In this document: one piece after another, positions 1 through 64,000 of the stretch
Layout: every line of letters begins with the position of its first letter
Numbering within the stretch: the first letter of the stretch is position 1
Assembly (NCBI GenBank): GCA_976226885.1
Contig: OZ320315.1
Coordinates: 68,324,001 to 68,388,000, forward strand
Reading direction: 5' to 3'
DNA length: 64,000 nucleotides
DNA from: Iphione sp. A-MEVVRFRX5
Taxonomy: Eukaryota
Translations under genes and position numbers: made by a program
Notes under the pieces: generated by a model
What the model saw: the letters and a program-made list of their open reading frames with translations, nothing else
Told to the model about the DNA's origin: nothing
Database searches by the model: none

Positions 1-109
1 AAAACCGGAGGAAAAAAGTGGAAAGAAAATTTAAAAGAAAAAAGATACCCCCTCCCTCCCTACCTAGGCTTTTGGGTGGTCGTTACCAGAAACAAACCTT
101 TTTTTGGCC
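1..109. mobile_element. Right end of a PIF/Harbinger-like (Tourist-like) MITE, family A; runs off the window start
   Basis: Matches the right halves of 8430-8792 and 24383-24722. Ends ...GTTACCAGAAACAAACCTTTTTTTGGCC followed by TAA (110-112), the inverted counterpart of the left TIR GGCCAAAAAAATAAGTGTGTTTCTGGTAAC at 24383. Confidence 0.8.
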
Positions 110-902
110 TAAGATGGGTTCGAAAATAGCTATATATGAGGAGTCTGTTGCGAGTTGAGCCATTTTCCTACCGATTTTTACCAAATGCACCCGCCGGTGA
201 AGATCGTGCTGCCATCTGGTCTTGTGTCTCTCTGTATAGGTCATGCTTGACACAGCTATGTTTAGAAATCAGGGCTAAACCTCTTCATGTACCTGTATAG
301 CGGGAACAGCCTACGCCGTATGGTTACGCGTAAATCCCCTATTTACTACCCTTCATAGCTGAATTCTACTGGTGATTAAGTTTGCGATTCCCTTAAATCT
401 TTAAATCCTATATGTGTGACTGAGACTTTCCGAGAAGTATAGTCGGGTACTGAGGAACTTCTAATATTTTGTTTAATCTAAGGACCATAAAGTAAAAGTA
501 TATTTACTGTATGCTATTGCTAGTCCAACACGGGAAATCAAATACAGTAAGACTTGTCTGCTGCAGTCAATCTAAGATGAAAAAGACTTCTAGACTTCTA
601 GAAAACGTAAATATGAAACAACATGAACATCACACTTTGTATTATAGAAATCCATCTAGTGATGAACGTCTGGAATGGTAGGCTCCAGATAAACAGGATT
701 AAACTTACATAAACCACACTCTCCTAAACTTTTGTGATTTCTAATTTAACACTAACCATTCCTTATCTGTTGTCCCCAACAGGTTGCTTTCGGCCAGTTA
801 TGCAGAAAATTAGACACGAAAAGAAAGTCATAAACTACACCATTATCACCAGCACAGGTGTTTATTTAAAAAAAAATACATCATAGAAATAATTGCACAT
901 GG

Positions 903-1101
903 TTATTGACCTAATTGCACATAGATGTTATTATCTGCAGGTATGCCATAAGTGACATATTTCGAATCTTCAGGTTTGAAACATTAGAAAAAGAAAGGTT
1001 AAGGTAAAAGGTATCCAGAATTTGAACTAAGAAGGATTCTTCATATATGTGACTGACATATAGATGTATTAGGTTTGGAAGAAGAACACTTATCACAGAC
1101 A
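903..1101 (-). CDS. Tentative last two coding exons of the - strand gene: 1101-1058 (VCDKCSSSKPNTSI) and 967-903 (YSKYVTYGIPADNNIYVQLGQ*)
   Basis: A 90-nt intron with donor GTCAGT and a strong pyrimidine tract before the AG at 969-968. Phases match (2 in, 1 out, 1 in). Stop TAA at 905-903. Confidence 0.45.
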
Positions 1102-4100
1102 CTAATTTGCAAGGTTAAGGACTTCTAAATATCCTTGCATCCATTCCATGTTTATGCATCGATGCTAGATCAGAACACAAGGTATACGTGAAGGTTCACA
1201 AACACGTTTGTGATTAGACAGTAATAGTTAAATTCCGTATGGCTAATTGTCTTTATTGTCGGTATCACTTAGCATAGCCGACAAATTCACCTGTTTCATT
1301 GGCTCCCGGGAAACCTAATTTCTTTGTGCCAGACATGTTTTGGCTGCCCGGCGACCAGTATTAGTTAAATTCCGTATGGCTAATTGTCTTTATTGTCGGT
1401 ATCACGTAGCATAGCTGACAAATTCACCTGTTTCATTGGCTCCCGGGAAACCTAATTTCTTTGTGCCAGACGTGTTTTGGCTGCCCGACGACCAGTACTA
1501 GTTAAATTCAGTATGGCTAATTGTCTTTATTGTCGGTATCACGTAGCATAGCCGACAAATTCACCTGTCTCATTGGCTTCCGGGAAACCTAATTTCTTTG
1601 TGCCAGACGTGTTTTGGCTGCCCAGCGACGGGTCGATTAATGTAATACTCTTGTAAATAATAGCCAAAATTTTTTTACCATTCTTCCAGCCATAGCATCA
1701 CATAATATTAAACGTTATTGAAAATATAACTAGATACAAGTTTTGCCATTTTATACTCGTTCCAGTGAGTAAGCAGAAGTATAAAAATGGTTTAATCAAT
1801 GGCAAGAACTAATCAGTGAGAGAGTATGCATGGAAGTTTGAACAATGAAAACGAGTGAAGCACTTGCTTCGTCCTGAATTTGTTCCTAATTAATTGGGCT
1901 CAGAAATAAACATTTGATGCAATCACATGAAAATGGACACGGTGAAAATGAAGATCGGTGTGACTAACAGATTGATTTCTCTTGAAATTTCAGCCGGATG
2001 TTGTTTTGGTTCCAAAATGGTCCTACTACCATGGATTTAAAAGATTATGGTTGACCACAGTTATATTAAAAGGTATCTCTACAACTTCATGTTTTGCAGA
2101 TAATTTATAGTTTTCATGCTATAACAGATAAACTTTGGCCTGCATATTTTACAAATGTATCCGTACCAAAATAGCATTAGAATGTCCTAAATATTGCTCT
2201 TGAACTTCCTTACTGAGTTTATCTTTAGTACCATTGTGTATTCAACGAATAGGAACGGTCAAGCTCTTCTCTGAAGTGTTCTCCTTTGAAGTGTGTAGTG
2301 ATGATGAGGGTGGGAGCCAAAGGAAAGTTGGGTCTTTCCCATCCTCTAAATACACAACAGTACACTATGCCTCCGTATTATTCCCTTGAAAACTTTGAAC
2401 TCCCGATTCATGGAAAAATCAATGATTACATCAATTTGATGTGATTGTATGTTCGTGTACACGTCTGTTTAAGACATCATGTAAGGCTACATGTTTACAT
2501 TGTTAAACCTTTCGCTGACCAATCGTTGAAAGTGAAACTGTGAGAGGAAGACTATTTCTCGTCTTCATTCCTGAAATAAAAAGACAGACGATCAAATAAA
2601 CCAATCAGAATAGCCATGTTGGAAAATTTCAACGGTTTTGTAGGACAAATACAAACTGGAGGTATCACATTATTTTTCAATCATATACTTTCCACTAAAC
2701 GTTAACTTCATGTACGATGGTGTCTAAAACGTTAACATCAATTTTCATACTTTTTCACGGGTGAACCAGGTGAACCGTAGTACTTCTTGTAGCCTTCATG
2801 TCCTTTGTAATAACGGTCTGTAGAAGCTCTGAGTGACAAAGCAGAATAAAAGACATCAATACGAAGAAAAGGAGAACAATCTTTGGGGCTGTCTGCTAAT
2901 CATCTTACCAATAGTGAAGTCTCTAAGAGAGGTACGAGGATCTACATCATACCCTTATGAGCCAGGTATCCTGAAATGGTCCCTATCCATTATTAGGATG
3001 ATGCTGATAATCTCAGTCCTTGAAATCTTAGTCAGGGATGACTAACTTTCTTAGGTAAACTTAATGGTGCCAAAATGACCTAAGGCAAGTTAGTCACCTT
3101 AGTCTTGTATGACTATGAACATTAGTCACCTAATTTCCAGGAATATACATGTATACCTAGTGTTAGTTAAAATGACTAAGCTTATGTGTCAAAATGACTA
3201 ATCTCATATGTTTAAAGTTACTTATATGTTAGTCATCACAACTACAAGAATTTATATTTCTAGGAAATCTTTGACCTATGTATTAGTCTATTTTATTAAG
3301 TGAACATAGTCTCAAAAGACTAATGCCTTAAATTTAGATTCATGTTACAAGAAAATACAGTTAATATTATTTCAGCCGATCAGATCTAATCTTTCATATA
3401 AGTAATTGTCTGATTTGGATGTAACAAATGGCTTGAGAAAGCTCACAGCCCATGTGATAGGAATGTCCCATTTACTTGAGACAGCATTAACCTTTTCCTC
3501 AGAAAACTAACATTTATTCCATACCTATGCACAGATAGTCGCAAAATACCTCAAACTCACAGGGGTGCAGTAATGAAACTATAACGCATACTATGGAGCT
3601 TCGTATCCCAAACAAAATGCAACATGGTGCATCGATTCGAAACTTCGAAGGAAGGCTTCACATAAATCAAAATATCTCTATGTATAGAATTATGTCTGTA
3701 AAATAATTACAGTTATAGAAACTAACCTAACTAGTTCATTTAATAGCCATGTAACAACCTTCACATGCGTGGTTTGCTTCTTATATTAGATAGGTGCTGA
3801 TTATTTTTATATGTAGATGAATTGCGGTCCCCTTCCAAGATCTACTATTTACTATTTGATAAATATAACGATGGGGCATTCAGTGATAAAACCGGATTTA
3901 CACTTAAATTCTAGGGACAGTTCATCATGCAGGTATATGTTCCCAGAGGCAACCAAAGAAGGTTTCCCCATGAGGTGATGAAGGAGACATGTTGACTTAC
4001 CTTTCACTAATATTTCACTTATATGTAAACTATGCATGCAAGAACAAGAAACAGGCAGAGTATGCTGGGATTGAAGCATATACTTGGTCAGGTCTCAGTT

Positions 4101-7100
4101 TCATCCCAAACTCGGCCTTGCAGCCTCGGTCAGGATTCCTGAGATCTGACCTCGTATTTGCATTATTCCCAGAACACTTTACCCGTTTTGTCTTGAAAAG
4201 CAACAATAAAAGAATAAAAAGTTACAAACGGCCACAATGTAGGGTCAGTTGGATCACAGGAAACAAAGATTTTTTGACTAGGCCTAAACATACGGACACA
4301 GCTCCTACACTATAGGCTACATCAATAATGTCACCTCCGTTAAATAACTCCGCACCAGTGCATAGTTGACCAAAGATTAAAGAACAGCAGTAAAAGGCGA
4401 AACAAAGAATTATACGGTGACATGATGTTCAAAAAACTTAGTGTACATTTTTGTATAGAGAAAATAATATATTAGTCATTAGGAGGGTAGTACATCCACA
4501 GTAAAACTGCTAACGATGGGGTCATGTGGTGCTATGACTCCTCACAAAAGTGTGGACCTGTGAGGTCTAATGTCCCCCGCCATCAACTGTTCAGGTGGGT
4601 GGGAGATAAAGATAGAGAGAGTGTATGTGTGGTGTCTCTCTTTCTTTACAACCATCTTGATTGGCATCTCATTTTGGGGTAAGTGGTTGGGTTTGTTTAA
4701 GTCCTTCAGGTTTGCAACCCTCAGTTCTGCCTGACTGAGCACACTACCCTCAGTTCTGCCTGACTGAGCACACGACCTTCAGTTCTGTCTGACTGAGCAC
4801 CAGACTGCTACAAGCTGATACTGGCAGATGGGAGGTACTGGTGAGCGTCTGTGTGTGTATGTGTGTGCATTGTCAGACCTAGGTATTCCTAAAGCAGGTA
4901 TATATGTTTGAAGGTGTGTTAGCAAAAGAGTAAAATTGGGATAACTTCACCTTCAAAATACTTGAATTACTACCAAAATTGCCCAGTGCCATGGGCCCAT
5001 GTATGCAAGTATCATATATTAAAATCAGTGGTTTTGAGTGAAGAGTTTAAGAGTTATAAAACCCACAGGAATGTGATAGAAGGTCAGGACACCAGCCAGC
5101 AGCATTCCTAAGGTCCTCCCCCAACCTGTCTATGAGGTGGAGGACAATAATACATGATTAGCCTCTAGACTATTGACTAAATTGTTAATGCGACCCCCAC
5201 TGGCAGATTCCTGTACACGTTTGCGTCGATACATTTTCACTCACATTATTTTCTACCTTGAAACTGCAGACCACCGGACACGAAACGATATCATTCCAGA
5301 ATAAACATGATTTTAAAAATACAATGTCTAAATAATGGACCAACTCCCACACATTTTCTAAACGTTCATTCACCATTTGTCTAATTTTAGTTTAAGGTTG
5401 TTTAAAGAATCATTTAAATGATTCGAACGAATCTCTCTATTATTTGATAGAGAACATGAGAGAGAAAGTGAACAGCAGACCAAGACGTCGTTGTTGAGAC
5501 AAATGAAAACAGATATTGCCTCAGCAACCAAGAAAAGAGTTCTTCAGGTGGTCAGTGTTATCCAACAGGACACCTTGATGATCCCAGAACAGATCTCTTC
5601 ACGAGATGTATCTTAAACATAGGATCATATAAACTCTTCAGGAAGTCGGGTTTTCACATGCACAATCAACTTTTGTTGATTGAATGTTTGCGATCAGAAT
5701 TAAGGAGAATTGATTTAAGAAAATACTAGAATGATTAACATAAAGAAAACATTGCAGGTGGCTAAGTTCCATAATAGAAGTAACACCGCACGAAAATATG
5801 TATTGTAATAATTGAGCTGAATGGTCGGAGACGATGGGAGCGTGGTGTGGCTCTTGTCCGGAGACTCCGGAGCTATGCAGTACAAACTGATGGGTATCAT
5901 ATTATTGCGAATATCTGTAAAATTATATTTGGAATTTGGCTACCAAAAAACGATATAGTGATAAAGCATACTGTCAACTGCATTGAGGAAACAAGGGGGG
6001 CTTTGGCGACATGATGCCTCGAAATTTGTAACCTAAGGTCTTCATTTAAATAACGTCACTTGTCTATTTTTCATGATTTGCGACCATGACACCTTGCTAC
6101 ATATCTGAACAGGGCCCCGATGACATCCTTGGAGGTGGATCCAACCTATTCTCTGTCTCAGTTTTGTTGATCATATGCATATGATAATCATATGCCCCCA
6201 GTCCCATACCCAATATAACTAACAATTATATTGAAAGAGACGAATAGTTTGTCACCGACTAAAAAACGTGTGTAATTTTCCAGCGGAAAAAAGACTATGA
6301 AAACAAAATTGCTGAATAACGGTTGAATTAGTCATAAAGTGGAACTGAAATTTCCCTTGACACCTCTGTCGGATTACTGGTGCTCTTGTGGAACGTTTAT
6401 GTCATGTTTCAGACGTGTAATTCGTCATGACATAAATATTTGTGTATTTTCGCATTGTCACCATCCTCTGTGCCTTTAACATGTCAAGTCTTTTGCCAAT
6501 GATATACATGTAATTGTACCTGTAACACCACATTTCTTCGCTCCTATCTAGATAGAATGAGACTTACAGTTTGTTTTCGTCCTTCTCGTCGGCGGAATCT
6601 CGCGGTTCTTTATTGTGTTTGACGGAGCCGTCTCCATACCAGCGTTTGTAGCCCTCATGCCCCTTGAGGTAGCGCTCTCCTTCGCTCAGTGGTTTGGTTG
6701 GTTTACTTGACCCACTGGCAACGGTGTAGGAAAAAAGACCAAGTGAACACTTAAGAGAAGTCTAGGTATCTCTAATGCACCTACACGCTCATATTATGTG
6801 GTTACCATGTATAATTATGTGCAGTCGCCTATGCATGTATATTATCAAAGCAAGCGAAGAAAAATAACAAAATCGTTTTGATGAAAAATCTGTAATATAA
6901 AGGACAGCGACCGAAGCTATAGACGTAGTTCCTGTTTATCAACATATTCTGCACACCCACAGCGAGACACTTAATTGTGACTCAATCAATGTTGATGCAA
7001 ACGATCGTCCATCATTACGAGTACATACCCCACATCATCACATCATGATCTATCCACGCACTGTTTACCACGGATACGGTTCCACTGGTTCCGAGGGAGA

Positions 7101-7140
7101 ATATATCCAGTATGCCTTACCTTCCATCTGTGTTATCCAT
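903..7140 (-). CDS. Small spliced gene of unknown function with a repeated RY[LY]KGHEGYK motif (gene span; about 200-240 aa depending on exons included)
   Basis: ATG at 7140 has an in-frame upstream TAA and is followed by the donor GTAAGG. A chain of phase-compatible GT-AG exons runs 7140-7121, 6714-6568, 2828-2751, then tentatively 2345-2232, 2022-1969, 1101-1058 and 967-903 (TAA). Two exons encode the same peptide motif. Confidence 0.6.
1220..1630. repeat. Tandem repeat, 3 x 137 bp (intronic minisatellite)
   Basis: Units AGTA(A/T/C)TAGTTAAATTC... start at 1220, 1357 and 1494 and differ by only a few substitutions. Confidence 0.95.
1969..2345 (-). CDS. Tentative internal exons 2345-2232 (GWERPNFPLAPTLIITTHFKGEHFREELDRSYSLNTQ) and 2022-1969 (TILEPKQHPAEISREIN)
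   Basis: Both have AG acceptors and GT donors (GTACTA, which is weak, and GTTAGT). Lengths are 114 and 54 nt, both open in phase 2-2 as the flanking exons require. Confidence 0.35.
2751..2828 (-). CDS. Internal exon ASTDRYYKGHEGYKKYYGSPGSPVK
   Basis: Acceptor ...TTGTCACTCAG, donor GTATGA, 78 nt, phase 2-2. The peptide motif is shared with exon 6714-6568. Confidence 0.7.
4718..4800. repeat. Tandem repeat, about 3 x 29 bp
   Basis: CCCTCAGTTCTGCCTGACTGAGCACAC(T/G)A units at 4718, 4747 and 4776. Confidence 0.9.
6568..6714 (-). CDS. Exon 2: GSSKPTKPLSEGERYLKGHEGYKRWYGDGSVKHNKEPRDSADEKDENK
   Basis: Acceptor TTTTTTCCTACACCGTTGCCAG, consensus donor GTAAGT, 147 nt open, phase 2-2, GC-richer than its flanks. 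Confidence 0.8.
7121..7140 (-). CDS. First coding exon MDNTDG(S)
   Basis: ATGGATAACACAGATGGAAG|GTAAGG. In-frame TAA upstream of the ATG; the phase 2 end joins exon 6714 in frame. Confidence 0.65.
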
Positions 7141-8429
7141 TCTGTATCTGATGTGAGCTTAAACCGCACTGTCGGGCACACTTTCCTCTTCGTTCTTGCT
7201 TTGGTTGACCTGTGTAGGCGTGTGGCGATGACTGAAGTTCTGTTGTCGTCTGTGCTTCTTTTACTCGTGATTATGAGTGTGTGTCTCTTATTATTATATA
7301 GGACACCACTCCCCTAGTGTACGGGCTCTGACCTAGGAAACCTACTGCCTGTGCCAACCGAATGGAAGGATAGCGGTGACATGAATACACGCGGAGCTTT
7401 CCTTTACAAAAACAGCGACAATGACGCATCGCCAGCTAAGTATTTGAAAGGCCTCGTTAGATATCCCTGTATTCAACGCCATTCTAGAATGTACAAATAT
7501 AGTTAATACGAAGCCACCCAAACGCTCCGATATACCTGTGCATGACGATATCCATTTGAGCTGGCATGCACCAGCGGTATGCGCGACAGGCAACAATTTG
7601 GGGTTTGCTTGCCCTCCCTGAATATAAAAACTTAATGATCGTTCATACACCGTGAAAATATAGTTATGTCCAAGAAGTGCTTTGATAGCTAAAATATGTT
7701 CGGGAGACACATGGAGACGGCAACGCTGGCCTTAGTAGGAAGCTCTGAGTGGACCGGTAACCAGATCGCAAACTGCTCAGAGTCCCGGGTATCCAGGCCC
7801 GCAGTCCGCGAAAAACACGAGGAATAACCGATGATGAAGCGTGAAAAATTATATTCGTGCATTGCGGAACGAAAAGAAACTCCTTCTCAAACAAACCTCA
7901 GCTTTTGGAAGGGTTTCTTTATGACCGCCGACGCCGCCGACCCACTACCAAACGCAAATCAGCGCAACTAATTCCTTTCTCTAGAACAACCTGGCAGAGC
8001 AATGGATGACAGAACAGCCTCCTACAGGAATTGATACACTGTATTGTAGTGCGTTCTTGTTCAAGTATGGAAAATGCTCATGAAGATAATAAAGAGGCCA
8101 CACAACAGATCTAGTTCACTCAAAACATACAAAGCAACAAGTGTCTGTTTATTAGTTCAACTTCTTATATACAAATCACTTCCTAGTGACTTTCCCAACG
8201 AGTTTATATTTCGCGAGTACAGCTACAATGTAACATCTAGTGAAACCAAGATAAATATTAAACAGGTTGATTACAATAAAGCACTTTTGGAATATCACAA
8301 ATTGTTAGCACATTATTCATTAAGTTTTGTTTGAAATAACACAAAAAATACGGTGGCAGTGAATAGTTGCTAAGTATAAAATTTAAAATAAAGCATGCTA
8401 TAGGGCCAGTAAGCCTCATGACCTAGTTA

Positions 8430-8792
8430 GGCAAAAACAAATAGGTGTGTTTCTGGAAACCCACCCCTACCTAGTAAAACCTCACCCTACCTAAAAAAGT
8501 TTTGGCCCCAAAGAGTTTCCAAGGCTTAATTTCATTAGATACATGTATTCATGGCACATGTTTTCAGTAATGTTAATAGAAAAACAACAAAATCCATGGA
8601 AATTCTCCAAAAAACTGTAAAACTCATACAAATTGATCAAAATGTTTCTTATTGTCTTTATCATTACTGAAATCCAGAGGAAGAAAGTGGAAAAAAATTT
8701 AAAAAAAAAAGGTTACCCCCCTCCCTACCTAGGTTTTTGGCTGGCCGTGACCAGAAACACACTTATTTCTTTTTTTTTGGGGGGGGGGGGCC
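8430..8792. mobile_element. PIF/Harbinger-like MITE, family A (full copy)
   Basis: TIRs GGCAAAAACAAATAGGTGTGTTTCTGG and CCAGAAACACACTTATTTC...GGCC (a G-run expansion in the right TIR). Perfect 3-bp TSD TTA at 8427-8429 and 8793-8795. Homologous to 24383-24722. Confidence 0.85.
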
Positions 8793-8984
8793 TTAGAGGC
8801 TTGGGACACCCAATTATCACTCACCCTTAAGACAAGGAAGAGTAGTAGTATGCACAACATGCACTATATCATTTTCCTCTATCATTTACAGATTTTGAGC
8901 ATCAAATCAGTCATGATGTAGTGGACACAGAATCCTCTCTCTTAGTCACCATGTCCAGTACGTATTTCCTCACATTTCCTCACT

Positions 8985-9545
8985 TTGCCTTCCCTCCCTC
9001 CTTCCCTCTTTCCCTCCCTCCCTCTCTCCCTCCATCCCTCCCCCCCACCTACCTCACTCTCTCCTCCCTCTCTCCCTGTGTCTCTCCCTTCCTCTCTTCC
9101 AATCTGTACCTCCCTCTTTCTTCTTGACTATCCCTCTCCCATCCTCTCTCCTTCACTCTTTTCCTTCCTCTCTCCCTTTCTTTTCCTGTCCCTCTCCCTC
9201 TCCTCCACTCTCCCTCTCTCTGTCCCTTTTCATTCCCTCTCCCTCACACTGTCCTCTCTCCATATCTCCCTTTCTTTCCCTCTCTCTCCCTCCCTCTCTC
9301 TATCTCCGCCTATGTATCTATATATCTATCTCTTGGATGGGGAACTCCCTATGAAGATTTCATCCTGAGATAGTTTGGTTACAGAGAGAAAGAGATGGAG
9401 TGAGAGATACAGAGAGGGGAGGGAGCAGGAGGGGAGAAAAAGAGGGAGGGAGAAAGAGAGAATGTAGAAGGGAGAGAGGGAAATTCAGAGAGAGGTAGGG
9501 AGAGAAAAGGGGGAGGGGAAGAGAGAGAGGGAGAGAAAGAGTGAG
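8985..9545. repeat. Polypyrimidine (CT-rich, about 8985-9310) and polypurine (GA-rich, about 9380-9545) low-complexity tracts
   Basis: Base composition seen directly; the overlapping S/P/L-rich ORFs are artefacts of it. Confidence 0.9.
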
Positions 9546-9624
9546 ACTTTTACTTTTCCTTCCATTAGCAGTCCCTGTATGTTATTTCTCTAACCATCTA
9601 TAACCGATCTATTTTTTTAAAGTA

Positions 9625-9705
9625 GGCAGTATCAAGGGTTTATCTTGCTTGATCCTGCTTAAGACCTCTTCATTCTTGACTTTCTGTGTCCAAGATATTT
9701 TCAAG
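9625..9705 (-). mobile_element. Short RTE-clade-like LINE ORF2 C-terminal remnant
   Basis: The - strand reads LKISWTQKVKNEEVLSRIKQDKPLIL, resembling the ILxISWxxxVxNEEVL motif of RTE-type LINEs. Confidence 0.5.
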
Positions 9706-9759
9706 ATTTTTTTATGTTACAACAGTGTTGCATGGCTGTTGAATAATAAACTTGAGATA

Positions 9760-10240
9760 TGACAAATGCTTTATACAATCAAATTAGGGCTTGCCTAGGA
9801 AAATATGATCTGATTTTGTACATTATGTTAAATTTACTGGACATTGACCGTAAAACCCTTAGAGCTTCACGATTGAACTTCATATTCTTTTCAAAGATTA
9901 TACCTAAGTATGTATAACTAGTGACACACTCTATGCATTCATTCTTGATATACACTGAAGCTACTGCAGGCTCATCTGAGGGGAACATAGGTAGAATCTT
10001 AGTTCTGCTAGTGTTCGTAGTTAACCTATTATTTTCATCATCACACTACCACCCTGTCAACAGCCTTTTGAGTCTTTTTAACAAGTTCATTCAAGTCCTT
10101 GCTCATAGTGATAACTAGAGTGTCATCTGCAAACAAAGCGGTGTCAGATTTGACTGCAACAGGTAGGTCATTAATGTACATTGAGAAGGACAAAGGCCCA
10201 AGGGTTGAGCCCAGGGCACTCCGATGTCAATATTGCTAAG
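9760..10240 (-). mobile_element. Decayed CR1/L2-type LINE reverse transcriptase fragment
   Basis: IDIGVP-(frameshift)-GSTLGPLSFSMYINDLPVAVKSDTALFADDTL, then CIECVTSYTYLGIIFEKN...KIRSYFPRQAL. Confidence 0.8.
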
Positions 10241-10629
10241 CAATAATATTACAACATTTGCACCACAAAATTATGTCAATATTTTTGGTGGACATTCGTA
10301 ACTAGTTCAACTAGTATTCATTATCAGCAGGGATAGACCTGACTGAAGTGTGAATATTCCAACCAAAATTAGCAATAGATTACCCTAGGTTATGGGAAGT
10401 ACCATTTTCTGTTGACTAATCGTAAAGCTACCCAAATCTAATAGTTGAGATTAACTTTATAACCAGTATGGATGGCCATCTGATATAATGATTTCATTTC
10501 AATCTGTATTGCCTGGGGCCGCCTCATGGTGATATTCGGCCAAATCCAATTGTATATCTACTTGTACAACAAATCTATACAACTAGGTTAGAAGGAACTA
10601 TCAATATCTTAGAACAATTCTTAAAACAA

Positions 10630-13280
10630 ATCATGAAAGGACGTGTCTTTTGTTTTTGGAACATATGTAGTTTAATCTTAAAGCTGGAAGTAGTCAAATC
10701 ACTTCTGAGGGTGGTGGGGTCCTTTGTTATGTCCCTTCTAACATACACTCAGAAATGCTCAACAAAGATTGTATTGCTATTAATGACATGGAATGTATAT
10801 GGGTAAAGCTGCATGAACCACATAGAAAGACCCTAGTAATGGGAATGATCTATTGCCCACCACAAGGGGATTTGCATGAGTTGTATGCATACATAAAAGA
10901 TAAGATTGTGCAGTTTAAGCAGGAAGGAATTTCAGATATCATCCTGGGCAAAAACTTATTAACAGTCTAAATGACACAAAAAGCAAGAAAGAACTTCTGC
11001 GCCTCACAAATTCTCGTGGGTTGAATCAATATATTCATGAGCGAACTCTCATTAATGAGACTGCACTATCTTGTATTGATTTAATCTTTGCCATTTTAAA
11101 CACAATAAGTAGTAGTGGAACACTTGATGATGCTAGTAGTCATCATCTACCAACCCATGTGGTGGATAAGAAAGTAAGAGAGAGGGTCTGAAAGAAGGTA
11201 AAACAAGCAAGGGATTGGTCGAATTACTCTAAAACAATACTGTCAGAACATCTCTCTGACACAATAACAAACCTCGAGAATGATTCAGAAAATGGTGCGG
11301 AGATAAACTGGAGTTCCCTACAGGATGCCATCGAAAATGCGGTCACAATCCTGTGCCCCATTAAGAAGAGGATCCAGAAGGTGGGAGCTGAGTGGGTTGA
11401 CAGGGAACTAAGTGATTATTTTAGCAACAGGGATTACTTCCTTCAGCAGTTCAGAGCAACAGGTAATAAAGATTACTTTAGAATGTACAGATTTTACAAG
11501 TCTAAAGCAAAGAGGCATTGTTAAAAATTTAAAAAGTCATATTTTGCAAATAGACTGAGAATGTGTAGCGATACTCAGGAGTACTGGAATGTGATTAACA
11601 GCTTAATCCTGAAGAGGGATAAGACCTCACAGGAAATCAAATTAAAAGACAACAATGTTTGGGTAAGCTCAGATAAAGTCTCTCATATTCTAAATGAATA
11701 CTTCACCACACAACCAAAATCACTTGCAAGTAAGTTAACTGTAGTGACTAGTGACATAGACTACAATGCCAAGGGTTGGGAGCTAAGACCAGTGCATACA
11801 GGTGATGTTGTTAAGGTAATATGCAATCTTAGGTGCAACAAACCAAGTGGGTTTGATAACATCCCAATGAGAGTACTAAAAGAGGCACTACTCCTTGGAG
11901 AAAACGTAGTTCGAGATATCTTTAATGACTCAATAGGAAGTTCCTCAATTCCAAGTACATGGAAAATAGCCTGTGTATCTCCACTTTTCAAAAAGGGCTC
12001 ATCAACAGATAAGAAAAATTACGGACCAGTTGCCATCCTGCCTGTAATAGGCAAAGTCAAGAAGAGGCTAGTCTACAATCAGATGGCCGCTTATCTGGAT
12101 AGCATAAACTTTTTCAGTAAACTACAACATGGCTTCATGAAGGAATGAAGCACTGCCACAGCAGCTGCAGGCCTGTTAATGAATATACTAGAGGCGGTCA
12201 ATGACAATAGGCATGTGGGAGCAGTCTTTGTAGACATGACCAAGGCCTTTGATGTGGCTAATCACAACTTAATTTTGGATAAATTGGCAAAGGCTGCAAT
12301 AGGGGGGAAGACCCTTGAGTAGATGAGCTCCTACCTCAGAAATAGACATCAGTTCATAAGATGTAATGGTACATCATCTGACTTAAGAGACTTGGACCTA
12401 GGGGTTCCCCAGGGGAGCATGCTAGGTCCATTTCTCTTCAGTGTGTTGATCAATGATCTACCTGACTCACAGATAGTAATAAATTCCATCATGTATGCGG
12501 ACGATGTGACAGTATATGCAGTAGCATCAAATATGACAGCATTAAGATTGAAACTACAATGGGGTCTCCGAGATGTTGCTGACTGGATGGCAGGGAATGG
12601 CTTAATAATTAGTCCAGAAAAAAATACTACATGCTATTTGGAAAAAGCAGGCAATTTGACCTAGACCTAGCATTTGAAGGTAAGTCTCTACTAAAATGTA
12701 AAGAATATAAATTCTTGGGATTCCATTTGAATGATGCTCTTAACTGGTATTCACTTTCAGACCAACTTTGCAGAACTACCAGGAGTCGGGGGTACTATCT
12801 AAACAAAATGGCATGGCGTCTACCATTCCAAGATAAAGGTAGACTATTCAAGAGTTTCCTGTTGTCTCTGTATGACTAAAGTCTACCGTTTATAGCTGGA
12901 GGCAATAAGAGAGTGATGGACGAATTGCAGATTAACTGCATCAGGGTTATGCAAAACATGACAATTGGTAAAAGGTGTTAGATTCAGTCCAATATCTCAA
13001 TTCGAAGGAGGTTGCATCTGGAGTCACTCCAAGTGTGAGGGACTAGACTAATGTTGTGTCTGATTCATAGGCTTTACTTGATTGGACTATTGAAGGAGAA
13101 AGCCAGGAAAGGGAGGGCAAGGACAAGGTTGAGCTTGGAACGAGTACTGAATGTAAGTAAACCATGAACATCTATTTACAGGACATCTTTTTATATGCAG
13201 AGATAGAGCTGAGCAACGAATTGCTGGTGGCCATCAAACCTAAGTGGCATTCAAGCGTCGACTAACGAGGATGGCGCCAA
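10630..13280 (+). mobile_element. Decayed CR1/L2-superfamily LINE ORF2 (APE endonuclease plus RT) with stops, frameshifts and deletions
   Basis: Endonuclease motifs WNICSL, GGGVLCYV, ECIWVKL..GMIYCPP, SCIDLIF. RT motifs KPSGFDNIP, VSPLFKKG, LQHGF, VFVDMTKAFDVANH, GVPQGSMLGPFLF..INDL, MYADD, YKFLG. In-frame stops at about 12146 and 12319; frameshift near 12640. Confidence 0.92.
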
Positions 13281-13743
13281 GTCAAAGATGATGCCGATTC
13301 ATTCATATCAGCACTTTTCCTAGGTTTCTGACTCTTAGATCTGGTCATAATTTGGCTTTTCATATGGAGTACTTGATATGCACATCTGCACACACCATTA
13401 GAACATGGTGGGTTAGGCGATAGCGATAGGACTACTAGTTTGTATATATAGAGGTTGGCTGAGTCTTACTCAGGAGTGCTACCATGTGATGTGTGACACA
13501 CCACTGGGGATGATGACTCAGTTCAGCCATGTGGTGTCAAGCACAGTCAATATCAAAACAAAGCCATCTTGGAGGGCCAGTAGTAAATGACTTAAAATGT
13601 CAAATTCTGGCCAAGATCAAGTGAAGTAGACACCTTGTGTGGTCCAGCAAGTACTTAGATCACTTGAAACTGGCTAAAAAGTACTCTCCCCTCTGACATT
13701 ATGATCAGTGAAACAGGTAGCAATGATGTATTTTCGCACTTAA

Positions 13744-14278
13744 GGCCCAGTTTCCATACCTGTGTTGTATGTGTGTGCATTTTGTATAAGCATGGTCATT
13801 TCAATGGGGGGTGTCCTTTCTGTGTGTGTGTATTGTGCAAATCCTTTCCTTTGTCCAATATCATTTCATGCACACACAGACTCCTGGAGAGTAGCATAGA
13901 GCAGATGGTCTTTGAATCAGGCACATTTCCTCATATTTCCTAAATTTAAATCCCTTTCCCCATCATTTCCACAAATTTCTGCACAAATCCGTCCTTGCTT
14001 ATCATTTTCCCCATCATTTTGACTATTTTTTCATGGTTTTTAGCATCATATTTGCCCTTTTGTTATAATTCTGCCATCATTTTTGCCGTTTGTCTTTTTT
14101 ATCACCAAATTCGTCCTTTTTCATACTTTCCATTTCAGTTTCATGCAGCCTAACACAGCCACAATGCACCCTCAAAAGATACCCTTGTCTGGGAGCCTGA
14201 GGGGGAAAAATGCATGGTGACACACACAGACAGCTCCTGAAGGCTCCTGCTCCCTCCCCCAAGTAAGGAAACTGGGCC
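13744..14278. mobile_element. PIF/Harbinger-like MITE, family B
   Basis: 16-bp TIR GGCCCAGTTTCCATAC versus GGCCCAGTTTCCTTAC (15/16). Flanks are TAA (left) and TTA (right). The interior is shared with 31120-31490, and the TIR with 61255-61809. Confidence 0.7.
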
Positions 14279-15290
14279 TTACCAACAACACCTGCTTTAA
14301 CACTGTTTACTTTCTGCTGGTTCCTGCAGGTGGCTCTACTACAAGAGCGTCACTGGGATATAAAAAGGCAGTTGGTTAGTTACATGTGGTTGAGGGCATC
14401 CTGTGTGGTTAGTTTCACATGACTGAAACTACAAATCTATGTGGCATGAAAACTGGGGCGTTCTAACTGTGAGCTTGCATTGCATGCATGGGTGCTTGCT
14501 ACCACTCCCTCTCCCTCTGTGTCAAAATCATGGTGACATGTCAACATGGATGGCCCAAACATGTATAGACAAATATCGAGGCATGGAAAGTAAGACAGTC
14601 CTTTTAACCAGCAGATGGCCCCTGACTAGGTAATGGGACCTTGTCAGCTCTCCTGGTAACGCATTATTCCCTGCTCATGTTGTATGCTTCTCACAATACC
14701 ACAGTCTCATATCATGCATCTGTATAGAAATACTGCATAAGCCTGCAGTATAGAGGACCAAACTGTTGAAATGCATTCCATTTTAATAAAAAAAAGATGG
14801 TGGAGGTGTGTCAACTTGACTTTTGTTAAGAGAAATACAGGTAGAGTAGGTTCTTTTTAGTAAAAATAAGCTTAAAATTATTTACATTTAACATACAGCA
14901 TACAGTTTTGCCATTCGTAGATGGGACATATTTTCATTTGTGTGAAGATGTTTAGTTCACAGTATCATGCTTGCCACAAACCAGGAGTAAACAAAGAATT
15001 CACCCAATGCACATACTCAGTAGGTTATTTTGTGTGTCAGATATGTGCAGTACCCTCATTCTTTGGTGAACTCCTTGGCAAGTTGGAAAATATGTATCGA
15101 CAAAAAACCCTCCAAATAGGGATGTTTCTATTAATTGCACATATAAACAGGTTGGGGAATAAAGACAATACCACACTTTAGTGGTTGGGATGTCAATTAG
15201 CATTCATTTTCGCATACCACACAAAGCCACAGGCTGAGTGCAGTCTTCTTGAAGTATGGTCATTCTTTCCCGGCATATCGAAGAAGGATA

Positions 15291-15480
15291 GGGCCCTGCA
15301 CAAATAGGTGTGTTTCTCGTTACCTCACCCTACCTAAAATCTTTTTGGCCACCTATAGTTCCCAAGACTTACTTTTCTTAGATGCATGTTTTCACAACAT
15401 GTTTTTGATACAAAAACAACAAAATCCATGCAAAATCAGCAAAAAAGTGTAAAACTCATGCAAATTAGAAAAAATAGAAG
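15291..15480. mobile_element. Diverged partial relative of MITE family A (left part only)
   Basis: AAATAGGTGTGTTTC..CCTCACCCTACCTAAA..TTTTGGCC..AAAACAACAAAATCCATG..GTAAAACTCAT matches 8440-8630. No right TIR found. Confidence 0.65.
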
Positions 15481-16711
15481 ATAACAGTAAATTTCAGGTA
15501 AACTGGGTCAGAACAAAGCAAAATTAATACCATTTTGGCTGAAAAATAAAAAAAACAGTGAAATCCTGGCATATTTTGCAGAAAATTAGCAAAAGTGGGA
15601 ACCTTTCCAATCCGAAACCATAGTGGCACATACATGAAAACATGCTACATGTACTGTACACACTACACAGCACACGTATAAGGAAGCAATCATGGCCGTG
15701 AAAATACTTCAAAGGAAATTCACAATTTAGGTGAGAGACAGGAGAAGAGAAGTACATAAGGCCAATAAAAATATATGTTAAATCTTCAACTTTAGTCAAG
15801 CAATGTGAATTACTTGCATATGTACCTCTTTTTGGCTACGAGGTTGCTTCAACATTAAGATTAATCCAAAATCTTGCACTTTCAACCACGCAGGCTGGTG
15901 TTCTCTAATTCGTCTTGCGTATGTGGTCAGTACAATACCTCGATGAGGGCACACAACCCGTACATGGGTGTTCCGTGCCATTGCTTATTTTCAGTTCACT
16001 GAATGGCCAACAGCAGATCTCTATCAACACCATGCATCAAAGATACGTAAGTCGCTTGAACACGAAGAAATATTGAAAACAAAATATTCCATGCATATTT
16101 AAATGATTCCCCAGGGTGACTGGTTGGTTGGCACATTGTTAATAAGCGCAATATGTATGATTTAGTCCCTTCGATGTTTGATCATGGTAATTGCTTGAGG
16201 GGCAATTTGGTTGCACCTGGATGAATCTATAGGCTGAAGATGTTGTTCGGGGGTCTGGTGCAGATTTATCTTGGGATGGAGTGTCGTAACGACAATAAGT
16301 CGATCAAACTTTACACAATAGAGGGCGAGGAAAGACTAACACCTCACACACACGGCCGGACGTTGTTCGTATGCGTGGCTGGTGTATTGTTTATGTACAA
16401 TCCATCAGAGACCGCCACCTGCCATATTTAAATTGGAATAACCCAGTTGAGCTAGTGCAGTCGATAGGTGGTGTGAGAAGATCGCCACCTATTGGAGTTT
16501 CAGGTGCATAAATTTTAGCGGAATGATCTAACTCTATCGCAAACGTTGCCGCGACCGCTGACTTAAAACAGGTAGTAGAAGACCAGCATCTTATGTAGTA
16601 ACAAAAAAACATCCTGTCTCGAAACTATGCAGGATTGTTGTTTTATGATTATGTTATTTGTAAATAGTCTGTATATATAGAAATACAGAGTCCGATGAGT
16701 TCCCGGGGTTA

Positions 16712-16937
16712 CACAGGGGGTGTCACCTATACTGGTGAAGCGTTATTGGGTGCTCTGAATTCTTGGTGAAACGTTATTTACTCTCCTAAATCATGGTGAA
16801 GCGTTATTTAGCATTTTCTGGTGATTGGGGATCAGGAAATCAATTCTTGGTGAAGCGTTATGTGCTCTTTTTTTAAGCGTTATGAGTAATTTGATTTCTT
16901 GGTGAAGCGCTATTGGGTACCCCTTGACCCCCCCTGT
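16712..16937. mobile_element. 226-bp non-autonomous DNA transposon, Chapaev-like (CMC superfamily)
   Basis: TIRs CACAGGGGGTGTCA and (reverse complement) CACAGGGGGGTCA give 5'-CAC...GTG-3' termini. 4-bp TSD GTTA at 16708-16711 and 16938-16941. The interior carries 5 near-complete and 2 partial copies of TGGTGAAGCGTTA. Confidence 0.75.
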
Positions 16938-17754
16938 GGTTACAGTAGCTTGGTGATGTATACCTCTCCATGCTAGTTCTTTGTTTCCATACTGGTGTGC
17001 TGTTATGACGTTGGAGAATTCCATGACAACCGACATTCACTGCTAGAATGTTCACTTGTGAGAGGTCATCTCATTCACCATCGGCATGTATTGTAAGGAA
17101 TGTCAACTCAACCATCATCTTCCTGTTGGCAAAGAGATACCTGGCTAAGATAATGCGAAGCGTTTGGAGAATTCTGTGGGAATTAACGACTTAAATTCCT
17201 GTCTGTCGAGGCTCGAATCATTGATTGAAGTGCCTGTGGCCAGCGTTTCAGCTCCATCAAGAGGTAGAAGGAACAAACCTGTTAAGGATAAAGAGTCTAG
17301 CTCCTCTTCCAGTAGAGAGAGCAAGAGCTATTTGGATTCTGACATTGAATAATTGCTGAAGCCCAATTACAAAGATTTCTGATATTAACTCAAGACCACT
17401 GTACTTCTCTTGAGCATATTTGTGCAGTTTTTTATTTTAACCTTTTTTTTTAACTTTGTTAGAGAGTTGTCCTCTTAAGGGATAGGGGAAGCTGGTTCCA
17501 ATTTTGTATGCTTTGGTAAAGGTATCAATGTTTGAAATGTTCTGTTTTATGCCTGTGTGGTTTCATATACAATCCTCACCTACCTGGATGCACCTGGGTC
17601 TGGTAATTGTCATCTCTCCTGAGAACTCTACTATGTGTTAGTGATGTAAGGAGAAATATTGTCCTATTTTCAATAGCAGGGATTTTTAGCTGACTCAGTT
17701 TCTTTGTACAAAGGTTTGGTTTTTTTTACACCTAGGGCTATCTTATATGAAATT

Positions 17755-17930
17755 ATAGTTGACTGAGTATGCTGCCTTGTGGGACTCCACATGTTACCTC
17801 TGCAGGTAATGATGATGTGCCATTGGGTAATACTTGCTATTTCCTCCCAGACAAATAGTTTAAAGCCAACACAGCGAGTCTTTTACTCCAATTATTTGCA
17901 ATCTTTTCAGTAGAATCTGGCGGATCATGT
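17755..17930 (-). mobile_element. CR1/L2-type LINE RT fragment
   Basis: The - strand reads LQIIGVKDSLCWL / NYLSGRK*QVLPNGTSSLPAEVTCGVPQGSILS. Confidence 0.7.
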
Positions 17931-18479
17931 GAATTGGCAAGAAGTTCTGCGATGTAAATCTAATTCATGATGGTATTCCTGCATCAGTTAATATGTACAT
18001 AGTGAAGTTTCATTAGCATAAAGTTATCACTGAGTTGTGTTTGAATGAGTATGTGTAGTCAAACAATAGGGCATTGGTGATCATCTTCTCACTGTTCTGT
18101 TAGACGAAGGTAGAAACGATATACATGTACCTAAATTTGAAAGATCCATTCACAATTGTTGCAATTGTTAGTACTTCTTTGATGGTATCATTTGTAAGGT
18201 AAATCCCCGTCGTTGCATTTCTGCCTTGTGCTAAAACCCTATGGATATTGAAGATGTTAAACTATTATGGTTTAGCATTACTGAAGTGCTTATAATTGTG
18301 GATGATGGGTACGAAACTTGATATGATTCTGGTAATTATAAATCTATTCTATCTGATGATTTCATTTTTGACATAAGTTAAAAAGAAAATAAAAATGGAA
18401 CTGGAGAAAGGTTTAATGTCTAAATGCAAGTTGTAATAATGGCTTGGATGGTAAGCTAAAAGTGATGGTTTGTTAAAGC

Positions 18480-18920
18480 GATAGACTGTTCGATGAGAAA
18501 GTGATCATAAAACAATTTTGTTGATAATGTTGATGATTACCTCAAAGATGATGTGTTTTATGTTCATAACATACATTAATAATGCACATAGGAGTGTCCA
18601 TATCTACCTACATCACAGATGTTTCAAGGCTTTGCTTGGGATTTGATGTAAATAATACTCTATGCTTCGGCCACAAATGTGTACCATATATGTTTTTGAA
18701 AATATTTGATGTTATCTAAAAAAACGAGAGAGTGTGTGACTTCTTTGAGAGTGTATCATTGGTGTTATAAAGCCATTTGGATTGAAGTAGCCTACAATCA
18801 AGTCCTCGATCTATGTACTACTTACGAACGTCTTGGTATCAGCATTGATTCCATTGATATGGAATTGATATTCACAGCTGATAAAATTGTACATGCAAAA
18901 GAACAATTTTAGAAGTATTC
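18480..18920 (-). mobile_element. Heavily decayed RT-like remnant, possibly Penelope-type
   Basis: Broken-frame pieces such as LYNTNDTL, VLFTSNP and NHQHYQQ weakly recall the PLE RT motifs DTxDFL, SLYTxIP and FNxxxYxQ. It lies next to clear Penelope endonuclease remnants. Confidence 0.3.
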
Positions 18921-19116
18921 AGTTTAGACAAAGCATGTAAAAAGGACATAGAAAGCTGTCTGGTTTCTTAAGTGAATGTACAATTGAGACGCATGTATCA
19001 GTTTGTCTGATTTTACTCCATGGATGCACTGTCCACTATTGGACCAACATAATGGTACCAAAATTTCAGAATGGCAATGGAGTGTGGTAGGACCTAGTCT
19101 GTGGAATTAATGAGCT

Positions 19117-19272
19117 GATCACCAGCGGCGAAAGAAGCAGGTAGTGCAGACGTAACTTTTATGTAACTGTGACATTGTCTCAATTTTAAGGAATCTGATT
19201 GGTCGATTCACATCATGTTTTAATTCATAAAAATTACGTCCGCACTACCCGCTACTTCAATGTTCAGTGATC
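19117..19272. mobile_element. Small fold-back element or MITE (about 156 bp)
   Basis: 24-bp inverted repeat 19140-19163 versus 19226-19249 with 2 mismatches, plus outer GATCAC/GTGATC at 19117 and 19272. Confidence 0.6.
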
Positions 19273-19339
19273 GGTCCATTCTGTGCACAGACAGACCATG
19301 AGGTCATCAATAGTATACATGTAAGAACTAATAATTTCA

Positions 19340-19425
19340 AGAAGCTTGTAACTAATGGATGGGCTTACAGGGACCCTGGTTTACTACATGATGTTTAGGC
19401 CACTTGGTGTAAGCGTTCTGAGTTA
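19340..19425 (-). mobile_element. Inverted Penelope-like 3' end (LRTLTPSGLNIM* plus 3' UTR)
   Basis: The reverse complement aligns to 19795-19872 with 13 mismatches over 78 nt by eye. Confidence 0.75.
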
Positions 19426-19529
19426 GAGTTGGCGACTTTGTCCACTCATGAACAAGACTGGCAATGAAAAGATACACAACAGCACAATAGAGGTACCAAC
19501 ACTAGTAAATATAAACTGCCAAAGTAACA

Positions 19530-19880
19530 ACCTTGTGTACCTCATCACTTCCTGTGATTGGAATACAGTACGTAGGCCAAAGGCAGAACACTCTGTTCGA
19601 GAGATTTACAAACCATCGGTCTGACATAAAGTGCTCAACAGACACTACAGTAGCTAGACACTATACCAGCAGCAGTATACATCCACCAAAAGAATGGAAA
19701 GGTCTATGCATTAGCATGCTAGAATTCTTCAGAACACCCAACACACGTGAATTCAAAGCCACCCACGGAAAACTAGAGCGCCGATAGATATACCAACTCA
19801 GAATGGTTATACCAAGTGGCCTCAACCTCCTGGACTAAAGCGGGGTCCCTGTAAGCCCAACCATTCATTACACACCAATT
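19530..19880 (+). mobile_element. Penelope-like element GIY-YIG endonuclease C-terminal remnant
   Basis: GIQYVGQRQNTLFERFTNHRSDIK..VARHY..LCISMLE..KLERR*IYQLRMVIPSGLNLLD*. This is the typical PLE YVGxT..R..H..VAxH..E..WI..L.T..P.GLN pattern, with TGG mutated to TAG. Confidence 0.85.
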
Positions 19881-20099
19881 CTTATTGTAAATGTGAAGAG
19901 CAGTGTCTTGTGACTTGGTTAAAAGTTGAAAATAATTTCTGAAGATGTCAATAGTGATAATTATGGTTTCCTCTTTTCGTGATTGTAAAGAAAGTATATA
20001 AAAATCTACAGTTGAAATCCTTTTTGTGACCAAATTCACCATTGAAACCATTTGAACTTGGTACAGAGTGGTGGTCGCAAAATTAATAGGCTTTCGACT

Positions 20100-20240
20100 G
20101 TATTTGTGTTTTCAGGGACAGCCTAATGGGAGCTACTGATGTTTGAAGTTTTGGCGGAGTAATCTTCCACTTTTTTCGGAGGGGAGGTGTTAGCTTTCTT
20201 GCTAAAAATGATGTTTCTATGCAAGATGTACTTACCTCTC
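20100..20240 (+). mobile_element. Possible DIRS/Ngaro-type tyrosine recombinase remnant
   Basis: 20165-20230 translates FHFFRRGGVSFLAKNDVSMQDV, like the HSFRRGGA(S/T) catalytic box. The frame is interrupted on both sides. Confidence 0.35.
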
Positions 20241-20594
20241 CATGCCAATGCTTGGTTCCATAGTAATGTATTATTATGACGTTGGAGTATTTCATCTCAA
20301 CCGTCTCCTGATATCCCCGAACTTCGACAGCTCACAGTAAGATAGCAGACACACTGATGTGCTGACACCTATGGGCACAACATATCCGTCCAGGTGGCGC
20401 ATTATGTCTGAAGCTAACATGACGATACTTAGACTGAACTGAACCCTGTATATGGCCAGACATACCTTTTTCACGATTCTAAAAACTTAAGATAAATGGG
20501 GTCACATTGTTAATAAAACAAAAAACTCTTGTTTATTTAACCTGCACGATCAATCTTCGATTGCAGAATTTTCATACCATTTTCTCAAAATTAG

Positions 20595-21790
20595 TTTTTT
20601 TTTTTTTTTTTATATTGCTTTATTTACCCTGATAATTATATACAGTACGTACGTTTTCTCAGGTCTCTTTCATAACTTTCTGCATTCAGGTATAATGATA
20701 TTTACAATGGGATATTAATGCACGAGATTGTATATACAGGACTATGTACAGGCGGTTGGAAGTTGATTATTTAAACCAATTACGAAGAATTAGGGAGTTG
20801 TTGGTTGGTTTTACTCATAGCATTTTCCATTCTGTTTCGACTGGACAGTCGCCCTTGTCGAGACGATGGTTTTACTCATAGCATTTTCCTTTCTGTTTCG
20901 ACTGGACAGTCGCCCTTGTCGAGACGATGGTTACTCATTCATCGCTTTACCAGCTGGACAATAACCCTTGCTGGTACAGTTTACCCTTACATATTGCCTG
21001 GCTGTCTATCTTGGTGTATTTTTGCAACAACTTTACTTACTCTTTTTCGGAATCTCGTTGTTGATAGGTCCATCATTTCTTGGGGAAGATTGTTCCACAT
21101 TTTTGATCCTTTGTAGGCAATGCTGCATTTGTACGATTCGAAGAGTGGCCTTTCTAGTTGGAAGCATGGTTTTTCAGCTGCCCGGGTGCCTTCCCTCCGA
21201 GCCACCATCATCGTTTCTCCGTTCCTGTGTCGGGTATGCATCAGTTGTAATAACTTTTTGTCTCTACGTTCCTCTAGGCTTTTGCATCCACTTCATCTCA
21301 TTGCATCTGATGTTCTCACTGGTGTACTCCAGGCGGCACGTATAATCTTGTTATACACGCGCCGGAGGCCTTGGAATGTGAGCGCTCGATTGTTTGGGAA
21401 CAATATAATTCCATATTCCATGATGGGCAGAATGGTCGTCTTCATTATTAGAATTCTTTCCCGGAGTCGAAGTACATTTTTGATCCACTTGTAGTAGTAC
21501 AATTTAGCGCCCAGTTCCTTTATTGTCAAGTCTGCCTGTTTGCTGTAGGTAAGACATTGATCTATCGTTACTCCTAGGTAGTTGTAACACTCTACGTTTT
21601 GGAGTTCTTGAGTTCCGAGACGGAGTTTCGGCGAGTCTCTGGGTGGAAAGCGATATCTATACCACATTGCCTTTGTTTTGTTCACGTTGATGCAGATTTT
21701 GTTTTCTAATGTCCATTTCATGATGTTGTTTATGTCTTGCTGAATATGTTCAACTACTCCGGCAACGCAGTCAGTGGTAGTTATGCACAG
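20595..21790 (-). mobile_element. 5'-truncated CR1/L2-type LINE with 3' UTR and poly(A) tail
   Basis: Near-open C-terminal ORF2 (QQDINNIMKWTLENKICINVNKTKAM..YNYLGVTID..LPIMEYG..one TGA..KGSKMWNNLP), ending at about 20987. On the - strand, AATAAA is followed by A17 (T-run at 20595-20611). Confidence 0.88.
20806..20937. repeat. Tandem duplication, 2 x 61 bp, in the LINE 3' UTR
   Basis: Units start at 20806 and 20867 (one substitution), with a partial third unit at 20928. Confidence 0.92.
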
Positions 21791-24382
21791 TTTTATTTTG
21801 ACTAAAAAAACAATTGTACTATAAAAAAAACTCAATGCATGGCTTTAGTTTTGGAGACATTTGGAATACTACGAATGTCCTCACATATCGACAATTATGG
21901 TGGATAGGTCGAATTAGTAGAATAACCAGCGAATCAATATGAGAAAACACATTACGTTTACCCATTTCCCTTTTATCGACGGTAATAATGCTTGTTTTGT
22001 CGACGTCACAAATCCATTTGGTACGTAAACAACTTTCAGAAATTAGCTCCGTATTTTATCTGAAAAGCACGCACACATAACAGGGGCTGGCGGCAGAGTC
22101 TGCTGAACCGCTAGCTCGCCGTCCGCTACCAGTCGAGACGGCCTGTCTACCTCCTGTCCACCCACCCACCAAGTAGGCAGGTAACTCCATTGTAGGAGGT
22201 GCGGCGGGGAGTTACTGGAGGTCCGACAGCCGTCTTAATATGCTGCTGCACGGTGCCGATCAAGGCCCGTTAGCCGGGGCTGTTCGGCAGTGGCTGTCGC
22301 TGGCCGCAGGGCTACCGTTAATCACTGGGCCGCCGTCCACAACTCCAGATCAGTTTTTCACCCGCAGGTCCCCGTCGAGAGCCTCGGAGACCCACTAGGT
22401 GGGAGGGTGCACCGCCGCCCGGAGGGAGCGCCGGGCGGGGGTGTGCGCGGGGCCTTGCAATAGGTTTAGATTGACCTATTCACTTGGTCACCTTGTTGCC
22501 TAGAAGAGAAATTCCCAAAACAAATGACGACCCGGCCCGGCAGGCTGCTGGCTGCTAATTGACTCCAACCAGACTTTTTGGATATTAAACGTGAAGAGAT
22601 ATGGACCTAGGATGCTTCCTTTTGAGGTCTTCTCAAATGTGATATGTCACTCGGAACAAACGAATTGGACTACTGTGGGACTATCCGCTTAAGACTGTTA
22701 CTGTCGAACTGTGTGTGCCGGGACCACGTCTTTAGTAACTAAATGCTTTAGCAACCGCCGCAATATGCCGCGCCGACTGAAGGTATTCACCGCTTCGTTT
22801 TGTTACGCTCCGCTCAGCCTTTGCAGAATCACACACGCCTAGAATACATCGTTGAATTCTAAAGCGACTTCGAAACCAGGTAGGGAGGAAGTAGAAGACC
22901 AAAAGGTTCCTGCCTCCTGGTTTTTTTTCAGGCTAAATTACACAGGATAATATCCCACTTGATCCAATGTGTTATGTTATTGATTACATAACAATGCATG
23001 AATATAAAATATGCAATGATGTATGCAGCAGAGGCATTTTCATGGGTTGCTGAAATGTATGGCTTAAATGAATTAATGTTCAACATAAATGGGTGTGATT
23101 AATGCTGTAAGTGATTATATTTAAAAGAATAGATTGATAATTTCCATGCATATATACATGCCACTTGGACGAGGTGTTCCCACGTATGACATTTGCCTAG
23201 TAATTTTCGTGAGCATTACGTACAATTCACTTAAGAGAGAATCCATCAACATATCTCTTTTTTAAAATAAAGCCTCTAGGGGATTTGTAATAAATCTGAC
23301 GATATAACAAATGCTGGCATATTCGATTTTCGATTTGCTTTTCACAAGTTGTAGTATTCAATATGCACATACTTTCAGTAGCTGGATTTAATAAATCCTA
23401 ACGTATTCGTCGGTGAACGAACAATGAGTTGTTCCACTTACATGGAATCCCCCAGCCGCTTTATACAGAGGCGCGAGACTGTCAGCAACCATATTATTAC
23501 ATGTACATGAACACAATCAGATCTAACCAGCCCAACTCTTACAAAGGTATAATTCAGGCCAGTTCCAATAGTTCGGATTTACGATAAGATATGTGTTTAT
23601 TCACGTTTCGCACTTAAAGAAGGCTGAGCAAAGAGATTTTCCAGTAAACAAAAAGAAACGGAGGGACAAGGTACACATATTACAGTGAGACAAAAATGAA
23701 CCAGTAGAAGATTACCTCTTTCCTCGAGTAAGGATACCTTAAGGTTATTCATAAGGAAAAAGTAGATTGCCTTGTTTAAGACTACCTACCAGCACAATTT
23801 TTAACATTCTGTCAAACTCGATATGAAGTTGATCTAACAGCTAAATAACCTCAAGATATTAACACTGTCCTTAAACAGGGTTTGGGTTGCCACATTAGAC
23901 AGACAATAACCTCTCTGTCTTACTTGTTTTCTAATCTTCACTAGAAATTGCTTCAAGCTGAGCTTGTCATCGATCGTGTAGCTTAGGAATTCACACACCT
24001 CGTTTTTCCAATCCTAGTTACCACTGGTTATAGCTCAAATTTGAAGAGTCTAGGCCAACCGAATGACCTGTAGCATGTTTTCTCTTCATTCGTTTTTAGA
24101 CCAGTTGTACCGTACAATGCTAGCATATCGAGTAGACCTCTTTGTAGCTGCAGCCTAAGAGCTAAGGCATTTGAGACGTTGCAGTAGATTGTCAGATCGT
24201 CCGCATACAGTAACGACTGGGTCGCTACCAAGGGTTCCGGTAGGGTGTGATGACAACTGCAATGATGACAGGGCCCTGCCTGACCTTAAGCTGGTTTGAG
24301 TTGCATTGCACATATTGTAGCCTGTTTTCAAGAAAAGACTTTACTTTCCATATCATTGGATAGTCCATCGCAGCTTCCCTTA

Positions 24383-24722
24383 GGCCAAAAAAATAAGTGT
24401 GTTTCTGGTAACCCACCCCTACCTAGTAAAACCTTACCCTACCTAAAGATTTTTTGGCCATAAAGAGCTTCCAAGCCTGAATTTCCTTAGAAATATGTTT
24501 TCATGGCACATATTTTTGGTAAATTCAGTAGAAAAACAATAAAATCGAAGAAATTCACTGAAAAAACCTGTAAACCTCATACAGATTAGTCAAAATTCTT
24601 CATATTGTCTTTATGATTATTGAAAACCAGAGAAGAAAGTGGAAAAAAGTTTTAAAAAAAGATACCCCCTCCTTACCTAGGTTTTTGGCTGGTCATTAAC
24701 AGAAACACGCCTATTTTTTGCC
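24383..24722. mobile_element. PIF/Harbinger-like MITE, family A (full copy), inserted in the LINE
   Basis: Left TIR TTA|GGCCAAAAAAATAAGTGTGTTTCTG, right CAGAAACACGCCTATTTTTTGCC|TTT (the right TSD has one mismatch). The interior is homologous to 8430-8792. Confidence 0.85.
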
Positions 24723-25263
24723 TTTGTCTAGTCAATATGATGTCTTGATTTATAACGTCGAAGGTCCTCGTCAAATCAAAATATACTGTGACTACACGCT
24801 TTTTATCGTCAATGGGATTACCAATCCTTTCGTAAATCTGCTGTCGTGGTCGGCCCCCCCGCCCCCCACCAATCTACGGAACCCTAGTTGTTCATTACCA
24901 AAGTGATGTGAGGTACTCCAGGAATTCATTCAATTGCCGATGTGCTAGACGTTCAACCAATTTCCCTGTCATTCGTAGTATGTTAGTCGGTCTGTAGTTA
25001 TGTTTACCAGTGTGAGAACCTTTCCTCAGTAGTGGAGTCACAATAGACAATTGTCATTTATCCAGGGAAATAATCTCTCTTATGCTAGAGTTTATTAAGT
25101 TACATGGGGGGTTAAGAAAGATTGATAGGGCATCCCTTCGTACCACTCTTACGGTTTTTTCCGTACCACTTGTTTTTTCACCTCACGGCCGACTATTGCT
25201 TCCATCAGCACACAAATGATTATATCAGTTTATATACTATAGAAATCATCCCAGCATGCATAA

Positions 25264-25663
25264 TAAAGGGCATGTTTGAGAACATCAAATTTATACAGGT
25301 CCTACTGGTATTGTGCATGATTGTAGCGTCCTTGATATGCTGAATGCAGCTAAATGACCTCAAGATAATTACACTGTCCTTAAACATGAGTAGGGTTGCC
25401 ACATTAAACAGACAATGTTTATGCTAAAGGGCGTGTTTAAGAACATCAAATTTATACAGGTCCTACTGGTATTGTGCATGATTGTAGCATCCTTGATATG
25501 CTGAATGCAGCTAAATGACCTCAAGATAATTACACTGTCCTTAAACATGAGTAGGGTTGCCACATTAAACAGACAATGTTTATGCTAAAGGGCATGTTTA
25601 AGAACATCAAATTTATACAGGTCCTACTGGTATTGTGCATGATTGTAGCATCGTTGATATGCT
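25264..25663. repeat. Tandem repeat, about 2.5 x 161 bp, built from LINE sequence
   Basis: TAAAGGGC.. units at 25264, 25425 and 25586, nearly identical. Confidence 0.93.
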
Positions 25664-28600
25664 GGGTCAAACAGCAATTCTCTAACACTTGTTGTATCTT
25701 TGTAGGTTTGTTCATCTTTATTAAAGAATTGTGACCAGCTGACGCTTGCTCTGTAAGTTTGATAGACACTTGGAGATATGTTGCCAAAGCAACGTCCCTT
25801 TCCCTTATGGCGGACAATTCACGGAGCCAACTAAAATTTAAAATGGCTACAACGGTTCTACATAAGCATACAGGCTATGATTTCTGTGGTAGTTACCTTG
25901 GCAAGATCTGACTTCATCTTGTGATGTTTAGACAATTCACTTTGATCGACAAGTTCATACAATTGAGGGCGGACTGTATGAGAGGAAACCTTCATACAGT
26001 CCACTCATACATGCAACTCAAAATGTACCACAAGACATTGATTCTATGTGTGCTATATAATTGTAATATATATCAGATCCAAGCATCACTAGTTTCTATA
26101 TCAATGTGTAAACACGTAAAATGAAGTAAACTTAGCAGAAAGAACAATTATAATCATTTTGGACTATTTGGTACACTTTCGCGTTTCGCTCAGTTGATCC
26201 ACTAGATTCTCAGTTGATCCGCTAGATTCTCTGTGACTAAATAAGGTGGCGTTTAAAAATATGAATGTCAGCAAATTTTAGGATTGAACAGAGGAAGCAT
26301 TCATGAGAGCAACAGGTCGGCGTGTCCATTTGAGTGTAGAGTAATGGAAAACCTTATTCCCTCACATGAACTCTGCACTTCTTGGCCGGTTGTGTATGGC
26401 AGTATGGACAGTGAATCTGACGTGAAAAAGTACATGTAATTCCGGTGTTGAGACTGTAATTATATAAGCTGATTATTACTTTAGCATTGCTGATTGAGAT
26501 CAGGCATAAACTCAACTTACAAAAAGTAACTTAGCTTGGTGTAAGGCTAAGTTGAGCTCCGTTCAAAATGACTCACTTCCATTGAATTGTCTACTTGTAG
26601 TACAAATAAGGCGGACATTGCGTGTCGAACGAATACAAGAATTTTAGGGAGCACATTCGAGAAAAACTGCGTGTAGGACGTTTGCGAATAGGAAGGCAAT
26701 AGACTAACAAAATTATAAATATATGGTTACACACTGTACTTCACTAGCGCTGAAATTATGCGTTGAGGATATTGTTTGATCTTAAACGTATTGATTTCCA
26801 CTTGCCGTTATCCCCGCCTAATTTGAATGGTATATCGATGTTTCCTGATGTAACAAGTTTGTTAAGACAGCTTGAAGAACACTGATTTGTGTGTCGAGTC
26901 CTCGAAAACATTTACAATAGAATCAGCAAATGGTGTTGACATCAGGCGATAAGTATTCGACTTATACTTCGGTATGTTTCAGGTAAATCTCTAGATGAAA
27001 CATTGTGTGCTATGGAATCCAGTAAGCGGATACATGCTTTCGTGCCTTTTGTTTTATTCTGTGCTATTTGGAAACCCTCTTAAGTTTGTTTCGGTAGAGG
27101 TTGCATGACCTGCGGACACTGGCTATGCCTGTCTTTGCCAAAAGTGCAACATGAAATGCTAAGAAAGTATGGCTGCCAGGCAGAGCTTGTTTTGCCCAAC
27201 AGAAATAATATCGATTAGCTTTTATCTTTCGCACCAAAAAGAACACGTCCAAATTTATTCTATTAAGGATTTGAGGATAGTATTGATTTCACCAGTTAGA
27301 TGTGTAGAAGAAACCGGTTATAACAACAAAATGTGCTGAATATTCACTTACATGTACATGTACATGTCTATGGAGAACATAGGCAGCAACGGAACCTAAT
27401 GTTTGTATTGGCAAGAGTGACATCGATAGTTATAACTATACCGCCGCAAGATACAACCTTAAATATATCATACTTCATTGAGTAAAACTTCAATCTGGCA
27501 TTCAGTGTTTTTTTGCCTGAGTCGTCTGTAGAAGTCAGGTATCCCTAAAGCAATTGACCCTACCTTCTGTTGACAAAGTTAAACAATCTGCGCCGAACAC
27601 AATTCAATAAAGAAAACCTTTATGAAGATTTATGAAGGGCTAGCTGATCCAGAGCCCTTCTGAAGGAGAAGACGTTTTTCATGTTTCCAAGTTATAAGCA
27701 ATTAGCACCCGATTCAGCCCAATAAAGACAACCTTGATGTAGCTGGAAGGGCTAGCTGATCGACAACACGCCGCGTGCTTTGGTTGCACCGCTTCCCCTA
27801 CCACCTGTAAGTGTGTAGCAGCTAGTGTTAGCACATACTGGGCACACATGTTTGTACTCGGCTTGAGGCCAATAATTCCAATATACATATTCTGCTTGAG
27901 AGTATGGTGCAGGACTCCAACGAACTCTTAGAAAAATAGCTTATACTAATAAAGTTGTATGTGCGGCCGAGCTACCTGGAGCCACTGCTGAAGGATTCAA
28001 ATGTTCATTGGATACAGGATTAAACGGGCCTCTCCCCGGGCGATGAAAGAGTAGCGGGGGAAACTGAACCGTGCCGCTCTTTGGTCGAGACTTGATATGA
28101 AGGGAGATCTTGTTAGGTTTATGCTGATTAAACCTAACGCAGAAAGATGGCATCCCATTACAGCTCTGTTGAAAGCATAGGTGTCATAGTGCTATACTAA
28201 GTTCATACAGAAAGGTGTTCCCTGCTTCCTGAGCTTAAGAACCCTACCGATCATGTTCTCATACCTTTCTCAGCTGAACCAGAAGTGCTATGTACAAGTG
28301 AAACAAAAGGAACTACTTCTAAATGCAGTGCTCTCTCAGCAGATTGGCTAATTGTCTTATCAGATAACAAGATAATCTAAAATTGCAGTGGGTGAGATTC
28401 ATAGAGGATTCTGGACAACTCACACCATAAACCACTCTGAAATTGAAATTTCGCCATGGGAGATTCATCCCTTAATTACCGCCCCCCCTTCCCGAACACC
28501 TGGTGAAACCCTTACAGCGGTCCTGTTTGTGTATGGGTTTACTCTCAAGGTTTACCGCGTGGGTTATGGTGCAAATCGGCCATGACACGAGTTGGTCCCT

Positions 28601-31119
28601 CTCTCTAATACAGCAGTCGTTGTCTAAAATGTGTATCCCTTTGCGAGATGTGTATCCCTTTGAATGTACTTCTGATATGCATGTGTGACAATTGAACCTT
28701 GTTGTCGTAATACAATTGTTCTTCGGCATAATTTTCTCTATGGTGAACAAAGGATATCCGTGTGACTGGTCTACTTTGCTTAGAGAGCTATGGTTGAGAG
28801 TACCATCTTCTTTCATTAGTCAGGCTATACGTTACTTTCCCCGCTTAAAACCGCCGATGCCTTCTGCATCCCCCCATGACAAGATGATGTATAAAAGATG
28901 CATGGTAACTGCATGACCTGAGCGAGCAGTACTTGAAGGGTATGGCTATCAGTCACGTGCGCCGGGTGGGGTGGTGCTCTGATCCATACCTTCGCTGAGC
29001 TCACAGTATATCAACACAGTACTTTTGCTAGGCGACTCCCGCATTTGTAGGTGCCGGTTCGTCGATGAACTCCGTGGAGCCCTGAGCTCAGCCCATGGTG
29101 ATTGCAGCTACTATGAATGGCAAGTGTGGCCTCTTAATTAACGATAACATGCTGACGGTTCGATGCAACGTTAGCTCAATCGCCTCTTTATTCCCATTGA
29201 CTTCATCATGTCCTGACTGGATATAATCACCCAGGGGAGCGGAGACCATGTCGGACAAGGAAGTACGTTCTCAAACTCTGCAGTGTAAGTGGTAGGTACA
29301 TTCGCCGGATTGTCCTATGAAGTTCAATTGGCTATTGAGCAGGACCAGTTACCGCTGACAAAAGTGTTACAAAGTCCACGTGCTCTATATTACTGCTACA
29401 TTGAAGTGCAGCGAAAGAAAACAAGGGGAAATTGGGCGATATAAAAGCAGTCCTATATAGGGGAGTAGCTGTCGGGAGGTGTCCGCGTCTAAAACCTCCT
29501 GTTTCTGTGGTCTATATGCTTCTTTGTTGTTAATTGACGACAATCAGACTTAAAAGAATGCCCCATATCTGCTTAGTTGTTAACTGACGACAATAAGGCT
29601 TAAAACAGAGACCGGTACATGTTTCCTATGAGTGACGTCATGCAGGTTTTTGATAAACTGCTTTACATAATTACAATTACCACGCATGCTTCCAATTAAG
29701 AAAATGCTTTCCGGAGGGGGACTGGATGATGAGTCTAAAGTAACGCGTACACTAGCAGACAAAGGTTAGACATTTTTAGCAGTCTAACATTGGTTCACTC
29801 TTAATTTATAATTGAATGTGCACTTCTGGTCTATAAGCCCGTGGAATTATTGTTTGAATAGCAAGGTTGATCCTTCAGGACCTTGCTACGCAGAAAAGGA
29901 GTGTATTATTTCGTCATTTCTGACCTCTGAGGCACATGGTTAATAAACCATCAATATTGCTACAGGAAATGATTTCTTATTGAAGCTGCCCGAGGTGTGT
30001 GTATGTGGTGCTCTGCTTTCCAAGCAATAGCAGTTGGTATTGAAATAATTGGTGGTTAAGATTAGACGGGGATCAGGTAGGAGTTTTCGTGCCAATGCCT
30101 CAACTTCTGACGAGTGTTATATCCAAAGTAATCAATACTGTCTGCATGGTTGTTGTGTACTCAGGGTTCGCTGGCCAAAGCAAGAAACATGCACAGACTG
30201 GAAGTGATGGCGTTATCCAATGTATGTGTGCAGGATGCTAATGACGTAGTTATTATTCCCATCAGCATCCACTTCGTCGGGGTCGGTAAGAGTCGATAAT
30301 TGCCAGCTGTAAGGGAGGTTTCCGTACCTTTCGACAAAGGCTCTGCCCATGGTGACTGGACTGGCATGTAAACACTTGTATGCTGACAATGCGAAGCATG
30401 GGGAAGCAATGCTTACCAGCCTCTTCCACCATCTTAAATTTGTAGGATCTTCCGGTACCTTATAGAATTCTTATGGATGACCTAGTTAGTGGCTACCATT
30501 TACTTTTGCCCATCAGAAATGGCACACTTGTATGCCTGATGTTTAGTATCACCCTATATTCAAGTACGTAGGTCATAAAAAAAGGGAAAAACTATGAAAA
30601 GTACAAATAGTTTTAGCAAGGATTCACCCGTAGCTTTCCCTTGACAAGGTGCATGGTGATTCCTATAATTAAAAGGGTTCTACTGCATGGTCTAGCTGAA
30701 CCAGACTGTGTGTGAGAGTTACAACACTATAAGGTCCTTTTCATTATAGATAATCCGCCGCCCCACCCCCAAATATTTATTCCTGTTTCCAGTAACATGC
30801 TGGGAAAAAGAAGGGTTAGTAGGTAGGTGGCTCCTTTTTAATTTTGCTTTTTTTCAGTCCCAATGGATCCAGAATATGTATTCCCAAGCTTCGTGATATC
30901 CCTTGTACTGCTTGGATCCTAATAATACTTTTATCTTTTGAACGCTAATGATGTAAGGAACAGAATGGTATATAATACGAGTCTTTATCTTTAGCATTTC
31001 TAATTCTGAAAATATTCACAAAACAAGAAAAAGTAACATGTTCCGTCAGGACCAAAATCAGTGTCAGTCGGCTTAACAAAGATAATCTGTTAGTGGGCCT
31101 TATCAAATTTTCAGCATAA

Positions 31120-31490
31120 GCACACCTACGCATGAGTAGGATAGTAGCTGTGTCCTTTGAATCAGGTACATTTACTCACTTTTACTCACTTTCATCTTCA
31201 TGACCACACTTTCTACATGTGTCCTTTTCAGCACTTTGTCCCATCATTTTTTGCCGTTGTTTGTGGCTTTTAGCATCATTTCTGTCCGTTTTCATAAGTT
31301 TTCCTGTCCTTTTTCCTGTTTTTCATGGCTTTCAGCTTCATGTTTGTCCTCTTTCATCATTTTTCCTGTCATTTTTGCCATTTTGACTGATTTTAACATC
31401 ATTTCTGTCCTTTCTCATAATATTTCCCATAATTTTCGCTGGCTTTTTTTCATGCAACCTCATGCAACCTCAATGGACACCCCTACAGGT
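31120..31490. mobile_element. Internal fragment of MITE family B (TIRs not found)
   Basis: CTTTGAATCAGG(T/C)ACATTT, the CATCATTTTT-rich body and the TCATGCA(A/G)CCT end are shared with 13910-14170. CATGAGTAGGATAG is shared, inverted, with about 61620-61635. Confidence 0.6.
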
Positions 31491-34400
31491 GCGTGAGGTT
31501 GCATGAGGAAAACTGCATGGTTATGTACATGTACATGACACGCACACGCATAGTTACGTGTGTCTCTGTCTTGCAGTTATGGGTGTTTCAATGTTTTAAT
31601 GAGTTAATGAATCTAAGCACACACTCATCATTGGTTATGTTTAGTAGCACTCGTTTGCTCAGAAGCACATTCTTGGTTAATTTGCATAAGCGTGAAATGG
31701 ATTCGCCACAGATAATTTGCTCCGATGTGATTGGATTTAATCACCTGTGAAAGGAAATTGTGTTATACTAACAGCAAATGAATAAGCAAATTCCACCCCG
31801 TACTTCACTTGACTGGATTGACGTTTCATTCACCCTGGCTTAGTTTAGTTGGAACCATTAATGATTCTACCTGGGTCAGCTTACCCGTCCCATCTGGCAA
31901 TGCGCCAGGCGTTGGACTGCCAGTAAATAACACCTCAGCGTTGCAGTTGCCATGCTTGCACCAAGGGCAAGTCTGTTGTCATGAGAGCCTGGGAAGCTTA
32001 AGACAGAAAACCGTGTCTAAACGTCCTCAAACTCCTCGTGCTAGGCTGTCAATGGGCCGAGACCTTGGGCAACATAACGAAACAATGTCCTATTAGTCCT
32101 TCAGGTGTGGGGCATTGTCCGTGTTTAAATGATGTTGCAATGTCGGGATATTTGCTCTCTTCAGCAAGCAAACAATGGTGTCCCAACACGGACCTAATTA
32201 TTGACATACATGGCCAGGAGTTACAGCTACAGACCACATTGTAAGTTGAATATATGTGGCTTTGAGAGCTTGTCGACGATGTTTTTAAGTCAACACGTAT
32301 TTGTCTGTACACGCAAGAATTGCCCCCAATCAAGCACTAGAGACCCTTGCGTTGAACTAGGGGAATATTTAGAGTTGGTTGATTTCACTCTGAGTACGTT
32401 GCAGTTTTGTCCTTACTGTTAATGTGGCCTTTGTCTGCTTTTCTCAGTGTATCTGGAATACTTTTGACACTTCACGGAGAGAAACCTACTACATATGTAC
32501 GTGTACATATTTGTATCTAGATTAGAGGTTTAGCTACAAGACAATATATGCACTTAGAATTTTTATAAACTACAAATTAAATTTTACGATGTACATGCTC
32601 CTGATAAAACGGATCGCTACAGTTATGTTGTCGCAAAATGATTCAATTCTACGTTTATAACTCTCATAACTTTCTAACGATACAAAAGTCTGGAAAAAGA
32701 CATTTTCATGTGGGACGAAACAAAGGGTATAAATAAATTAGGTTTCTGATACTTTTTTTAAGGTGGTTTGGATTATGAGTCAGCTAAAAGCCCAATGGCT
32801 TCCGGTTCATCCAATGGAGGGCGGCACTAAACAGTATAGAACGCGTTCATATTCTGCTTTCTGGACATGCAGCCTGATCACCATGAATTCTATTATTGAT
32901 AACACATTTAACGGTCATTACTGGTTAGTTGTCATCACTACACAGTATTATGGCGAGTTTGGTAACATACCCTGTCGCTGTACAGTGAGAGGCAAATGGC
33001 CCCCGAGGGAGAAACCCCACTCGCATTGCATTTCACACGAGAGTAAAGCAAGGGGGGATCCTGAGCGTACATAGATACCACCTCCTAGAAACGGCCATCA
33101 ACAGTACCGCACCTCCAGTATGTTTACCAGTCTCCCTCCAGAGAAAGATCGCCATGGTCTTAATGACCTGATAAACTAGGCTTTATTGATTTACATTATC
33201 CTTGACGTGTTCTGCTTGCGGTCGTGTATTTCACTAATGTAAGACCCCTCGTGTGACCTGAGAGACGAAGTCTGATCGTTTTATACCGATTTATAAGTTC
33301 TCTATGTTGGTGAGTATTGGAAACGAGCAGTTGATGACTGCGGTCAGTTTCTGTGGAGTTTCATAATTATGATGCACCATGTGCTCAGAGTTAAAACGTA
33401 CCCCTACATGGAAACGTACTCTAGGCAATGGACATGGAAAGAGCCTTGAGGGAAATGACTAGAGCAGGTAGTGTGCTAACCAGACGGGAATTGTTTAAAA
33501 TCATCTTTTCCTAGTTTGTATAACTTTGACATTTCCTGACATCTATAAACTATAAAGGTTCCCGCTTTCTTTACGCTGACAATGGTATTTTATATCCACG
33601 TATAAACTGCTCTAAAATGTTTAAGAATATTGTTACATGTATATATGTTCAAAGGACAAAGAATTTCTAATTCATACCAGTAAGTCTACCCTTTTCTCAT
33701 AAATATACATGTATTGGGTTTAATTGCAGAAAATGATAGGCGTTGTGTTTGGTAACAAAAAATACTACTTAACTACCATTTACTACAATGTTGACGAGAT
33801 ACAAACACTACAAGATATTGAGATTTTAGAGCATGAGTCTATTGGGCCTTAGATATACCTGTTAAGTCCCTCTTCCGCCTAGTGTAGGCTCTGTATAAAA
33901 CATGTCCGGCTTAGTATACCTTATCCAGGCATGTGGTAGTAGACGGTTCAAGCCAGTCTGGATTAACAGGATTATCCATTATCCTCGGGTTCATTCCTTC
34001 AAAAGGATCAAAGACTAAAAGAGTAATGTATTCTCCTACTCAAGAGAAAAAGGCTCGTAATTTTACTGTCCAGCGCTCTAAAAGTATCTTTCAAATATCA
34101 AAATGCATCAACACACCAAAAAATACGAGCAAGTTTTATCATACTGTACACTTCCCTATATTATTGAAAAATACAAATGCAAAATTGTTAGCCTGCTGAT
34201 TCTACTCACATTGTCCCTTAGTAACATCATCGTGTCTGCTATGTACTCCTGTAATTAATAGTTTCATCGCTAAAACTGTCTGATCATTTAAAATACTGTA
34301 ACGCAACAGCAACATAATTAATAACAATATTGTTGGTGGCCATCTACTTTCACATGCAGTAAAGTTCAACATGCACTTTTCGTGCTCGAACTGGAGAATG

Positions 34401-35705
34401 CGTTGTCTTGTCCATGTCTTACGGGAAGTTCTAATGATATTGTCAACTTTCCCCTTTAAGCCCTAGTTTTCCCATCCCTGGCATCCTTGCATCCTTGCGT
34501 TGAGGACAAAGAAAACAGATTTGAAAAAGACGAACACGGCTAGGATGTACCGTGACATGAAACGCCAAAAATCTTATATGAACATTAAGTTGTCAGCATG
34601 AAGTTCAGTGGCTTTTGAAAGAATGAACCATTGGGAGGCCCAGATTGTAAAGAGATAACTGACGCCGTCTTGAAGTTCAAAAAGTTTTATATCCAATGAT
34701 AGAACAACCAATTCGGCACAGCTAACATAGTTACACCAAAAGTGCCGTGTGTAGGACTACGCTCATGCCGAAAACACGGAGCGGTATCTCCTTCTCTTCC
34801 ATATAAAACGACAATGAAGCAGTAAATATCAATAGAAACAACTCAGTTTGAACACGTTGGTCACAAAACTGTGTCATTACGTGAATCAGCCACTACATGT
34901 TAATTGAGTATCCCGCTATTAAACTGTGACTGTACATGCAATATTTAAAATTAAAAACATAGATACGGGCATGTTTCTTAATGTCCATCAAAATAGGTGT
35001 TTGGTACCTGGTGCATTCTGAAGACAACCATTTCTATACTTTATGTCGCTACGCGGAGAAGGAAAGGTGAACTGATTACTGAACATGAGCCATTCAGACA
35101 TATGTGTGTGGATGGATTTCTTAGTTGGCAGAGGCCTAAGGCCGTCCCATTACGAATGCACTCAACAAAGGGTACGTAGGAGGATTTATTAAAATCACCT
35201 GATGATTGGCTATAGGTGGGGGAACTCCACTGTGTTCGAACTGTAGATCGGCCAAAGCCTTTGCTATATTGCATTTGCATGTTTAAACCAGGTCAGATCG
35301 TTTATACTACTCCGAATCAAAATGACGGGGAACATTGTGTCAAGCGGAAGGTGAATTAACATTGTGTAAGGTGAGACTAATATAGTATAATGCAACCTCT
35401 TCCCACATGTTCGCAGAATTTCTTCAAATTGAATTCCTCCAGGACTCTCTTCCAAGCCAATATATTCATCAAACGAACTTTCCTTTTTCAGTTAGATTCC
35501 ACTCCTGGGGAAAAGTTGCCGATCTTCTTTTTATAAAATAAAAATGCAAATGCTATTTGCAAGGCCTTGTCCGTATCACTCGACTTTAAAGAGGTCGCTT
35601 TCTTACACGCTGCAGGTCGGTCTTCGTCTGAGAGGATGTAGGTCGCTAGGCTGTCTCATACAGAACCCACTGTTGACGGTGGCCTAAGTACGTCACGGGA
35701 GCAAG

Positions 35706-35807
35706 ATGACGTCACTGACGGCGCAGGATGCAGAGGGCGCTACGCCCCTCATGCTGGCCTGCAAGGACCAAGATGTGGCCAAGGTGGACCAGCTGCTCAG
35801 CAAAAAC
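35706..35807 (+). CDS. First coding exon MTSLTAQDAEGATPLMLACKDQDVAKVDQLLSKN (ankyrin repeat 1); the exon with its UTR starts at acceptor 35616
   Basis: In-frame TAA upstream of the ATG; donor GTACGT; phase 0. Confidence 0.85.
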
Positions 35808-38800
35808 GTACGTCATTAACTATCATATATTGGACAACGCAGACATGTTTCCTCATAACAAGTGTAGATGCGTCATTAAATATAACTAATCATGAATAGG
35901 TATGCTATCTATACTCAGATTGTGATAAATTTTATACGTATTTTACTCGTAAATGATACTCTATACTCAGATTGTGATAAATTTTATACGTATTTTACTC
36001 GTAAATGATACATAATATATATTAGTCATGGGTGGACACATGCATTTCAGTAAGAAAGATTGTTGATGATAAGCAGGCAGTGTTCATGTACTTCTTGTTC
36101 AGGTACCCTTAACAACTCAGGATAATACAGGAAAGACGGCACTCCACTACTGTGTGGAGAATGACATGCCGGAGATTGCAGAGAAGCTCCTTGGTGCCAA
36201 TCGCTCCCTGCTGGAGATCAAAGACAATGAGGGTTACACAGCTTTACAGCTCTCCACTATCGCTGGCAACAGACCAATGATTGAGTCCCTTTTGAATGTG
36301 GATGCGGACATCATGACTCGAGACAACGAAGGCCATACTCCCGCTCACTGGGCGACAGGTACGAACCGGGACTTGATCAACTTGAGCGTTAGTAATTTAA
36401 GATGAACACTTGGTAAGAGGCTTTCTGTGACAACGTGTAATCGCATTGCCGCAGTTTTTCAACGAAACCCTTGTTTTTTCCTTAACTCTAAATTGTAGAA
36501 ACCCTCCTATATGCTCTCACAAAATCTATCTACATGTATTTGAATTACTCTACTAAGATAAACAATTTCTTCGTCCTTTTTACATCTCCAGTCTTATATC
36601 CGATGCCGATATGCAATATTCGGATAAAGAACGGCTTCTCAGGGAGCCTGTATATGTAAAGGACATCATAAACCGCACACAATGTCTGGTCAGCAGGCTG
36701 TGAGTTTTTGCCCACACATATCTGTCAGACCATACCAGTCATTGTGAATTCACTGAAGGTTTTTTTCGCCCCGTTGTACACCTCAAGTCTGTGGCCACGC
36801 CAGTCTTCTCGACTACCTGGAGCAGAACGGCGCTGACCTGAGCGTGGAGGACGTGCATGGCGCGCGCCCCATCCACTACGCGGCCCAGATGTGCGGGGCG
36901 TCGTCGGACACTGACCGGAAGACCGGTCTCAACATGCTGCAGAAGCTCATCTCTAAAGGCATGGACGTCGGTGTGGAGGACAACGATAAACGGTCCCCTC
37001 TGATGTGGGCCGCCAGTGCAGGTAAATCACTCTCAAAGTCCTGCAAATCGACCCCTTGAACAGAATTGGGCGATTCTCGTATTTCCTGCTGCACGATGGA
37101 GCAGCGCACGGGTTTTAAGAAAGTTTGTTCCCTGTTCATGATGGTTTATGTGTAAAGGCCGTGCACAAGAAACTGTAAAAGAAATTTCAATCTAAACCTT
37201 TTTATAAAAATTCAGTACCACGACAATTCTCTCATGAGTCATGGAATAATATAGGTTCATCATCATTTTGATGGCAGAACTGACCCCTTGGAATAGCCAT
37301 GTGTAAATATTATCGGACCTCTTTGTTAAAAATTAATGTCAGTGTTCTTTTGGTCTTTTACAGGTAGTCCGGCCGGCATCGAGACGTTGGTTAACGCCGG
37401 GGCTTCTGTGGATTCGGCGGACAAAGACGGCCTTACGGCATTACATTGTTGTGCTTCAAAAGGATACGCTTCTTGTGTGGATGTATTAAAACGTAAAGGT
37501 GCTAATCTAGACAGCATGGACAAAAATGGCTGCACGCCCATGTTTTACTCTGTGACGTTAGGACATATGAACTGTACAAAGGAACTTATGAGCGGTGGTG
37601 CTGACGCCAACCATCGAGACAGTCGCGGCCGAACGTAAGTTTGTTTCTTCGTGTCACAATTAAGCAACATCTTTCTCATAGTTTTCACCGTGTGCTTGGT
37701 TCGTTGTAAGGCACTGAGAATTACATAGAGACTCCTGACGGATTTAGTACAAATGTACCGGATAGATTAATGCTTATGACAGAACACTATTGATTCTTCA
37801 TGTGGATTATGTTTACGTTCAATGGTCTACCATCATCTTGCTCTATCACTATCTGAACTTACTTTCACTCTCAACCCGAGTTTTCGTAAAGACATTTGGT
37901 GCCGCCATACCATACAGAGGATCCATACACAATACTAGGCCTAAGTGAAAGAAGACGGTTAGCTCTGCGTCTCCTAGTCTTCGATTCACGCCCGACAGGG
38001 GTATATTATTGAAGTGAACCTGTCAATCTTGTAGGGAGCGTTCACTATGCAGAACAATGGAAGCACCACTTTCAGCCCATATTTAATTCACTTCCGAGAG
38101 GCAGAGGACTAATATTTGAGAACTACATTGTATTCATGAACCGTTTGGGTGGACAGGATCCACAATTATTTACAAACTTAATCATATCAATAATCATTGG
38201 AGCTAAATCGTTTCCATATTATTCATCAACCTCCCATTTTCATACCCTAATCCAACGTAGTTAAATTATGTGGTTGACATATCAAACAATATCATGGAGA
38301 GAAATAAGTACTGTCGAGAGTGAGAAGTGTAAATAAACCGGCTTACTCTTGGTAAACCCTACAACGCCGTCAGCAGTATAGTATAAGAAATACCTGTCCC
38401 ATTTGGATTGATCTCATTCTTGTGGAAGGACAGCCTACATGTAGATTATTCGATCGTGGGTCTTCAAAGTGACTGTTTTGGATGACGTGACTGGTACACT
38501 CTTAAGTCAATGACAAATTAAGACCCTTTATAGGTTTTGTGACCCATGTTCAGGTTCATAAACCGTATTTGTGTTGCAAAATGTATCCTATGTGACTCAT
38601 GCTGAATAATGGAATATACCAATCATGTACATGTTCATTGAAAATACAAGCATCCGGAGACTCAGAATCCACATTTTGTTCCTTCACGGATAAATTTGAA
38701 ACACATTGGCAGTTTTCGGTCCTGATTTTTCGTTATCCGTCTGAAATAACAAACAGAGAGGCTATATATGCAGGCATGATTTACACTGCATTTCACCTGA

Positions 38801-41800
38801 GATACGATGGGGTCAGCCTCATCAATGGCCTCTGAAGAAACACCGGAACCTAGACAAAAGTTGGCAGGCCTTGTCGAAGGACACGTTTGAGTTTGTCTAA
38901 ATCCCGAGGCATGACCTTGGACTTTTGCCCTGGCGCATTGGTTGAACCTTGTGTCAATACTGGATCCTGACCCAGCCAATAGCACAAATGAGCTAAGGAG
39001 ATATGTCCACCTACGATGTTGACCGTGGCCTCTGCTGATGTAATGAGCTCACCCCACATTCACGAGGAGCAGTGCATAGAGATTTGATATATGGACATTT
39101 CTTACCACCTATATATCATCTCCTATTTGGCTTGCCAAGCTGGAAAAAACCGCATGTTCAAGTCTTAACAGATAACTTGGAAAAAATACTCTATGATGCC
39201 CGACCTACTAATGGAGTAGGTACAATGGATAGCTAGACCTAATCCCCAAACCTTACATACCTATGTACTTCACAAATCTTCCCTAGGCCTTGTCGCCTGC
39301 CTTGAGGATTGACGTCTACTCTCAGGAGTTTGTTCCAATTATTGACATGATAATCACATTTACATATACAGTCAAAACCCTTTTTAAGACCACTTCAATT
39401 TCAGACCAAATTTAATTTAAGACCATTTAGCTGGGAGCCAAAATCTTGATATCTGTACAGTTGATTCCCTATTTAATACCCGATTTGCCAATGAGACCAC
39501 TTGAGCTTGGTCCCAAGTGGTGGTCTCAAATAGGGTTTCCACTGTACATGTATAAGTCAGTAATATCACAAGATATTTTATAGGTTCTGCACGAAGGGAA
39601 GATATATTTTTCATCTTGAGAGATAAGTGCAGATAGATGGGCATAATGCTCACCCGGCCGAATTCTAATAGTTATCTATTCAAATTAACATTAAGCTGAC
39701 CTTAAAGTACATCCTCATGTGGCAATATTGTCTTTTCTAGGTGTTGAGGTCTGAATTATACATGTACATGTTGTTAACTCAAGTTAGACAATGTGTCATT
39801 AATGTTGTAGATGCCCTTCAGTGACTAAACCAATCTTTAAGACCCTGGTATTCTTTTAGCTCCTGCACTTGCAGTTTGTTCAGTGTCCATATTTCACATA
39901 GTCCACGAAACTGCGAAGGCCATGGCAACTAACCCCGGAGAAGACTCTATATCATCACGACGTCTCTTCCAGCATATGAGAGTTCATGCTTCCATAGATT
40001 TGATTTGAATAAGTGAAAAATCTTTGCGATTACACAAATGAGGAGGCTAGCGAGCGATTAGCCTGAATAGCTTTTTCGCGTGTTTGCCTAATTATGCTTG
40101 TTTGCCCATGATCCTTCCAGTCTTCCATAACAAACTAAATACCCGAGTTGTTGCCAGCAGCACACCTTAGTTTTGCTGTCAATACTTCTCCACTCGAATG
40201 AAAAATCTTGAATCAGGGTTCAGCAAGGGGCTAAAGCCATTTAGAGTTTAGAGGTTGCGGGATACGTCGCACCGTGAGCAGCTTTGACCTTTACCGACTC
40301 AACCCTCGATAAACTCGTCCTGTGTTGTGTCTGTCCATGCCAAACTATCTCTGTCTACTATGATTATTTCTCTGTACCTGTCTTAAAGGGCCAGCCTTGT
40401 GGCCAAGCGTCCTGCTCCGGCTTGAATGATCAGCTATGATGCTAACATAGTTGCTTTTTAATATGCAAATGTCATATTCTCGGGTTGCGAGAGTTTTCCG
40501 CAAGAGATTTTTTAAAAGTCCTATAGAAAAGTGATTCGCTATCAAGACCTTGTTACGATGGGCATGATACAAACTCGCCAAGTTGGTTTACATTTCCTTC
40601 TCTTGACGCAAATCTTTTTATCCTATATTTTGACATAAGATATGAATAGAGAGTATAGCCTGAATGCTAAGGGCTCGTCTGCAGTCACTTTCCCTGTTTT
40701 CTTCGCAGTTTTCCTGGTCCATTTCCAAGAAAGTCCTGCATAGTTGATAAAGATGTGCTATCTAACGATGTCATGCAGGCCAGTAGAACCTCAGTTCGTT
40801 ACCGCTGCCAACAGAGGGGACCTGATTTCTGGAGAACCATTATTTTTTCCGTGCATTTTTGCAAAGGTCCTGTTTACTGGTCCAACAAAGGAGGGAACCA
40901 CACAAGCTTTGCAAATGTGTAGACGTAATCTCACACAGAGAATCCTCAACAACGAAATAAGGCATATGAAGCCCTGAATGAGGCATGCAAAAAGATGTAT
41001 AACAGCGAAAATCAGACAGAAAGGACCGCTAGAATATTAGAGTGCCTGGATGACCATTGAGACATCTGATGCTAGCACCTACCACATGAGACATAAGAGC
41101 CTATATATATTGATCGCCCACAGATATGGGAGCTCCGATTTTTATTGCTTATTACATATCGACCGGGCTACCATGTCACTCTACAAAGTTATGCAGAGAA
41201 TATTTTCTTTTGGATTGTATAATTTCTGGGACATCATTTTGTTGGATTATATCTCTGCCTGTAGTTTTAATTAATTGTCAGTATCGACCAGAGAGAAGGT
41301 AATAACCTATAACATTTGGCTAGTCTGCCTGCGGCGGTGATGGGTGAGGGTAATAGTTTTTGTTACTAGCGCTAGAAATGATTGCTAAGTTATTCAGTAA
41401 TGTAACGTTTACTACGCATTCTTACTGTAATACGCATGTATGTATATCTAGACATATTTTCAAAACTCTTGTGTTATCTTTAACTGTAATGTTGTCGCCT
41501 TTTCCCTTTTCTTGTTCTTCCTTCTGTCATTTTCCATTTGGCCGTAGTAACATATGGAGGTCATTATTGCTTTAGGCCCGCCCACTGTGCAGCAGCCAAA
41601 GGAGCACTAGACGCTGTGAAGTTGCTTCAGAAGAACAGTGCCGACGTTTGGCAGAAGAGTAACCGAGGGGAATATCCTATACACGAAGCCTCTCTCGCCA
41701 AACAAACAGGTACATCTTTTCATGTCATTTGGGTTCATGTCGAGGGATGTGATTCCACGAATGCATAGTGAATGAGTGCATATGGAGTGGGTGATGTGGG

Positions 41801-44800
41801 AAACTATGATAGTATATGAATGCACATGACATGTCTGCTTCCATATTTCCAGTGTGTATATACATGTATGTATTTTAGTGTAATTCTTTTGCACTGTCCA
41901 AAACAGGTAATATCCATAAATTTCATGAAGCATGCACCGTATAGCAGAATAAAATGACATCACCCACCAGTAGAGCATGGAAGTGGGCCATTGGGTCAGG
42001 CCCAAGCAAAGAGATACATGTACAAAATCAGTTTAACTTGCATATTATTGATATAAATAGCTTAGTTTGCAGAGTTAGGCCACAGTTTCATGAAATTTGT
42101 GCAAAGATTTGCATAATTTACACGGTTATAATTCAGTTTTCAGAATCTGCAAAGAGCTGCTCACAATTTAACACTGACTCGGTAGCTTTCAATGAGGAAA
42201 GGGCTTAGATGCGTTTCAACAACAATTTACACAGTTGTGGCTAATACCTATCTACATTCATTGATTCATTTAATTCATTCACACAATGGTCTGTAGCCCT
42301 CTTTTTAACAACTGGATTCTGGTCTGTGCGAAATGAACCTCTATTTCACACGCTACCGACTTACTCGAAGCTGAACAGAACATACAATATTTAATACCTT
42401 CTCCTAGAGATACAAATATGCTCAGAGGGCCAGCAGAGGCCAGTTGAGATACGCTATTCAACGATTGCTTTTTTTTGAGTGACCATTGAATCTGACCATT
42501 CAGAGAACCTCCTTTCCAAAGCATGGGCATTTGCGTCATAGACGAACAAAGCTGTCTAGTATGGGGTCAATGGAAAGGCTGAAATTCTGTGTTAGGTTTA
42601 TAGATAGAACAATTTACTTTTGTATGCATAAAGAGGATATATCAATAATGATTCAAGTAAATTTTGAATTTTTTTCAGTAGTTCCTAAATTACACGGGGT
42701 CAAAGATGAGAATTTTGACATTGGAAAGGCCCAGAGAGGCTGCAGAATGTCTAGCCGGAAGCATATGGTTATGACGCTTCACAGTGGGATGAGTTATCAC
42801 TCCAAAAGCAATCAGAGAATTTGAGGGGAACTTTCACTTGGTCAGGGGACTTAAGTATATGCAAATCTTAGTATATAAATGGGACTAGAAATACCACCCC
42901 TGTTTACTTTTAGCCTGTTGAGCACTGAGCTGATAATTTCTTTACACAGCCATTCCCTCAAGAAACTTCCTTTTTTGACAGATACGGTGGAACATCTTTT
43001 AGTCAAAAATGAAGACAAAGTCAACGTTGCAAACAACGAGGGACGGACATGTTTGCATATCGCTGCATTAACTAATAACCTTGCTTTGTGCAAGAAACTG
43101 GTCGCTCGTGGAGCAAAGCTTAATCACAAAATGAAAGGAAGGGTGAGCTAAGTTTACCTATTATTCACTGATTTTTTTAAACAATTGTGTATATGTACAT
43201 TATACGGTAACTTTTTCTCCCTGTTGATAAGCATTCATTGAGACAGACCTAGACACAGACCTTTTAAAAAGAGCTCCTCGAAACTGTCTGTATAGTGTAA
43301 TAATAGGTAAGGGTATCTACACAGGAGGTGGCCTACACTAGGAATAAACGGATTTTATGTAAACACTATCGGACACTTTCACCATGATCTAAACGTTTTT
43401 CTTCAATTTGAAGTAATGCGGTTGCTTCAAACCTCAAGGCGCGTGCATATAAAAACGACAAATACGAATTTTACTCAAACACACTGTTATTCATATTAAA
43501 TTTCTTTTTGTGATACCGGACTTCTCGTTATACACGGAAATATAAACACTTTTCTATAATGGTTTCTTTTAGGATGCAGAAATAACTCCATACGACGCAG
43601 CAAAGTTAAAACGATATGACGAAACAGCAGAATTTTTAAAGATTCATGGTGCTAAACCTGCGAAGGAAGTCCTTGATGAGGAAGAACCTAAAGTTCAGGA
43701 AACGATACCAGAAACAGCCCGTGAAGAGCAGGAGGAAGACAAACCTGAAGAGAAGGAAACTGAAGAACCGAAAGAGGACGAGAAACCTGTAGAAGAACCA
43801 AAAGAGGATCAGCCTGAAGTGAAGGAAGAAGATACAAAGGAGGAAGTGGAAAAGGTTGAGGAAAAAGAGCCTGCCGCTGAGGAACAAACTGAACAAAAAG
43901 AAGAACAAGAGCAAAGTACTCCTGAAGAGACTAAACCAGAAGAAAAGGTTGAGGAAATGCCGGAAGAGAAACCTGCTGCGGAGCAACAACAGGAAGCCGC
44001 CCAGGAACCGGAGAGAGTACAAGAGGAGCAGAAAGCTGAAGAGGTGGCTGCTAAAGAACAAGAGCCTGCAGCTGCTGAGGTGCAAGAGAAGCAAGAAGTA
44101 GAACAGGTTAAGGAGGAGAAAGCTGAGCAACGTCCAGACGAGGCACCAAAAGAAACGGAGGAAAAGCATGAACCAAGCGTAGCCCCTGCTGTTGTTGCTG
44201 CAGGTGCCGTTGCATCGCCCAAACAAAAGGATAAAAAGAAAGGCAAAAAAGCAAAGGATAAAGAAGAACCAAAAGAACAACAGGAAGAAATCAAACAGGA
44301 GGAGACGCCTGCAGAACCTAAGGAAAATCAATCAGCAGATCCGGTGGTAGAAAAACAGGAGAAGCCTGCAGAATCTAAGGAAAATCAGTCAACAGAACCG
44401 GTGGAAGAAAAACAGGTTGAAGGTCAAGCAGTTGAAAAGAAAGAAGCAGAAGTTCCAGATAATGCTGTAGGTGCCGCTGCCGTTGCAGGAGCGGCAGTTG
44501 TAGAGGAGAAGCAGAAGGATACTAAAGAGGAGGCGCAGGAACCAGAGGTATCTGCACAACAACAACCTGAGGTTGAAAATGAGAAAAAGCCTATTGGGGA
44601 GAAAACGGAAGAGGAAAAAACACAGGAAGCTCCGAGAGGCGCCGAAATGAAAGATAGTCCAGAGGAAGTCAAGAATGAGACTGCTCCCGAAAATGAACAA
44701 GGAGAACCAAATGTGAACGTCGATCCAACAATTGTTGCGGCAGGTGCTGTTGTAACAGAAACGGGACCTAAAAGTCCAAAAACTGAAAAAAAGAAAACGG

Positions 44801-47800
44801 AGGTGAAAGATAAAAAGCAAGAGCCCCCACAAAGCCCAAAGGTTGAGAAGAAAGAGGATCCCAAAAGTCCTAAAAGCAAGAAAAAGCAAGCCCCGGAGGA
44901 ATCCAAACCTCCAAAGACCCCAAAGGATGGAGAGAAAAAAAAGGAAAAAATCCAGACAAATGAGGCCATCAAAGATCCAGCTAAAAAGAAAAAAGCTTCC
45001 ACAGAAAAACCGGAGAAGGAAACCGAAAAACAGAAACTAGAAAAGGCAGTAAAACCAGAAAAAGCTGTTGCTGTAGGAGCTGCTGCTGCTGCTGCCAAGA
45101 CCAAAAAAGATTCGGATAAAAAACTTAAAGAGGATCCGTCTAAAAAAGAGAGGAAAAAAGAGGACTGGGATTATGATGCACCCGATGCAGATCATAAAGT
45201 AGACACCTGGAACGAGGGATATACAGGTCCACAGGACAAGGATAATAAAAAGGGGCCTGGGTATAAGAAGCCAGAAGGTAAAAGTAAGATTGACACAGGT
45301 GGACAATCTCACAGGGAACCGAAGTCAAAAGAAGGTGCCGATAATACCACTAAAAAGAAAAAGAAAGGTTCAGAGGAACCTTCTCAGGATGCTGCTGAAA
45401 AGGACCCAAACAAGAAAAAGGGTGACAAAAAAGATCAAGGAACACAAGAGAAGAAGAAAGGAGAAAAAGGTGAGTCTGAAAAGAAAGAGAAAAAAGAAAA
45501 GACAGATAAACAGAAATCAAAGGAAGGTGAGGAGAGTCGTGTTACTTCGCCAAGAGAGAATGCTAATGTAATGGCTGGGGCTGCAGGTCTTGCGGCTGGT
45601 GCTGGAATGGAAAAGAAGGAGAAAAAGAAGAAGGCAGTGGCCGAGAAGGAGGCAGGTGACAAAGAAAAAGATCCCTCTGGTGATAAGTCCAAGAAAGGAG
45701 ACGCAAATAAAGACTTAGAAAAGGATGGATCTCATGCAGACCAAGCAAAAGAATCACCCAAAAAGAAGAAAAAATCCCAAGATGAAGCCCTAGTGGAGGA
45801 TACCCCTAAGAAGAAGAAAGAAAAGAAAGTAAAATCGGAGGCACCAACAGAAGAGGAAACTGCTAAAAAGGAGAAAAAAGAAACAAAGTCGAAAGATAAG
45901 GAAGCTAAAAGTAAAGATGAAAATATTGCAACAGCTCGTAAAGAAGAGGAAGGGAAGGTTGGAGCTGATGAAACCAAAGATACACCAAAAAAGAAGAAAA
46001 AAGCAGAAAAGGAGGAGGCATCTGGTGAAGATACTAAAAAGCAGAAACGATCAGAGAAAGAGGATCTCAGTAACAATGAAAAGGTAGATGCCAAAGGACA
46101 AGATGGCAAAGGTGAGAGTAGGACTAAAACATCTGATGAGCCAAAGTCTTCAGACACACAGAAACAGGAAGGTCTTGAAGATAATGGAGCTCTGTCACAG
46201 GATAGGTTACAGGATGATAATACCAATGTTAATGCTGCATTAGCTGCAGGGGCTGTTGTAGCTTCTTCTGAAAAGGAAGACAAAAAGTTGAAAGCATCAC
46301 CTGGTGAACAAGAAGATGGTAAGAAGAAAAGTAAGGGAAAAGAAAAGACTGAGAAAGATGGTCTCAATGCTAAAGATGGGAAAACAACAAAAATAGCTAA
46401 AGATGAGGCTGACAAAGTGAATCAACCTCATAAAGATGAGGAAGGCAAAGTTGGAGCTGATGAAACCAAAGATACACCAAAAAAGAAGAAAAAAGCAGAA
46501 AAGGAGGAGGCACCTGGTGAAGATACTAATAAGCAAAAAAGATCAGAGAAAGAGGATCTCAGTAACAATGAAAAGGTAGATGCCAAAGGACAAGATGGCA
46601 AAGGTGAGAGTAGTACTAAAACATCTGATGAGCCAAAGTCTTCAGATGCACAGAAACAGGAAGGTCTTGAAGATAATGGTGCTCTGTCACAGGATAGGTT
46701 ACAGGATGATAATGCCAACGTTAATGCTGCATTAGCTGCAGGGGCTGTGGTAGCTTCTGAAAATGAAGACAAAAAGTTGAAAGCATCACCTAGTGAACAA
46801 CAAGATGGAAAAAGGAAAAGTAAGGGAAAAGAAAAGACTGATAAAGATGGTCTGGATGAACAACAAGATGGAAAAAGGAAAAGTAAGGGAAAAGAAAAGA
46901 CTGATAAAGATGGTCTGGATGAACAACAAGATGGAAAAAGGAAAAGTAAGGGAAAAGAAAAGACTGATAAAGATGGTCTGGATGCAAAAGACAAGAAACC
47001 TGAAGTGAAAGCTAAAGATGTGGCTGAAAATGTAAATCAACCAGAAGGAGATGAAAAGCCGAAAACGTCTAAAAAGAGCTCAGATAAAGAGAGCAGTAAA
47101 GAAAACAATCAGGCAAAGAAATCTAAAAAAGAGAAAACAAGTGACGAAGATTCAAAAGGAGGGGCTTCAGAAAAAGGAAAGAAAGAGAAGGAAGCAGACA
47201 GTAAAGAAAAGGGAAAAGGAGACACAGAGACAAAAGGAGAGAATGAAGCGACTGATACGAACACAACTAATGTAGAGGCAGCGGCTTTGTTGGCAGCGGG
47301 TGCTCAAGTGGAGAAAAATAAAAAATCGGAATCCAAGAAAGAAAAGAAGAAAGATTCATCTCATGATGAGAAACCTGATGGTGAAAAGAAACAAGGGATT
47401 GAGGAGGAAACTGTGGAAGGAGCACAAAAGCGAAAAGACAAGAAGACAAAGAAAGATAAGTCTGATGCTGCTGATGTATCACAACGTAGGGCTCAAGATG
47501 AAGAAGTACCAGCAGAACAGCAACCAGAAGAAAGTCCAACAAAAAAGAAGAAAAAATCGAAAAAAGCCCAGGATACAGAAAATGAATCGGAAGAGAGCAA
47601 AGGTACGGCATCTGAAGTGGAAAAACACGTTGAAGGAGAGGAAGTGAAAGAGTCTTCAAAGAAAAAGAAAAAGTCCACAACTGAGAAAGATGATGTAGAT
47701 CAGGAGGTAAAAGTAAGCTCAACAGAAGCTGCAGCAGCAGTCGTAGGATCAACCGAAGAAAGTCCCAAAAAGAAGAAAAAGAAAAAGAAGGCAGATACCT

Positions 47801-50800
47801 CCGAGGCTGACACACCAGCAGACTCCACAGACGTTGAAAGGACCCAGGATTCCCAGGACGAGGGCCAACAACCAACTTTACCAGAGCATGAAAATCAGGT
47901 GAACAACGTGGATGTAGGTGTCGATCATGCATCAGCTTCTAAGAAAGAAGCAACAGATACTGCGGGGATTGAGGCAGCAGCAGGCAGTGAACAGCCTTTA
48001 GAGGCCAATAAACCAGCAAAATCACAGGGCAAGGCTGCTGACTTGCAGGATGCAAAAATGGAGGATGTAGAGGCTACAAACATAACCGATGCAAGTCAAG
48101 GAGCGGGCGGCGATAGCGAAGAAGCTGTGATTTCTGACGGCACCCAGGGTCAACCAGGCGATGCCTCGTCAGGTCCCAATGCTGGAGAGGATGATAACCG
48201 AACCCGTGACTTAGCAATAGCTGTAGGTGCTGGTGCAGCTGCTGGCGCAATGGGAACCGCCGCCGCCGCAGCAGCTTTGAGTAAAGACGGGAAGAAAAAG
48301 AAGGATTCAAGCAAAGGTACGTCTGTAGAAGAAGCTCCCTCCGCAGGTGACAAAGACAAGTCAAACGCCGATGGCCGGGCGACTACAAGGGATGTGATGG
48401 AGCCAGACTCGGGAGACAGTTCCCTCAAGGCACCAGGGAGACAAGAACCGAGTGCTGCGGATCTTGGTGCTGATCCAAACCTCGCAGTCAACTCTGCAGC
48501 TCTAGCGGCGGCGGGGGCTCCTGGAGCAGATGTCGCCAAAGATGGCCCTGCCAAAGCATCCGAGGGTCAGACACCTGAGCTGGCTGATTCAAGCCAACGT
48601 AAAGACCCAAAAAATGACACCGCGACGGAAGGGAAAGCAGCTGCTTCTAAAGACAGTAAAGTAGACGGTGCCAAAGATGCAGATGGAGAAGGAACCAGTA
48701 GGAAGACGCCTGCTAAGAAGGCCGAATCTAAAGCCAAGAAAGAGCCCACGTTAATTGAGATGGCCGCAATGCAAAAGAAGAAACCTGCTGGGGTTGAACC
48801 GCAGAAAGAGACTAAAACTAAGACTAAAAAGAAGAAACCCGAACGACCAATAATCCCTATGGGGCAAATTCCCATGCCATCGTCTCTCAGTGAGACAACC
48901 AACATCACTGACAAAGATACTAAGAAGACGGACAAAGCGGCCAAAAGTGAGCGGAATTCGCGAGCCGAGGATGGGAGGGCCCAGGCGGCCCAGGCGCTCG
49001 CCAAGAGAAGGAAGAAGATGAAGGATCCGATTGTCGACTCGGACGATGAGTTACAACCACTTGTTAAACCACTCGGCAAGAAGAAGACCGAGGAGCTCAT
49101 GCGTGCTCAGGACGAGGAGGACGTGGCCAATATTGTGCTGCCTCCCTCGACCGGAGATCGACGGGGCAAGAAGCCATCCTTGCAGGATCGCGTCGACAAG
49201 ATCCTACTCAGCCCTGCCCAGCAGCGTGAGAAGCAGCGGCGGCAGAAAGGCCGCAATAGCCAGCTGGATGACACCGATACAGAGGACAGGGCCACTAGGG
49301 AAACATCGCGCGACCGTCGAGTGCCCAGAAACCGATTACGTCTGACTGACGACGCTATGGAGTATGACGCACGCGCTAAAGTTGACACTTGGAACCGGCA
49401 GTCTCGACGGAGAGGATGGGATTCGAATGATGAGCAGGACATGCTCAGGATATCAGGCATTGGCAAGTCTGATTCTGGACCTCCTACGAATCGATCCGAC
49501 GCCGGAACACGCGGTCCGACACCGGCCGGACCACCTGAACGGTGGGCTGAGAAAGCCCCCAAGAAGCGGAGAGAGAAGCCCAAAGTCGTGCCAGACATCG
49601 ACCCCCGGCCTTTAACAATGGCCTCGGGTAACCCGCGGCAGGAGATAGCTGCCGCTGCGTTGAAGAAAAACAAGAAGGCAAAGGAAGCACGACCTAAGTC
49701 GGTGATGGATACGTCGAGACGAGAGCCAGGAGAGGCGGACGAGGAATGGGAGGACAACAGACCCATCAAGCGCAAGCGTGAGTTACCGCGCATCGAACGG
49801 CGCACGCTCAAGAACGAGATCCAGGAGCTCGTGCGAATTTTTGAGGCGAAGACCACAGCGTTAACGGGCATTAACAAGTCGCGCAAGTTGACCCTTTATC
49901 ACAGTTATCGCGGGGGCATGGCAGAGAAGAAACTCGTCGACCACTTAAAACTGGATTACAACACACAACAACGAGTGAAAACACGAGGAGACTTCGACAA
50001 CGTACAGGACTGGGAGCGATATTTGGCAGGTGCGTTATGTTTGGAGAAACATACTTCTTTTCCTCTTTTAATTTTTCATCTATCCCGATTTTAATACGTG
50101 TATTTCCAATCGAGTAATGCTTGCATCATGCTCATGTAAATAAAATTCTTGTATAGGCCTACGTTCAGCATGTCGCATATCAACATGTACGTCAGTCTTA
50201 TATTACTTGTGTTTGGGTAAGAAACTGGTAATAATGTCTTTCCTACTGTTGCAGAGATCGTCGCGCAGGCTGAAGCCGATGAGCGAGCATTGCGGACCGG
50301 CAGACAGGTAAAGAGATTCATATTGTCAGCATAAATCCAGGGGCACTTGATAAAATCACACTGACGAAGAGAGGAACCGTCTTTACACTTTTACCACAAA
50401 GTCAAGTTTTTGTCTTTTTCATAATGTTTGATGATATTTCATAGATTTGAGTTTTGTGTCTGTCACAGAGTAGTATATAGAGTTGTAGATTTTAAAGACT
50501 GATTTCATTTTTATACTTCCTACAATTTTGTGTCACCAAGTAATTCAGATGTAAGGCAGCTAGCTGACAGGCTGAATGAACCGGAATTTGCGTATTAAAA
50601 GTAGCAAGACACACAAGCTGGTTAGCCTTATAATCAAGTCAAGAGTTACAGTTGTGAAGGATGTTGTCAAGTTGCAGACCATGGCTGAACCGTCAGCCCC
50701 GCCGCATTCCCAGGACGGGAGCCTGAACGTATCTGCTGACTGGTACACCCACGGCTGCACACAGCCCAACCTAGGAGCCATCTGGCGGCGCTATAAGGCG

Positions 50801-53800
50801 GCCATGGTATTATCGTCAAGATCCTAAGTAGAGGCCTCCTCGTAGCTGTCGCTTTTATCTTAAAGCTTACCTTAACTAGTATGTGGTAGCATAACTGTCG
50901 CCCTGTCTCTTCAAGGGACCTCTGGGTCGTAATGCTTGCTTACTGGTTGCGGGGAAATCTGCTGTTCAAATTTAACCCTGTTTGGGCCTAGAAGGTTTTT
51001 CAGGGAAGACTCATTTCAACGTATTCATCTGATGTTGTCCCTGTAAGAAGTAAGACTGTCCTCTTCGGTCGGCACCGTTTCAATATTCCTTTTACTCATC
51101 CTGCTGTACGACCACTAGTTAAGCTGTATCTTTTAGATTATCTGTCTTAAAGCTTCTGCAACTATGAGAATATTTTAGTAAAATTAGTGTAATTGTGCAA
51201 GTATCTGCCATGCATGCCATTTGAAGAACCCTGTTCGGTTTTCGGTGCTTTTTCCAGAATGCAGACAAATGCACATTCGTGTAGTTTATTATACAATTTT
51301 ATAACTTTGGCAGACGAAGCCGACTCATCTTACCACTGGAATTTTTCCATGGATGTAGTATGAAAAAAAGGGATTCTCATCATAAAAATATCATTTATTT
51401 TTATGGTGTGATGCCAGAACAGTCCCTTGTTTATAATGAATCTTGGGTTCAAATCCTAGAATTGCCTTCGTTCCATCTTGTGCATATCTGTGAGGGTATT
51501 GTGCAGAAAGAGTGCTTTGTCACTCTATCGATGAAGAATTATTTTCCATTATGGACTAGTTTACATAAAAGACCAACGTTTGGCGTTATCTTCGATATCC
51601 CAGAGCAAGTGAGGAAACATCGGAGTTGCATAAGTCACACCTGTTAATTTCCAGATGTTAGGCTTAAGTTAAGGTATATGCATGAGTAGGTATTTACTGA
51701 ATTGCATGGGCTTTGCTTTCCTGCATGTTAAGGTTTTGGTCGATGTGCTGAAAGGTTCTTCTTGGAGCTTTTATTGGCATGCTTGTAGCTGATAGCAAAA
51801 TCAATGCATGCTCTGTGAGTAAATAGTTAATAATCCAAAGACAGCCCTCCGAACTGGACTGCCTCACCATTTAACCATGACACCAGTTCTAACCCTTGGA
51901 CACATGTGTACTGATAACCTATCCTAACCTATCGCCGACCAAATAAATTACCTTTCAGCTGAATATGTCAGCATGGACAATTCCTGGTAGCAGTTAGGTT
52001 GGTAAAACTGCCCAGTCTTCCCAACATCCGATGAATTATTACTTATGTATATCCAGTTTTTTGCATTTGAGAAACGTTTGAGTACAACTATTTATAATTA
52101 TACACATTTTTAACGTCTTTCAAAGAGCCTGTTGTGTAGCTTGATTACATCTCAATTTGTGGGGCCCTTGACCTGTCCAGTTGTTTAAGAACTATCACAT
52201 ACAGGCGATTGGTAAATCTTGAACCTGCCCATACGATCTTAGACTATTAGCATTTTGCAGGTGTTGGTTCTAACAACTTCTCCTCGGTTGTAATGATAAA
52301 AAGAACAGTTTAATCATGCAGTAAGTGTATAATGTATAAACATAGATTAAATGATAACTTATTTTGATATTTGGCCTTTCCCAACAAGGGGACAAATATA
52401 TATGTGGGACAAGAATGATATGGTCAATTTACGAAGGAAGCTCTCTCTATATATAATTTTCCATGAACTAGACTGATTGCTTTCCTTCAGTCACACACTC
52501 TAAACTACCTGTTTTCATCACAGGAGGATCCCGACAGACGAGGTAAGTGGGATGAAGACAGTCTCGATTCTACCCCTCGATTCAACCCATTACAAAGTCG
52601 AGAGAGCCTGAATTCATTCTGGACACAATCGACCCGGCGCGAGAAGGGGGCGACCAAACTGGGACCGGTTCGGGACGGTCGCCGTCACCGCGAGGTGGAG
52701 CGGCACGGCAAGCTCACGTCCGCCTACGGCCCAGTGCTGCCACCTGAACTGGCGCGGCTGACAGCAGAGAGATCGTCGACCAGCATCACGGCGGCGTCCA
52801 AGTCGCCAGGTAGCCTGACTGCCAGCCTGTAGCCGAGTGTAGAACAGCGTGGACTTCATACTCACCTGGTGTGGTGTGACCACAGTAGCCATGCCGTGGG
52901 GCATGGGTTCCTTTTATTAACATGCCTTTTGTTTCTGTTCCTCGTAATCTGATTCTTTCTACCTGTGTAAGTCTTATAGGCCTACCTTTCACTGCTGTGA
53001 TTTCATATGATATTTCGTCTGAACACATTTGTATCTTTGCAAATGGTATAAATGATCATACTAGGGAGTATAAAGATCAGGTGATTCTTCTACGAGTAGA
53101 AAAAGTATATTTTAATCTAGACCTTTATAACCAATGTAGTGTTGTTTTCTTAGCTTCCTTTAATTTCTCTGCCTATGTATTTTCCTACTTTGTATCCGTT
53201 TTTACATACATGTAAAACCAAACTAGTATTTATGTGTTCATGAAACTACTAAAGTCGTGAATTGTTTCCAAAATAGAATATCTTCCAATATCCCTCGAGA
53301 TACATTCACACGTATACTCTATAGTTTTACGTTTGCCTTTTTACACTATTGCATTGTTATAAGCGTTATGCTATTAGTATTTATTGTGACTAACATATCT
53401 CATCTAAGAATAGTAATTCAGCCATTCTCAGATGTCCCATGCGAAGGTAAATGTGCATCAAATATTACCATAGATGTAATACGACTATTGGTTTTATATA
53501 TACAAGACCTAATTGTAATGGTACATCTTCCTTTTAAATATCTAAACGAATATGGTTGTAACTTGTGAATTTATTTCGATTGTCGAGTAGTTTGAAGAGC
53601 GCATCATTCAGTTACCTTTATATTGAAGTATCACTATCATAATACGTGTATTCTGTGTCGGGGAGAGTTGGTGTCCATCTATTTTATATATCGCATTGAA
53701 ATATATCCCCGAACATTTGTTACAGTTCGGAAAAGAGTACTTCTCGGAGGTGACCGTTTGCATATTTATTCTCTTTGTATACATGTACACGTTTCCTGCC

Positions 53801-56800
53801 TTCCTTTGAAAACCTGAAGAAAGAGATCTTTCTCCTAAATTAGTTAATATTAGCTCTTCCAAATTCCTTTCTACTGAAATGTTGCTGGTCCATTGAATTA
53901 TAACTCCTTCGAGTTTCTCTGTTTGGAGGCCGTTCCGTTACCGATTGCATTGATTATATTTCCTTCCTTATACTCATCTGATGGATTGTCAGTGATTTTC
54001 TAATCAACCATTAATGGCGGGGAGCCAGCTGTACCACTTTAAAGGGCGGACCAATAGAGTGGCTTGAATTACCCCTATCTGATGACGAATAATGAAAAGA
54101 AAGAACAAAATGACGCATCCGCCCCCCTGCATTCTCTTATATTTAAACTACACAATAGAAAAGATAAAAGGCCAGATGTGTATAGATTTGTTACTGTTTG
54201 ATGCATCTTTCCTTGCCTATCGTCCTAAATACATACGTACCCGTTTATCATTAGAACAAATATCAATAGAGTGTATAGAACGTACATATCGGATATAAAA
54301 TAGAAAGTCTATGTACAATACCTACTGGCTCCAAACTTTCAACGTATAAAATTGCAGGCAGGAGTGGTTTTGCTAAGTCTGCCACCCTTAAAGCCCTTCT
54401 GGGACGGGTAAAAGGTATGGAAAATGGATAATTTCAATTAACAGATTTTAGGAGATATGAAGCATGAGCTTATGTAAGTCGTAACGGTTTGCAGGTTCAT
54501 GGATGGTCTGTTCCCCCTCGTGATTCATTATCACGCTGTAATATACTTTTCAAGTGATGGACCTCATGTACGATGATTTTGAACGAGGAGGATGTAACAA
54601 AGCACTATAGTTGGAAGTTATGATTGTTTCTGTTCTCTTGAATCATATGCGAAATATATATGTACAGAGCATTTCTAATTCAGGTATACATATTTGAATA
54701 GTTAAACGTACTAACTAACTATTAATAGCCTTTAGTAGGCAGTCAACATCAGCTTGAAGAACGTTACTAACAGGATCACTTCTTCGAAACTAACCACCTT
54801 ATAAAGTGGAATGCAGTGTCTGTATTGAGTCTTTTCTTACAAAGGAGGTTTTAAATGAGATATATGTGTATATCATCTCTTTATTAAAGTATTGCTTTTT
54901 ATAAGATAAATTTTTGTAAGATGAAATCCATACAATATTATTGCTAAAGTCCATGTACACTAAGGTGGAGACTGATCACACATCCGGTCGCACTGAGCAC
55001 CTTGATCATGGGATAACGACGTTCTCTCTCGTGTTGTTCACGTACTTACACCTAATGGACAAAGACTCGAGTATAAAGCTGTGCCGAGATGTGTATACCC
55101 AAGTTTTACTGTGTGATAACTTCCTTGTAGGTAAGCAGAAGCTGGACCTTTCCTGGCGGCGTGACATGGACAGCAGTGTGACCCCTAGCGGTACCCTGCC
55201 GTACCTGGACTCTGACCACTCGCTACAGTACACCAGCCGCAAGTCCAAGTCCTACTCGGAGAACACGCCGACAGGCAAAGCCGCCCAGAAGCCTGCCTAC
55301 AACGTCTCCAGGCCGAATCGCCAACACACGCTCCGACTCGGTAAGTGTCACCTTGGAGGGAGTTGTCTTCTTTACAGCACTAATGCTACACTGCTATTTG
55401 TTGACGTTGCTTTTGATCAGAGCTGGTGTAACAGGGGGACGGCAAGAGAACACACATAACGGCTTCATCGTTTTGTCAAAGGCAGCCGGAAGGAGTCGCC
55501 GTCCCTGGAGGGTAATATAGCCCATGAAGAAGAAGGCTATGATAATGCTTGCTAACGTATACTTGAAACAACTGTGGTCATATTTACATTTTCACACCTT
55601 CCCTCGGCAAGCTTTAGCACTGTACACATGTCTCGAAGTAAGTCATTCGGTCACAAGATATGCCCCTTAGTATGCTGTCTACTCGAAGCAAGACAATTAG
55701 ACCTGTACATTGGTCTTGCGCATACTATTTAGATGTAATCAAGAACGTACTCAATACAACAATCCCGAACAAGAAACAAAGCAGTGAATAATGACAATGC
55801 AGATATCTGAACATACTACATACGCAATTAGTCATAGTTCTTAGTTACAAGTAAACATAGTCTTAATTGCTAAACCTAAGTGATTTTCGTCTTCACCTAG
55901 ATGTCATGACAGGTAACTTTAACCCGATGAGAGGTGATGGGTGTTTCACTGTGTATAGAATAAGGAGAGTGCTGCTTTGATGTACTTGCCTTTGGGAGAC
56001 AGAGACTCTTTTTCTCGTGTAGAATTCACTGTTTTAAATAGCGAGTTTCCCGTCAAGCTTTCTCTTTTCCTAAATGCTCTCAACATTTCAAATCAATATA
56101 TTTGTACATGCATTATTATTTCTAAATTTAAATCTAGGTGAAGGTATCTGGGAGGTATGTTTTTGAAAACTGCCAGTTTATGATGAACAGAGACGGCATC
56201 CATTTATTAACCTTTTGGACAAAGTATCGTTAAATTGTCGACACTTATATATGCATGATTTTTATTACCCGTGGTATTATCAATGCCTATCGGTTTATGT
56301 ATTATTTGTACTTCATGTGTCTTTTTCCGTATACGTTCAGGGCAATCTAATCACGCTCTCTGTGTAACTGGCTGTTATGCTTGAACGTATCCCTGTTGAT
56401 GGGGTCTTGGCATTTCAAGCACCGGCGTGGCGCTTTGTGGAACGACCAGGAAACCACGCCTCTCTAGAAAGAATATGTCCCCAAGCTGACTAGGCAAAAT
56501 GTTACTTCTTTGACGGAAAAAGCCAATATTAAGCGTAGAGCGTATGTTAACTTGAAAGCCTCGACTTGACCGGCGGCTTCGGCCACGGGGTGCAGAGCCG
56601 TTAACCCGGGCTCACAGTTCTGAAAATACGCAGTTGTTCGAATTTTGTCGCCACTCCACGGCTGAGTGCAGTCGGTCCTGCTCCACAAGCATTGCTCCAG
56701 GTTTGTACAGTTTTCAGTGCTTCCTGAGCTCGTCTGGTGGTCGTGGTGCCCCCTTCATTGCTGTTCTGCCCCTATCTGCAACTGCTGCCTTTCTATCTGG

Positions 56801-58748
56801 TTAAAACCGGCGTAAACTGGAAGACGTTGGTGCTGCTTGTAAGACTCGTCAGGGGGGTTAACAAGGTCCTAGGAGGTAGTGCCATTGCATTATCATATCA
56901 GGATAAGACATCGTTACATTAAATCTTCTAGGGGGAAAGGATCTTGTTTGTTTTCTTGAGACATTGTCTTGAGTTTTTTTGAAAACTGTGGCCGTCTTAA
57001 AAGTATACGCCGGATTTAATCCCTTTCACACGTGTTGCCGCCCGTCGGCATATCCTTACACTGGAGCAATACTAGTCCATACTGGTAAAGCTGACACTCT
57101 TTGTTTCCTGAGTGATCGTAACGTCAGTTGAAAAAAATTGATAATGATTGGTTGTGACTGTCTGATCCTCAGTGAACGGAATAACGAGATAACGCTCTTC
57201 GGTTGATGTTGCTGTTGCACCGGCCTGCTGTGGGATAAACACGAAAACTGTACATACTTGGGGCCTCCTGCTTGTAAATGGCCTCCATCTTCTGCAGTTA
57301 CTAATCACTAATACGCCCTGGAGCTCTTCGATTAACTTCCCCATTTGAAGAATAAAGGCGTCATTAGTGTCCTCATGATTTTTCATGTAACAATATAACT
57401 TCAGTATTATAATGGCAGGTTACCCATCACTTAGATATGCACAGTCTCACACAACCATATAAATTATGATGAATATATTCATTTTACCGGCAGATGACAC
57501 ACACTCAATGTAACCAAGTAAGATTATTACAAAATACTCATGTTATCATCACACTTAAGCCGCATTTGTAAAGCATGCTTAGTACTTCATAGCATTTTGC
57601 CCTTTCTATATCATTAAAGGGACATCCCAGTCCTATAGGCATATTGATAAGGCCTCACAGAGTATATGTTTGTACATGTATATGCATATATAAGAACGTT
57701 TTCTGATACACGTTGATTGCCTTTTCAGCAGTGTTCATGCCTGCACACTGTTAGGGATAATTTTCACCTCTGATTTCGCAATTTGACCCAAGCAGTTTTA
57801 CTTCCATCTGATGTACTTTTTCAAACAACTTTTTCGGTTCTGTCTTATCTTTATTTTGTTCTTTTTTTCTACTTTATGTTAAGGGTTAGTTAAAAAAATT
57901 TTCTTCGATGCGTTAATAGGAAGGTTTAGTTTGACTAATAACTACAATACATAATAGTATATACCTTACCAGTTGTCTACAATCTGTATCTAAGTTTAAC
58001 GTAATAGGAATGTTTGCAAAGTTGTTGGTTCATTCAACATCTAGACGATATATATGAAGCTTAACTATGTACTGTTCATCAAACAACAACTTAAGTAAAC
58101 ACTCCAAATTAAACTACAAGGATCCCAAAGGAACCTTGGTGGTCGGCGACATGTCTTTGCAATCATCAATTGAGAATTAATGACACTTACATGAATTGGC
58201 ATGGTTGAACTGGATATATTGTTTTGGCCTTTTCAAAATCACTAATTTCACGGCGCAGGCAATAAGCAAACACGTCCGCACTTTTGTATTACTGACAGAA
58301 GCAGCTTCCTTGCTGATATTGCTTTGTCCTCATTCAAAATCTCTTTCATAACATAGGAAGTGGTTCGTTTTTAAAAGCATATCTAATTTAGAACACACCT
58401 GGACATATCATATTTGTGCAATGTTTGCAAGTCTGTAATACAATGCAGCATTCTTTTTCAACAATTTTACTCCCTGCTTTTGTGTAGCACCTACTCTAAT
58501 CAACAGCATACTTACATTTGCGTATCTAAGTATTGCCATTTTTTCATCTATGTGCAGAAAAACAACGGACGGATATCGACATTTCGAAGAACCCTCTTGC
58601 CACGGGCACGAGTAGCCGCCGCAAGTGGATCGACGGATTACGAGCAGAGGCCCTGAAGTCGATGGGCAAGCAGAAATCGTTTCCGGAGCGTCAGAAATCC
58701 ACCGTCAGCAACAAGTCTAAGAGTGGCAAGCGGAGAGTGGACACGTGA
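35706..58748 (+). CDS. Large ankyrin-repeat protein with a giant K/E-rich exon (gene span, isoform ending at TGA 58748; about 2,800 aa). Probably from the invertebrate family often auto-annotated inversin-like or ankycorbin-like; orthology not established
   Basis: Phase-consistent exons: 35706-35807, 36103-36358, 36788-37021, 37364-37634, 41576-41709, 42982-43142, 43573-50029, 50255-50307, (50678-50806), 52524-52809, 55131-55340, 58558-58748. All are GT-AG. 12 ankyrin repeats (D..G.T[AP]LH-type). Confidence 0.88.
35908..36011. repeat. Exact tandem duplication, 2 x 52 bp (intron 1)
   Basis: TCTATACTCAGATTGTG...AAATGATAC at 35908 and 35960. Confidence 0.95.
36103..36358 (+). CDS. Ankyrin exon (DNTGKTALHYC, DNEGYTALQL, DNEGHTPAHWAT)
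   Basis: CTTCTTGTTCAG acceptor, GTACGA donor, 256 nt, phase 0 to 1. Confidence 0.92.
36788..37021 (+). CDS. Ankyrin exon (VCGH..DVHGARPIHYAAQMCG..DNDKRSPLMWAASA)
   Basis: AG acceptor, GTAAAT donor, 234 nt, phase 1 to 1. Confidence 0.92.
37364..37634 (+). CDS. Ankyrin exon (DKDGLTALHCCA, DKNGCTPMFYSV, DSRGRT)
   Basis: TCTTTTACAG acceptor, GTAAGT donor, 271 nt, phase 1 to 2. Confidence 0.93.
39369..39544. mobile_element. 176-bp Tc1/mariner(pogo)-like MITE in an intron
   Basis: 25-bp TIRs CAGTCAAAACCCTTTTTAAGACCAC and (reverse complement) CAGTGGAAACCCTATTTGAGACCAC (4 mismatches). TA TSD at 39367-39368 and 39545-39546. Internal AGACCA(C/T) repeats. Confidence 0.85.
41576..41709 (+). CDS. Ankyrin exon (PAHCAAAKG..SNRGEYPIHEA)
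   Basis: TTTAG acceptor, GTACAT donor, 134 nt, phase 2 to 1. Confidence 0.92.
42982..43142 (+). CDS. Ankyrin exon (NNEGRTCLHIAALTNN)
   Basis: TTTTTTGACAG acceptor, GTGAGC donor, 161 nt, phase 1 to 0. Confidence 0.92.
43573..50029 (+). CDS. Giant 6,457-nt exon: last ankyrin repeat, about 2,000 aa of K/E/D-rich low-complexity sequence, and a C-terminal ordered-looking segment
   Basis: TTTCTTTTAG acceptor and an open frame continuous with ORF 43819-50094. Donor GTGCGT at 50030 (phase 1) joins exon 50255 in frame. Confidence 0.9.
45940..47043 (+). repeat. In-frame intra-exon duplication of 492 nt (164 aa): 45940-46431 versus 46432-47043; the second copy is expanded by 63-nt units
   Basis: KEEEGKVGADETKDTPKKKKK...QDDN(T/A)NVNAALAAGAVVAS...EQ(E/Q)DGK occurs twice, with a 492-nt offset measured on GTTGGAGCTGAT (45958 and 46450). 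Confidence 0.95.
46795..46983 (+). repeat. 3 x 63-nt coding tandem repeat (EQQDGKRKSKGKEKTDKDGLD)
   Basis: Units at 46795, 46858 and 46921 appear identical. Confidence 0.95.
50255..50307 (+). CDS. Exon EIVAQAEADERALRTGRQ
   Basis: CTGTTGCAG acceptor, GTAAAG donor, 53 nt, phase 1 to 0. Confidence 0.8.
50678..50806 (+). CDS. Candidate cassette exon TMAEPSAPPHSQDGSLNVSADWYTHGCTQPNLGAIWRRYKAAM
   Basis: GC-rich, 129 nt, phase 0-0, TTGCAG acceptor (weak pyrimidine tract), GTATTA donor. Confidence 0.5.
52524..52809 (+). CDS. Exon EDPDRRGKWDEDSLDSTPRFNPLQSRESLNSFW...AASKSP
   Basis: TTTTCATCACAG acceptor, GC-rich open frame, GTAGCC donor, 286 nt, phase 0 to 1. An alternative donor GTAAGT lies at 52543. 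Confidence 0.7.
55131..55340 (+). CDS. Exon GKQKLDLSWRRDMDSSVTPSGTLPYLD...NRQHTLRL
   Basis: TTCCTTGTAG acceptor, GTAAGT donor, 210 nt, phase 1-1. Confidence 0.8.
58558..58748 (+). CDS. Candidate terminal exon EKQRTDIDISKNPLATG...KSGKRRVDT*
   Basis: TTTTTTCATCTATGTGCAG acceptor; phase 1 fits donor 55340; stop TGA at 58746-58748. Confidence 0.7.
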
Positions 58749-61254
58749 ACCATTCACGTAGCCTTACCCCATGTTTCGTTCTGTTTCGTGTAATGGTTGA
58801 TCGGTTCTTTTTGTGGAAAAGAAGACTGTGGGTGAGGGCTTTGGGCATCTGGCCGCTTGCCAAAGACCTGAGTCTTTGCGTTCACTATAGACTGTGGACA
58901 TAAGCTTCATGCAGATCGGACGTAACTTCCAAGGAAGTTTGTGCATTTCCAGATGAACTGTGATAAGACTATTTTTCCTGTCGAAGCATCGGTTGGAAGG
59001 CCGATCGTTTACAAGGGAGCAAAACTAGAAAGCGGATGTGTTTCCAAGGGTATACACCTTCATTGACACTGATATCGAGCTAAGCAACAGTCAACGTGGA
59101 GACATGGAAATCATGCATTTTCCTTATCTAATTTTTTGTAATAGCTATTTCCATTCAGACGAGAAAACCTCTTTCCATATTTTGTAATGTATCTGAAAAG
59201 TGTGATTTAACTGCATATACATGTACATGAAATGCCAAACTAAGGATATACATCTCGCGTTATGTATTTCCTTCGATGAAGTGTCACTTTCATGTTCATA
59301 ATTCTTGTCTGTGCAATATATAGGCCTTATTATGATGACAACGTCAAAAGTAAATAAGCTGGAAACATGATATTAAGGTTTTTTTTTATAGAAATTACAT
59401 TTAAAGGAATTTCCGCCTTATTTTTGTAAATATGAGTCCACCTTTCACATGTGCCATGCTGCGTATATATTTTTTTCAGTTTAGGTCTTCTCCTCCGGGG
59501 TAAATGTCAGATGATGATTATATCTACATCAAGGCAAATACACCAATCTGTCCACTTTTAATACAGTTTTGGTCGAAGGGTTAAAATATGTATGTGTTCT
59601 TATAATTTCTGCAAACTTGAGATATTTATTACCAATATTCTTTTCACGTTGCACGCATAAAATGGGAGCGTGAGTTGGTCAGTGCTGTATGCTGCTTTCT
59701 GTTTTATTCTCTTTTTTTATCCAACCTGTGTGAATTGTCGCTTTAAGGGAAAAAATAAACATTTAGAACTTGATATTGGTGTTTGCTGTGAAATCGAGTC
59801 AGGGCGTCTCCTAATTACTAATTATTCTAATTATCTCTACAATTCATTCGAGAAAAACCCCCAGAGGCAATTTAGATATGCTCTTCTCGATAATTGGGTG
59901 CACCAAAATAAAGAGGAACATGTCAGTTGTTCTTATAATCAATAGAAAAACCCAGAAGGCTTGACGGTACGTAATATCTTTTTCTTCTTGTACTATTCAA
60001 ACTCCATATTTTTTTACACACTTCCTTTTTAGACTAACCATGGGGTATATATGTACATTTATAGAGCGTTCTGTAATGACTTTGTATAGGTATATCTACA
60101 TGTATCTAAATACATATATATGCTTAATCAAGGCAAATGGTTCTTGTCTTTAACCAATACCTGTATCTATTTACCCAGCAATTGTCTTATTACACGTGTT
60201 GCTGCATTTGTTGATGTATGTTACTTGTCGTATTTATTCATCTTTCAACTGTGTTACCTATAAACCAAATTGCAAAAATCAAACAGAAAATGCCAGTGGA
60301 GAATGAAATACATTAAGAATTATATACATTGTACTATGTTTTTTCTTAACCTTTCTCATGAGGGAACCTTTTCCTGACCTTAATGTATGAGCAGAGACGA
60401 TGTGCTTGTCACCGTTACACACTCAGCCCTGACGATCCTATGTCGATCCTTATGCCCGCGTGCCCGTGGTCTTGTGGATGTACGTGCAGATGTTTGTACA
60501 GAGATTAGCATAAAACACGGACAGATGTGCACCAGTGGGTTTGGGGTGTTTGGAGTGACATAATGTCCGCATGTATATGCTATGTATCATGTATGTATGC
60601 ATGTGTGTGTATGTGCTCAATTGGTAGACTTTGCATAATTTGTGTCATTTCTGAATAACTTGGTTGACAAGGGGCAAATTTTGTGTGATGTGTGTCACTT
60701 TAATGTAGATGTGGCTGAAACGGTAGATTTGACACAATTTGTGCATAGGTATGGCTGGTAAAACACTGCTATATTGTTTTGCCCCTTTCCCATACTTCTA
60801 TACCAAAAATAGACCTATGAAAGATAAGACATGTCCCAAACTGAAGCAAGGTCTGTGTTTACCCTGAAGTACAAGTACGGGGAGGCACAGATGTTGACTA
60901 CAATCGGTTCCAATTAACATTGAGACACGTGCCTGGAACAGAGATCCAACACACAGGCACATGAAAAGTTGGGCTTGGATTATATTCTGTGGCACCATCC
61001 ACTTTTTTATTGTCGGTTCCAAAATGTTGCCTTACAAATGTCCCTGTCTTAGGCAAAATTACCCGAACATGCACGACACTCTGCACATTCCTTAGATAGA
61101 CCAGAGCTATTTGGTGTAATAAGCACATATGAAACATTGTACATCTATACTGTAAGCATCTTTATGTTCTTGGTCTTTCCCCCAGCCTGGTTTCCTCTGT
61201 GATCCGAGTTTTGCCTCTATTTGTGGTGACATACTCCTGTAGCAACATGTATTA

Positions 61255-61809
61255 GGCCTGGTTTCCATGCACACAGTTTTTTTTCTGTAGTGCATGTCAG
61301 GTCCAGAAAATGAGCTGTTTTCCACTCAAGCACTGAGACCTAGTTTCCATGTGTACCTAGTTTCCATGTGTACATGTATGTGTATGTATACATGTATGTA
61401 TGTATACATGTATGTAAGTAATTCGAGGCATATCGGTCAAAATTGTGCAGTTTTTAATGAAGGTTGAGGCATATTGGTTGAAATTGTGCAGTTTTTCATG
61501 GAGGCTGAGGCATATCAGTAGAAATTCTGTGGTTATTATACAAATGATATGCAAATTAGATAATTTTTCACAACATCTATCACATGATAGTGTCTATCCA
61601 GCTAAAAACCTCCATCTCTCTATCCTACTCATGTATGTGTGTGTGCATGGTGCAGAAAAAAACTAACATTGTCCATTTTCTGTCTCTACACCACAGACCA
61701 TGAACACAGATACATGGAAACAATCATGTTGAAAGCCATTGTTTCATTCTTTTCCACACCATGCACTGTGTGGTGCGAAAACAAAATCTGGATGCATGAA
61801 AACTGGGCC
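61255..61809. mobile_element. PIF/Harbinger-like MITE, family B
   Basis: TIRs GGCCTGGTTTCCATGCA and (reverse complement) GGCCCAGTTTTCATGCA. Perfect TTA TSD at 61252-61254 and 61810-61812. Internal about 39-bp GAGGCATAT.. repeats and TACATG microsatellite. Confidence 0.75.
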
Positions 61810-61943
61810 TTAGTGTTTCTTTTTTAATATCGGACACCTTTCACATACTCGCGAAAAAGATATGCAGTAAACTATGATTCCTTAGTATGACCAGCCATCT
61901 GGCAGAGGAAACATTGTAACTATTTATTTGTTTTCTCCTTCAG

Positions 61944-61970
61944 ATACATCAGGCATTCGACCAACTCATG
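61944..61970 (+). CDS. 27-nt mini-exon DTSGIRPTH
   Basis: Strong acceptor TTTGTTTTCTCCTTCAG, donor GTACGT, phase 1-1. Confidence 0.6.
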
Positions 61971-62460
61971 GTACGTCTACTATATTAGCATAAAAATCAT
62001 AGTATCATTGATTATTGAATGAACAAATCAATACCATTATTACAGGAACTCTTAAATTCAAAACTAGATTCCGATATATGTATGTAGAAATGTATATAAA
62101 ATAACTTTTTAAGAATGTCCAAATCGTCCAATGATAACGAAACGCTCACCATGTAAAATGGATAACAATCTCTCGGATTATACAATAGCACGTTGATCTC
62201 AATCAAGCTCATAAACAGGGGAAGTCGGCATAACCGGCGATCCCTTTTTACTCTCGTAACAGTATACAATGTACAGTAGGGCTGGCTCCTGTGGCCTTTA
62301 CAAGTGGATATATCCTTAATCGGAGGAAACGTACACTCGAACCGCGATTGTAGGTATCTATTTCCCGTCCTGAGGTTAATCAAAGGTTTTTGGAAGGAAA
62401 TATCCAGGATTAAATGTCACTGCGTTGATCCTACACGAGTTCTCCCCCTTCCGTTCATAG

Positions 62461-62637
62461 GTTCCTTCAACTGGCAGTCGGCCGTAGCCGCCGCCCGCGA
62501 GCGATCGCCGGCCGCCGTGTACAACGCGGACAAGCAGAGGCGCTCGGAGTGGCAGGAGCTGAGGAACCGGCAGCTGCACCGAGCCTACGTCACACCTGTG
62601 GTGCCTGGCGACTGGACGAACCTCGTCAAGACGCACG
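62461..62637 (+). CDS. Exon GSFNWQSAVAAARERSPAAVYNADKQRRSEWQELRNRQLHRAYVTPVVPGDWTNLVKTH
   Basis: CCCCTTCCGTTCATAG acceptor, GTAGGA donor, 177 nt, phase 1-1, strongly GC3-biased codons. Confidence 0.75.
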
Positions 62638-63127
62638 GTAGGAGCCATCCTCGTATATATGTATATATGGTTCTAACCTCACTTCTCTCCCCGCATCGAC
62701 GTCCATACACAACTCGGCCCACCTCAACTGGACACTCGAAATGCATCTATGACATACATGCAGAGAACAACTTCATGTGCTCAGTAGAACAAGTAACACA
62801 CATTTTCTTGTCATTTCATTAAAACAGACTTTAAAGATTCACCACGGGAAATCTTATATTCACTTCACAGTACACCCTCTGAAATGATATGCATAGAAAT
62901 CATACCTGTCACTTCACCTTTCTGCTCATTTCTTACATGCAACATCAACGATTCTGATCATTTCTGGCAACCTTGTGTGTCATCCTTCATGTATTCTCTT
63001 TATAGGAACAGCCTCATTCTGAATACATATGTTTATGGGAAAACAAGAACAGATATCCATGTTTTATACACGCCAGTGCCACGTCTGCATAAATACATGC
63101 AATATCATAATTTATTTGATTTTTCAG

Positions 63128-63171
63128 TTACATCGCATCCCTCGATAGTACGTGTACTGGGGACTCGATAA
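63128..63171 (+). CDS. Possible terminal exon VTSHPSIVRVLGTR*
   Basis: TTTATTTGATTTTTCAG acceptor; phase 1 fits donor 62637; ends in TAA. Short and otherwise unsupported. Confidence 0.3.
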
Positions 63172-64000
63172 TGTTTCCATTATCAGTTACAAACTATAGA
63201 CATAGATCAGTTCACGTACTTCTCATCGCAGTTACCTTCACGAATCAATTTCAGCTCATTGCATTATGGTTAATGACTTTACTTCCCTTTCACCACATTG
63301 CATTTCACCACATCAGTTCTTATTCTCGCTATCGCTCCCTCTATCCTTCTCTCTATGTTAATGTTACTAATAGAATTGTGTTTTTGTACTGACATAATTA
63401 GGTTAAGGTGTGGATACCCTAAGTTATTAGTAATGAAAGTCAAATGAAACTCATGAGCAGGCACCTTATGCGTTGATATTAAAACACGTTTTAATGTATT
63501 CAACATTACTGCTACGTGCGTGCTCAGTACCCCTATGAATACGTACAGTCATGGAACTCATGTTTACTTACAAAGCATTCTAAAACCTTTATATCAATCA
63601 AAATCAAACTACCTGACGATGCGGGGTAATTATACACCTGAATGTATGCTTATTGTATGCATGCATATATTGTGCACAGACCTTTCCCTATGTTTTACTC
63701 CGTATAACGTTATCATATTTGCATTTAAGATTAAATATCTAAACCTCTGAAACGTTGTTTTGCCGGCAAATAAATAAACATCCAACATTTGAAATCAAAT
63801 CACGCACACAAGGGTCACCATTTATGAAACTGCATTATGTCAGCTTGTTAAATAATAATAAGTAAAATATTGCTGCCGAATGTTGTGCAACGGACGATTG
63901 CATACATGGTTTCTTAAACTGGCTTTGTTGTTATTTAGTCTGTCCAGTCTGTATCTGTTACCATAGGTTTGATCTACATCGATCCTCCCCTTACAAGTCT

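What the first reader, a model, noticed from the sequence alone, without database searches (positions are those of the whole stretch)
2751..7140. Hidden - strand gene with a duplicated RY[LY]KGHEGYK[RK][WY]YG module in two separate symmetric exons
Seen: exon 6714-6568 encodes ERYLKGHEGYKRWYG and exon 2828-2751 encodes DRYYKGHEGYKKYYG, 3.7 kb apart. Both have good splice sites and are phase 2-2. The peptide is conserved while synonymous positions differ (e.g. GGG CAT GAG GGC TAC AAA versus GGA CAT GAA GGC TAC AAG), which is the signature of purifying selection on a protein motif. None of this appears in the ORF track. I do not recognise the motif. Inference: an exon-duplicated short linear or repeat module. 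Short Y/G-rich repeats in small disordered proteins occur in axonemal microtubule-inner and sperm proteins, but I cannot assign this one to that class.
Basis: partly seen in the sequence, partly recalled or inferred. Interest (0 to 1): 0.7.

Follow-up and report, generated by a model that had tools for sequence, protein, structure and literature searches.

The report
Unannotated small gene, twice-repeated peptide motif
A small, probably real but unannotated four-exon gene of a marine-worm-type invertebrate encodes an 87-residue water-loving protein carrying two copies of a 15-residue tyrosine/lysine/glycine motif that matches nothing known, so it is a candidate new small-protein family whose expression and function are still unproven.

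Summary
Both lie on the minus strand in phase 2-2 exons with canonical splice sites. They share 11 of 15 residues, and 8 of the 11 shared residues use different codons.

The "purifying selection" argument is partly circular. A peptide match this strong appeared somewhere in 3 of 12 random 64-kb sequences.

The gene reading rests on independent signals:
- Exon 2 is a compositional outlier.
- A top-0.1% donor follows the only ATG downstream of a TATA box.
- A top-0.1% acceptor 180 nt past exon 3 opens a short terminal exon I found (2570-2552, ...KNEDEK*).
- The exon DNA is single-copy.
- The 5' half sits in a CpG-rich island between CpG-poor, repeat-bearing flanks.

The model is 4 exons and 87 residues, hydrophilic, with no signal peptide.

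Pfam, the PDB, two word searches, a 1.84-billion-protein phmmer search, a metagenome scan and the rest of this genome gave no credible relative. The axonemal or sperm-protein idea has no support. No RNA run was listed, so splicing is unproven.

Best reading (about 0.7): a real, lineage-restricted small disordered protein with two copies of one docking motif.

The parts
7294..7300 (-). TATA-like box (TATATAA), 160 nt upstream of the ATG; the likely core promoter
   Evidence: It is the only TATAWAW on the minus strand between 7700 and 7100. The background rate is 0.87 per kb per strand, so this is weak support on its own.
7121..7140 (-). Coding part of exon 1: ATG GAT AAC ACA GAT GGA AG (MDNTDG plus 2 bases), then donor AAG|gtaagg
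   Evidence: It is the only ATG between 7330 and 7138 on this strand, with A at -3 and G at +4, and an in-frame stop lies 7 codons upstream. The donor scores 11.4 bits, in the top 0.1% of all GT in the window.
6568..6714 (-). Exon 2, 147 nt, phase 2-2; carries module 1 and an acidic/lysine tail (…DSADEKDENK)
   Evidence: T content is 11.6% against 27-36% in the flanks, in the lowest 0.2-0.6% of 147-nt windows. Codon-position bias: A2 52% (top 0.5%), T2 6% (bottom 0.5%), G1 38% (top 2.8%). The stretch is unique in the genome.
6633..6677 (-). Module 1: ERYLKGHEGYKRWYG
   Evidence: AlphaFold2 on the single sequence places a helix over residues 11-26 of the exon peptide; mean pLDDT is 89 for residues 11-20 and 78 for 21-30.
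2829..6567 (-). Intron 2 (3,739 nt), enlarged by at least two interspersed repeats (3004-3478 and 4544-5160)
   Evidence: There are hundreds to thousands of copies elsewhere at 73-91% identity. The stretch 5165-6570 is unique.
2751..2828 (-). Exon 3, 78 nt, phase 2-2; carries module 2
   Evidence: The acceptor is in the top 4% of AG and the donor GTATGA in the top 11% of GT. The stretch 2560-2990 is unique in the genome.
2774..2818 (-). Module 2: DRYYKGHEGYKKYYG
2552..2570 (-). It completes …VK-K-NEDEK* and gives 87 residues in all
   Evidence: The acceptor gtctgtctttttatttcag| scores 11.0 bits, in the top 0.09% of all AG. The acidic tail NEDEK echoes DEKDENK after module 1. This exon is inferred, not shown.
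2738..2750 (-). Alternative ending if the exon 3 donor is not used: read-through …VKKYEN, with the stop at 2740-2738

Best explanation
A real, single-copy, unannotated protein-coding gene lies on the minus strand.

Model:
- TATA box near 7300.
- Exon 1 ends at 7121, with the ATG at 7140.
- Exon 2 is 6714-6568.
- Exon 3 is 2828-2751.
- A short terminal exon begins at 2570, with the stop at 2554-2552.

The product is an 87-residue, very hydrophilic protein: K 14, G 11, S 9, E 9, D 8, Y 8, and no C, F, I or Q. It has no signal peptide or membrane segment.

It carries two copies of a 15-residue aromatic-basic motif, R-Y-x-K-G-H-E-G-Y-K-[RK]-[WY]-Y-G. Each copy is followed by a Gly/Ser stretch and then an acidic/lysine tail. 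The two copies arose by an old internal duplication of a motif-plus-tail unit. Only the motif has been kept.

Inferred mechanism, not shown: the protein is mostly disordered. Each motif is a short docking element, possibly an amphipathic helix with a Tyr/Trp/His face that forms on binding. The protein would then act as a bivalent adaptor or clamp, engaging two copies of one partner or two neighbouring sites on a repetitive surface such as a polymer lattice or nucleic acid.

Shown: the sequence features, the splice signals, uniqueness in the genome, and absence of known relatives.
Inferred: transcription, splicing, translation and function.
For: - Both motif exons are present, on the same strand, in the same phase, with canonical AG/GT borders.
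- A profile of the module finds only these two places in 1.18 Gb.

Signals independent of the motif match:
- Exon 2 has 11.6% T and 52% G+C against T-rich flanks, in the lowest 0.2-0.6% of windows.
- Its codon-position biases are typical of hydrophilic coding sequence and lie in the top or bottom 0.5-3% of 639 background open segments.
- The exon 1 donor is in the top 0.1% of GTs. The acceptor at 2570 is in the top 0.09% of AGs, 180 nt beyond the exon 3 donor and in a phase that gives an acidic tail like the one after module 1.
- The ATG at 7140 is the only ATG in the 190 nt below a TATA box, has a good Kozak context, and has an in-frame stop just upstream.
- CpG observed/expected is 0.76-1.1 across 5100-8100. 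It is 0-0.6 in the flanking windows up to 12000, which hold low-complexity and repeat-related sequence.
- Exon regions are unique, while the long intron holds two high-copy repeats.
- The two exons do not align as DNA (score 27; the highest score among 200 shuffles was 30). The shared peptide therefore does not reflect a recent copy.
Against: - There is no RNA evidence. No run was listed. I asked with a 5.8-kb stretch that is about 96% intron, so that blank says little.
- No relative was found among proteins of 26-114 residues sharing three 5-residue words.
- The phmmer search of 1.84 billion representatives gave only three hits that I take for unrelated: a 2,596-residue protein with a tape-measure domain, a 523-residue repetitive Arg/Ala/Ser/Gly/Pro-rich protein with no credible Pfam domain, and a DUF3761 protein.
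- An old duplication predicts orthologues in related species, and none was seen.
- The gene itself is absent from those collections, so no pipeline has called it.
- A peptide pair of this score occurs by chance in about a quarter of random 64-kb sequences when every frame is compared with every other.
- By a generic splice matrix, the internal splice sites are only moderate (top 4-13%).
- No AATAAA or ATTAAA lies within about 750 nt of either candidate stop.
Confidence: 0.68

Rival explanations
1. No gene. The two peptides are a chance protein-level match between open stretches of non-coding DNA that happen to have splice-like borders, or they are relics of a gene that is now dead.
For: - The all-against-all null gives a pair of at least 32.3 bits in 3 of 12 random windows.
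- Synonymous differences are automatic for a match chosen at the protein level.
- No homologue, no annotation and no RNA were found.
- A third place in the genome (G000:C1:150556365, VRYRKGHEGYKEE) shows that near-copies of the core can occur in a non-exon context with a stop nearby.
Against: Chance must also supply several things at once:
- same strand and 3.7-kb spacing (about 0.06);
- two compatible AG…GT frames;
- a top-0.1% donor right after a lone ATG;
- a top-0.09% acceptor 180 nt downstream;
- a 147-nt stretch in the 0.2-0.6% tail of composition whose edges coincide with the splice sites.

My rough product of these factors is far below 1e-6 per window. That figure is an inference that assumes the factors are independent. 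All frames and sites are intact.
Confidence: 0.12
2. The gene is real, but the two motif exons are alternatives (either one or the other is used), giving two very small isoforms with one module each.
For: - Both exons are phase 2-2 and multiples of three, so any combination stays in frame.
- They share a homologous core.
- Earlier notes on this genome report such pairs in other genes; I did not test those notes.
Against: - The lengths differ (147 and 78 nt).
- Homology covers only 15 codons, at different offsets in the two exons.
- The exons are 3.7 kb apart.
- The products would be only about 61 or 38 residues.
- From general knowledge, either-or exon pairs are usually of equal size and homologous throughout.
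Confidence: 0.08
3. The two exons belong to a different or larger transcript than modelled. One version has another first exon, possibly with a signal peptide, which would make a secreted Tyr/Lys/Gly/His-rich protein of the adhesive or cement type. Another has further exons beyond 2552.
For: - Exon 1 holds only 20 coding bases.
- Two other ATG-started segments upstream end in phase-2 donors and carry hydrophobic stretches: 7482-7346 and 8860-8763.
- GYKKYYG-like strings occur in mussel foot proteins (from memory, not tested).
- The nearest polyadenylation hexamer is about 750 nt past the stop.
Against: - 8860-8763 overlaps a stretch (8670-8768) that is 77-79% identical to window 1-103, so it is repeated sequence.
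- 7482-7346 lies upstream of the TATA box, and its donor matches the consensus less well (5 of 6 positions).
- The donor at 7121 is by far the strongest nearby.
- The 20 kb to the left of the window shows only transposon-like reading frames and no further module.
- The acidic tails do not fit adhesive proteins.
Confidence: 0.1

Closest known systems
Small axonemal microtubule-inner and sperm proteins with short Tyr/Gly-containing repeats
   Same: Small, hydrophilic and largely disordered, with a short repeated motif ending in Y-G.
   Different: No sequence match was found to any chain of the PDB at E up to 10, with either exon or with a two-copy profile. No Pfam family matched. The resemblance is in style only.
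Bacterial DUF3761 (PF12587) C-terminal motif C-K-G-H-G-G-V-K-E-W-Y-G
   Same: A repeat protein carrying this motif was one of three phmmer hits (E = 6.4e-5, summed over 3 stretches). It shares K-G-H-x-G-x-K-x-W-Y-G with module 1.
   Different: I take the hit protein for bacterial, because DUF3761 is a bacterial family (my own knowledge) and the library carries no names. In the hit a Cys precedes the motif in each of the three repeats; the worm motif has no Cys. The score comes from adding three short repeats. The worm exon does not match the Pfam model at E up to 10. I take it as convergence or chance.
Tyr/Lys/Gly/His-rich secreted adhesive proteins of mussels and tube worms (from memory; not tested with a tool)
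   Same: Local composition. GYKKYYG-type strings are rich in Tyr, Lys, Gly and His.
   Different: The modelled protein has no signal peptide. It has only two motif copies, and they are separated by acidic linkers. No word-sharing protein of 26-114 residues was found.
Hexapeptide-repeat acyltransferases of bacteria (…R-Y-P-K-G-H-E-G-Y-K-K-T…)
   Same: The exact string KGHEGYK.
   Different: The context is a folded bacterial enzyme with no similarity outside 9 residues. These were the only recurring hits of the metagenome pattern scan, and they are unrelated.

Membership tests
   Exon 2 as protein, and 6450-7350, 2560-2990 and 5165-6570 as DNA, match only themselves in 1.18 Gb. The module profile finds only the two modules. 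Repeats are confined to the intron: 3004-3478 and 4544-5160.
Axonemal microtubule-inner or sperm small proteins | Sequence similarity to a known member (many are chains of solved axoneme structures) | tested here: not met
   phmmer and hmmsearch against 177,635 distinct PDB sequences gave 0 hits at E up to 10. Pfam gave 0.
Axonemal microtubule-inner or sperm small proteins | Expression in testis or ciliated tissue and location inside doublet microtubules | not testable with these tools
   No RNA run was listed.
DUF3761 (PF12587) | A match to the Pfam model at or above its cut-off | tested here: not met
   hmmscan of both exon peptides at E up to 10 gave no family. The motif-level likeness to P0003 rests on three summed short stretches.
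Secreted Tyr/Lys/Gly-rich adhesive proteins | An N-terminal signal peptide | tested here: not met
   The modelled N-terminus, MDNTDG-S-GSSKPTKPLSEGE, is hydrophilic. Other upstream first exons with hydrophobic stretches exist but are less well supported.
Mutually exclusive exon pair | Two adjacent exons of equal or near-equal length, same phase, homologous throughout | tested here: not met
   The phase is the same. The lengths are 147 and 78 nt, homology covers only 15 codons, and the exons are 3.7 kb apart. Exclusive use itself cannot be tested without RNA.
Expressed spliced protein-coding gene | Spliced transcripts across the predicted junctions | not testable with these tools
   The look-up of sequencing runs listed no run.
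Expressed spliced protein-coding gene | Open frames, canonical splice sites in compatible phases, a start codon with promoter context, and coding-type composition | tested here: met

The most novel reading that the evidence does not exclude
The gene founds a previously unseen family of small disordered proteins, conserved in at least part of the annelids or lophotrochozoans. Its defining element is a bivalent 15-residue motif, R-Y-x-K-G-H-E-G-Y-K-x-x-Y-G, that docks onto a repetitive cellular structure, for example a cytoskeletal lattice. Annotation pipelines have missed the family because its exons are tiny.
Probability: 0.25. Interest if true: 0.55.

Novelty: new member of a known kind. Interest (0 to 1): 0.35.

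Why it matters
If it is expressed, this is a gene that standard annotation misses. It has four exons of 19 to 147 coding bases and no long open frame. Its strictly kept, duplicated 15-residue motif has no counterpart in Pfam, in the PDB or among 1.84 billion representative proteins.

The find would add a concrete, testable example to the poorly charted class of lineage-restricted small proteins. The motif could also serve as a handle for finding a binding partner.

It does not bear on a long-standing open question, and its function is still a guess.

Tried and rejected
Searches that led nowhere:
- Pfam and PHROGs scans of the exon peptides: nothing.
- ESM Atlas by features: no usable hit.
- Three word-index protein searches: exon 2; the exon 2 open frame, reaching proteins of 36-114 residues; the exon 3 open frame. 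No candidate in any.
- phmmer of exon 2 against 1.84 billion representatives: three hits, all of which I take for unrelated. They were a 2,596-residue protein with a tape-measure domain, a 523-residue repetitive Arg/Ala/Ser/Gly/Pro-rich protein with no credible Pfam domain, and a DUF3761 repeat protein.
- PDB sequence searches with each exon and with a profile: nothing.
- Full-text paper search for the core string: nothing.
- Metagenome scan for Y-x-KGHEGYK: 14 loci, nine of them bacterial hexapeptide acyltransferases and the other five with stops next to the match or no wider similarity.
- Genome-wide degenerate pattern for KGHEGYK: two extra places. One has stops on both sides. The other (VRYRKGHEGYKEE, on contig C1) has a weak acceptor and an early stop, and did not appear among the module profile's matches at E up to 10. 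I treat it as chance or a relic.
- A scan for further modules in the window and in the 20 kb to its left: none.
- Rfam and tRNA scans of 1-9000, looking for an intron-hosted RNA: none.
- Pfam on nearby long reading frames: none.

Arguments dropped:
- The third-codon-position bias (P about 3e-4). I do not count it as independent proof of selection, because it follows from choosing a protein-level match.

Steps not taken:
- Only single exons were used, by reference.

Full report
**1. What is in the sequence**

On the minus strand, exon 6714-6568 is 147 nt long. It lies between ...ccgttgccag| and |gtaagt, and reads GSSKPTKPLSEGERYLKGHEGYKRWYGDGSVKHNKEPRDSADEKDENK.

Exon 2828-2751 is 78 nt long. 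It lies between ...tgtcactcag| and |gtatga, and reads ASTDRYYKGHEGYKKYYGSPGSPVK.

Both exons begin with one base that completes a codon and end with two bases of the next codon.

ATG 7140, followed by 20 coding bases and the donor AAG|gtaagg, joins exon 2 in frame. The split codon AG+T gives Ser.

The two 15-residue cores share 11 residues and 29 of 45 bases. Eight of the 11 identical residues use different codons. The window has no N.

**2. Is it more than chance?**

With the 15-mer as query, the next best match in all six frames of the window is 7 of 15. With exon 2 as query, the match to exon 3 has E = 1.4e-5 against 94 kb, made up of the window and flanking loci.

If every frame is compared with every other, however, a pair of at least 32.3 bits appeared in 3 of 12 random order-2 Markov sequences of 64 kb. 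The peptide match alone could therefore be a chance find.

The position-3 bias has P about 3e-4, but residues chosen for being identical can differ only at silent positions.

I therefore looked for signals that do not depend on the match.

**3. Independent exon and gene signals**

(a) Composition.
- Exon 2 has 11.6% T and 52% G+C. Its flanks have 27-36% T. This puts it in the lowest 0.2-0.6% of 147-nt windows outside the giant exon of the neighbouring gene.
- In its reading frame it has 52% A and 6% T at codon position 2, and 38% G at position 1. These values lie in the top or bottom 0.5-3% of 639 background open segments.
- The composition changes at the splice sites.

(b) Splice sites, scored with a generic matrix against all GT and AG in the window.

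| Site | Rank in the window |
|---|---|
| Exon 1 donor | top 0.1% |
| Exon 2 acceptor | top 13% |
| Exon 2 donor | top 4.4% |
| Exon 3 acceptor | top 4% |
| Exon 3 donor | top 11% |
| Acceptor at 2571/2570 | top 0.09% |

It lies 180 nt beyond the exon 3 donor, in gtctgtctttttatttcag|GAATGAAGACGAGAAATAG.
- In the phase left by exon 3 it reads K-NEDEK-stop.
- This acidic tail resembles DEKDENK after module 1. The duplicated unit may therefore have been motif plus tail.

(c) Promoter context.
- TATATAA lies at 7300.
- The only ATG between 7330 and 7138 is the one at 7140, with A at -3 and G at +4.
- An in-frame stop lies 7 codons upstream.

(d) CpG content.
- CpG observed/expected is 0.76-1.1 from about 5100 to 8100.
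- It is 0-0.6 in the windows from 8100 to 12000, which hold low-complexity and repeat-related sequence, and 0.1-0.2 in the intron repeat at 4544-5160.
- The 5' half of the model thus lies in a CpG-rich island, as expected near an active promoter. That last step is an inference.

(e) Copy number.
- Exon 2 as protein, and 6450-7350, 2560-2990 and 5165-6570 as DNA, match only themselves in the 1.18-Gb genome.
- A profile of the two modules (alignment A1) finds only the two modules.
- Intron 2 is 3,739 nt long and holds two interspersed repeats, at 3004-3478 and 4544-5160. Each has hundreds to thousands of copies elsewhere. This explains much of the 3.7-kb distance between the exons.

I multiplied rough probabilities for same strand and spacing, compatible splice frames, the two very strong outer splice sites and the composition outlier. 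The result for chance is far below 1e-6 per window. This is my own estimate and assumes independence.

**4. The model**

The model has four exons: 7140-7121 (coding part), 6714-6568, 2828-2751 and 2570-2552. Together they encode 87 residues.

- Counted exon by exon, the composition is K 14, G 11, S 9, E 9, D 8 and Y 8, with no Cys, Phe, Ile or Gln.
- There are 18 basic and 17 acidic residues.
- There is no hydrophobic stretch, so no signal peptide and no membrane segment.

If the exon 3 donor is not used, the frame ends ...VKKYEN, with the stop at 2740-2738.

The nearest AATAAA or ATTAAA hexamer lies at 1796. The 3' end is therefore undefined.

**5. Age of the duplication**

The two exons with their flanks do not align as DNA. 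The best local score was 27, against a maximum of 30 in 200 shuffles.

Outside the 15-residue core, only a loose G-S-(P)-V-K and the acidic tails correspond.

If the gene is real, the duplication is old and only the motif has been held. This predicts orthologues in related species.

**6. Relatives**

None was found.

- Pfam: no family at E up to 10.
- ESM Atlas: no usable hit.
- The word-index searches covered proteins of 26-114 residues: no candidate.
- phmmer of exon 2 against 1.84 billion representatives gave three hits. Each score is built from several short stretches.
  - One is a 2,596-residue protein with a tape-measure domain.
  - One is a 523-residue repetitive Arg/Ala/Ser/Gly/Pro-rich protein with no credible Pfam domain.
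  - One is a DUF3761 repeat protein with the string CKGHGGVKEWYG.
- All PDB chain sequences: no hit at E up to 10 with either exon or with the profile.
- The metagenome scan for Y-x-KGHEGYK found nine bacterial hexapeptide acyltransferases. The other five loci have stops next to the match or no wider similarity.
- No paper holds the core string.

The gene itself was not returned by any protein search, so it is unannotated in those collections.

Limits:
- A 48-residue, mostly disordered query cannot reach relatives that keep only one 15-residue motif.

**7. Structure hint**

AlphaFold2 on the exon 2 peptide alone (single sequence) gives a helix over residues 11-26, which is the motif. Mean pLDDT is 89 for residues 11-20 and 78 for residues 21-30. 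The rest is coil.

On a helical wheel (my own calculation, no tool call), Y, Y, Y/W and H fall on one face, with Lys, Arg and Glu on the others.

Nearly every motif position is invariant between the two copies, the glycines included. The constraint is therefore not limited to one face.

This is a weak lead, not a result.

**8. Reading**

Best explanation, about 0.68: a real, lineage-restricted or so far unannotated small disordered protein with two copies of one docking motif, acting as a bivalent adaptor. The function is inferred from architecture only.

Rivals:
- Chance or a dead relic: 0.12.
- Either-or use of the two motif exons: 0.08.
- A different or longer transcript, possibly secreted: 0.10.

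The axonemal or sperm idea remains possible but has no support from any test run here.

**9. RNA**

The look-up of sequencing runs listed no run. I asked with 5.8 kb that is about 96% intron.

Several earlier notes on this genome also say that no RNA data could be obtained. One note reports RNA evidence for another gene.

Those notes suggest an annelid-type invertebrate. I did not verify the taxon.

**10. Verdict**

The gene reading is likely. The functional class is unknown.

The find is of modest interest: a plausible hidden small gene with a new motif, awaiting RNA and cross-species evidence.

Noticed in passing
window 4544-5160: An interspersed repeat of about 610 bp inside intron 2. The first look found over 11,000 candidate copies in the genome, and the 40 scored were 78-85% identical. 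It contains three tandem 29-nt units at 4717-4803. No tRNA-like head was found by ARAGORN.
   Followed up: partly
window 3004-3478: A second interspersed repeat family in intron 2, about 475 bp. It has roughly 500 to 1,600 first-look candidates, and the scored copies were 73-91% identical.
   Followed up: partly
window 1219-1629: Three tandem copies of a 137-nt unit, 95-96% identical, each carrying an AATAAA on the minus strand. They lie downstream of the modelled gene.
   Followed up: no
window 1-103 and 8670-8768: Two copies, 77-79% identical, of a short sequence that flank the whole locus in direct orientation. They are probably members of another repeat family.
   Followed up: no
window 8988-9310 and 9416-9546: A long pyrimidine-rich (CT/CCCT) low-complexity tract, followed by its purine-rich complement. 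Together they form imperfect inverted repeats just upstream of the CpG-rich island.
   Followed up: no
G000:C1:150556365-150556385 (L002/L009), minus strand: A third genomic occurrence of the core, reading VRYRKGHEGYKEE, in a 24-codon open stretch. It has a weak acceptor and an early stop, and it did not appear among the module profile's matches at E up to 10. It is either chance or a relic of a related exon.
   Followed up: partly
L006 and L008 (G000:C4:68304001-68324000): The 20 kb to the left of the window holds many long reading frames of a transposon-like kind on both strands, and no evident host gene.
   Followed up: no

What the first reader, a model, noticed from the sequence alone, without database searches (positions are those of the whole stretch)
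43573..50029. 6.5-kb single exon inserting about 2,000 disordered, highly charged residues behind a 12-ankyrin module
Seen: one uninterrupted 6,457-nt exon, while all other exons of the gene are 27-286 nt. The composition is zoned: E-rich acidic (first about 350 aa), K/E/D mixed with poly-K, A/D/S/G-rich, then R/D-rich. Established: giant exons encoding long disordered segments define giant ankyrins and other cytoskeletal scaffold or spacer isoforms. Inference: this is a different ankyrin-repeat family (no ZU5 or death domain seen) that independently acquired a giant exon. The exon is phase 0 to 1 and carries the last ankyrin repeat, so it cannot simply be skipped. It could act as a molecular ruler or condensate scaffold.
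Basis: partly seen in the sequence, partly recalled or inferred. Interest (0 to 1): 0.7.

Follow-up and report, generated by a model that had tools for sequence, protein, structure and literature searches.

The report
Giant disordered exon in unnamed ankyrin gene
A real 6.5-kb coding exon makes up about 80% of an unnamed 12-ankyrin-repeat gene of an invertebrate; it is the stretched version (about 2,150 residues) of an exon that has only about 220 to 950 residues in most relatives, and no RNA data could be obtained to show how it is spliced.

Summary
Window 43573-50029 (+) is a 6,457-nt stop-free frame running from a strong acceptor to a GT donor. The chance of no stop is about 1e-50, and codon periodicity is clear. 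It begins with the 12th ankyrin repeat and ends in a conserved helical segment.

It is not a canonical giant ankyrin. It has 12 repeats rather than 24, and there is no ZU5 or death domain on this contig.

It is not a newly acquired exon either. The same exon, with the same acceptor, the same phase-1 donor and the same two end anchors, occurs on unnamed invertebrate contigs. Its lengths there are about 222, 611, 709, 822, 945, roughly 1,240 and 2,452 residues, against 2,152 here.

The extra length lies mostly between two conserved short motifs. It carries in-frame tandem duplications, and these differ between the two giant forms.

All homologues keep an acidic-then-basic order. The middle is predicted to be unstructured, with mean pLDDT 33 and no secondary structure.

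Three word searches and one exhaustive search found no named relative. The gene is single-copy in this genome. No RNA run was listed, so internal splicing is untested and function is inferred only.

The scan has noted other giant exons elsewhere in this genome.

The parts
35706..35807 (+). Putative first coding exon (candidate ATG at 35706), ankyrin repeat 1
   Evidence: Weak ankyrin-family matches, all below Pfam's cut-offs (best Ank_2, 18.4 bits against 27.3). Repeat motif and phase-0 donor at 35807. Conserved in L002. The start codon is inferred; upstream exons are not excluded.
36103..36358 (+). Exon with ankyrin repeats 2, 3 and the first half of 4
   Evidence: Repeat motifs. Conserved in L002 at 43-50%. 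Boundaries come from splice sites and phase arithmetic.
36788..37021 (+). Exon with the second half of repeat 4, repeat 5 and the first half of 6
   Evidence: Pfam Ank_2 30.8 bits, over the cut-off. Conserved in L002. G|GTAAG donor.
37364..37634 (+). Exon with the second half of repeat 6, repeats 7 and 8, and the start of 9
   Evidence: Repeat motifs. 51% identity to L002.
41576..41709 (+). Exon with repeat 9 and the first half of 10
   Evidence: Repeat motifs. Conserved in L002 and L006 at 47-54%.
42982..43142 (+). Exon with the second half of repeat 10 and repeat 11; ends in phase 0
   Evidence: Pfam Ank 29.2 bits. 64% identity to L001; conserved in L002 and L006.
43573..50029 (+). The giant exon: 6,457 nt, 2,152 codons plus 1 base, phase 0 to 1
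   Evidence: Orthologous uninterrupted exon of 2,452 residues in L001.
43573..43674 (+). 12th (last) ankyrin repeat, the conserved N-terminal anchor of the exon
   Evidence: 47-58% identity to the exon starts in L001, L003 and L008. The same acceptor position occurs in the homologues.
43678..44772 (+). Acidic E/P/V/K-rich zone, residues 36-400, net charge -65, no aromatic residues
   Evidence: The acidic N-terminal block is kept in all homologues.
45145..45342 (+). Conserved island 1: a two-part short motif (Y-x-A-P...KVD[ST]W, then Y-K-K-P-x-G-K-S-K-I-D)
   Evidence: 60% identity to P0001 inside otherwise unalignable sequence. Also present in P0002 and P0004.
45343..48820 (+). Expanded K/E/D-rich then A/D/S/G-rich spacer, holding most of the lineage-specific extra length
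   Evidence: The gap between the two KVD[ST]W motifs is about 1,394 residues here and 1,641 in L001, against 202 in L002. Not alignable to P0001. AlphaFold2 mean pLDDT 33 with no secondary structure for residues 401-1400.
45935..46876 (+). In-frame tandem duplication, 492 nt x 1.9, 92-95% identical
   Evidence: 8 synonymous against 8 non-synonymous codon differences in 110 codons.
46794..46984 (+). In-frame tandem repeat, 63 nt x 3, 100% identical
44300..44416 (+). In-frame tandem repeat, 57 nt x 2.1, about 90% identical
48841..50029 (+). Conserved C-terminal part of the exon, residues about 1757-2152, including the second KVDTW motif at residue 1936
   Evidence: 37% identity over 411 columns to P0001, E 3e-63.
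49690..50028 (+). Family-defining conserved helical segment, about 75 ordered residues, ending at the phase-1 donor
   Evidence: Found in 13 proteins of 1.84 billion. Alignment A1. Predicted helices at 40-74, 79-94 and 105-112 of the piece, pLDDT 84-94 in the core. Single copy in the genome.
50255..50307 (+). Small exon after the giant exon, 53 nt, phase 1 to 0
   Evidence: Strong acceptor and GTAAAG donor. Core conserved in L001.
50714..50806 (+). Small exon, 93 nt
   Evidence: 61% identity to L001. Splice sites. Boundaries are approximate.
52524..52832 (+). Last coding exon with TAG stop
   Evidence: 56% identity over 108 residues to L001, where stops lie just upstream of the shared acceptor position.

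Best explanation
This is one large coding exon of a single-copy, so far unnamed gene. It is constitutive in the sense that skipping it breaks the frame. The inferred protein has about 2,689 residues: 12 ankyrin repeats, then about 2,000 residues of charged unstructured chain, then a short conserved helical segment and a tail of about 150 residues. The exon is ancestral. In all relatives one exon joins the last ankyrin repeat to the helical segment through an acidic-then-basic linker. In this lineage and its nearest sampled relative the linker grew to more than 2,000 residues. Most of the growth lies between two conserved short motifs and came from repeated in-frame tandem duplication of low-complexity K/E/D-rich sequence. 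Shown: the exon, its splice phases, its orthology, the length series, the duplications and the conserved charge order. Inferred: that it acts as a long flexible polyampholyte tether between an ankyrin binding platform and the C-terminal module, with the conserved short motifs as docking sites. On this view overall charge layout is under selection and exact sequence or length is not.
For: Open frame, splice sites and chance estimate. Codon periodicity, and no in-frame Met before residue 129, so it is not a stand-alone gene. Ankyrin exons upstream. Exon phases sum to 8,067 nt = 2,689 codons. The orthologous exon in L001 is 2,452 residues and uninterrupted. Shorter versions with both anchors in one open frame occur in L002, L003, L008, P0004 and P0009, and L002 and L006 have the same ordered ankyrin exons upstream. 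All homologues read G after the Y-L-x end and then lose similarity, which fits a shared phase-1 G|GT donor. There is one copy in the own genome. Tandem arrays with periods divisible by 3 occur here (57, 63, 492 nt) and, with different units, in L001 (60, 105, 327 nt). Negative-then-positive charge deciles are seen in all seven exons. No Pfam domain. Charged-residue fraction 0.45, hydrophobic residues 11%, no Cys. Mean pLDDT 33 with no helix or strand in 1,000 residues.
Against: Four AG|GTRAG donor-like sites and five weak acceptor-like sites lie inside the exon, so shorter internally spliced forms are possible. The homologues are unnamed open-frame calls on metagenome or host contigs, so species and true orthology are inferred from synteny of exons only. 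L006 is a 1.8x contig with frame breaks. A single-sequence AlphaFold model is weak evidence of disorder. The tether function is inference from composition.
Confidence: 0.72

Rival explanations
1. The spacer is an active polyanion-binding or nuclear-targeting region, not a passive tether. The K-rich zone has repeated [S/T]-P-K-K-K-K-K modules. These would act as nuclear localisation signals or as DNA-, RNA- or microtubule-binding segments. The protein would then work like the ANKRD11/ANKRD12 nuclear cofactors or like the basic microtubule-binding part of giant ankyrin-B.
For: Five [ST]P[KR][KR] sites and twelve runs of four or more K. The module recurs 5-6 times at the DNA level (families D3 and D4). 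Net positive charge in residues 401-900. Giant ankyrin-B binds microtubules through its giant-exon insert (PMC7401806 abstract).
Against: No KKE[EIV] motif of the MAP1B type. The K-rich modules are not conserved in position or sequence in P0001. The short homologues lack them. Nothing was tested for localisation.
Confidence: 0.25
2. The 6.5-kb frame is mostly removed in mature mRNA by one or more internal introns (an exitron). The usual protein would then resemble the 700-950-residue forms of relatives.
For: AG|GTRAG sites start at 45468, 45525, 46110 and 46602, and weak pyrimidine-tract AG sites give possible exon starts at 48891, 48895, 49157 and 49222. These bracket the expanded zone. No RNA data.
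Against: An intron would not stay open for thousands of bases (about 1e-50). Pyrimidine-tract AG sites are 5-7 times rarer inside than in flanking 6.4-kb controls, 5 against 24-34. The L001 exon is also uninterrupted over 7.4 kb. All tandem units are multiples of 3.
Confidence: 0.12
3. It is a giant isoform exon of a canonical ankyrin (ANK1-3 or Ank2 type).
For: Ankyrin repeats plus a giant exon encoding a disordered insert, as in the 7.8-kb exon of giant ankyrin-G (PMC12798937 abstract).
Against: 12 repeats, not 24. No ZU5 or Death match on contig C4, while the genome has such matches on other contigs, for example C26. No Pfam domain in the exon or in the downstream exons.
Confidence: 0.01
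4. It is a non-coding purine-rich low-complexity tract that is open by chance, or an independent intronless or mobile-element gene sitting in an intron.
For: A-rich and G-rich strand with strong skew. Long antisense open frames.
Against: Only one of three + frames is open. Codon periodicity, and no in-frame Met before residue 129. Both ends are conserved as protein in several species and complete an ankyrin repeat begun by the splice partner. Antisense frames have no Pfam match.
Confidence: 0.01

Closest known systems
Giant ankyrins (vertebrate 480-kDa ankyrin-G and 440-kDa ankyrin-B; Drosophila Ank2-L/XL)
   Same: An ankyrin-repeat scaffold in which one exon of 6-8 kb encodes a long extended or disordered segment (PMC12798937, PMC7401806, PMC6703079).
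   Different: Those have 24 repeats, ZU5-UPA and a death domain, and their giant exon is an optional, neuron-specific insert. Here there are 12 repeats and none of those domains. The exon cannot be skipped in frame and carries an ankyrin repeat plus the family's conserved C-terminal segment. No sequence similarity was found.
ANKRD11 / ANKRD12 nuclear cofactors
   Same: This is the closest architecture. By my own knowledge, not tested here, they have N-terminal ankyrin repeats, then one very large exon encoding about 2,000 K/E/S-rich disordered residues with nuclear signals, then a conserved C-terminal region.
   Different: By my own knowledge they have only about 4-5 repeats. Their repeats are said to resemble BARD1's (PMC13385800). 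No named relative of any kind appeared in the sequence searches, so membership is not supported.
Titin PEVK and Big tau exon 4a (disordered, acidic, exon-encoded spacers)
   Same: Residues 36-400 are 61% P+E+V+K, acidic, and free of aromatic residues and Cys. This resembles entropic-spring or spacer segments. Big tau's exon 4a is likewise acidic and disordered with diverged sequence (PMC12896622 highlights).
   Different: Big tau's insert keeps its length across species, whereas this one varies tenfold. There is no sequence relation and no immunoglobulin or microtubule-binding repeats around it.
Exon elongation adding disordered regions (general evolutionary pattern)
   Same: Long internal exons preferentially encode disordered regions (PMC9825244 abstract). 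This is a clear case with a traceable length series.
   Different: That is a general trend, not a family. Here the growth mechanism (in-frame tandem duplication) and the fixed anchors are visible directly.

Membership tests
Canonical ankyrins (ANK1/2/3, Ank2) | 24 ankyrin repeats in the membrane-binding domain | tested here: not met
   12 repeats in seven exons.
Canonical ankyrins (ANK1/2/3, Ank2) | ZU5-ZU5-UPA module | tested here: not met
   No Pfam match in the giant or downstream exons. A six-frame genome search for ZU5 finds matches only on contigs C10 and C26, none on C4.
Canonical ankyrins (ANK1/2/3, Ank2) | C-terminal death domain | tested here: not met
   24 Death matches in the genome, none on contig C4.
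ANKRD11/ANKRD12 | Detectable sequence similarity of the C-terminal conserved region or the ankyrin block | tested here: not met
   An exhaustive phmmer search with the C-terminal 403 residues gave 13 hits, all unnamed open-frame calls. The word searches gave no named protein. The ankyrin block could not be searched as a whole, because the joined model was left out by rule.
ANKRD11/ANKRD12 | Short block of about 4-5 ankyrin repeats (own knowledge) | tested here: not met
   12 repeats.
Ankyrin-repeat proteins in general (Pfam Ank clan) | Repeats scoring above Pfam cut-offs | tested here: met
   Ank_2 at 30.8 and 29.9 bits, and Ank at 25.2 and 29.2 bits, in two exons. A third exon scores below the cut-offs.
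Unnamed family defined here (12 ankyrin repeats, acidic-then-basic linker, helical C-terminal segment) | Last ankyrin repeat and the conserved helical segment encoded in one exon, ending at a phase-1 donor after Y-L-x | tested here: met
   Seen in the window, L001, L002, L003, L008, P0004 and P0009.
Unnamed family defined here (12 ankyrin repeats, acidic-then-basic linker, helical C-terminal segment) | Same ordered ankyrin exons upstream | tested here: met
   L002 has all six; L006 and L001 have the last one or two, as far as the fetched DNA reaches.
Single alpha-helix (SAH) or coiled-coil rulers | Long uninterrupted helix-prone E/K/R runs; helix predicted | tested here: not met
   No run of 21 or more helix-prone residues; P+G+S is 15-24%. 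No helix predicted in residues 401-1400.

The most novel reading that the evidence does not exclude
An unannotated, invertebrate-restricted ankyrin scaffold family in which one exon is a hotspot for linker growth, from 222 to 2,452 residues. The expanded forms alone gain regularly spaced Ala/Gly/Val islands within a block polyampholyte. These islands would act as self-association 'stickers', so that linker expansion created a new condensate- or network-forming property instead of merely adding length.
Probability: 0.12. Interest if true: 0.6.

Novelty: new member of a known kind. Interest (0 to 1): 0.38.

Why it matters
Giant exons that encode disordered spacers are known from a few well-studied scaffolds. 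Here the same exon can be followed across relatives from about 220 to about 2,450 residues, with fixed anchors at both ends, fixed splice phases and visible in-frame duplications. That makes it a clean natural series for two questions: how disordered linkers grow, and what stays constrained while they do (the charge order and the short motifs, but not sequence or length). The gene family itself has no name and no known domain beyond the ankyrin repeats. If the protein's partners were found, the length series would allow a direct test of whether tether length matters. The practical value is modest until RNA, protein and species information exist.

Tried and rejected
- Pfam on the giant exon and on the three downstream exons: no family.
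- Pfam on P0001: none.
- Named relatives: three word searches, one exhaustive phmmer search and a cluster look-up gave only unnamed contig calls.
- PDB profile search: only a chance-level row, E 0.54.
- ESM Atlas by features: no usable hit.
- Foldseek against PDB: no match.
- Atlas fold search: all TM-scores below 0.5. The helical segment therefore stays uncharacterised.
- RNA evidence: none was listed for this stretch, so read laying could not be used.
- Canonical ankyrin: rejected.
- Single alpha-helix or coiled-coil ruler: rejected.
- MAP1B-type KKE[EIV] repeats: none.
- Ala/Gly/Val islands as membrane spans: nine of the ten found are 9-14 residues, too short. The 24-residue one (residues 1547-1570) has no counterpart in P0001. 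I judged this unlikely but did not test it.
- Minus-strand open frames of up to 262 residues: no Pfam match, as expected for the antisense of a purine-rich coding strand.
- Rfam over 35-53.5 kb: nothing.
- Species identity: not obtainable with these tools. Earlier notes only call the animal worm-like.
- Exons were handled one by one, by reference, and the total length comes from arithmetic on coordinates.


Full report
**Observation**

In the frame that starts at 43573, the stretch 43573-50029 (+) has no stop for 2,152 codons plus one base. The frame opens exactly at 43573, directly after a pyrimidine-rich tract and a TAG acceptor. Position 50029 is followed by GTGCGT. The other two + frames hold 66 and 218 stops.

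Given the exon's own base composition (A 40%, G 28%, T 14%), the chance of no stop is about 1e-50. No other + frame stays open for more than 123 codons. Codon positions differ strongly: position 1 is 45% G and 7% T, and position 2 is 51% A. The first in-frame Met is at residue 129, so this is an internal exon and not a stand-alone gene.

**Gene around it**

Ankyrin repeats lie in six small exons upstream. Splice sites and phases give this model:
- 35706-35807
- 36103-36358
- 36788-37021
- 37364-37634
- 41576-41709
- 42982-43142
- the giant exon, 43573-50029
- 50255-50307
- 50714-50806
- 52524-52832, ending in TAG

The lengths sum to 8,067 nt, which is 2,689 codons exactly, and the giant exon is 80% of that. 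There are 12 repeats, the last at the start of the giant exon. The start codon is inferred and upstream exons are not excluded.

**Relatives**

A word search with the conserved C-terminal 403 residues found one protein, P0001. It is a 2,490-residue open-frame call on a 604-kb ENA contig, fetched as L001. It aligns with the exon at three places only:
- the last ankyrin repeat
- a 20-residue island near residue 540
- the last 400 residues, at 37% identity, E 3e-63

The flanking exons are also conserved.

An exhaustive phmmer search of 1.84 billion representatives gave 13 hits, all unnamed calls from ENA, JGI or Logan contigs. Two further word searches added nothing. The conserved C-terminal segment occurs once in the 1.18-Gb genome.

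**The exon is ancestral and stretched**

In each homologue for which enough DNA was available, one open frame runs from the last ankyrin repeat to the conserved segment that ends Y-L-x. The acceptor sits at the same position. After Y-L-x comes G and then unrelated sequence, which fits a phase-1 G|GT donor.

| Source | Exon length (residues) |
|---|---|
| P0009 | 222 |
| L008 | 611 |
| L003 | 709 |
| P0004 | 822 |
| L002 | 945 |
| L006 | about 1,240 (1.8x contig with frame breaks) |
| this window | 2,152 |
| L001 | 2,452 |

L002 has all six ankyrin exons in the same order upstream, and L006 has the last two.

The distance between the two KVD[ST]W motifs is 202 residues in L002, against 1,394 here and 1,641 in L001. 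Most of the extra length therefore lies between conserved islands.

Growth by in-frame tandem duplication is visible. This window has units of 57 nt (2.1 copies, 90%), 63 nt (3 copies, 100%) and 492 nt (1.9 copies, 92%), plus older dispersed copies of a module with S/T-P-K-K-K-K-K. L001 has different units of 60, 105 and 327 nt. Turnover has therefore continued separately in the two giant forms. The two 492-nt copies differ by 8 synonymous and 8 non-synonymous codons in 110, which suggests mild constraint on small numbers.

**What stays constant**

All seven exons compared have net negative charge in the early deciles and net positive charge in the late ones. A two-part short motif recurs in the longer forms. 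The last roughly 75 residues are predicted as a helical hairpin plus a short helix, with pLDDT 84-94 in the core. That segment has no match in Pfam, PDB or the ESM Atlas.

**Disorder**

- Charged-residue fraction is 0.45 and hydrophobic residues are 11%.
- There is no Cys, and residues 36-400 and 1401-1750 have no aromatic residue.
- P+G+S is 15-24% and there are no long helix-prone runs.
- A single-sequence AlphaFold2 model of residues 401-1400 has mean pLDDT 33 and no helix or strand of any length. This is weak evidence on its own but agrees with the rest.

**Ala/Gly/Val islands**

Ten islands of 9-24 uncharged A/G/V-rich residues interrupt the spacer here. Four are present in P0001 and one in L006. 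None occurs in the short homologues. They belong to the expanded forms. Their role is unknown, and the scan lists them as a separate finding.

**What it is not**

It is not a canonical ankyrin. It has 12 repeats, no ZU5 and no Death domain on this contig, while such matches exist elsewhere in the genome. It is not demonstrably ANKRD11/12, although that is the nearest architecture by my own knowledge. It is not a rigid helical ruler. The minus strand and Rfam gave nothing.

**Open point**

No RNA run was listed, so internal splicing is untested. Inside the exon, pyrimidine-tract AG sites are 5, against 24-34 in flanking controls of equal size. Four consensus-like donors do exist. The maintained frame shows that the whole stretch is translated at least in some transcripts, but shorter forms cannot be excluded.

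**Most likely working**

This part is inference. The exon would encode a long, flexible, acidic-then-basic tether linking a 12-repeat binding platform to a small helical module, with conserved short motifs as docking sites. The K-rich zone may also bind polyanions or carry nuclear signals. The tenfold length range argues against a ruler whose length is conserved across species.

**Context**

Earlier notes of this scan report other giant coding exons elsewhere in the same genome: a 26-kb acidic exon, a 19.5-kb plakin-repeat exon and a 5.9-kb exon in a SORBS/CAP gene. They describe the animal as worm-like. Giant exons therefore seem common in this genome. I did not test those notes.

**Verdict**

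It is a new member of a known kind, a giant exon encoding a disordered linker, in an unnamed gene family. Interest is moderate.

Noticed in passing
window 44180-48520 (residues about 200-1650 of the exon): Ten Ala/Gly/Val-rich uncharged islands of 9-24 residues are spaced about 80-220 residues apart in the charged spacer. Similar islands occur in the other expanded homologues (four in P0001, one in L006) but not in the short ones. The 24-residue island at residues 1547-1570 is followed by a K-rich stretch.
   Followed up: partly
window 46794-46984: A 63-nt coding tandem repeat is present in three 100%-identical copies. It is either a very recent expansion, and so a candidate length polymorphism, or an assembly effect.
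   Followed up: no
window 45145-45342 and 49336-49500; P0001 588-655 and 2226-2290: A two-part conserved short motif (Y-x-A-P...KVD[ST]W-N, then about 20 residues later Y-x-K-P-x-G-K-S-K-I-D) occurs twice per protein in the long forms. The second copy here keeps only the first half. No known family matches it.
   Followed up: partly
window 10695-12622 (+), 9782-10211 (-), 21059-21745 (-), 17756-17836 (-): Fragments of LINE-type retrotransposon genes (reverse transcriptase and endonuclease), similar to an element that sits in the intron before the giant exon in L001.
   Followed up: no
L001 206-10001 compared with window 43142-43573: The intron before the giant exon is 430 nt here but about 9.8 kb in the relative, where it holds a retrotransposon (RVT_1, Exo_endo_phos) and a NADAR-domain open frame on the opposite strand.
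   Followed up: no
window 48001-50000: The conserved C-terminal part of the exon is much more G+C-rich (55%) than the expanded A-rich part (41-44%) and the surrounding DNA (about 40%).
   Followed up: no
G000 contig C26 near 12.68-12.70 Mb and 28.86 Mb: ZU5 and Death matches lie close together at these two places. They are likely the genome's canonical ankyrin or UNC5-type genes.
   Followed up: no
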